Positions 1-32,000 of a stretch of 32,000 bases of DNA are shown in pieces. This stretch comes from an uncultured Candidatus Saccharibacteria bacterium. Its GTDB lineage: Bacteria > Patescibacteriota > UBA1384 > XYA2-FULL-43-10 > 1-14-0-10-43-13. The notes under the pieces were generated by a model that worked only from the letters and a program-made list of their open reading frames with translations, was not told the DNA's origin and searched no databases. The stretch covers positions 510,001 to 542,000 of the forward strand of contig CAZIYE010000001.1 of NCBI GenBank assembly GCA_964543385.1, given 5' to 3'. A program made the translations under genes and the position numbers. Positions within the stretch are counted from its first letter, which is position 1. The number at the start of each line of letters is the position of its first letter.

Positions 1-1818
1 TTTTTTGATTGCTCCAGGTATCATCCCTATCCATTTTCCGACTATTTCGGCACCCTGAAATAGTCCATACAATGCTTTTCCTATCAACCCCTTGAAGCCT
101 GGCTTTGCCATCAGATCAACAATTTTAACTCCGAGTGCTGTCCATAAAAGTTTCAATTTGTTTCCAGCTCCCGCAAAAAAGGTAATTTTACTTAGCAATC
201 TTCCTATTGGACCAAGTGCTAATTTGCCAATCCAGCCGACTCCTTGCAATAATTTTCCTGCGGGTATTAATGAAATAGCCATCCATATCGATGCCTTTAC
301 GATGTTTCCCGCATTCTTACTCTTTATTGCGTTATAAAGATCAATGCCAGAGATTACAATACCTGCCACATACAAGACCGCAACTGCTGCGGCCAATGGG
401 GCGATGGCTTGTGCCCTTTGCGGTCTTAGCCCACCTATTACTGCCCCTTCTTCATTTATTCTTAGCTCGTCCATGCTATTAATTTTATCTTCAGGATCTT
501 TGGATAGTTCATTTGCTACTTCATTTCCCATTTCGGGCCAAAAAGGAAGCTCCTGTAACTCCTCTTTGGTTTGTGGGTCATATGATGCAAGTTTCACTTG
601 GTATTTATCTATTGCTTTAAGAGCTGACATCATCTCTGGTGCCATCAGTATCTCTTCTGAATATTTTGGCATCTCAAACCCTCTTTGATTGTCAATTTGT
701 TCATCCATGTAGCTTATCAAGTCTGTCATCATGGTGAGATTAAAAAAAGCTTTTGCCGCTTCTTCTTTATTTTCGATCTTCTGACTATCAAGGTATCGTT
801 TATATGCGACAACGCTATCAGAAAGTTCGGTAGCATCAGCATCATTAAACTTATTTGGGTATGAAATCTTATTGCTTTGATCAAGAGTAAAATTACCGTT
901 GGCGGCTGCCTTGGCTAAATGATCCTGAATTTGTTTCCTAGTTTTACAATCATTTTTGCTGTTGCATTCAAGTTTCTTTAGCCAAAAGTCATTAAGACTA
1001 CCATTCTCATTGAGATAATTGTTCCAGAAACCATCCTTTTCAATCCCGTTCCATGTCTTCTCAACCACCTCAATTTCTCTGGTTATTGGCTCTTTGTACA
1101 AAACGAACTTATCATCTTTCTTTTGATAAACCTCTACAATCACTTTGTGTTTGCTTCCAGATTTATCTGCCACAGATTGAGCCAGAAAAGTGTCCCATGT
1201 ATAAATAAAGTTAAGTTGTTTCTTATCCTTATAATTGATAAATGAGTCCTTAAAACTAGTTCGTCCGTTAGATTCTTGTATTGAAATATTAATTTTATCT
1301 ATTGTTTCTTCCGAGCTATCTTTAATCCAGAAAGATACAGATATTGGCGTGGTTGCTCCAAGAGCTACTTTGTCAGCGGTTTGGAGCAAAATTGCAACAT
1401 CCGGCATCTCTGAATCGTCGGGCACATTCGGAACTACCACTTCAGCGTTACCTATATCGCTGTTCTCCGATGAATCATCTGTGGTTGTGGGGGAATCTGA
1501 TGAATCTGTTTCAGTGTTGTCAGTTTCATCGGCGTCCTCATTTACACTATCTTCCGTATCTAGTAGATCTTCTTCGGGAGTTAGCATTAGTTCTTCTTCT
1601 GCATTGGCTTTATTGATGAGATTTGATAGAGAAGCCTTTTTACTGCTGTTTTTAAAATTTTCAACCCCATCTGCCAAATATTTTAGGCGGTTGTTGACTC
1701 TCGCAATTTCCGCATTGAGATTATTTTGCTCTATTTCCTTGACCTGAATCAAGGGTTGAAACAGCAAAAAAACTAAGCTAAAAATTAAAGCCCAAGATAT
1801 TATGCTTCTGAGTTTCAT
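1..1818 (-). CDS. Large membrane-anchored surface protein, 3' end cut by window edge (at least 606 aa): N-terminal signal-anchor, coiled-coil, acidic D/E/S/T linker, beta-rich middle, Gly/Ala/Lys-rich hydrophobic tail
   Basis: Not in the supplied track because it runs off the window. I read the minus frame codon by codon from ATG (1818-1816) to base 1 and found 606 sense codons with no stop. It begins MKLRSIISWALIFSLVFLLFQPLIQVKEIEQNN. A purine-rich GAGAGGG lies just upstream. The five + strand ORFs listed at 92-1747 are antisense shadows of this gene. Confidence 0.8.
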   Translation of the reverse strand, partial: MKLRSIISWALIFSLVFLLFQPLIQVKEIEQNNLNAEIARVNNRLKYLADGVENFKNSSKKASLSNLINKANAEEELMLTPEEDLLDTEDSVNEDADETDNTETDSSDSPTTTDDSSENSDIGNAEVVVPNVPDDSEMPDVAILLQTADKVALGATTPISVSFWIKDSSEETIDKINISIQESNGRTSFKDSFINYKDKKQLNFIYTWDTFLAQSVADKSGSKHKVIVEVYQKKDDKFVLYKEPITREIEVVEKTWNGIEKDGFWNNYLNENGSLNDFWLKKLECNSKNDCKTRKQIQDHLAKAAANGNFTLDQSNKISYPNKFNDADATELSDSVVAYKRYLDSQKIENKEEAAKAFFNLTMMTDLISYMDEQIDNQRGFEMPKYSEEILMAPEMMSALKAIDKYQVKLASYDPQTKEELQELPFWPEMGNEVANELSKDPEDKINSMDELRINEEGAVIGGLRPQRAQAIAPLAAAVAVLYVAGIVISGIDLYNAIKSKNAGNIVKASIWMAISLIPAGKLLQGVGWIGKLALGPIGRLLSKITFFAGAGNKLKLLWTALGVKIVDLMAKPGFKGLIGKALYGLFQGAEIVGKWIGMIPGAIKK

Positions 1819-1941
1819 TTCCCTCTCTTTGTTATAGTTGGCCCCACCAATTACTGTCTATATAAATTATAAACGATTGAGGGGTAAAAAGTAAATGAAA
1901 ATTAAATAACAATCTTCAAAATAAAATGACTTAATCTATAC

Positions 1942-2586
1942 TCATTTTATTTTCTTCAATTCTTCTAAATAATCTTTTGTCGGCTGATATTCAGGGTCGA
2001 GACTTTTGGCTTTTGACAATGCTTTTTCAGCTTTTTCTTTGTACAATTTTCTTGAACTATCAGTTAGCTCAAGCATCTTGATTGCCTTTAGGTTTGCAAT
2101 CCCTAAATAGAGCCAAGCGTCCCTATATTTGCCATCTATATTTGTGGCTTTTTCTGCAGCAATGACGGCATATTGGAATTCGCCGTCCTCGATCAGTTCT
2201 TTAGATAACTTTACCGCAGCCGTTTCGTCTTCCTGATCAGCTTTTACTTTTCTAATCGTCTTTATTTGAGCATCAAGCTTTTGCTCCTCATAAAATTTAT
2301 CTAACTTCAATATGTTGGCAGAGCTCTCTTCTGCTAATTTTATTCTATCTTGAGCTTGTTTTGCTTTCCAAAAAAGGAATAATGATTTGTTGTATTCTAA
2401 AATAGCACTTTCGAATTTTTTTTGTTCTAAATAGTTGTCACCTTTTTCAAAATAATTTTGCGACCATGATTTGCGCAGTGGCTTAGTAATTAGTCCTAGC
2501 GACAAGAGTCCGATAATACAAATAATCAGCCATTTTAAAAAATAGAATGAGAAATCATAAGTTTTCTTATCTTTAGTGTTAGCCAT
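1942..2586 (-). CDS. Membrane-anchored TPR-like repeat protein
   Basis: The listed ORF starts at a TTG (2589). The next codon is ATG (2586-2584), which shares one base with the uppP stop (TGATG). One N-terminal TM helix (FYFLKWLIICIIGLLSLGLI) is followed by helical repeats with TPR-like patterns (AILEYNKSL, YRDAWLYLGIANLKA, AEKALSKAKSLDPEY). Confidence 0.7.
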   Translation of the reverse strand: MANTKDKKTYDFSFYFLKWLIICIIGLLSLGLITKPLRKSWSQNYFEKGDNYLEQKKFESAILEYNKSLFLFWKAKQAQDRIKLAEESSANILKLDKFYEEQKLDAQIKTIRKVKADQEDETAAVKLSKELIEDGEFQYAVIAAEKATNIDGKYRDAWLYLGIANLKAIKMLELTDSSRKLYKEKAEKALSKAKSLDPEYQPTKDYLEELKKIK

Positions 2587-3365
2587 CAAATAAAGAACAC
2601 CATTAATACTATTGCTGCCAAGAGTATTCTATACCAGAGAAAAATCACAAAATTACTTTTTCTAAGGTAATTTAACAAGAATTTAATAGCAAAGAATCCA
2701 GCGAGTGCTGAGAAGCCTACGCCAAGGAAAAATGGTAGATTGAGATCTGATACTTCGAGTTTGCGTGCTTGTATCAGAAAAGCTCCCACCATTGCTGGTG
2801 TACCAAGAAGGAAGGAAAATCTAGCGGCATCATCACGTTTTAAACCTAATCCACGTGAGGCGATCATGGTGATCCCAGAGCGAGAAACCCCAGGAACTAG
2901 AGCTAAACATTGGGAAATTCCAACAATGAATGATTGTGTAAATGTGATTTTGCCGATCATCTGAGTCGATTTCGCGACTTTGTCAGTTGCCCACAGGAGG
3001 ATACCAAATATTATCAAGTTTATAGCCAAGAGTAGCGGCGAGTGGAAGTATTTCTCAACATAATTTTCTAATATTAGTCCGGCAATGGCAGATGGGATGC
3101 TGGCTAATATAATTTGCCAAAGAAAGTTCCTTGGCAAATCCGCTGATTGACTCTTTTTTATCCCAAAAATATTGAGCCAGTCCTTGTGAAAATAACACAT
3201 AATAGCGATGACAGTGCCTAAATGCAAAGCTGTATCAAAGACCAGCCCATTATACTGCCAATTGAATAGATAGGGGAGCAGAACAAGGTGGGCTGATGAT
3301 GAGATGGGCAGAAACTCTGAAATTCCCTGAGTAATACCCAAAGTTATTGATTGAAGTAATTCCAT
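2586..3365 (-). CDS. uppP: Undecaprenyl-diphosphate phosphatase (BacA/UppP)
   Basis: 259-aa polytopic protein with UppP signatures GITQGISEFLPISSSAHL near the N-terminus and PGVSRSGITM in the second half. Confidence 0.95.
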   Translation of the reverse strand: MELLQSITLGITQGISEFLPISSSAHLVLLPYLFNWQYNGLVFDTALHLGTVIAIMCYFHKDWLNIFGIKKSQSADLPRNFLWQIILASIPSAIAGLILENYVEKYFHSPLLLAINLIIFGILLWATDKVAKSTQMIGKITFTQSFIVGISQCLALVPGVSRSGITMIASRGLGLKRDDAARFSFLLGTPAMVGAFLIQARKLEVSDLNLPFFLGVGFSALAGFFAIKFLLNYLRKSNFVIFLWYRILLAAIVLMVFFI

Positions 3366-3443
3366 AAAAATATTCTACCTTCTGTCATTGTTTGAGGCAA
3401 GTTAGCTCTTTATTTTTATTGTTCTCTCTTCTAGAATAAACTT

Positions 3444-3998
3444 ATGGACACAATCTTCGACAAAATTAGGCTTTATGATTATCGCATCTATAAATTTTTT
3501 CATGGTGCAATTTACGGCCATCTTTGGATAGGCGATTTTTATTTGTTCTTTGCTAAATATGGAATTGTACTCTTCTTTCTGGCTTATATTTATTTAATTT
3601 TAAAACGTAAAATAGAAGCCTTTATTTGTACCTTTGTCGCTATGGCGATTGCCCTATCAATTGATCTTATCATTGTGCTCGCATGGAAAAGACCGAGACC
3701 GTTTATTAGTCATAGTGATGAGATAATGACACCAATAACGGAGGGCCTTCGTGTTACTAGCATATCTTTTCCTTCCGTCCATACTTATATTGCTTTTGCT
3801 ATTGCCACCAGTGTCTTTCTATATGGCCATAAGAGGTTGGGGACACTTTTATTCTTTTTGGCACTGGCTATAGCGATCAGCCGTGTTGGAGCAGGTCTGC
3901 ATTACCCGTCTGATATTATTGGTGGAGCATTGCTTGGGATAGCTTCTGGAATCTTTGCTTATATTATTGTAAGCAGTTCAGAAAAAAGATGGGAATAA
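3444..3998 (+). CDS. PAP2-family membrane phosphatase (PgpB/BcrC-like, candidate second C55-PP phosphatase)
   Basis: 184 aa, multi-TM, with the tripartite acid phosphatase motif KRPRP, PSVH and SRVGAGLHYPSD. Divergent from uppP across a 78-bp spacer. Confidence 0.9.
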   Translation: MDTIFDKIRLYDYRIYKFFHGAIYGHLWIGDFYLFFAKYGIVLFFLAYIYLILKRKIEAFICTFVAMAIALSIDLIIVLAWKRPRPFISHSDEIMTPITEGLRVTSISFPSVHTYIAFAIATSVFLYGHKRLGTLLFFLALAIAISRVGAGLHYPSDIIGGALLGIASGIFAYIIVSSSEKRWE

Positions 3999-4002
3999 GT
4001 TT

Positions 4003-4037
4003 AGTGTAGAGTCAAGAGTACATAGTTAAGAGTATAA
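4003..4037. repeat. Heptamer array, AGTNNAG type, 5 in-phase units
   Basis: agtgtag agtcaag agtacat agttaag agtataa. AGT recurs at exact 7-nt spacing five times. The array starts 5 nt after the PAP2 stop and ends 18 nt before the four-helix-bundle ATG. Confidence 0.8.
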
Positions 4038-4055
4038 AATGCAGAGAGAGTAGCA

Positions 4056-4436
4056 ATGAATAAATATAAGAATCTAAATGCTTGGAAAGCGGCCAAAAAT
4101 TTGGCAATCCTTGTTTATCAGATTACTGATAGCCATCCAAAAAAAGAAATATATACGCTAACAAGTCAAACAACTAGGGCCGCTGTTTCAATTCCTGCAA
4201 ACATTGCCGAGGGAGATTCCAGAAAATCTGGTAAAGATTTTTGCCACTTTCTAGATATTGCTATTGGTTCACTTTTTGAACTAGAGACTTTGCTTGAAAT
4301 TGCTTTTAGCAGAAATTATTTTGATATGGTACAAAAAGACCACTTGGATGTTGAATTAGAAAACACGGTAAAACTAATTTATGGTCTAAAGCGTAGTATC
4401 AACTCTAAACTCTTAGCCCTAAACTCTCAACTATGA
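4056..4436 (+). CDS. Four-helix-bundle protein (23S rRNA intervening-sequence protein family; Avd-like fold)
   Basis: 126 aa with the family pattern YKNLNAWKAAKNLAILVYQIT, EIYTLTSQTTRAAVSIPANIAEG, SGKDFCHFLDIAIGSLFELETLLEIA. The stop overlaps the xerC start (ATGA). Confidence 0.9.
   Translation: MNKYKNLNAWKAAKNLAILVYQITDSHPKKEIYTLTSQTTRAAVSIPANIAEGDSRKSGKDFCHFLDIAIGSLFELETLLEIAFSRNYFDMVQKDHLDVELENTVKLIYGLKRSINSKLLALNSQL
4398..4432. repeat. Heptamer array, CTNNACT type, 5 in-phase units (inverse orientation to 4003-4037)
   Basis: atcaact ctaaact cttagcc ctaaact ctcaact. It encodes the last residues INSKLLALNSQL of the four-helix-bundle protein and ends one base before the xerC ATG. Confidence 0.8.
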
Positions 4437-5410
4437 AGACTTTGTCTGAATTAAAACGTGAATTCTTGGAGCATTGTGAGCTTGAGAAGGGGCAATCTGC
4501 CTTAACGGTTGATAACTATTCAAGGTATATTGATCGATTCTTGGATTTTCTAGCTGGCGACGATAGGGCTAGTTTGCAATCTTCTGATATTACTCAAGAG
4601 ATCATCCACAAGTATCGCTTACACGTGAATCGCCTAAAGGATATGCAAGGGCAACCACTCAAGAAATCCACAGAAAACTATCACATGCTTGCTGTGCGCG
4701 CATTCTTGCGCTATTTAGCTTGGAGAGGGATTACTTCTCTTTCCCCCGAGAAAGTTCCTGTAGCTAAATCGGAGGATAGGGAAATTACTTTCCTAGAGGG
4801 ACAAGAGGTTAAAACTATTATTGATACTCCAAACACAGCAAAGATAAGTGGATTGAGAGACAGGGCGATATTAGAGTTCCTCTTTTCTACGGGACTTAGG
4901 GTATCTGAGCTTGCAAGATTGAATACCGATGATATTAATTCCCAAAGAGGCGAAATTTCTGTTTTAGGCAAAGGAAAAAAAATCCGTGTTGTATTTTTAT
5001 CTTCTGATGCCCTAAATACGGTAGATCAATATTTGAAAAACAGGGGATTTATCCGACCGGAAGCCGGTACATTTAAGAGAGACCAGCAAGAGCCACTTTT
5101 TTTATCTAAAAGGCAGGAACGTTTAACGGTCCGATCGATAGAAAGGATTGTCAAAAAATATGCAGAAAGAGCTGGCATAACAAAAAAAGTGTCTCCGCAT
5201 ACTCTGAGACACTCATTTGCAACAGATCTTTTGATGGCAGGGGCCGATATTCGTAGCGTTCAATCCATGCTTGGTCACTCGTCTATAACAACTACACAGG
5301 TTTACACTCATGTAACAGATCAACACTTACGAGAAGTGCATCAGAAGTTTCATGGGAAGAGTCTCGAGCAAGAGCAGACGACAGTCGACAGCCAACCGAC
5401 GATCGAGTGA
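4433..5410 (+). CDS. xerC: Tyrosine site-specific recombinase, XerC/XerD type
   Basis: 325 aa with an N-terminal core-binding domain and a C-terminal catalytic domain carrying LFSTGLRVSEL, HTLRHSFATDLL and LGHSSITTTQVYTHV (catalytic Tyr). It has a roughly 15-aa non-canonical C-terminal tail. Confidence 0.92.
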   Translation: MKTLSELKREFLEHCELEKGQSALTVDNYSRYIDRFLDFLAGDDRASLQSSDITQEIIHKYRLHVNRLKDMQGQPLKKSTENYHMLAVRAFLRYLAWRGITSLSPEKVPVAKSEDREITFLEGQEVKTIIDTPNTAKISGLRDRAILEFLFSTGLRVSELARLNTDDINSQRGEISVLGKGKKIRVVFLSSDALNTVDQYLKNRGFIRPEAGTFKRDQQEPLFLSKRQERLTVRSIERIVKKYAERAGITKKVSPHTLRHSFATDLLMAGADIRSVQSMLGHSSITTTQVYTHVTDQHLREVHQKFHGKSLEQEQTTVDSQPTIE

Positions 5411-5447
5411 CATCTGTTGTCTTTTGTCGGTAAGCCGTTGTCTGTTT

Positions 5448-5621
5448 TTATTTGCTGCTCTCCCACATCTCAAGAACTTCGGCTCTATTCAATTCGAGCT
5501 CATCAATTGCAAAACAATCCTGTATTTCTTGTTTTATTTCTTCAATTCGGTGTGTTGGGGAGTTTACACATACATCGATTTGATTATCCTCGATCTTTTT
5601 AACCTTGATTTTTGTTTTCAT
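5448..5621 (-). CDS. Small hypothetical protein (57 aa from the internal ATG)
   Basis: The listed 80-aa ORF has an internal ATG at 5621 preceded by AAGG. It reads MKTKIKVKKIEDNQIDVCVNSPTHRIEEIKQEIQDCFAIDELELNRAEVLEMWESSK. It lies on the same strand downstream of the Mur ligase. I recognise no family. Confidence 0.35.
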   Translation of the reverse strand: MKTKIKVKKIEDNQIDVCVNSPTHRIEEIKQEIQDCFAIDELELNRAEVLEMWESSK

Positions 5622-5758
5622 GGCCTTGTTTCTATTAATGGGGTATTCTGGAAATTGAATAAGTATATCAAAAATAACACAAATTGTCAAGAGGCTAATT
5701 TGCCAACTTTATGTCTTAATATCTAAGAGTTCTTATTTCTGCCACTTTATAATTATAT

Positions 5759-7087
5759 CTATTCGTGTCCAAAGCGTGCGTAGAGTTCATTACGGACTAC
5801 TTCTCTATCAGAAAATGGAGTAAAGGTTGAAGCACCCACAGCCATTACTTCCTCGGCGCCTTTACCGGTAACTACTATCACATCATTTTTTCTAGCTTCT
5901 TTTATCGCCTTATGTATGGCTTGTGAACGGTCAATCACTTTCCAATAATTTCTATTTAGGTGCCATTGATGCTTTTTCACAGCTCCCCTATGTATGCCTT
6001 CGGCGACTTGTTCCATAATTTCATCAGGGTCTTCGTCATAAGGATCTTCATTTGTAAAAACTACAAGATCGGCATAATGACCGACCAGCGCCCCCATAAT
6101 TGGGCGTTTTGTTTTATCTCGTCGTCCGGTAGCACCCAGAACAGCTATTAACCTTCCTCCGGTATTTTTCATCCCATCGCGTACGGTTTCATAAACATTC
6201 TTGAGAGAGTCTGGATTGTGAGCATAGTCAACAATGACGGTTATATCCTGTTTCTTCGAAACTTTTATCGTTTCCATTCTACCAGGCACCAGGATGACTT
6301 TCTCAATCCCGGACTTAATTTTTTCAGGACTTATTTCCAAAGCAAGACCTACACAATAAGTAGCTAAGGCATTCTGAACATTAAAAATTCCAGGAAGCTT
6401 TAAATTAACAATATTCTGTCCATCATCATGAGCAGCAGTAAAGGTAACACCATTTGGTGAGGTCAGAATCTTCCTGGCGACTGCCCCGTGGTCTATCATC
6501 TTTTTAACAGAATAAAGAAATTTTTCACTTCCGGGCAGGGAATGAAATTTATTCCAGTTCGCATCATCAGCATTGATCACAAACTTAGCTTGAGGGTTAT
6601 CTTTAAAGACCTTCATCTTTGCAGATAGATAGGCTTCCTTTGTTTTGTGATAATCTAGGTGGTCATGGGAGAGATTTGTGTAGACCAATGTGTCAAATTT
6701 GATACCATAAACCCTATTTTGATCAATAGCCTGGGAGGTAACTTCCATAATAGCGTACTTGCATCCTGCTTTGACTGCTTTTTTTAGAAATTTCTGAACC
6801 ACATCTGCAGGAGGAGTAGTAACCCAGCGAACCTTAGTCTTATGAGGTGTGACAGCGTCACCAATTTTTGTATTGATGGTTGTCTCCATGGCATTCTTGA
6901 GGCCAGCTTCATCTAATATTGAAGCGATCATATTGCAGACAGTGGTTTTACCTTTTGTCCCAGTCACCCCTATTACCTTAATTTTTTTAGCTGGATAACC
7001 GTTTCTAAAACAGGCTACCTTTGCTTCGAGCTTATGTAATTTATTCTTAGTTTGCTGATTGAGCATTTTTGATATTAGTTTTTTCAT
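5759..7087 (-). CDS. Mur ligase family protein, MurE-like central and C-terminal domains with a very short N-terminus
   Basis: 442 aa. The P-loop GVTGTKGKTT sits at residues 40-49. Other motifs are DYAHNPDS and VLGATGRRDKTKRP followed by VVFTNEDPYDEDPDEI. This is colinear with the MurE GCGGDRDKGKRP ... TDDNPRTEEP region as I recall it. Confidence 0.85.
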   Translation of the reverse strand: MKKLISKMLNQQTKNKLHKLEAKVACFRNGYPAKKIKVIGVTGTKGKTTVCNMIASILDEAGLKNAMETTINTKIGDAVTPHKTKVRWVTTPPADVVQKFLKKAVKAGCKYAIMEVTSQAIDQNRVYGIKFDTLVYTNLSHDHLDYHKTKEAYLSAKMKVFKDNPQAKFVINADDANWNKFHSLPGSEKFLYSVKKMIDHGAVARKILTSPNGVTFTAAHDDGQNIVNLKLPGIFNVQNALATYCVGLALEISPEKIKSGIEKVILVPGRMETIKVSKKQDITVIVDYAHNPDSLKNVYETVRDGMKNTGGRLIAVLGATGRRDKTKRPIMGALVGHYADLVVFTNEDPYDEDPDEIMEQVAEGIHRGAVKKHQWHLNRNYWKVIDRSQAIHKAIKEARKNDVIVVTGKGAEEVMAVGASTFTPFSDREVVRNELYARFGHE

Positions 7088-7094
7088 GTGGTTA

Positions 7095-8033
7095 TTAATT
7101 TCTCCTTATCTTCTCTAATACCTTAAATAACTGATATGAAGTTGGCTTTAATATCCGATCATAACAGCCATGAATATCCACTTGGTATCCGCCAAACTGT
7201 TTCTTGAAGCTTGTGATCCCCGACCATGGATGTTTCGGGTCGTCGTTGGGTGCAATGCCATAAAAATCAAAGGCATCGCAGCCTTTTTCTTTAGCGTCTT
7301 GAATCATTTGCCAAACTAGTAAGTTTGGCGCTTTTAAATTGCGGTATTCATTACTTGATGCGCCGAACATATATATAGCCTTCTTGCCCGAATAGACAAC
7401 AATGCCCGATGACAAAACTTTGCATTGGCCATCAGACTTGAGCGTGGAGCTATAAATCCGAGCATAGCCGCCTTTGCTTAAAATATCAAGTAAACCTTGG
7501 AAGTAACCTATGCTTCTATATGTAATGCCATGCCTCTTTCCGGTAATAGAATATAGCGAATAAAAGTCATGCAACATCTCGTCGCTATATTCAGTTGATG
7601 TAATCTCGACGCCGCTTTTTGCAGCGAGTCGTATATTATATCTACATCTCACAGACATCTCGGCTAATAATTCATCCTGATCCTTTGTTATATCTAGGAT
7701 CCAAGTATTTTCTGGTTGCATGTGCTCAAAAGATTTGGTTAAGCTAGAGTCTTGAATATTAGTGGTTAGGGATACAGAAATAGGAATATCAAACTCTACT
7801 CTGTAAAAAATAGATTTATTTTCTTTTGCGATCTCTTGGATTTTATTCCAGAAATTGCTCTTGACTCTTGACTCTTGACTCTTGACTACCATAGGCGAAT
7901 AAAGCATCGAATAACCAAGAGGAAGATTTTTTTGCAAAACCAAAACACCATCTACCCAATAACTTTTCTGGTAGCCTGTTTTGAGTTTAAATTTCTCCCA
8001 TTCCTCTGATTGAAAGATTGATTGCATAAACAA
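7095..8033 (-). CDS. FemAB-family peptidoglycan bridge aminoacyltransferase (lipid II peptidyltransferase-like)
   Basis: 312 aa with a family-typical N-terminus (FMQSIFQSEEWEKFKLKTGY) and a C-terminal GNAT-like half (AIYMFGASSNEYRNLKAPNLLVWQMIQDAKEKGCDAFDFYGI, SGITSFKKQFGG). Its stop lies 7 nt before the Mur ligase start. Confidence 0.85.
   Translation of the reverse strand: MFMQSIFQSEEWEKFKLKTGYQKSYWVDGVLVLQKNLPLGYSMLYSPMVVKSQESRVKSNFWNKIQEIAKENKSIFYRVEFDIPISVSLTTNIQDSSLTKSFEHMQPENTWILDITKDQDELLAEMSVRCRYNIRLAAKSGVEITSTEYSDEMLHDFYSLYSITGKRHGITYRSIGYFQGLLDILSKGGYARIYSSTLKSDGQCKVLSSGIVVYSGKKAIYMFGASSNEYRNLKAPNLLVWQMIQDAKEKGCDAFDFYGIAPNDDPKHPWSGITSFKKQFGGYQVDIHGCYDRILKPTSYQLFKVLEKIRRN
7860..7887. 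repeat. Perfect tandem heptamer (CTTGACT)x4 inside the FemAB-like CDS
   Basis: cttgact cttgact cttgact cttgact, read directly. On the coding (minus) strand it gives VVKSQESRVKSN. Confidence 0.95.
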
Positions 8034-8140
8034 ATGTTAGCATTAAATAATATTTTTTTCGAGTGGTCCCTCGCCCAATATATCCACTGACGGTTCGAAC
8101 TGTTTTCATTGCCAATAGTCTCAAAAAATGTTAAAACAAG

Positions 8141-9364
8141 ATGATGAAAAACAAAGCAATCAAAATATTGGCTATAGAGACTAGCTGTGACGAGACGGCA
8201 GCAGCGGTGATAAGAGAGAATGAGGGGGAGCCAGTTATTTTATCGAACGTGGTCTCTTCGCAGATTGATCTTCATGCTAAAACTGGTGGTGTTGTCCCAG
8301 AGGTTGCAAGCCGAGCCCATATGGAAGCGATAATGCCTGTGATTGCCGAAGCATTCATTTCTGCTAATTCTTCCGAAAAGAGTTCCAACGGTGCTATTCC
8401 AACCCTCAACTCTAAGCTCTCAACTCTAAACTATAAGGAAACAATCGGATTGTTTCCTGATATTACTCACATAGCTGTTACTTCTGGTCCCGGTCTTATT
8501 GGTTCTCTCTTGGTCGGATTTAATGCTGCAAAGTCTCTATCCTATTCAAGAGACTTGCCAGTTATACCTGTCAACCATATAGAGGGTCATATATACTCAG
8601 TTTTTGGTCAATTACAAAATGGTCAAGCATTCCCAATATTGGCTCTTACTGTTTCTGGTGGCCATACGTCTCTTAATTTGATGAAGGGTCATGGTGAATA
8701 TGAATCTATAGGAGATACTTTAGATGATGCGGTCGGCGAAGCTTACGATAAAGTAGGAAAGCTTTTAGGACTAGGCTATCCAGGAGGGCCGGCGATTTCT
8801 AAACTCGCTCAAGAGTTTAGAAACAGATTTAGCAATTTAGCAATTGGTTCATTTAATAATTTAATGAATAAATATCCAAATGGACAAATAGCCAAATCAC
8901 GATCTTTGATCGTGTTTCCTCGTCCAATCATAAATGATGGGACATTTAATTTCTCCTTTTCGGGTTTAAAGACAGCAGTTCTATCGGAAGTAAAGAAAAA
9001 TATTACAAAATATAATGTTGAAAATTCAGAAAACATTCCCGAAAATGTCAAAGAAGAAATAGCTTTTGCTTTTGAAGAAGCAGTTGCTGACGTGCTAGCA
9101 GCAAAAACAGTCAAGGCAGTCCTTAAATTTAACCCAAAGACAGTGATTTTTGCTGGCGGTGTCTCCGCGAATATTTATTTGCAAGATAAAATCAGAAATG
9201 CGGTTGTGGGTTGTCAGCTATCTATTGATTTTCTAACCCCGCCTAGAGCATTAACTGGGGATAACGCTGCGATGATTGGTATTGCCGCCTTTTATCATAT
9301 TAAAAGAGGTAACATCAAAAGTTGGGATAAAATTACGGTTGATTCAAATTGGGAGTTGAATTAA
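8141..9364 (+). CDS. tsaD: tRNA N6-adenosine threonylcarbamoyltransferase TsaD, with two lineage-specific insertions
   Basis: 407 aa with ILAIETSCDETAAAV, GGVVPEVASRAH, AVTSGPGLIGSLLVG, VNHIEGH, VSGGHT, DDAVGEAYDKVGKLLGLGYPGGP, FSFSGLKTAV and GGVSAN. Confidence 0.95.
   Translation: MMKNKAIKILAIETSCDETAAAVIRENEGEPVILSNVVSSQIDLHAKTGGVVPEVASRAHMEAIMPVIAEAFISANSSEKSSNGAIPTLNSKLSTLNYKETIGLFPDITHIAVTSGPGLIGSLLVGFNAAKSLSYSRDLPVIPVNHIEGHIYSVFGQLQNGQAFPILALTVSGGHTSLNLMKGHGEYESIGDTLDDAVGEAYDKVGKLLGLGYPGGPAISKLAQEFRNRFSNLAIGSFNNLMNKYPNGQIAKSRSLIVFPRPIINDGTFNFSFSGLKTAVLSEVKKNITKYNVENSENIPENVKEEIAFAFEEAVADVLAAKTVKAVLKFNPKTVIFAGGVSANIYLQDKIRNAVVGCQLSIDFLTPPRALTGDNAAMIGIAAFYHIKRGNIKSWDKITVDSNWELN
8405..8432. 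repeat. Heptamer array, CTNARCT type, 4 in-phase units inside tsaD
   Basis: ctcaact ctaagct ctcaact ctaaact. These are the same unit types as at 4398-4432. It encodes LNSKLSTLN within a TsaD insertion. Confidence 0.8.
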
Positions 9365-9459
9365 AGATGGTTTTGGAATTATTACCTTACTTTATATAAT
9401 ATTTCATATCCGGTAAAATTATAAATTAATAATTCTATAACATTAAATTAAAAGGTATT

Positions 9460-10089
9460 ATGGTCACCACTATCATTGATTTTTTAGCAAATGTTGTTGT
9501 TTCGACAATCGATTTTACAGGCTATTTTGGAGTTTTCTTTCTGATGCTTGTAGAAAGTTGCGGCATCCCGATGCCCTCGGAGGTGATCATGCCATTTTCG
9601 GGTTTTTTGGTGGCTGATGGGCGAATGTCTTTTTGGTTAATCGTGTTGGCTGGTACTTTTGGTAATCTCGTTGGCTCGTGGCTAGGCTATTGGATAGGAG
9701 CAAAGGGAGGGAGACCTCTTATCGAAAAATATGGCAAATATATCCTTATCTCTAAGCATGATCTAGATTTAGCTGATAAGTGGTTCTCTAAATATGGAGA
9801 GTGGACGGTTTTCTTTGGCCGTCTATTGCCTGTGATTCGTACTTATATCTCTTTCCCAGCGGGGATCGCCAAGATGAATTTTAAGACTTTTTCTGTTTAT
9901 ACCTTCTGGGGAGCATTACCTTGGACAGCACTTTTCGCTTGGCTTGGTGTGAAGATGGGTGCAAACTGGGAGATGATCCGCCAAAAGCTCCATACGTTTG
10001 ATATGTCGATTGCCGTGCTAGTGGTCGTTTGCTTAGTACTATATATTTGGAGACATATCAGAATAATCCAAAAAGAGAAGTCTCAATAA
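9460..10089 (+). CDS. DedA family membrane protein
   Basis: 209 aa, multi-TM, with DedA-type pattern ESCGIPMPSEVIMPFSGFLV and GRLLPVIRTYISFPAG. AAAGG lies upstream of the ATG. Confidence 0.9.
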   Translation: MVTTIIDFLANVVVSTIDFTGYFGVFFLMLVESCGIPMPSEVIMPFSGFLVADGRMSFWLIVLAGTFGNLVGSWLGYWIGAKGGRPLIEKYGKYILISKHDLDLADKWFSKYGEWTVFFGRLLPVIRTYISFPAGIAKMNFKTFSVYTFWGALPWTALFAWLGVKMGANWEMIRQKLHTFDMSIAVLVVVCLVLYIWRHIRIIQKEKSQ

Positions 10090-10112
10090 TGATCATAAAT
10101 ATGTGAGAGATA

Positions 10113-10150
10113 ATAAAAATAACCCTTGATCTATCAAGGGTTATTTTTAT
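10113..10150. terminator. Bidirectional hairpin terminator between convergent genes
   Basis: 18-nt perfect inverted repeat, ataaaaataacccttgat / atcaagggttatttttat, around a ct centre. The GC core is flanked by A and T runs on both sides. It sits between the DedA stop (10089) and the Phd-like stop (10152). Confidence 0.7.
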
Positions 10151-10151
10151 G

Positions 10152-10889
10152 TTAGAGCTGGGTTGTTGTGGGTGGGATAGGAGATTGGACGGGAGCAGCT
10201 GGATTTACCGGAGGATTTGTTGTGGTTATAGATGGTACAGGCTGGCTATCGATTTGTGCCGGGGGTGTGACCACTGTTGGTTCTACACCGGTAGTAGGAG
10301 CTAAGGGATTAGTATCAATAACAGGGGCAGGAGACATAGCAGGAGTTGGGGAAAACGATGGTGCTATTGTCTGCTCAGCGATTGGGGTTTCTGGTGCGAA
10401 GAGATCGTCAAGACCATCATCGACTATTGGACTTGTCTTAATTTCTGGTACAGATAAATCCTCCTGTGGCGGTTGGATCGTTGTTACTATTGGAGTCTCT
10501 GGCATAGTAGCATTATTTGTACTTGTTTCTATGTCGGCATGGGGCGTCAAGAGTGTAGTATCGTTGGTCGATGTATCTGAAATAGTTGTGTTTGATGTGT
10601 CGGTAGTAACACTTGATGAGCTTGTGGACACATCCAGTGGATTGCTATCTTTATTAACTATTGGATCATCATTTTTAACATCATCCTCAACATCTTCGGG
10701 GATAATCATTTTATGGTCTATGCCAGTAAGCTTCTCGAGATGGTGCACCCCTACAATTATTGCAGCCGGTTTACCATTCTTTGTTATTACATAAAGATCC
10801 TCACTGTCGGTGACAGCATCTATTATTTTATTTAAAGAATCTCTTACTTCCGTAATAGGCAATATTTTTTCGACATCCACGTCCAACAT
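10152..10889 (-). CDS. Phd/YefM-type antitoxin-fold domain protein with a roughly 180-aa Pro/Thr/Ser-rich disordered tail
   Basis: The N-terminal 60 aa (ILPITEVRDSLNKIIDAVTDSEDLYVITKNGKPAAIIVGVHHLEKL) match the Phd/YefM pattern. The rest is low-complexity P/T/S/D-rich sequence. A strong GGAGG lies 5 nt upstream of the ATG. Confidence 0.75.
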   Translation of the reverse strand: MLDVDVEKILPITEVRDSLNKIIDAVTDSEDLYVITKNGKPAAIIVGVHHLEKLTGIDHKMIIPEDVEDDVKNDDPIVNKDSNPLDVSTSSSSVTTDTSNTTISDTSTNDTTLLTPHADIETSTNNATMPETPIVTTIQPPQEDLSVPEIKTSPIVDDGLDDLFAPETPIAEQTIAPSFSPTPAMSPAPVIDTNPLAPTTGVEPTVVTPPAQIDSQPVPSITTTNPPVNPAAPVQSPIPPTTTQL

Positions 10890-11006
10890 AGAACCTCCAA
10901 GAGTTATTTATTTATCAATTGATCATTAAACCATTTTTCATTAATTTGTCATTTATAATTTTACATTTATTTTAAAAATTAATAAATCCCTGATACAATT
11001 AAAGAA

Positions 11007-11366
11007 ATGAGCAGAGAACAAGAATTTGAAGATCGTCTGATAAATTTTTCACAAAGTACTCTCCTTTTATGTAGAAAAATACCCGAGACAACCATAACCA
11101 GGCCAATCATTACTCAATTGGTGAGATCAGCAACAAGTATAGGTGCAAATTATTGTGAAGCTAATAATGCCAGCTCCAAAAGAGACTTTAAGAATAAGAT
11201 TTTTATTTGCAAGAAAGAATCACAAGAAACTAAATATTGGCTCAAACTAGTATTATCATCTTCAAGTGAAGGAAAGGATGAAATAAATAAACTTATTCAA
11301 GAATGTCATGAGTTTTGCCTGATATTTCAAAAAATTGTCGCCACTATAGAAAATAATGGTAAATGA
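11007..11366 (+). CDS. Four-helix-bundle protein (23S rRNA intervening-sequence protein family), second divergent copy
   Basis: 119 aa with FEDRLINFSQSTLLLCRKIP, ITQLVRSATSIGANYCEANNASSKRDFKNKIFICKKESQETKYWLKLV. Confidence 0.88.
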   Translation: MSREQEFEDRLINFSQSTLLLCRKIPETTITRPIITQLVRSATSIGANYCEANNASSKRDFKNKIFICKKESQETKYWLKLVLSSSSEGKDEINKLIQECHEFCLIFQKIVATIENNGK

Positions 11367-11383
11367 ATAAAATATTTAAAATT

Positions 11384-11418
11384 AATGGGTAATGAAAAAT
11401 GAAAAATCAAAAATCAAA
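11384..11418. repeat. Heptamer array AATSAAA-type, 5 units, overlapping the gtrA-like start
   Basis: aatgggt aatgaaa aatgaaa aatcaaa aatcaaa. The first three units each contain an ATG (11385, 11392, 11399). Confidence 0.8.
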
Positions 11419-11845
11419 AGAGTCTCTGCTTCAATTTATAAAATTCGGCATTGTCGGAGTTGCGAATACTTGTGTTGACTGGATAGTTTTCTACATATTA
11501 GTTAACACAATCTTGGGTGAGCAAAGAACGATTGCCAAGGCTATTGCATTTATAGTTGCGGTATTAAATTCCTATATATTTAATACGATTTGGACCTTCA
11601 AAAAGGAGTATGCAAGTGCTGCTGGCAAATCCGGAGACTCTTCAGCTAAATCGGCGATTTTTGGCAAATTTATAATAGTTAGTTTGATTGGGTGGGCTGT
11701 AAATGTCTTTGTATTTAGTCAAGCTGCAAATCGTGTAGATATGGCTCTTTTTAATAAACCGGACTTATTACCTTTAATCTTTGCTTCCGGCGCTGCAATA
11801 CTTTGGAACTTCTTCGCGAATAAACTCTGGACTTACAAGAAGTAA
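11399..11845 (+). CDS. GtrA-family small membrane protein (polyprenol-phosphate-sugar flippase-like)
   Basis: 148 aa, 4 predicted TM helices, with the GtrA-like N-terminus FIKFGIVGVANTCVDWIVFYIL and C-terminus LWNFFANKLWTYKK. Confidence 0.88.
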   Translation: MKNQKSKESLLQFIKFGIVGVANTCVDWIVFYILVNTILGEQRTIAKAIAFIVAVLNSYIFNTIWTFKKEYASAAGKSGDSSAKSAIFGKFIIVSLIGWAVNVFVFSQAANRVDMALFNKPDLLPLIFASGAAILWNFFANKLWTYKK

Positions 11846-11901
11846 TTGCTTAAATTATCTTGTCCAGTAAGGACAAATTTATATTGACAAGTGTGGCATC
11901 T

Positions 11902-11935
11902 TTGCAGGATTTAACAATTTAAATTATAATTTAAA
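11902..11935 (+). promoter_or_regulatory. Putative sigma70-like promoter (TTGCAG-17 nt-TATAAT) overlapped by an 18-bp perfect palindrome
   Basis: TTGCAG at 11902-11907, a 17-nt spacer, then TATAAT at 11925-11930. The palindrome tttaaattataatttaaa spans 11918-11935. The site is about 65 nt upstream of the 11999 ATG. AT-rich background makes chance matches likely. Confidence 0.3.
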
Positions 11936-11998
11936 CCAAGGCCAAAGGCCATATTCTATTTTACTTATAAACATAAAAAATATAATTTGGAGGAGGAC

Positions 11999-13723
11999 AT
12001 GAACTCAAAGAAGATACTCGCCGGTGTTCTGGCGGTGGCTGTCCTGGCTACAAGTGGTGGTATATACTACTACAAAGCCAAGACCAAGGCAGACACAGCC
12101 GAGACTCTCGCTGGTACTAGACTGCAGATGGTGGACACAGCCGGTGCAGTTGTAAAGCAAAATGTGCCATTGGAGCTTAGTTTCAAGGCTACTGTTCGGG
12201 TCTGTAAAGTGACAAGAGTAATTTTTAAGATCTCCACTTGTAAGTGGGAAGACAGAAATTTTAAAAGGGTTGCTCTTACTAGTAACGAAGGTACCTATAG
12301 TGTTGGGACAGAATCTTATCGTCCTCTAACTCCTGCTGAGGCAAAAATTGTTGTTCAAAACTTAGCCGCAGAAAAAGCAGGTAGAGCATTATTACCAGAT
12401 GAAGCAGCTAGACTTGACCGTGTTACATTAGCTGCCGCAGGGATTGCCAATCCAACCAATGCACAAGTAGAGGGCATGGTTAGCGAGGCTTTTAAAGACT
12501 ATACCCCTCCTGCAACTGACGAAGAGGCAACTATCTCTTCCAGTCGTCCGTTTGGTAATTTGGTTAGTACTGCCCTCACTCTAGGAGCATCAGTTGCTGC
12601 TGTCAGTGCTGCAACTATATATGGTGCCAATCTCACTGGTGATTTTGGTGCAAACGGTGCTAAAGGTAGTCTTAAAACTGCTCTTTCACCGAGCACATCT
12701 GTCACTGCTGCTGGTGAATTTGCTGCCAAAGGTGTTAGTGGTCTTGCCGGACAAGCTGCAAATGTTGCTGGTCAAACATTAAATACCCTAACACATGGTG
12801 CTAAATGGTTGTTTACTACCCCTACGGGCTGGGCTGTTTTGGCTGGAGTAATCTTGCTTTCATCCATCTCAACAAAGACAACTGAGAAATGGTTTACCTT
12901 GCTATCTGTTGATGTAAAAACTGCCGGTGATTTCTACACAGGAGGTCCTTTGACTCTTTATTATCAAACCGACAAGGATACTACTAGCAATCAGTATAAG
13001 AAGAGTGAAAACTTTGCGATAGATCTAAATGATTTTGACCAGGCTTTCTATGGTCAAGCTGCTGATCAGCTGTATAACAAATTCATAACTTCAAATACAG
13101 CGCTTACAGATGCAAGCAAGGAAAATTATAAGAATTTGCTCGCTGCTAATATAAAATACATGCTTTATGCACGGTTGCATGGGTATTCGGAAGCAAATAA
13201 TGACAAGACAATTAGCGAGTTGATTGCCAAGTTAACGAATCAACAAGTAGCTACCGATACTAATTATGCTGATGCTACAAATCTACTAACCAATGGTGGC
13301 TTTGAGAATGGTATCGATGGTTGGCAGACAAGAAATGATAAGGGCGGCGCTGAGACAGTAACCGCATCAAACTCGGTAGTCACATGTCCTGCTGGTGCAA
13401 AATGTCTAAAAATGACTAACTCTGGCAAGGGTTGGCAAGCCGCTCAACAGAAACTTACCTTGGAAAAAGGTGTTTATAGAATTTCCGTTAAGTTCAAAAC
13501 TGGTGAGGGCAAGGCACGTGGTATCGTAAACCTTCACGATCATACTACTGAAGTAGCAAACCAAGTAATGTCTGAGGGATCATCCACAGAGTGGAAGACA
13601 GTGGGTTCTGAGATTGAGATAACCGATCCTAGTCACAACTACTGGCTCTATATCTACAATGATCCGGGTAATATTACAGATACTATCTACTATGATACTA
13701 TCTCTCTGCAGAAGATCAGATAG
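11999..13723 (+). CDS. Membrane-anchored surface protein with a Gly/Ala-rich hydrophobic segment and a C-terminal CBM4/9-like carbohydrate-binding domain
   Basis: The listed ORF starts at TTG 11987, but ATG 11999 sits right after GGAGGAGG (11989-11996). The N-terminal anchor is MNSKKILAGVLAVAVLATSGG. The C-terminal roughly 140 aa start NLLTNGGFENGIDGWQ, the usual opening of CBM_4_9 / galactose-binding-like domains. A strong terminator follows. Confidence 0.8.
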   Translation: MNSKKILAGVLAVAVLATSGGIYYYKAKTKADTAETLAGTRLQMVDTAGAVVKQNVPLELSFKATVRVCKVTRVIFKISTCKWEDRNFKRVALTSNEGTYSVGTESYRPLTPAEAKIVVQNLAAEKAGRALLPDEAARLDRVTLAAAGIANPTNAQVEGMVSEAFKDYTPPATDEEATISSSRPFGNLVSTALTLGASVAAVSAATIYGANLTGDFGANGAKGSLKTALSPSTSVTAAGEFAAKGVSGLAGQAANVAGQTLNTLTHGAKWLFTTPTGWAVLAGVILLSSISTKTTEKWFTLLSVDVKTAGDFYTGGPLTLYYQTDKDTTSNQYKKSENFAIDLNDFDQAFYGQAADQLYNKFITSNTALTDASKENYKNLLAANIKYMLYARLHGYSEANNDKTISELIAKLTNQQVATDTNYADATNLLTNGGFENGIDGWQTRNDKGGAETVTASNSVVTCPAGAKCLKMTNSGKGWQAAQQKLTLEKGVYRISVKFKTGEGKARGIVNLHDHTTEVANQVMSEGSSTEWKTVGSEIEITDPSHNYWLYIYNDPGNITDTIYYDTISLQKIR

Positions 13724-13740
13724 TCCTAGATAGGGCTCTA

Positions 13741-13784
13741 AATAATAAAATGCACCCTAAGTACTCGGGGTGCATTTTATTATT
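13741..13784. terminator. Rho-independent terminator (17-bp perfect inverted repeat)
   Basis: aataataaaatgcaccc / gggtgcattttattatt around a 10-nt loop. The GC-rich core is followed by a T-run. It starts 18 nt after the stop at 13723. Confidence 0.8.
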
Positions 13785-13867
13785 ACCTAAGCTATTCCTC
13801 TTAGCTTGAGTTTTGGAGGTATTTGTCTTATTATAAGAAATAGAAATATTAAATATGTAGCAATTTT

Positions 13868-14704
13868 ATGGCAACTGCTGATAAATTCTCTTATGAAATA
13901 ACACCACCAAAAAAGCTGGTAAATATAAATTTACCAGAGATTTGGCGTTTTCGTGACCTGCTTTATATATTCGTCTGGCGCGATGTAAAGGTACGCTACA
14001 AACAAACTGCCATCGGTGTTGTATGGGCGATATTTCAGCCACTTTTCACTATGCTGATATTTACTGTATTTTTTGGCAAATTGGCGAAGATGCCCTCTGA
14101 TGGAGTGCCATATCCAATATTTGTCTATGCCGGTCTTCTTCTGTGGAATTATTTCTCAAGTGCGCTAACCAATGCTAGCGATTCGCTGGTGGCGAATGAG
14201 AGTATAGTCAAAAAAGTTTATTTCCCGAGATTAATTCTGCCTCTTTCAACTACTGTCACTCCAGTTCTTGATTTCCTCTTGGCCCTAGTAGTACTTTTTG
14301 GATTAATGGCTTTTTACCATTTCACGCCAAGTATTTTAGGTATAATTCTATTACCTTTTCTCCTGCTTATCTCTTTATTAAGCGCTTGGGGTCTAGGCAT
14401 ATTCCTTGCTTCAGTAAATGTAAAATATCGAGATGTGAGACATGCATTACCTTTTTTCATCCAGCTAATGCTTTTCTTAACACCAGTGATATATCCAGTT
14501 AGTTTGATACCGTCAGGCTATCAGTGGATAGTCTACTTAAATCCAATGTCTGGTGTAATCCAAACGGCAAGATCTTCACTTCTTGGGAGTAGTCCTGTTG
14601 ATTGGAACATACTATTAATATCATTAGCTATCAGCTTAATATTTGTCTATGGCGGCATATATTATTTTAGAAAAACAGAACGCTTTTTTGCGGACATATT
14701 ATAA
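13868..14704 (+). CDS. ABC-2 type polysaccharide/teichoic-acid exporter permease (Wzm/TagG/RfbA type)
   Basis: 278 aa, about 6 TM helices. The N-terminal RDLLYIFVWRDVKVRYKQTAIGVVWAIFQPL is typical of this permease family. Confidence 0.93.
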   Translation: MATADKFSYEITPPKKLVNINLPEIWRFRDLLYIFVWRDVKVRYKQTAIGVVWAIFQPLFTMLIFTVFFGKLAKMPSDGVPYPIFVYAGLLLWNYFSSALTNASDSLVANESIVKKVYFPRLILPLSTTVTPVLDFLLALVVLFGLMAFYHFTPSILGIILLPFLLLISLLSAWGLGIFLASVNVKYRDVRHALPFFIQLMLFLTPVIYPVSLIPSGYQWIVYLNPMSGVIQTARSSLLGSSPVDWNILLISLAISLIFVYGGIYYFRKTERFFADIL

Positions 14705-14712
14705 ACAACACA

Positions 14713-15945
14713 ATGACACAACCAATTATAAAAATTGAAAATATCAGCAAGAAATATAGTATCGGACATAAAGAACCATACTATTCTCTCCGTGACCAAA
14801 TATCAGGACTTTTCTCTGGAAAAAAAGAGAAGAAAAACGAAGAATTTTGGGCACTTCGAGATATTGATTTTGAAATTGAACAGGGCGATACCATAGGTAT
14901 AGTAGGTAGAAATGGCGCCGGTAAAAGTACACTCTTGAAGATTCTTTCACAAATTACTCCTCCTACTACTGGAAAAATTACAATGGGTGGCAGGGTGGCC
15001 TCTCTGCTTGAAGTTGGGACAGGTTTTAATCCTGAGCTTACCGGACGTGAGAACATATTTCTAAATGGCGCTATCCTCGGGATGACCAGAAGTGAAATCA
15101 AACGAAAATTTGATGAAATTGTTGCATTCTCTGAGATTGAAAAGTTTTTAGATACACCAGTAAAGAGGTATTCAAGCGGAATGTATGTGAGGCTTGCCTT
15201 CGCAGTTGCAGCCCATCTGGAGCCAGAAATATTGATAGTTGATGAAGTGTTGGCTGTAGGCGATGCTCAATTTCAAAAGAAGTGTCTTGGTAAAATGTCA
15301 GAGGTTGGCAAGAGCGGCAGAACAGTTATATTTGTCAGTCATAACATGGCAGCAGTTAATGAATTGTGCTCAAAATCGGTCTTGTTGCATAAAGGAAAAA
15401 TGGTTAATTTTGGCGATACATCAAGCATCATTTCGGAATATTTAAAATCGCAAAATGTTACTTCCGAGGGATTGATAGAACTAACCGATAACAAACTTAG
15501 AAGAAATTCACTCGATGACAGCAATTTTAAATTTACAAAAATTGAGATCGTTAATTCAAAAGGTGAACATACCTCATCAATTGGCCTGAAAGAACCATTT
15601 AAGTTAGTTGTTCATGGGTTTATCGATAGAGAATTAAATGATTTAAGAATAGGCTTTAGCGTTGATTCATCTCTAGGTTTCCCGATTTTTAACTCACATA
15701 TGACTAAAGAAGAGTTGAATATTTCCGGCAAAGGAGAGGTTAAAATTGTTATAAGCTTTGGACAAAATCTGCTTGGGCCCGGTCAATATACTATAGGACT
15801 TGGTGCAAATGGTGAAAATGTAGTGGATTGGATCCCTGAGGCGGCCAATCTAAATATAGAGCAAATATCTTTGAACGGGGAGAGCGTCAAAAGTAATTTT
15901 GATGGGATTATTCTATACCCGTGCGATTGGTCTCTCGAGAAATAA
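14713..15945 (+). CDS. ABC polysaccharide exporter ATPase with a C-terminal Wzt-like glycan-binding extension (Wzt/TagH/RfbB type)
   Basis: Walker A GRNGAGKSTLLK, signature YSSGMYVRLAFA and Walker B ILIVDEVLAVGD. A further roughly 160 beta-rich residues follow the NBD, as in Wzt proteins. Confidence 0.93.
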   Translation: MTQPIIKIENISKKYSIGHKEPYYSLRDQISGLFSGKKEKKNEEFWALRDIDFEIEQGDTIGIVGRNGAGKSTLLKILSQITPPTTGKITMGGRVASLLEVGTGFNPELTGRENIFLNGAILGMTRSEIKRKFDEIVAFSEIEKFLDTPVKRYSSGMYVRLAFAVAAHLEPEILIVDEVLAVGDAQFQKKCLGKMSEVGKSGRTVIFVSHNMAAVNELCSKSVLLHKGKMVNFGDTSSIISEYLKSQNVTSEGLIELTDNKLRRNSLDDSNFKFTKIEIVNSKGEHTSSIGLKEPFKLVVHGFIDRELNDLRIGFSVDSSLGFPIFNSHMTKEELNISGKGEVKIVISFGQNLLGPGQYTIGLGANGENVVDWIPEAANLNIEQISLNGESVKSNFDGIILYPCDWSLEK

Positions 15946-15972
15946 TTTTTTAAATTAATATTTAAACTATCA

Positions 15973-18690
15973 ATGAAGACTAAAAAATATTCTATAGTAT
16001 GTATTTGTCAGATCTACAATGAGATCGAAAAAGGGAATCTGGAAAGGTTCTATAAGTATATAAAGCCACTTGTTGATGAAATAGTCATTTATGATGATGG
16101 CAGCACCGACGGAAGCTATGAATATTCGCTTGGGCAGACTCCTCATGTAATACGTGGTGGAAAAAATGATTTTAAAAATGAAATCAGTCATCGTCAGTTA
16201 ATGCTAGAGAAAGCTTTGAAGCTGTCTCCTGATTTTATTTTATGGCTTGATGCCGATGAGGTTCTCTCTGGTCAATCAAATGAGAACTTGCAAGAAGTTT
16301 GTAATGAATGTATCAAGAATGAATTTGACGGAGTTTCTATAAAAGAGCTAAATATATGGCGAAGTTGCACTTGGCGTAGATTAGACAGCCTTTATGATAT
16401 AGGCTGGTTTACTAGACTGTGGAAAGTCGTGCCAGATCTAGCTTTTGAAGATACAAAAGAAGGTCTTCATCAAGATCTTTTCCCTCCAACGATTAAAAAA
16501 GTGATGAAAACTGATAAAACATCAGTTCTTCACTACGGCTTTTCCGATGAAACCAATCTTTCTTACAAATACCTCACTTACCGTAGTCATGGCCAAAGTG
16601 GTTACGAAATGTTAGATAGACTAATAAGCGAGGAGAAGATTGAACTGGAGAGAGTGCCAAAAAACCTTTTTCCAGATGGTCTATGGGTTGAAAAAGAGAA
16701 AGAGCCTGAGAAGCTGACCTTTTCTGAGTCGTTGTCTTATGTTGATAAACTATCGGATAAAGTTTTTAGGCCTAAATATTCGATAGCTTGCCTTATTTAT
16801 AAAAGCGTAGACTGGCTTAAATTTGCTTACGAACAAGTATTAAAAAATACTGATATGGGTGGTAAAGAATTTTATTTTGTAGCAAATGATGCCGATGAAA
16901 ATGTACTGGAATATTTGAGAAATAATTATATTCCTCATTATGTGCTAAATAATACTCCCGACCAACGCAAAGAGTGGTATATAAATAATGTTTATAGAGG
17001 CTATAACTATGCTGCAAAGGTGGCTAAAGGCGATTTTGTTGTTTTTATAAACTCCGATATGGCGTTTACTCCAAATTGGCTAGATAATTTAATTGATTCC
17101 TACGACGGCTCAAATTGTATTGCATCGAGATTGGTAGAATCCGGCAAGCTTGAAGTAGGCAAGAATGGTATAGAGAAGGACTTCGGCCGTACAATATCAG
17201 AGTTTAAAGAAGATGATTTCCAGCGCTATGCACAAATGGTCTCTGATAATGAAGTAATTAATAGTGGTCTGTATATGCCACTCCTTGTTAGGAAAGATAA
17301 GTTTGAACAAATCGGCGGGTATCCGGAGGGCAATATCAAGATTAGCTCTAAAGACATTTTCCATCCGGAGATTGCAAAACAGGGAGAAGAGTTAATTTCT
17401 GGCGATAGAATCTTAATCGAGAAGCTAAAATCGATTGGAGTTCGCCACCAGACTTCCTACGGCTCTATAGTGTATCACTTTCAGTGTGGAGAGAAGGATG
17501 AAACTGGCACAGACAGAAATCAAGCAGATAAAACTGAAGTTGCTATATGTAACGATTTAGCGACAGGGACTATGGGCGAAAAGGTCCTTTGGGACTATTT
17601 GATTGAGAATTTACCTGGTGCCTACGGGGTAGATCATAGGACGGTAGGCGATACCAACTTTGCAGAAAAAGCAAAAAGATATATTCACCAAAAACATCCT
17701 AATACTAAAGTAATTATCCAAAATGCTTCGTTTATAGATTCGGTTGATAAAGATATCTATACGGTCGCTTTCTTGCAGGATGATCTTCGTTCTATGGGTA
17801 GACAATTATGCCAACAGGAAATGAATTTGAAGTTAGCTCATAAAGTTGTTACAAATTCATACCAAACTGCCGCTGTCTACAAGGACTATCCTTGTGAAAT
17901 AATTCCTGTCGGATTGGACTCTGATCTATTTAGTCCCCAAAACAAATCTTCTCTTCGTAAGAAACATGGATTTTTGGAAAAAAAGACAGGTATTTTTGTG
18001 GGTAATTTCTCCGAGGTTAAGGGTTGGTCAAAAATAAAAAATTGTATTGACAAATATCCTGAGATCCAATGGATTCTAGTTACCAAGAAAGATGAAGATT
18101 GCAAACATCCAAATGTAAGGGTATATAAACGAATTGATCAGCAATTACTGTCACAATTGCTCAATTGTGCTGATTTTTTCATTATAGGATCGCCGGTTGA
18201 AACTCAGTGCCTTGCTGCTATAGAGGCTTGTCTTTGTGACATTCCTGTTGTGATGCCCAACGTTGGTTTATTCAAAGATTTAAGCGAAGAAGAAAAAAGA
18301 AATGTGGGGATTATCGGTGATGATCTAGAGTATGGAGTAGAGAATATTGTAAAAGGCAAATATTCTCCCAGAAAAGTAATAATAGATCGAAGTCTTACTA
18401 TTAAAGATTCAATGTCTAAATGGAAAAAGCTCGTAGAAAATTCTGTCCTAATTGCAAACATAAATGGTAATAACAAGCTAGAATGGAACAATGATTTTTC
18501 TGGCCTATGGTTTGAGATAGAGTTCTTTTATAGAAAAAAAATTCTTAAAAAAATCTTTGGCAAGGAAGATCTCCAGATAAGAAAACATTTATCCAAGGAA
18601 TCAATACTTGTATTTGGCGGATCAATTCTAAGAAAAGTAGGACTATTAGAGATTGTTAAGAAAATTATTGGTTTCAAGTCAGAAAAGTGA
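15973..18690 (+). CDS. Three-domain glycosyltransferase fusion (GT2 + GT2 + GT4/GT1-type) with a basic amphipathic C-terminal tail
   Basis: 905 aa. Domain 1 has YSIVCICQIYNE, VIYDDGSTDGS and LDADEV. Domain 2 has YSIACLIYKSVDWLKFAYEQVL and VVFINSDMAF. Domain 3 has GIFVGNFSEVKGW and an E-x7-E motif (ETQCLAAIE). Confidence 0.85.
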   Translation: MKTKKYSIVCICQIYNEIEKGNLERFYKYIKPLVDEIVIYDDGSTDGSYEYSLGQTPHVIRGGKNDFKNEISHRQLMLEKALKLSPDFILWLDADEVLSGQSNENLQEVCNECIKNEFDGVSIKELNIWRSCTWRRLDSLYDIGWFTRLWKVVPDLAFEDTKEGLHQDLFPPTIKKVMKTDKTSVLHYGFSDETNLSYKYLTYRSHGQSGYEMLDRLISEEKIELERVPKNLFPDGLWVEKEKEPEKLTFSESLSYVDKLSDKVFRPKYSIACLIYKSVDWLKFAYEQVLKNTDMGGKEFYFVANDADENVLEYLRNNYIPHYVLNNTPDQRKEWYINNVYRGYNYAAKVAKGDFVVFINSDMAFTPNWLDNLIDSYDGSNCIASRLVESGKLEVGKNGIEKDFGRTISEFKEDDFQRYAQMVSDNEVINSGLYMPLLVRKDKFEQIGGYPEGNIKISSKDIFHPEIAKQGEELISGDRILIEKLKSIGVRHQTSYGSIVYHFQCGEKDETGTDRNQADKTEVAICNDLATGTMGEKVLWDYLIENLPGAYGVDHRTVGDTNFAEKAKRYIHQKHPNTKVIIQNASFIDSVDKDIYTVAFLQDDLRSMGRQLCQQEMNLKLAHKVVTNSYQTAAVYKDYPCEIIPVGLDSDLFSPQNKSSLRKKHGFLEKKTGIFVGNFSEVKGWSKIKNCIDKYPEIQWILVTKKDEDCKHPNVRVYKRIDQQLLSQLLNCADFFIIGSPVETQCLAAIEACLCDIPVVMPNVGLFKDLSEEEKRNVGIIGDDLEYGVENIVKGKYSPRKVIIDRSLTIKDSMSKWKKLVENSVLIANINGNNKLEWNNDFSGLWFEIEFFYRKKILKKIFGKEDLQIRKHLSKESILVFGGSILRKVGLLEIVKKIIGFKSEK

Positions 18691-18695
18691 AAACC

Positions 18696-19928
18696 ATGAA
18701 GTCACCTATGAAAATATTGATTATAGCGATGACTGATAGTATCCATACATCAAGATGGGTCTCTCAGATAATTGATCAAGGATGGGATGTCCATATTTTC
18801 CCGAGTATATTGGGCGGAATTGCGCATGACAAACTAAGAGGAGTCAAAATCCATGATAGTTTTCTCTCGTTTAATGGCAAAGTTGGCATAAAATTTTCTT
18901 CACTACCCAGTCTTTTTGCTGCAATACCAGATCTTATAATGACAAGATTTAATACCAAGCGATTCCACCAAAGGAGATTGTCTAAATTAATAGATAGGCT
19001 CAAGCCAGATATTGTTCATACTCTTGAATTCCAGACTTCAGCCTATTTAATGTTGGAAGCAAAAATGAATCTTAAAGAAGTTTCTTTTAAATGGATTGCG
19101 ACCAATTGGGGTAGCGATATTTATTACTTCGGACGTTTTCCTGAGCACGAAAAAAAGATTAGAGAAGTTTTATCCCAGTGTGATTATTATTCCTGCGAAT
19201 GTGAGCGCGATGTGGCCCTAGCAAGACAATTTGGCTTTAAAGGGGAAACATTACCAGTCTTTCCAAATGCCGGTGGCTTTGATCTATCAGAAATCAGTTC
19301 TTTGCGTCAGGATAACGCTGAGGATAGAAAAATAATAATGTTGAAAGGTTACCAAGGATGGTCTGGTCGTGCCCTGTCTGGCCTAGATGCTCTTAAGAAG
19401 TGCAAGGACCTCCTATCTGGATACGAGATTGTTTTATACTCGGTTGACCCAAATTCAGAGGTTCCAAACGCTGTAGATACTTTTAGGCAGGAAACAGGAA
19501 TATCTGTAAAAATTCTTCCTGCAAAAACTCCTCACGATGCAATACTCAAATTTCATGGCCAGGCGCGTATATCCATAGGTCTAAGTATCAGTGATGCTAT
19601 TAGCACATCACTACTTGAAGCTTTGGTCATGGGATCATTTCCTATACAATCGTCTACCGCATGTACAGATGAGTGGATTAATGATGGCAAGACAGGGATT
19701 AAAGTGCCGCCCGAAGATCCTGTAAAAATTGCCGAAGCTGTCAAAAAAGCCCTTTTGGATGACGACCTTATTAACAGCGCAAGGAAACATAATTATAAAC
19801 TTACAGAAGAAAGGCTCGATTCCACAATCATCAAGAATAAATCTATTGATTTCTACAAAAGTGTTTATAGCGACAAAAAAGAGTCTGCTAAAGTCACTCT
19901 TCTTGATAAAACGGGCAAAAAAGGATAA
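18696..19928 (+). CDS. GT4/GT1-type glycosyltransferase
   Basis: The listed ORF starts at GTG 18687 (a GTGA overlap with the upstream stop). ATGs at 18696 and 18708 (MKILIIA) are also possible starts. The C-terminal half has the Glycos_transf_1 pattern STSLLEALVMGSFPIQS and DGKTGIKVPPEDP. Confidence 0.8.
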   Translation: MKSPMKILIIAMTDSIHTSRWVSQIIDQGWDVHIFPSILGGIAHDKLRGVKIHDSFLSFNGKVGIKFSSLPSLFAAIPDLIMTRFNTKRFHQRRLSKLIDRLKPDIVHTLEFQTSAYLMLEAKMNLKEVSFKWIATNWGSDIYYFGRFPEHEKKIREVLSQCDYYSCECERDVALARQFGFKGETLPVFPNAGGFDLSEISSLRQDNAEDRKIIMLKGYQGWSGRALSGLDALKKCKDLLSGYEIVLYSVDPNSEVPNAVDTFRQETGISVKILPAKTPHDAILKFHGQARISIGLSISDAISTSLLEALVMGSFPIQSSTACTDEWINDGKTGIKVPPEDPVKIAEAVKKALLDDDLINSARKHNYKLTEERLDSTIIKNKSIDFYKSVYSDKKESAKVTLLDKTGKKG

Positions 19929-19957
19929 ATTAAACTAAAGAAAAGAAGGTATATATT

Positions 19958-20845
19958 ATGAATAGACAAAAGATCCTTGTTCTTGGCGCAACTGGCATGC
20001 TTGGCAACGCCATTTTTACTGAATTATCTAAGGCTGATTTTGATGTTTATGGCACAGCCAGAAAAATAAGCCCAGAGTTTTTTTCTAAGGAGCTAACACA
20101 AAAAATCATTACAGGCATTGATATTGAAGATATGGCTTCACTTACAGCAAGTATTAATGATCTGAAGCCTGATATTGTGATAAACTGCGTTGGTTTAATT
20201 AAGCAGGCACCCAGTGCATCAAACACGGCTTTGGCAATATATATGAATGCCCTATTTCCTCATAAATTAGCCGCAATTTGTGAGCAGTCTGGATCACGCA
20301 TGATCCATTTCAGCACAGATTGTGTATTTAGCGGCAAGAAGGGCAATTATAAAGAAAGCGATTTTGCTGATGCTGACGATGTATATGGCAGAACCAAATA
20401 TCTTGGCGAAGTTCCCTATGATCATTGTTTCACGATGAGGACATCAATTATCGGCCATGGTATGGAAGCGAATGCATCTCTTATTGACTGGTTCTTGTCT
20501 CAAAAAGGCGAGAAAGTAAATGGTTATGATAAGGTGGTTTACTCCGGTTTTCCTACAGTTGAAATCGCTAGAATTGTTAAAGAATATGTTATCCCAAATC
20601 CCGAACTAAAAGGCCTCTATCATGTCTCTGCAGAGCCAATTTCTAAATATGATCTACTCAAACTTGTCGCCAGAATTTATGGCAAAAAAGTAGAATTAGT
20701 ACCTTCGGACAATGAAATCTCTAATAAATCTTTAAATTCAGATATTTTTAGAGAGGCGACTGGCTATAATCCACCAAGTTGGGAAGAATTGGTCACTAAA
20801 ATGCACGACTATTATAAGTCAAACGATAGTTTTGTTAAATTCTAA
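19958..20845 (+). CDS. RmlD-like SDR 4-reductase (candidate UDP-4-keto-6-deoxy-L-HexNAc reductase, WbvR-like)
   Basis: 295 aa with Rossmann ILVLGATGMLG and catalytic YGRTK (Y-x3-K). Size and layout match dTDP-4-dehydrorhamnose-reductase-type enzymes. GAAGG RBS upstream. Confidence 0.85.
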   Translation: MNRQKILVLGATGMLGNAIFTELSKADFDVYGTARKISPEFFSKELTQKIITGIDIEDMASLTASINDLKPDIVINCVGLIKQAPSASNTALAIYMNALFPHKLAAICEQSGSRMIHFSTDCVFSGKKGNYKESDFADADDVYGRTKYLGEVPYDHCFTMRTSIIGHGMEANASLIDWFLSQKGEKVNGYDKVVYSGFPTVEIARIVKEYVIPNPELKGLYHVSAEPISKYDLLKLVARIYGKKVELVPSDNEISNKSLNSDIFREATGYNPPSWEELVTKMHDYYKSNDSFVKF

Positions 20846-20863
20846 ATATAAATAGAAGGTTAT

Positions 20864-21919
20864 ATGGAAAAACAAATCAGAAAAAAGATAGAGGGCAAAA
20901 CAATCTTAGTTACTGGAGGTACTGGTTCTTTCGGAGGGATTGTATCAAGAAGACTTTTGACTATGAACCCCAAGAAAATTATTATTTTCAGCAGGGATGA
21001 GAAAAAACAATTTGACATGAGAAATGAGTTCAATAATCCATTGATTGATTTTATTATTGGAGATGTCAGAGACAGGGAGAGTGTTGATAGGGCTATGCGC
21101 GAGGGAGTGGATTACGTTTTTCATGCTGCTGCCTTAAAACAAGTACCATCTTGCGAATTCTTTCCTATTGAAGCGGTCAAGACAAATATATTAGGAGCAA
21201 ATAATGTTTTACAATCGGCAGTTGCTCATGGTGTAGAAAGAGTTGTTGTTTTAAGTACTGATAAGGCAGTTTATCCAATCAATGCCATGGGCATATCTAA
21301 GGCTATGATGGAAAAACTAATGGTTGGAACATCAAAAACATTATCAAATTCAAAGACAAGCACCTGCGGCACAAGATACGGCAATGTTATGTATTCGAGA
21401 GGATCGGTGCTTCCATTCTTTGTTAGTTTGATGGAAAAGGGTAAGAAACTAACGGTAACAGATGGCAAAATGACCAGATTTCTATTGCCCCTTTCATATG
21501 CGGTCGACCTTGTTCTATTTGGTCTGACTCACGGTGGTAATGGCCATACATATATCAAAAAGGCGCCAGCTGCTGATATGGAAACTGTGGCCAAAGCAAT
21601 GTGTGAACTCTTTGATTATGAGCCTGGTTACACCGAGGTTGGCATAAGAAATGGCGAGAAGATGCATGAAACTCTTGTTTCTCAAGAGGAAATGATGAGA
21701 GCGGTTGATCTCGGCGACTATTATGATATACCGCCAGAGAGCCAGGATTTAAATTACAAGAAATATTTTACTTCCGGGCAGAAAATTGATCCTGAAAAAA
21801 TTGAGCCTTACACATCAGGTAATGCCACTCAGCTCAATGTAGAGGAAACAAAAGAACTATTGCTTAAATTACCGGAAATTCAGCAGGATTTAGAAAGGCT
21901 AAAAAATGTCAGAAAGTAA
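20864..21919 (+). CDS. fnlA: UDP-GlcNAc 4,6-dehydratase/5-epimerase, FnlA/CapE/WbjB/WbvB type
   Basis: 351 aa with ILVTGGTGSFGG, FHAAALKQVPSCEFFPIEAVKTNILG, STDKAVYPINAMGISKAMMEKL and GTRYGNVMYSRGSV. It is near-colinear with the CapE/FnlA sequence as I remember it. GAAGG RBS upstream. Confidence 0.9.
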   Translation: MEKQIRKKIEGKTILVTGGTGSFGGIVSRRLLTMNPKKIIIFSRDEKKQFDMRNEFNNPLIDFIIGDVRDRESVDRAMREGVDYVFHAAALKQVPSCEFFPIEAVKTNILGANNVLQSAVAHGVERVVVLSTDKAVYPINAMGISKAMMEKLMVGTSKTLSNSKTSTCGTRYGNVMYSRGSVLPFFVSLMEKGKKLTVTDGKMTRFLLPLSYAVDLVLFGLTHGGNGHTYIKKAPAADMETVAKAMCELFDYEPGYTEVGIRNGEKMHETLVSQEEMMRAVDLGDYYDIPPESQDLNYKKYFTSGQKIDPEKIEPYTSGNATQLNVEETKELLLKLPEIQQDLERLKNVRK

Positions 21920-23006
21920 GAAACCAAAAGTCATCACAGTTCTGGGAACTCGTCCTGAAATCATCCGACTAAGCCGAGTTATGGCTACACTGGATAAATT
22001 CTGTGATCACAAAGTTCTTCACACCGGCCAAAACTTTGACAAGACATTGAACGATATATTCTTTGACGAACTTAAGGTCAGGAAGCCTGACTGTATCTTG
22101 GACTCAAAATCATCAGGACCTATGGGGCAAATAGGCATAATACTAGAGGGCTGTGAAAAGTATTTTCAGGAAGAAAAACCTGATGCCGTTCTTATCTTGG
22201 GCGATACAAATAGCGCTCTGTCAGCTATAGCGGCCAAGAGAATGGGTATACCAGTATTTCACATGGAGGCAGGAAACCGTTGTTATGACGATAGGGTTCC
22301 GGAGGAAGTAAACCGTCGCATAGTTGACCATTCAAGCGAAATATTATTGCCATACACGGAACGAAGTAGAGCAAACCTTCTGAAAGAAGGTATTCTGGGC
22401 CAAAAAGTGTATGTTACAGGGAATCCTATTCTTGAAGTTTTGGATTTTTATAAAGAGCAGATTGACAGCAGCGATATCATTGAGAAATTAGGTCTTGAGG
22501 CAGGTAAATATTTTCTCGTTACTTTACATAGAGCGGAAAACGTAGATGTAGAAGAGAGACTCTCTGATTTTATAGAAGCTTTTAAAAAGACATACGAAAA
22601 ATACAAAATGCCTATTGTTCTAAGTGTACATCCACGGACGAGATCTCAGCTAGAGAAGCAAAATAAATCCTTAAATGGCGATGGCATGATTGCACTAGAG
22701 CCAATGGGTCTATTCGATTTTGTAAATCTAGAAAAAAATGCTTTTTGTGCCCTTAGCGACAGTGGCACTGTTCAGGAAGAGTGTGCCATATTTGGCGTCC
22801 CAAATGTAACTTTGAGAGATGTGACAGAGAGGCCCGAAACAATCGAAGCTGGCAGTAATTTTATTGCCGGATGCAAACCAGAATCGATTCTTTTAGGAAT
22901 TGAAGTTGCAACCAGCTCTAAGCTTAATTGGGAACCACCAAAAGAATATCTTGTTAGAAACGTTAGTGATATTGTTGCAAGAATCGTCTTGAGCTATTGG
23001 AAGTAA
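21906..23006 (+). CDS. fnlC: Non-hydrolysing UDP-HexNAc 2-epimerase, FnlC/CapG/WbvD type
   Basis: 366 aa with TVLGTRPEIIRLSRV, HTGQNFD, LGDTNSAL, HRAENVD and DSGTVQEE. It overlaps the upstream gene by 14 nt. Confidence 0.9.
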   Translation: MSESKKPKVITVLGTRPEIIRLSRVMATLDKFCDHKVLHTGQNFDKTLNDIFFDELKVRKPDCILDSKSSGPMGQIGIILEGCEKYFQEEKPDAVLILGDTNSALSAIAAKRMGIPVFHMEAGNRCYDDRVPEEVNRRIVDHSSEILLPYTERSRANLLKEGILGQKVYVTGNPILEVLDFYKEQIDSSDIIEKLGLEAGKYFLVTLHRAENVDVEERLSDFIEAFKKTYEKYKMPIVLSVHPRTRSQLEKQNKSLNGDGMIALEPMGLFDFVNLEKNAFCALSDSGTVQEECAIFGVPNVTLRDVTERPETIEAGSNFIAGCKPESILLGIEVATSSKLNWEPPKEYLVRNVSDIVARIVLSYWK

Positions 23007-23007
23007 A

Positions 23008-25026
23008 ATGATATTCCACCCAAAAGTATCCATCATAATTCCTGTCTATAACGGAAAGAACTATTTGCGTGAAGCTATTGATAGTGCACTTGCCCAGACG
23101 TACGATAATTTTGAGGTAGTAGTAGTAAATGACGGCTCTATCGACGACGGGGCAACCGAGAAGATAGCTTTATCGTACGGAAGTAAAATACGCTATTTTA
23201 GTAAGCCAAATGGCGGAGTTTCCTCTGCGCTCAACCTTGGGATAAAGAATATGGAAGGGGAGTATTTTTCATGGCTAAGCCATGATGATGCTTATTTCAA
23301 TGACAAAATTGAATCTCAAGTAGAATTTCTCTCCAAAGAAAAGAACAAGGAAGCGGTCATTTTTAGTGACTATGACCTGATGAACGAACATTCCAAAACT
23401 TTTGCAAGCGTTAAAGTAAAGGAATTTCCGGTTAATAAATTGAAACTAGAGCTGATTCAGGCAAGTCCAATACACGGTTGTACTCTTTTGATAGCCAAAT
23501 CATTATTTGCAAAAGCAGGTCTCTTTGATGAAAAACTACGTACATCACAGGATTATGACTTATGGTTTAAAATGGCAGATTATACTGATTTTGTGCACTT
23601 AAAGAAAAAGTTAGTGAAGTCGAGAATCCATAGTGAGCAAGGTACCCAATCTCTTTCAGACGTTATGATAAGAGAATCAGAGTCTATGTACCAAAGAGAG
23701 GTAAAAAGATTATTCGTCGGTAACAAAGATTATTCTTCGCTTGAATTAATAAAATGTGCTGATGGATTGATCAAAAAGTATTGTTTCAAATCCGCTGCCC
23801 TTGTAGTAAGTTATGTTCCCCTTAAGAGAATAAATCTCTTAGTCGCCAAAAAATTACTTTCTTACGGTTTTGATTTATTGTTTTATAAAGCAATAGCCGT
23901 AAAACAAAAACTATTTCCAGTAAAGAAGAAACAAAAAACTATATTAATAATTACTCCAGGATTTTATCCTTTACCTGGCGGACTTGCCGAGCAAAGCTAT
24001 CTTCTTGGAAAAGAATTTGTCAGAAGAGGCTATAAGGTTGATATTCTGACTGAAAGACTCAAGAGCAATCTCGAAAAAAGGGAGATTATAGATGGTATGG
24101 ATGTCTATAGAATGAGTCATATCAAAAAAAGAAATATTTTTGGCTTGTTAAAGTTATTTTTTGAGACCACTTTCTTTGTCATAAAAAACCGATCGAAATA
24201 TTCATTTTGCATTATCAGAACCATCAGTCTGTATGCAGTAATAATTGGTTTCTTGAAATATATCAGAGTGGTTACATGTAAAACTTATATATCTGCTGAA
24301 ACTGGCGGGGAGAATGATGAAATTAAAGAAATAGGAGATAGGCCCTTCTATAGAATAATAGTTTTCTTTCTCAACAAAAATGATTATATCAATAGCAACA
24401 ATAATGATAATACTAATCATTATCTCCAGATAGGGATTATCAAAGACAAGATAACACTTATTTATAATGGCATAGATGTTGCCGGCTACAAAGAGTCTAG
24501 CTATCCCAAGGAAATAAATAATTTTGTTTTTCTGGCAGAACTCAACGTTGGCAAGGGGATAAAAGAGCTTCTCGAAGCCTTCAAAAAGCTGTTAGAGAGG
24601 TTTTCTGGCAAAAAACTATACATTGGTGGGTATGGTCAGATGGAGAACTATATAAAGGATTTCGTTAAGGAGAATAAATTAGAGAAAAATATTTTCTTCA
24701 AAGGATATATCAAGAAAGAAAATAAAAAATCATTTTTTGAAAAAGGCGATTGTTTCGTTTTTCCATCTTATTCGGAGGGTTTTGGTATAGTGACGGCTGA
24801 AGCCATAAAGTATAAAAGAGCCCTAATCACTACGAAGGTTGCGGATCTTGAGAAAATATATGGAAATCACGTTCTATATTGCGATATCAAAAATGTTGAT
24901 ATCTTGCTAGATATTATGACAAAGGCTATTACCGATTATGATCTTAATAAGATGAATTATGATAAGATAATCTCTAAGATTGATATTAGAACCACTACAG
25001 CAAAGATCGAAAAGCTATTTGTATAA
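23008..25026 (+). CDS. Two-domain glycosyltransferase fusion (N-terminal GT2, C-terminal GT4)
   Basis: 672 aa. The N-terminus has VSIIIPVYNGKNYLREAIDSALAQTY, VVVVNDGSIDDG and WLSHDD. The C-terminus has ILIITPGFYPLPGG and FPSYSEGFGIVTAEA (E-x7-E). Confidence 0.88.
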   Translation: MIFHPKVSIIIPVYNGKNYLREAIDSALAQTYDNFEVVVVNDGSIDDGATEKIALSYGSKIRYFSKPNGGVSSALNLGIKNMEGEYFSWLSHDDAYFNDKIESQVEFLSKEKNKEAVIFSDYDLMNEHSKTFASVKVKEFPVNKLKLELIQASPIHGCTLLIAKSLFAKAGLFDEKLRTSQDYDLWFKMADYTDFVHLKKKLVKSRIHSEQGTQSLSDVMIRESESMYQREVKRLFVGNKDYSSLELIKCADGLIKKYCFKSAALVVSYVPLKRINLLVAKKLLSYGFDLLFYKAIAVKQKLFPVKKKQKTILIITPGFYPLPGGLAEQSYLLGKEFVRRGYKVDILTERLKSNLEKREIIDGMDVYRMSHIKKRNIFGLLKLFFETTFFVIKNRSKYSFCIIRTISLYAVIIGFLKYIRVVTCKTYISAETGGENDEIKEIGDRPFYRIIVFFLNKNDYINSNNNDNTNHYLQIGIIKDKITLIYNGIDVAGYKESSYPKEINNFVFLAELNVGKGIKELLEAFKKLLERFSGKKLYIGGYGQMENYIKDFVKENKLEKNIFFKGYIKKENKKSFFEKGDCFVFPSYSEGFGIVTAEAIKYKRALITTKVADLEKIYGNHVLYCDIKNVDILLDIMTKAITDYDLNKMNYDKIISKIDIRTTTAKIEKLFV

Positions 25027-26982
25027 ACCCTTTTCAAAGATCTCTATATTATTATCCTCCCAATATGGTTTGTAGGTGCTAAACTCTGAGGTCTTTTTAA
25101 TTTTTTGAACCTCTTCAGTGTGTCTTTCTTTTGCTTCGGTTTGCTCTTGTGTAAAGGCGCGGAAGTTTTTATCAATAGCAGACGCTTGCTGTGAGAGGAC
25201 GGGGTCAACCGTCATTAAATGTTTTTCTAGCACCACGAAACATATATCCTTTTTGCATGTCTCTTGCATCGCGCTCTCTGCAAGAATTTTTATTGTAATT
25301 TTGTCCGAGAGAACGCTTAAACGCTTGTCAGAGGCTATTATATTTACAGACGATTCGGGCGATTTTTGGATGACATCTTTAATAATTTTATATGGTTCGG
25401 TGTAATACGGCCGGTAATAAATTGGTGGTTTGATAATGCCTACAATACCCATAACGGCTATTATGGGCAGAATGATTTTCTTACCATCGATTCTTTTAGA
25501 GATAAGATAATCGATAATGAAGGCAAGACCGATTGAGGTTAAAAGCATCAAGTACCAGCCGCTTCTGCCCCTATATGTGCTAATTTCTAAAACCCCCAAT
25601 TGGGTCGATATACCAAAGACAAAGCTAAATACCGATATGGTAAAAAGAATCATATTATTCTTTTTTATAGATAATGGTATGAGAATCAAAGATAGCGCAA
25701 TCCATAAATAGGCACCGAGGGAGAATATATCGTTTGGTGGTCGAACATTTTTTATCATGAACGCATTCCATGCGATATTAGACATTGGGGTTATGTATTG
25801 TATAAATATATCCTTTTGTTTGAGGTTTTTAATAAAATCATCTATTTTTGTTCTTGCAGAGTGATTTTGAGAAGTATTATTAGATGAAGAATCCACACCT
25901 TGATTATTGGAAGAAATAGCAGATGCCTGATAATTGTCTGTCTTGATTATTTCACCGTTATCGAGATAGGTTAGCTCCATCGCCGGAAAGCTGGTTGCTC
26001 TTTTAAGCACTTTCGTTTGAAGATATACATGGCCAAACGCGATGGCAAATCCAATGATGGAAATTATCATTATTGTTAGTAAATGGTTGACATAATTATT
26101 TTTTAAATACTTTTTGAAAAGCAGAGCAATTAGAAATAATACAACCAATGCCGGTAAATATTGAATGTATAGATAAGGCAATGTTAAAGATAAAGCAGCG
26201 GTGATAGTAGCAAAAACAACAAACAATTTTATTTGGGACACAATTTTTGAATTATTGGCAATAATAAAAATTAGAGCAGGTAGAAATATAAAGGATAGTG
26301 AAGTCGAGAAAAATCCAATTTCTTGTAGAAAAAGCTGGTTGAATATTGGCAAGCAGAGAATCAGCAGGAGAATATATCGTGAATAGCGACTTATAAATGT
26401 TTCTTTTAATAATAAAAATAAAGAAATGGAGGTAATAACTCCTATCACTGGTCCTGCGAACCGGTATATCTCAGAGGTATTTGCAAAAAATGTTAATGGG
26501 AAAACAAAAAGATGAAATCCTGGGGCATATTGAGGAAAACTTAAGACCCCGTCCTTTATTAGATCTTTTAAAAATACCAGATGGTTATAAGTGTCAATTT
26601 CGCCCGGAGCAACAGTGGTAAACGAATCAGAGAATCGATTATAAATAATCACACAGAAAAGGATAATCGGAACAATGCAAGCTATGATACTTTGCTTTTT
26701 GAATATGCTCCCTGATGAGCCCTTTGACTTTAAACGCCAAAACGACCAAATATTCGCTCCTAGTACTATTAGGATATAAACTAATGGATAATATTTAGTA
26801 AGCCCCAAACAATAAAATATGTAGCCAAATATTATTTGAAAAGATATTGAAACCGGAATAACAAATTTTGGCGCTAGTTTATTGCCTATTAATATATTCA
26901 GAGGAAGAAATAAGGCAAAACTACTAATTGTAAGAATAAATGCAATTCTGAAAATTGCATTTAGGTCTGACCAGTCGATCAT
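25015..26982 (-). CDS. Polytopic membrane protein, GT-C-like (YfhO/ArnT/PMT-style) with a C-terminal soluble domain
   Basis: 655 aa with more than 10 hydrophobic helices over the first 500 aa or so. An acidic first-loop motif is present (PGEIDTYNH), and a low-complexity S/N loop. The roughly 150-aa hydrophilic C-terminus suggests a soluble domain. The start shares one base with the upstream GT4 stop. No family is recognised with certainty. Confidence 0.6.
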   Translation of the reverse strand: MIDWSDLNAIFRIAFILTISSFALFLPLNILIGNKLAPKFVIPVSISFQIIFGYIFYCLGLTKYYPLVYILIVLGANIWSFWRLKSKGSSGSIFKKQSIIACIVPIILFCVIIYNRFSDSFTTVAPGEIDTYNHLVFLKDLIKDGVLSFPQYAPGFHLFVFPLTFFANTSEIYRFAGPVIGVITSISLFLLLKETFISRYSRYILLLILCLPIFNQLFLQEIGFFSTSLSFIFLPALIFIIANNSKIVSQIKLFVVFATITAALSLTLPYLYIQYLPALVVLFLIALLFKKYLKNNYVNHLLTIMIISIIGFAIAFGHVYLQTKVLKRATSFPAMELTYLDNGEIIKTDNYQASAISSNNQGVDSSSNNTSQNHSARTKIDDFIKNLKQKDIFIQYITPMSNIAWNAFMIKNVRPPNDIFSLGAYLWIALSLILIPLSIKKNNMILFTISVFSFVFGISTQLGVLEISTYRGRSGWYLMLLTSIGLAFIIDYLISKRIDGKKIILPIIAVMGIVGIIKPPIYYRPYYTEPYKIIKDVIQKSPESSVNIIASDKRLSVLSDKITIKILAESAMQETCKKDICFVVLEKHLMTVDPVLSQQASAIDKNFRAFTQEQTEAKERHTEEVQKIKKTSEFSTYKPYWEDNNIEIFEKGLYK

Positions 26983-28133
26983 CAGATAATCCCTTTGTAA
27001 ATATTTATTATTGATTTAGTAATCACTGGCAATTCAAATAAGGACAGTATGCCAGAGCAGTTCTCAGATAATTTATATCTCATTTTGTATGTTAATTCTA
27101 GACTTAACGCACACTTTGCTGAGCTTTCCGTATCTTCCATGATAATTCCACAGCCGGCATTTTTTACTTGATCTGCTATGCCGATATTTTTAGATAAACA
27201 GCATGGCAGGCCGTGTTGTAATGCCTCCAATGTGGCGACTGAGAACGATTCATAATCAGAAAAAAGTGCAAAGATGTCAGACCGGCCAAAAATTTCTTCC
27301 TTCTGTCTATCACTTACCATACCTGTGAATTCTATCTTATCGCTAATCTTTAATTCTGCTGCCAACCCAACTAGTTTTACAAGGTTTCCATTTTCGTCAG
27401 GACCAGCTATCACGAGTCTATAAGAATCATCCCTTTTTAGGAGTTCGCCGAAGGCTTTGATTAGCTTATCGATTGCTTTGATAAAGCTAAGTCTTCCAAG
27501 ATATAGGATAACTTTTTCATTCTTTTCTTTGATAATGTTTTTAGATTTTGTTTCATAATGCTCAATCGGATTTGGCACCACTTCTATCTTTTTGCTTATA
27601 TCGGGCAAGTATTGGCTCAATATATCTTTTTCTCGAGTGGAAACAACAATGATTTTTGCTGCATCCCTGAGAATATTTTTCCCAAAGAAAAAATTAAACA
27701 TGACCTTAATTATTCTCTTCCCAAGTAGTGGGTGCGGTACTGGCATCTCATGAAGATGAATTATATAAGGGATTTTCTTGGTTTTACACAATCGGCGGAT
27801 TACAATATTTTGGTATGTGAAAAAAGAATGGCAGTGGACCAAGTCATAATTAACAATTTCCTTTTTTGCATAACCATAAAAGCCCAATGGAGTAAACACG
27901 TTATATCCATGCGTAAGGCTAGGAAGCAAATTCCTGAAACGTTTGACGGATATATTGTCTAAGACTTCACACAATCTTGTGATCGGTTTATTCTGATCGG
28001 CAGCATCTGTGGTCCAGACCGTCACCTGATTACCTTCATTTATCAACTCTTTTGATATCTGATAACAAACTTTTACAGGCCCACCAAAGCTCCAAGAGGG
28101 TGCAAAGTAAGGTATTACTTGTAGTATTTTCAT
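26982..28133 (-). CDS. GT4 glycosyltransferase
   Basis: The listed ORF starts at GTG 28190. ATG 28133 gives the family-typical N-terminus MKILQVIPYFAPSWSFGGP. E-x7-E motif ESFSVATLE. Confidence 0.88.
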   Translation of the reverse strand: MKILQVIPYFAPSWSFGGPVKVCYQISKELINEGNQVTVWTTDAADQNKPITRLCEVLDNISVKRFRNLLPSLTHGYNVFTPLGFYGYAKKEIVNYDLVHCHSFFTYQNIVIRRLCKTKKIPYIIHLHEMPVPHPLLGKRIIKVMFNFFFGKNILRDAAKIIVVSTREKDILSQYLPDISKKIEVVPNPIEHYETKSKNIIKEKNEKVILYLGRLSFIKAIDKLIKAFGELLKRDDSYRLVIAGPDENGNLVKLVGLAAELKISDKIEFTGMVSDRQKEEIFGRSDIFALFSDYESFSVATLEALQHGLPCCLSKNIGIADQVKNAGCGIIMEDTESSAKCALSLELTYKMRYKLSENCSGILSLFELPVITKSIINIYKGII

Positions 28134-28202
28134 TCGACTGTGTATAATATTAATACTAATGAACCTATAATACATCAAATTTAATTTCACGAGTAGACCA
28201 CA

Positions 28203-29387
28203 ATGAATATTTTATTTATCCACGAGACTGAATACATAAAGAAAGTTGTGTTTGAATTTCAGATAATTCCTGAAATTCTTGCATCAAGGGGGCACAATGT
28301 TTATATGGTTGATTACCCAATGTGCTGGGATAAAAAAGGACCTTTTGATATTGGATCTTTCAAAACTCAATATTTGACTGACGTCAGAAAGGCAGGCAAG
28401 AAAAAAGGCATCACTCTCATCCGGCCAGGGATTATAAAAATTCCGATTATTAGCCGACTTATAGCCTTCGTTTCTTACTTTTTCGTTATCAGAGACGCTA
28501 TTGTGAAATATAAAATTGATAAAATAGTCCTTTATTCTGCACCAACAAATGGGATCCAAACAATTTTTTGGGCAAAAAGATACAAGATACCAGTGCATTT
28601 TCGTCTCTTGGACGTTTTGCATCAACTTGTTCCATCGAAACTCCTCTCATTGCCAACATATTTAATAGAAAGATATGTATACAAGAGAGTCTCTGAAATT
28701 ACCGCCATCACCCCTATGCTAACAAAATATGCGATTGAGATGGGAGGGGATCCAAAAACAACAAGTTATCTTCCCTCGGGCTCAGATCTTGACCTTTTTT
28801 ATCCTGAGGAAAAAGATATAGAACTTTTGAAAAAGTATGAGATAAAAACGACAGACCAAGTCATCCTATTCGCAGGCACATTGTTTGATTTCTCTGGCCT
28901 GGATGTAATCATTAGATATATGGCTGAAAATAAGAATATAGCTGAAGATATAAAATTTTTGATAGTGGGACATGGGCAGCAATCGGGATTATTGAAGAAA
29001 CTGATAAAAGAAAATAATCTTGAGCAGAGAATAATTTTGACTGGATTTATAGACTATGCGAAATTAGCGAAGTATATAAATTTAGCAGACGTCTGCATCA
29101 ATCCTTTTCAGATTAATAAAATTACCAACATAATATTTCCAGGAAAGATTTATCAATATATGGCTTGTGAAAAGCCCGTAATAGCAACCAGACTAGCAGG
29201 GGTCATCGATATATTTCCAGATAATGCCGGCAAAAATAATATTTTTTACTTTGACCTAAATAATCCAAAAGAATTTTTTGATATTGCTAAGAAAATAGGC
29301 AAAACAAAAATAAAGGATGTAAACCCTTCCCTGCAGGAGATTTCAAATATTCTTTATGAGAAACTTGAGAAACTAAAGCTATCTTAA
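28203..29387 (+). CDS. GT4 glycosyltransferase, WbuB/WcaI-like subgroup
   Basis: 394 aa. The C-terminal pattern FPGKIYQYMACEKPVIAT resembles the P-x-K-x2-EYMA-x-GKPV motif of the WbuB/WcaI-type enzymes. Confidence 0.82.
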   Translation: MNILFIHETEYIKKVVFEFQIIPEILASRGHNVYMVDYPMCWDKKGPFDIGSFKTQYLTDVRKAGKKKGITLIRPGIIKIPIISRLIAFVSYFFVIRDAIVKYKIDKIVLYSAPTNGIQTIFWAKRYKIPVHFRLLDVLHQLVPSKLLSLPTYLIERYVYKRVSEITAITPMLTKYAIEMGGDPKTTSYLPSGSDLDLFYPEEKDIELLKKYEIKTTDQVILFAGTLFDFSGLDVIIRYMAENKNIAEDIKFLIVGHGQQSGLLKKLIKENNLEQRIILTGFIDYAKLAKYINLADVCINPFQINKITNIIFPGKIYQYMACEKPVIATRLAGVIDIFPDNAGKNNIFYFDLNNPKEFFDIAKKIGKTKIKDVNPSLQEISNILYEKLEKLKLS

Positions 29388-29390
29388 TCT

Positions 29391-29723
29391 TTACTCTATA
29401 TCTCTTAGGCCTAGCTTCATGACTAACTGATGGAGCTGTTGTTCTATTCTATTGGCCTTTGTATAAACTCGATATGTAATAAAAAGTAAAAAGACAAACG
29501 CTGCTCCAATAAAGGTATTTACTCCGTTGCCTTGCGATCCTACGAGCTGATTGAATTTTTCGATCAGGGTTGGGAAGACTGAAAGTGTGATAACAGATCC
29601 CCATGTTATCAGCCAGAAAACAAACATTGTCAGACTCTCTTTTTCTTTGCGAAAATCCAAAAAAGTTTTTGATATTACGATTAAGCCCAATGCAATTGAT
29701 AGAACTTTAGCTAAAATTATCAT
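29391..29723 (-). CDS. Small membrane protein, DUF2304-like
   Basis: 110 aa with 3-4 TM helices and a C-terminal amphipathic helix (RIEQQLHQLVMKLGLRDIE). It has an ATGA overlap with the upstream GT2, the usual genomic partner of DUF2304. Confidence 0.6.
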   Translation of the reverse strand: MIILAKVLSIALGLIVISKTFLDFRKEKESLTMFVFWLITWGSVITLSVFPTLIEKFNQLVGSQGNGVNTFIGAAFVFLLFITYRVYTKANRIEQQLHQLVMKLGLRDIE

Positions 29724-30409
29724 TTTTTGCCTGTTATTTTAATGCTGATGATTTTTGTTAAAATGTTAACTGCATTTAACCAATTTTGACCGGTTGCCCT
29801 TGAGTAATCAGTATATATAACTTTAATCGGAACCTCAATCATTTTTAGGTTATTCCTTTTTATCTCGCCGATCATCTCGGAGCATATTTCATAGCCAATA
29901 GAATGAAAACACATTTTTCTGATAGCTTTTTTATCAAAAGCTCTCATTCCTGATTGTGAGTCGGATGACCATTTATGAAAAACTATTACGGTAATAAAAT
30001 TCATTACCCAGTTCCCGAATATCTTTATGAAGGGCATTCCCTTAGGACTTCTCATTCTGGTTCCTATAACAACGTCTGCTCTTTTCTCTAGGATTGGGGA
30101 TATAATCTTTTCAATGTCGTTGGGGCTGTGTTGGCCATCAGCATCGACTGTTATGATAATATCGGCAGCCAATTTTTTGGCAGCTCCAAACCCTGTTTGT
30201 ATTGCTGCACCTACACCTAAATTGATGATGTGATGCAATACGTGCTTAGTATTACTTTTGGCTACATCATAAGTTTTGTCAGTAGAGCCATCATCAACGA
30301 CTAAAGTGACTATCTCGTCGATACCTTTAATTTTTTTTGGTAGTCCTCTTAAGACCTCACCAATCACTTTTTCCTCGTTATAAGCGGGGATTATTATCGC
30401 TAGTCTCAT
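29720..30409 (-). CDS. GT2 polyprenol-phosphate glycosyltransferase (GtrB/CsbB/DPM1-like)
   Basis: 229 aa with LAIIIPAYNEEKVIGEVL, VVDDGSTDKT and VDADGQH. Confidence 0.9.
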   Translation of the reverse strand: MRLAIIIPAYNEEKVIGEVLRGLPKKIKGIDEIVTLVVDDGSTDKTYDVAKSNTKHVLHHIINLGVGAAIQTGFGAAKKLAADIIITVDADGQHSPNDIEKIISPILEKRADVVIGTRMRSPKGMPFIKIFGNWVMNFITVIVFHKWSSDSQSGMRAFDKKAIRKMCFHSIGYEICSEMIGEIKRNNLKMIEVPIKVIYTDYSRATGQNWLNAVNILTKIISIKITGKK

Positions 30410-30539
30410 ATAGTTATATTTTCAGTTAAGTTTCAATATAAGGACAAGGTTCATCCAAGAACCGATTGTCGCCGCAATCGTATCAAAAACAGTCATAATC
30501 AGCAAGGCGAAATTCTATTTTTGGCCTCTTTTTGATATT

Positions 30540-31958
30540 ATGTTCTTGATGGAATTAAAAGTCAAAAATTTGTTTACTTCAAAAATAGGTCAGGTATGTC
30601 TATATCTGTTGGCGATAATTATATTGGGAGTTATCTGTTTTCAGTATGCAGGAGTCGCCCATTTTCCAACCGGTGATGATCCGGCAGTGCATATACGCTA
30701 TGCCAAAACTCTTTCTATCAGAGAAATATATTCAACTCTTCCTTATCCAATCCCTCTTAGCATTTTTAAATCAATACACGAACTAACCTCCATAGAATAT
30801 CCCCGTCTATTTACTCTCACTATCTCTACTTTTCTGCTATTTTCGTCTATCTGCATATTCATCTTAACTAGAAAAATATCCAAGTCGGGATTCATGGCCT
30901 TCATTGCGGCTGCGATCTTTGCAACTGGGGGTTGGGTGACTGACGGGCTTCGCATGGGTCTTCTCGCTGAGTCATTTGGTTGGGGCATGCTTGCTCTGAC
31001 TCTTTATTTCCTTGCGAGTCAAAACATTGTTTTCACTCTAGTATTTAGTGGACTACTAGCATTATCACATCCGTTTTCCTTCTCGGTATTTATTTTTGTG
31101 GCCATATTATATGTGCTTACAACTATATTTAGCAAAGACAAAAAAGAGCACAATTTTTCAATAACCATATCGTTGATTTATTTACTTTTCGCAATATTAA
31201 TATGGTTATTTGATAAAGAATTGATTCTTAAATTTGTTGACTTTATAAATCCCGAGAGAGCAGGTTGGGGCGAAAGAAAACTTTGGGAGATTGTCACAAC
31301 TTATGACCCAAAGAGGATCGTAATTGGATTTATGGCTCTGATTGGGGTAATGTCCAATATCAAAAGCTGGGGAAAGCCAGCCATTAAAGTTATATACATC
31401 CTTCTCTTTGTTGGGTTGTTTATGTCTATGAACCAAATCTTTGGTATTAGATTCCTTGTTTTTCGTTTCTTCCCATATTTAGAGATGGCGATTGCTGTTT
31501 TTGCGGCGCTTGGTCTTGTCGCCTTCGTGGAGAGACTACAAATTGTTAAATACAAGAATATAGCAATAATATTATTGGCTATCTTGGCTCTGACGCCCCA
31601 TTACATTAATAACGGAAAGGCTGTCCAAAATCAGGTTACAGATATTAGTCTAAACGATAGTATGACGGCAGGGGACCAAATAGCAATCAAATGGATTGAT
31701 CAAAATGTATCGAAAGATGCTTCTATTGTAGCTACGCGCAAAAGATTACTTTGGATCAGCGCTCTAACTGGAAACAAAAACACCCAAGAAGATATCACGC
31801 CTTTCGATTTAGCTGCTACAAAGAAACTGTATGATTCGGGAAACGGTTTCGCCTATGACTATTTCTATTATTCAGAGGTTGATACTATTCCTGATGAGAT
31901 AAAAAATAATTTCGACCTCATTTACAACAAAATGGGGGTTAGGTTATATAAAAGATGA
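30540..31958 (+). CDS. Polytopic membrane protein, GT-C-like (GtrC/YfhO/ArnT-style)
   Basis: 472 aa with about 11 hydrophobic helices, an acidic first-loop motif (PTGDDPAVH) and a roughly 110-aa hydrophilic C-terminal domain. Divergent from the GT2 gene. Confidence 0.6.
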   Translation: MFLMELKVKNLFTSKIGQVCLYLLAIIILGVICFQYAGVAHFPTGDDPAVHIRYAKTLSIREIYSTLPYPIPLSIFKSIHELTSIEYPRLFTLTISTFLLFSSICIFILTRKISKSGFMAFIAAAIFATGGWVTDGLRMGLLAESFGWGMLALTLYFLASQNIVFTLVFSGLLALSHPFSFSVFIFVAILYVLTTIFSKDKKEHNFSITISLIYLLFAILIWLFDKELILKFVDFINPERAGWGERKLWEIVTTYDPKRIVIGFMALIGVMSNIKSWGKPAIKVIYILLFVGLFMSMNQIFGIRFLVFRFFPYLEMAIAVFAALGLVAFVERLQIVKYKNIAIILLAILALTPHYINNGKAVQNQVTDISLNDSMTAGDQIAIKWIDQNVSKDASIVATRKRLLWISALTGNKNTQEDITPFDLAATKKLYDSGNGFAYDYFYYSEVDTIPDEIKNNFDLIYNKMGVRLYKR

Positions 31959-32000
31959 AACAATTTGGAAATAAAATTTGGTGGTTGATCTTAATATATC
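31955..32000 (+). CDS. Start of a further ORF (partial; hydrophobic N-terminus)
   Basis: The ATG at 31955 overlaps the upstream stop (ATGA). It reads MKQFGNKIWWLILIY to the window edge. Too short to judge. Confidence 0.3.
   Translation, partial: MKQFGNKIWWLILIY

Follow-up and report, generated by a model that had tools for sequence, protein, structure and literature searches.

The closest described counterparts of the locus analyzed here are the intervening sequences (IVSs) of 23S rRNA and the heptameric tandem repeats of prokaryotic intergenic DNA. The 23S IVS of Coxiella is closed by a 28-bp terminal stem, in which RNase III cuts have been mapped, carries an S23p ORF in its loop and has three to four tandem GACAGAT heptamers of strain-variable copy number ahead of the ATG, which were reported as a local feature (PMC4990558). 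PF05635 ORFs have also been found inside rRNA insertions of CPR bacteria (PMC11270868). The heptameric repeats of Xanthomonas and Nostoc form 70-75 convergent inverted pairs and were given no link to the PF05635 family, although a supplementary table of the same study has Xcc repeat #15 (GGGAATC x4) overlapping the start of XCC0516 (PMC4692102), which is the crystallized homologue (PDB 2GSC) of the protein considered below. Such repeats have been attributed to polymerase slippage (PMC4692102; 10.1101/309039); a survey of 7,006 genomes, in which heptamers were the most abundant intergenic tandem repeat, gave no functional clue (10.1101/309039), and a study of Nostoc postulates an unidentified protein partner for them (10.1101/2022.06.06.494920).

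A stated link between the PF05635 family and heptamer repeats was sought in full-text literature, with subscription-only literature outside the search, and the Coxiella paper alone was recovered. The initial annotation of the present locus had known of no description of heptamer-array termini for this family. Because heptameric repeats at the IVS stem are on record for Coxiella (PMC4990558), the feature is not wholly undescribed, and the claim holds in a narrower form: a general statement of a family-wide heptamer-arm rule was not found in the searched full text.

Gene and arms in the window

The window, a stretch of 32,000 nucleotides from a Patescibacteria (Berkelbacteria-like) genome, contains an IVS-like cassette outside rRNA, in which a long hairpin, with inverted 7-nt arrays as its arms, encloses a functional S23p / four-helix-bundle gene and stands between two protein-coding genes. 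The features of the region are as follows (coordinates in the window, strand, description).

3444..3998, + strand, PAP2-family phosphatase gene, left neighbor (PF01569, E=4e-19)
3999..4432, + strand, inserted cassette, 434 nt, equal to the entire PAP2-xerC intergenic space (the same junction in relative L211 is TAG-G-ATG, 1 nt)
4003..4037, + strand, 5' arm, five AGTNNAG heptamers, G-rich (23 of 25 specified positions matched)
4038..4055, + strand, 18-nt spacer, purine-rich, GAGAGAG ahead of the ATG (direct reading)
4056..4436, + strand, four-helix-bundle / 23S rRNA-IVS protein gene, 126 aa (PF05635, E=4e-33; TIGR02436, E=2e-32)
4398..4432, - strand, 3' arm, five heptamers that read CTNNACT on the + strand and AGTNNAG on the - strand (22 of 25 positions)
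4433..5410, + strand, xerC/xerD-like tyrosine recombinase gene, right neighbor (PF00589, E=3e-48)

By direct reading, the PAP2 stop codon TAA occupies 3996-3998, and the first unit of the 5' arm (agtgtag agtcaag agtacat agttaag agtataa) starts 5 nt past it. The 3' arm (atcaact ctaaact cttagcc ctaaact ctcaact on the + strand) is translated as the protein tail INSKLLALNSQL and ends 1 nt ahead of the xerC ATG (4433-4435), which overlaps the stop of the cassette ORF as ATGA (4433-4436). The 3' arm is thus now coding and supplies the start context of xerC. These positions and units, the translation of the 3' array and the ATGA overlap are as first described, and the hand estimate of arm complementarity, 22 of 35 positions, was reproduced by the in-register count (63%).

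The four-helix-bundle (23S-IVS) identity first assigned to the gene was upheld, as the product matches PF05635 with 114 bits (cut-off 33.8) over profile positions 1-105 of 106, and TIGR02436 with 111 bits (cut-off 24). Among proteins of solved structure, the pentameric XCC0516 of Xanthomonas campestris (PDB 2GSC, E=9e-20) is the closest homologue, and PDB 2RLD is another; the fold and the pentameric state of the window protein are predicted by sequence homology to these. Many homologues match PF22296 bAvd too.

Arrays of this kind are much more frequent in the window than chance would give. The two-unit pattern with at most one mismatch has 16 matches against 1.8 expected, and arrays of five units with a score of 19/25 or higher stand at four places, where a Markov shuffle yields about 0.015, which disposes of the doubt, raised at the outset, that shuffled sequence might hold them as often. 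Among periods 4-11, period 7 is enriched (five overlapping segments, three places in the window). Period 12 also gives six segments in the window. In the minimum-free-energy fold of 3995-4445 the two ends pair with each other, as a hairpin closed by the arms would have it, but the fold z-score is only -1.95. The spacer at 4038-4055, being only 18 nt long, leaves no room for a promoter, and a promoter and terminator scan of the cassette region gave matches at chance level only. Rfam matched no RNA family in the 32-kb window, and PADLOC returned zero matches.

Further arrays, and a second four-helix-bundle gene, are present in the window:

7853..7887, - strand, solo array, AGTCAAG x4 perfect, within a FemAB-like gene, coding for residues 50-60
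8398..8432, - strand, solo array of the AGTNNAG type within tsaD, coding for TLNSKLSTLN
10932..10980, + strand, probable 5' arm of a second cassette, AT-rich, period 7/14 (TRF: period 14)
11007..11366, + strand, second four-helix-bundle gene, 119 aa (PF05635, E=8e-15; TIGR02436, E=4e-21)
11371..11419, + strand, probable 3' arm of the second cassette, AATGAAA/AATCAAA x4, overlapping the start of a GtrA-like gene

The array in tsaD belongs to an insertion, about 26 aa long, that solved TsaD structures lack; query residues 70-104 correspond there to about nine residues. In relatives L211 and L212, the orthologous position of the FemAB-like gene is likewise taken by arrays, made of other units, and arrays were found within xerC of relatives as well. 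The second cassette has a 40-nt inverted repeat that is 78% complementary, and both four-helix-bundle genes of the window are bracketed by inverted periodic arms. Since AGTNNAG arrays also lie inside tsaD and the FemAB-like gene, they are a repeat class of this genome and not private termini; as bounds of the cassette, which the initial annotation had made them, both arms are present, yet the array type is not confined to that role.

The same junction in related species

The PAP2-xerC junction was compared in seven related species, in which the Xer protein is 63-75% identical; the named Xer relatives belong to Berkelbacteria and 'Patescibacteria group' MAGs. PAP2 adjoins xerC in all eight related loci (8/8), and the junctions are in the following states.

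L204, gene and arms, units RGTWTAG / CTAAACY, 26/35 pairs
L208, gene and arms, 22/28 pairs
L210, gene and arms, unit AGTNAGT, 30/49 pairs
L211, empty, neither gene nor arrays, TAG-G-ATG, 1 nt
L212, without the gene, 38 nt, one small AAGTWWA array
L213, without the gene, a 92-nt array-only hairpin, -48 kcal/mol, z=-7.4
L214, without the gene, a 158-nt array hairpin, z=-5.3

The search for sites lacking the insert, proposed at the outset, thus found four relatives without the four-helix-bundle gene, with PAP2-xerC gaps of 1, 38, 92 or 158 nt, and the three relatives that carry it all keep periodic arms, the units of which are partly different from those of the window. Occupied, array-only and empty states at one junction mark the module as a unit of insertion or deletion that fills the whole intergenic space.

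The cassette is old and has been retained under purifying selection. Against its orthologues the four-helix-bundle gene has a dN of 0.28-0.39 with saturated dS, which indicates purifying selection, and its dN against L204 and L208 (0.28-0.34) is on a par with the divergence of Xer and PAP2; this parity, with synonymous sites saturated, speaks for long vertical retention. In L210, the protein has diverged twice as far as the Xer of that locus, which suggests that the gene was replaced there. The C-terminal tails of orthologues read TLNSKPSTLNQ and ILNPKLHTLNSKLQ. Because synonymous saturation would have randomized neutral sequence, whereas the arms are still arrays, the arms are maintained either by selection or by ongoing concerted evolution.

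Arms in the protein family at large

Eighty loci encoding relatives of the window protein (38-59% identical) were sampled from metagenomes. Of the period-7 arrays in these loci, 63 lie at most 150 nt from a gene end (29 kb in all), against 50 in the other 360 kb, that is, an array density about 16-fold higher beside the gene, whereas periods 5, 6, 8, 9 and 10 gave 1, 0, 6, 0 and 0 arrays near the gene. In a given locus the downstream array is the reverse complement of the upstream one, and the unit varies among loci (GGGGACT/AGTCCCC, GGTTSAT/ATSAACC, GATGTCA/TGACATC, AGTGATA/TATCACT); the protein core is conserved while the units vary widely.

A flank test, which is independent of the choice of period, was made by comparing the pair of flanks of each gene with mismatched pairs drawn from other loci. 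The 99th percentile was exceeded by 49 of 72 metagenomic loci (the 95th by 61 of 72) and, in an independent sample of viral contigs, by 32 of 46 loci, whereas only 2 of 266 other ORFs (0.8%) of the metagenomic loci reached it. Own-flank complementarity therefore characterizes 68-70% of the loci against 0.8% of neighboring ORFs, and the association of arrays with PF05635 genes, which the initial annotation had put forward for checking, is borne out. In the same test the window cassette scores 22, degenerate and just over the 95th percentile of mismatched pairs, and the second cassette scores 35, over the 99th. In short, the design of a gene between heptamer arms covers most of the sampled members of the family, and the arms are complementary within a locus while their unit differs among loci.

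The arms are typically about 31 nt long, with four to five units, and the spacer that separates arm and start codon is in most cases 10-40 nt, which leaves too little space for a promoter. Distances between complementary arrays fall into two groups (0-150 nt and 300-500 nt), a bimodality that resembles the split of rRNA IVSs into ORF-less and ORF-bearing forms. No other recurrent ORF family was obvious between array pairs of cassette size. In L204, a small GxxExxY/PDDEXK_3 (TIGR04256) gene adjoins the FemAB-like gene and has ATGACAG-type inverted flanks, so that an extension of the design to this family is conceivable; the sample covered three further examples of the family.

Among the mismatches of the arms, G:U and U:G together amount to 57 against 64 for A:C and C:A. 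With wobble pairs not in excess, there is no sign of selection for an RNA helix, whichever strand is considered. The 5' arm has more G than C in 45 of 47 loci. A 'polarity' by which the G-rich 5' arm would be a sign of gene orientation was considered and dropped, because a convergent G-rich pair, as in Xanthomonas, looks alike from either strand; a G-rich 5' arm follows from the inverted pair as such and is uninformative on gene orientation.

Public genomes provide two further examples. On plasmid pNPUN02 of N. punctiforme, the gene for WP_012413174.1 lies between TCAGGAG x5 and CTGACTC-type arrays, and the 3' arm codes for the protein tail, a layout as in the window cassette. A copy in Nostoc PCC 7120 has the 3' arm alone (CTGCCCT x5), with a transposase adjacent.

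On these results, the element of the window is very probably an IVS-like cassette, discrete and with arms made of heptamer arrays.

Arrays away from the gene and other origins of the arms

Heptamer arrays are far from restricted to the gene. In reference genomes, exact (AGTNNAG)x4 occurs at no fewer than 120 loci, against about one expected, in many phyla; many of the loci among the matches listed are short-loop inverted pairs, and arrays can run much longer than five units. A search by phmmer and a 120-sequence HMM gave one weak four-helix-bundle match among the 120 array-centered loci listed. As the arrays far outnumber the genes, the notion that they are termini of the four-helix-bundle gene exclusively was rejected.

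This abundance bears on the possibility that the arms are the host's own, a bare ORF with its ribosome-binding site having inserted preferentially into the loops of pre-existing, genome-wide heptamer hairpins. Reference genomes are rich in short-loop array hairpins without the gene, the window has AGTNNAG arrays in tsaD and the FemAB-like gene, and in five contigs (L127, L129, L135, L158 and L201) solo arrays or hairpins share their unit with the arms of the gene; in the rRNA IVS, however, the stem is part of what is inserted, as was established in Coxiella (PMC4990558). The array-only hairpins at the orthologous junction of L213 and L214 would be targets of the expected kind, although loss of the ORF from a cassette would yield the same hairpin-only sites, and in L211 both the arrays and the gene are absent. 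Taken together, the two spacers between arms and gene have about the length of the loops of ORF-less hairpins, but the protein is not known to act in integration, and no recombinase was found with it in the 80 other loci. We consider host-derived arms rather unlikely.

Another possibility is that the arrays are binding or working sites of the pentameric protein, in autoregulation or in a genome-wide role, so that gene and arrays travel together. Farther than 300 nt from the gene on either side, 41 period-7 arrays were found in 247 kb of viral gene-bearing contigs (22 of 58 loci) and 44 in 315 kb of metagenomic ones (22 of 80 loci), whereas 80 integrase-selected viral control loci (459 kb), which have no four-helix-bundle gene, gave no period-7 array. 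The two sets differ in median GC content (0.54 against 0.45) and surely in host taxa; this is therefore a co-distribution, which may reflect shared taxonomy, and not proof of dependence. Of 72,556 plasmid records, 22 hold homologues, and 21 of these come from cyanobacterial genera. Cyanobacteria are the classic carriers of heptamer STRRs. The typical four to five units per arm would suit the five chains of the solved homologue 2GSC, but arrays can far exceed five units; the protein partner postulated for the heptamer repeats of Nostoc (10.1101/2022.06.06.494920) would likewise suit such a role, although a conserved protein core is hard to reconcile with units that vary so widely among loci. 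On this evidence, a role of the arrays as sites of the protein seems improbable.

That the arrays are ordinary slippage-prone simple repeats, which stand on both sides of the gene by accident, is very improbable and strongly disfavored. Heptamers are indeed the most over-represented intergenic tandem repeat of prokaryotes, ascribed to slippage (PMC4692102; 10.1101/309039), and tsaD, the FemAB-like gene and the xerC of relatives have arrays too; yet accident does not account for the complementarity of own flanks at 68-70% of loci but only 0.8% of neighboring ORFs, for the roughly 16-fold array density beside the gene, or for the retention of arms in three orthologous loci with synonymous sites at saturation.

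The least probable reading, that the arms are recombination sites of the adjacent tyrosine recombinase (integron-like or Xer-mobilized), draws on the overlap of the gene's stop with the recombinase start and on some homologues' database names, which read 'integron integrase', but is disfavored because the recombinase is syntenic with or without the cassette, no recombinase homologue was found in the 80 other gene-bearing loci (389 kb), and the arms are unlike the single-sided, non-repetitive attC layout. The adjacency to xerC, which the initial annotation had stressed, is real in that the start overlaps the ORF stop, and it is incidental, since a conserved, housekeeping-type Xer is present at occupied and empty junctions alike and none was found in the other 80 loci.

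Maintenance of the cassette

The preferred reading of 3999-4432 joins the IVS-type cassette to a mechanism of RNase III cutting and DNA-level homogenization, and with both parts taken together it is on balance probable, the mechanism by itself being tentative and somewhat doubtful. The cassette would have no promoter of its own and would share a transcript with PAP2 and xerC; with such short spacers, and with PAP2, the gene and xerC adjoining one another on a single strand, co-transcription of arms and gene is probable. Paired arms would close the ORF into a stem-loop, and in the better-preserved copies they could form a duplex of 25-50 bp, by analogy the kind cut by RNase III in rRNA IVSs. 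At the DNA level, slippage and template switching between the arms may keep both the arrays and their complementarity. As there is no wobble excess and the 3' arm is translated, we attribute the upkeep of the arms to such DNA-level processes and not to selection on RNA base pairs.

The window copy looks fixed and partly decayed. Its 22/35 pairs, a flank score barely over the 95th percentile and a z-score of -1.95 make a weak duplex, which stands against the preferred reading. Translation of the 3' arm is a further point against it, since ribosomes would melt any stem. Of the four window arrays of the AGTNNAG type, two lie inside other genes, also at odds with the preferred reading. Mobility of the cassette we infer from presence and absence alone; no two cassettes in different contexts share nucleotide similarity ending at the arms, and recent mobility is thus unsupported.

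In a wider and rather unlikely extension, the S23p/four-helix-bundle proteins and the heptamer arrays would be two halves of one widespread system, in which the pentamer recognizes the nucleic acid of the arrays or has a part in generating and spreading it. If so, ORF-less array hairpins would be non-coding relatives of the cassettes, the rRNA 'IVS' would be the best-known landing site, and the excess of 7-nt repeats in prokaryotic intergenic DNA would be the footprint of this system and not of generic polymerase slippage.

ORF-bearing rRNA IVSs have been known since the 1990s and, to our knowledge, neither their origin nor the function of their protein has been explained; likewise, we know of no characterization of the very large PF05635/Avd-like family outside DGRs. 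The arm rule would join these separate puzzles and offer each field a concrete partner, with Nostoc and Xanthomonas campestris as tractable organisms and XCC0516 (2GSC) already solved. For annotation, it accounts for odd C-terminal tails (LNSKL...), for in-frame low-complexity inserts in essential genes and for variable intergenic lengths in Patescibacteria. The family-wide link to heptamer arrays is in our view the valuable result, as it makes an old question testable.

Comparison with known systems

The four-helix-bundle protein is related to the DGR Avd family (through the PF22296 bAvd matches), but the window gene stands alone. In the 10 kb to each side of the cassette, none of the called genes gave a reverse transcriptase domain, and membership in a DGR was rejected accordingly. 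An integron cassette was rejected as well, there being two periodic arms instead of one attC, and an Xer that is syntenic at empty sites too.

With MITEs and REP-BIMEs the cassette shares the form of a short module with inverted repeats, placed where genes meet, as well as ORF-less forms that abound in the genome and presence or absence among relatives. It differs in having no target-site duplication, its flanks being merely a stop codon and a start codon, and no cognate transposase or RAYT; moreover, its arms are internally periodic and locus-specific in sequence, and no recently copied pairs were found. A MITE or terminal-inverted-repeat transposon was rejected on the lack of a duplication and of copies with similarity ending at the arms. 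Of the first description of the insert as an IVS- or MITE-like module, the former half is therefore supported, by the junction states and the flank test, and the latter falls away.

The heptameric SSRs (the STRRs of cyanobacteria, GGGAATC of Xanthomonas and TAACTGA of Beggiatoaceae) are likewise tandem 7-nt units, mostly intergenic, and often convergent G-rich pairs able to form stem-loops (PMC4692102). The STRR1 unit CCCCAGT is used by the metagenomic locus L127, and the four AGTNNAG arrays of the window, with four to five units each, show the recurrence of at least three tandem 7-nt units that defines this class. Reports on heptameric SSRs, however, treat the repeats as stand-alone, whereas here the arrays bracket one gene family.

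The nearest likeness is to the 23S rRNA IVSs, such as those of Coxiella burnetii and Leptospira, from which the window cassette differs in lying between PAP2 and xerC, outside the 23S rRNA helix (25 or 45), in its degenerate arms and translated 3' arm, and in an ORF under purifying selection where that of Coxiella is reported to be decaying. In both, presence among relatives is patchy, an S23p/PF05635 ORF occupies the loop and terminal inverted repeats close the stem, and the GACAGAT heptamers of Coxiella stand just 5' of the ATG (PMC4990558). Complementary termini around an ORF in the loop, which are the mark of the IVS, were found in the window at 22/35 positions and are better preserved in its orthologues, at 26/35, 22/28 and 30/49.

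Heptamer arrays and other repeats within genes

The FemAB-like gene carries a heptamer array at an equivalent position (codons ~50-60) in three species, namely that of the window and those represented by L211 and L212, two related loci in which the PAP2-xerC junction is without the four-helix-bundle gene. The array units are unlike among the three, and the length of the site is unchanged in the window and L211, with a 5-residue insertion in L212. What is kept in this gene seems to be the "array-ness", while the underlying sequence turns over. Arrays are also found in the N-terminal domain of xerC in L204 and L208, two related species' loci that have the four-helix-bundle gene with its arms, and because of them the Xer proteins of both loci are ~25 aa longer than that of the window. 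The lengths of Xer homologues in the window's clade vary between 268 and 418 aa.

Heptamer arrays within the FemAB-like gene and xerC
Window, 7853-7887: FemAB-like gene, unit AGTCAAG
L211, 6822-6852: FemAB-like gene, unit AGTNNNA
L212, 6327-6374: FemAB-like gene, unit GAATCTG
L204, 4593-4625: xerC, CCCTAAA-type
L208, 2536-2601: xerC, CCCTAAA-type

A second insertion in tsaD of the window (8827-8897, residues ~229-253) is built from tandem repeats of period 8/16 (ATTTAGCA, AAATAGCC), and has no counterpart in solved TsaD structures.

Small genes and neighboring features

In L204, a GxxExxY / PDDEXK_3 gene (TIGR04256; 7928-8308) with an inverted repeat of the ATGACAG type on its flanks separates the FemAB-like gene from tsaD; the same site in the window is without this gene. 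This may be a second small-gene family packaged like the four-helix-bundle genes, as judged from very few examples. A small GIY-YIG gene, found 3' of xerC in L210 (4044-4331; a related locus with the four-helix-bundle gene) and L211 (4089-4382) and absent there from the window, is another small gene of this present/absent kind at the xerC locus.

Between the PAP2 stop and the 5' arm, L204 (3933-3946, GCGGCTACGTCGCC) and L208 (1922-1935, GCGACGAAGTCGCC) have a short GC-rich segment immediately adjoining the stop, which is absent from the window; GCGAC in the L208 segment pairs with GTCGC.

The minus strand of the window (10152-10889) encodes a PhdYeFM antitoxin-domain protein with a T-, S- and P-rich low-complexity tail of ~170 aa; no toxin partner is evident for it. 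Genes resembling those of type IV secretion (TraG P-loop, TraC-like and PrgI-like; L001 1-1800, upstream of the window) lie ~8 kb from the cassette on its upstream side, in a small-genome bacterium.

Arrays at other loci

In the metagenomic locus L127, a pair of STRR1-type arrays (GGGGACT ... CCCCAGT; 3159-3203 and 4858-4904) is separated by 1.65 kb. The four-helix-bundle cassette, whose own arms have the unit of the outer arrays, falls inside this pair, in what looks like a nested arrangement. The reference-genome locus L120 contains a long GGTTTAG/AGTTTAG run, which could be contamination, the end of a linear replicon or merely another heptamer array; its repeat is the same as the plant-type telomere repeat, TTTAGGG.
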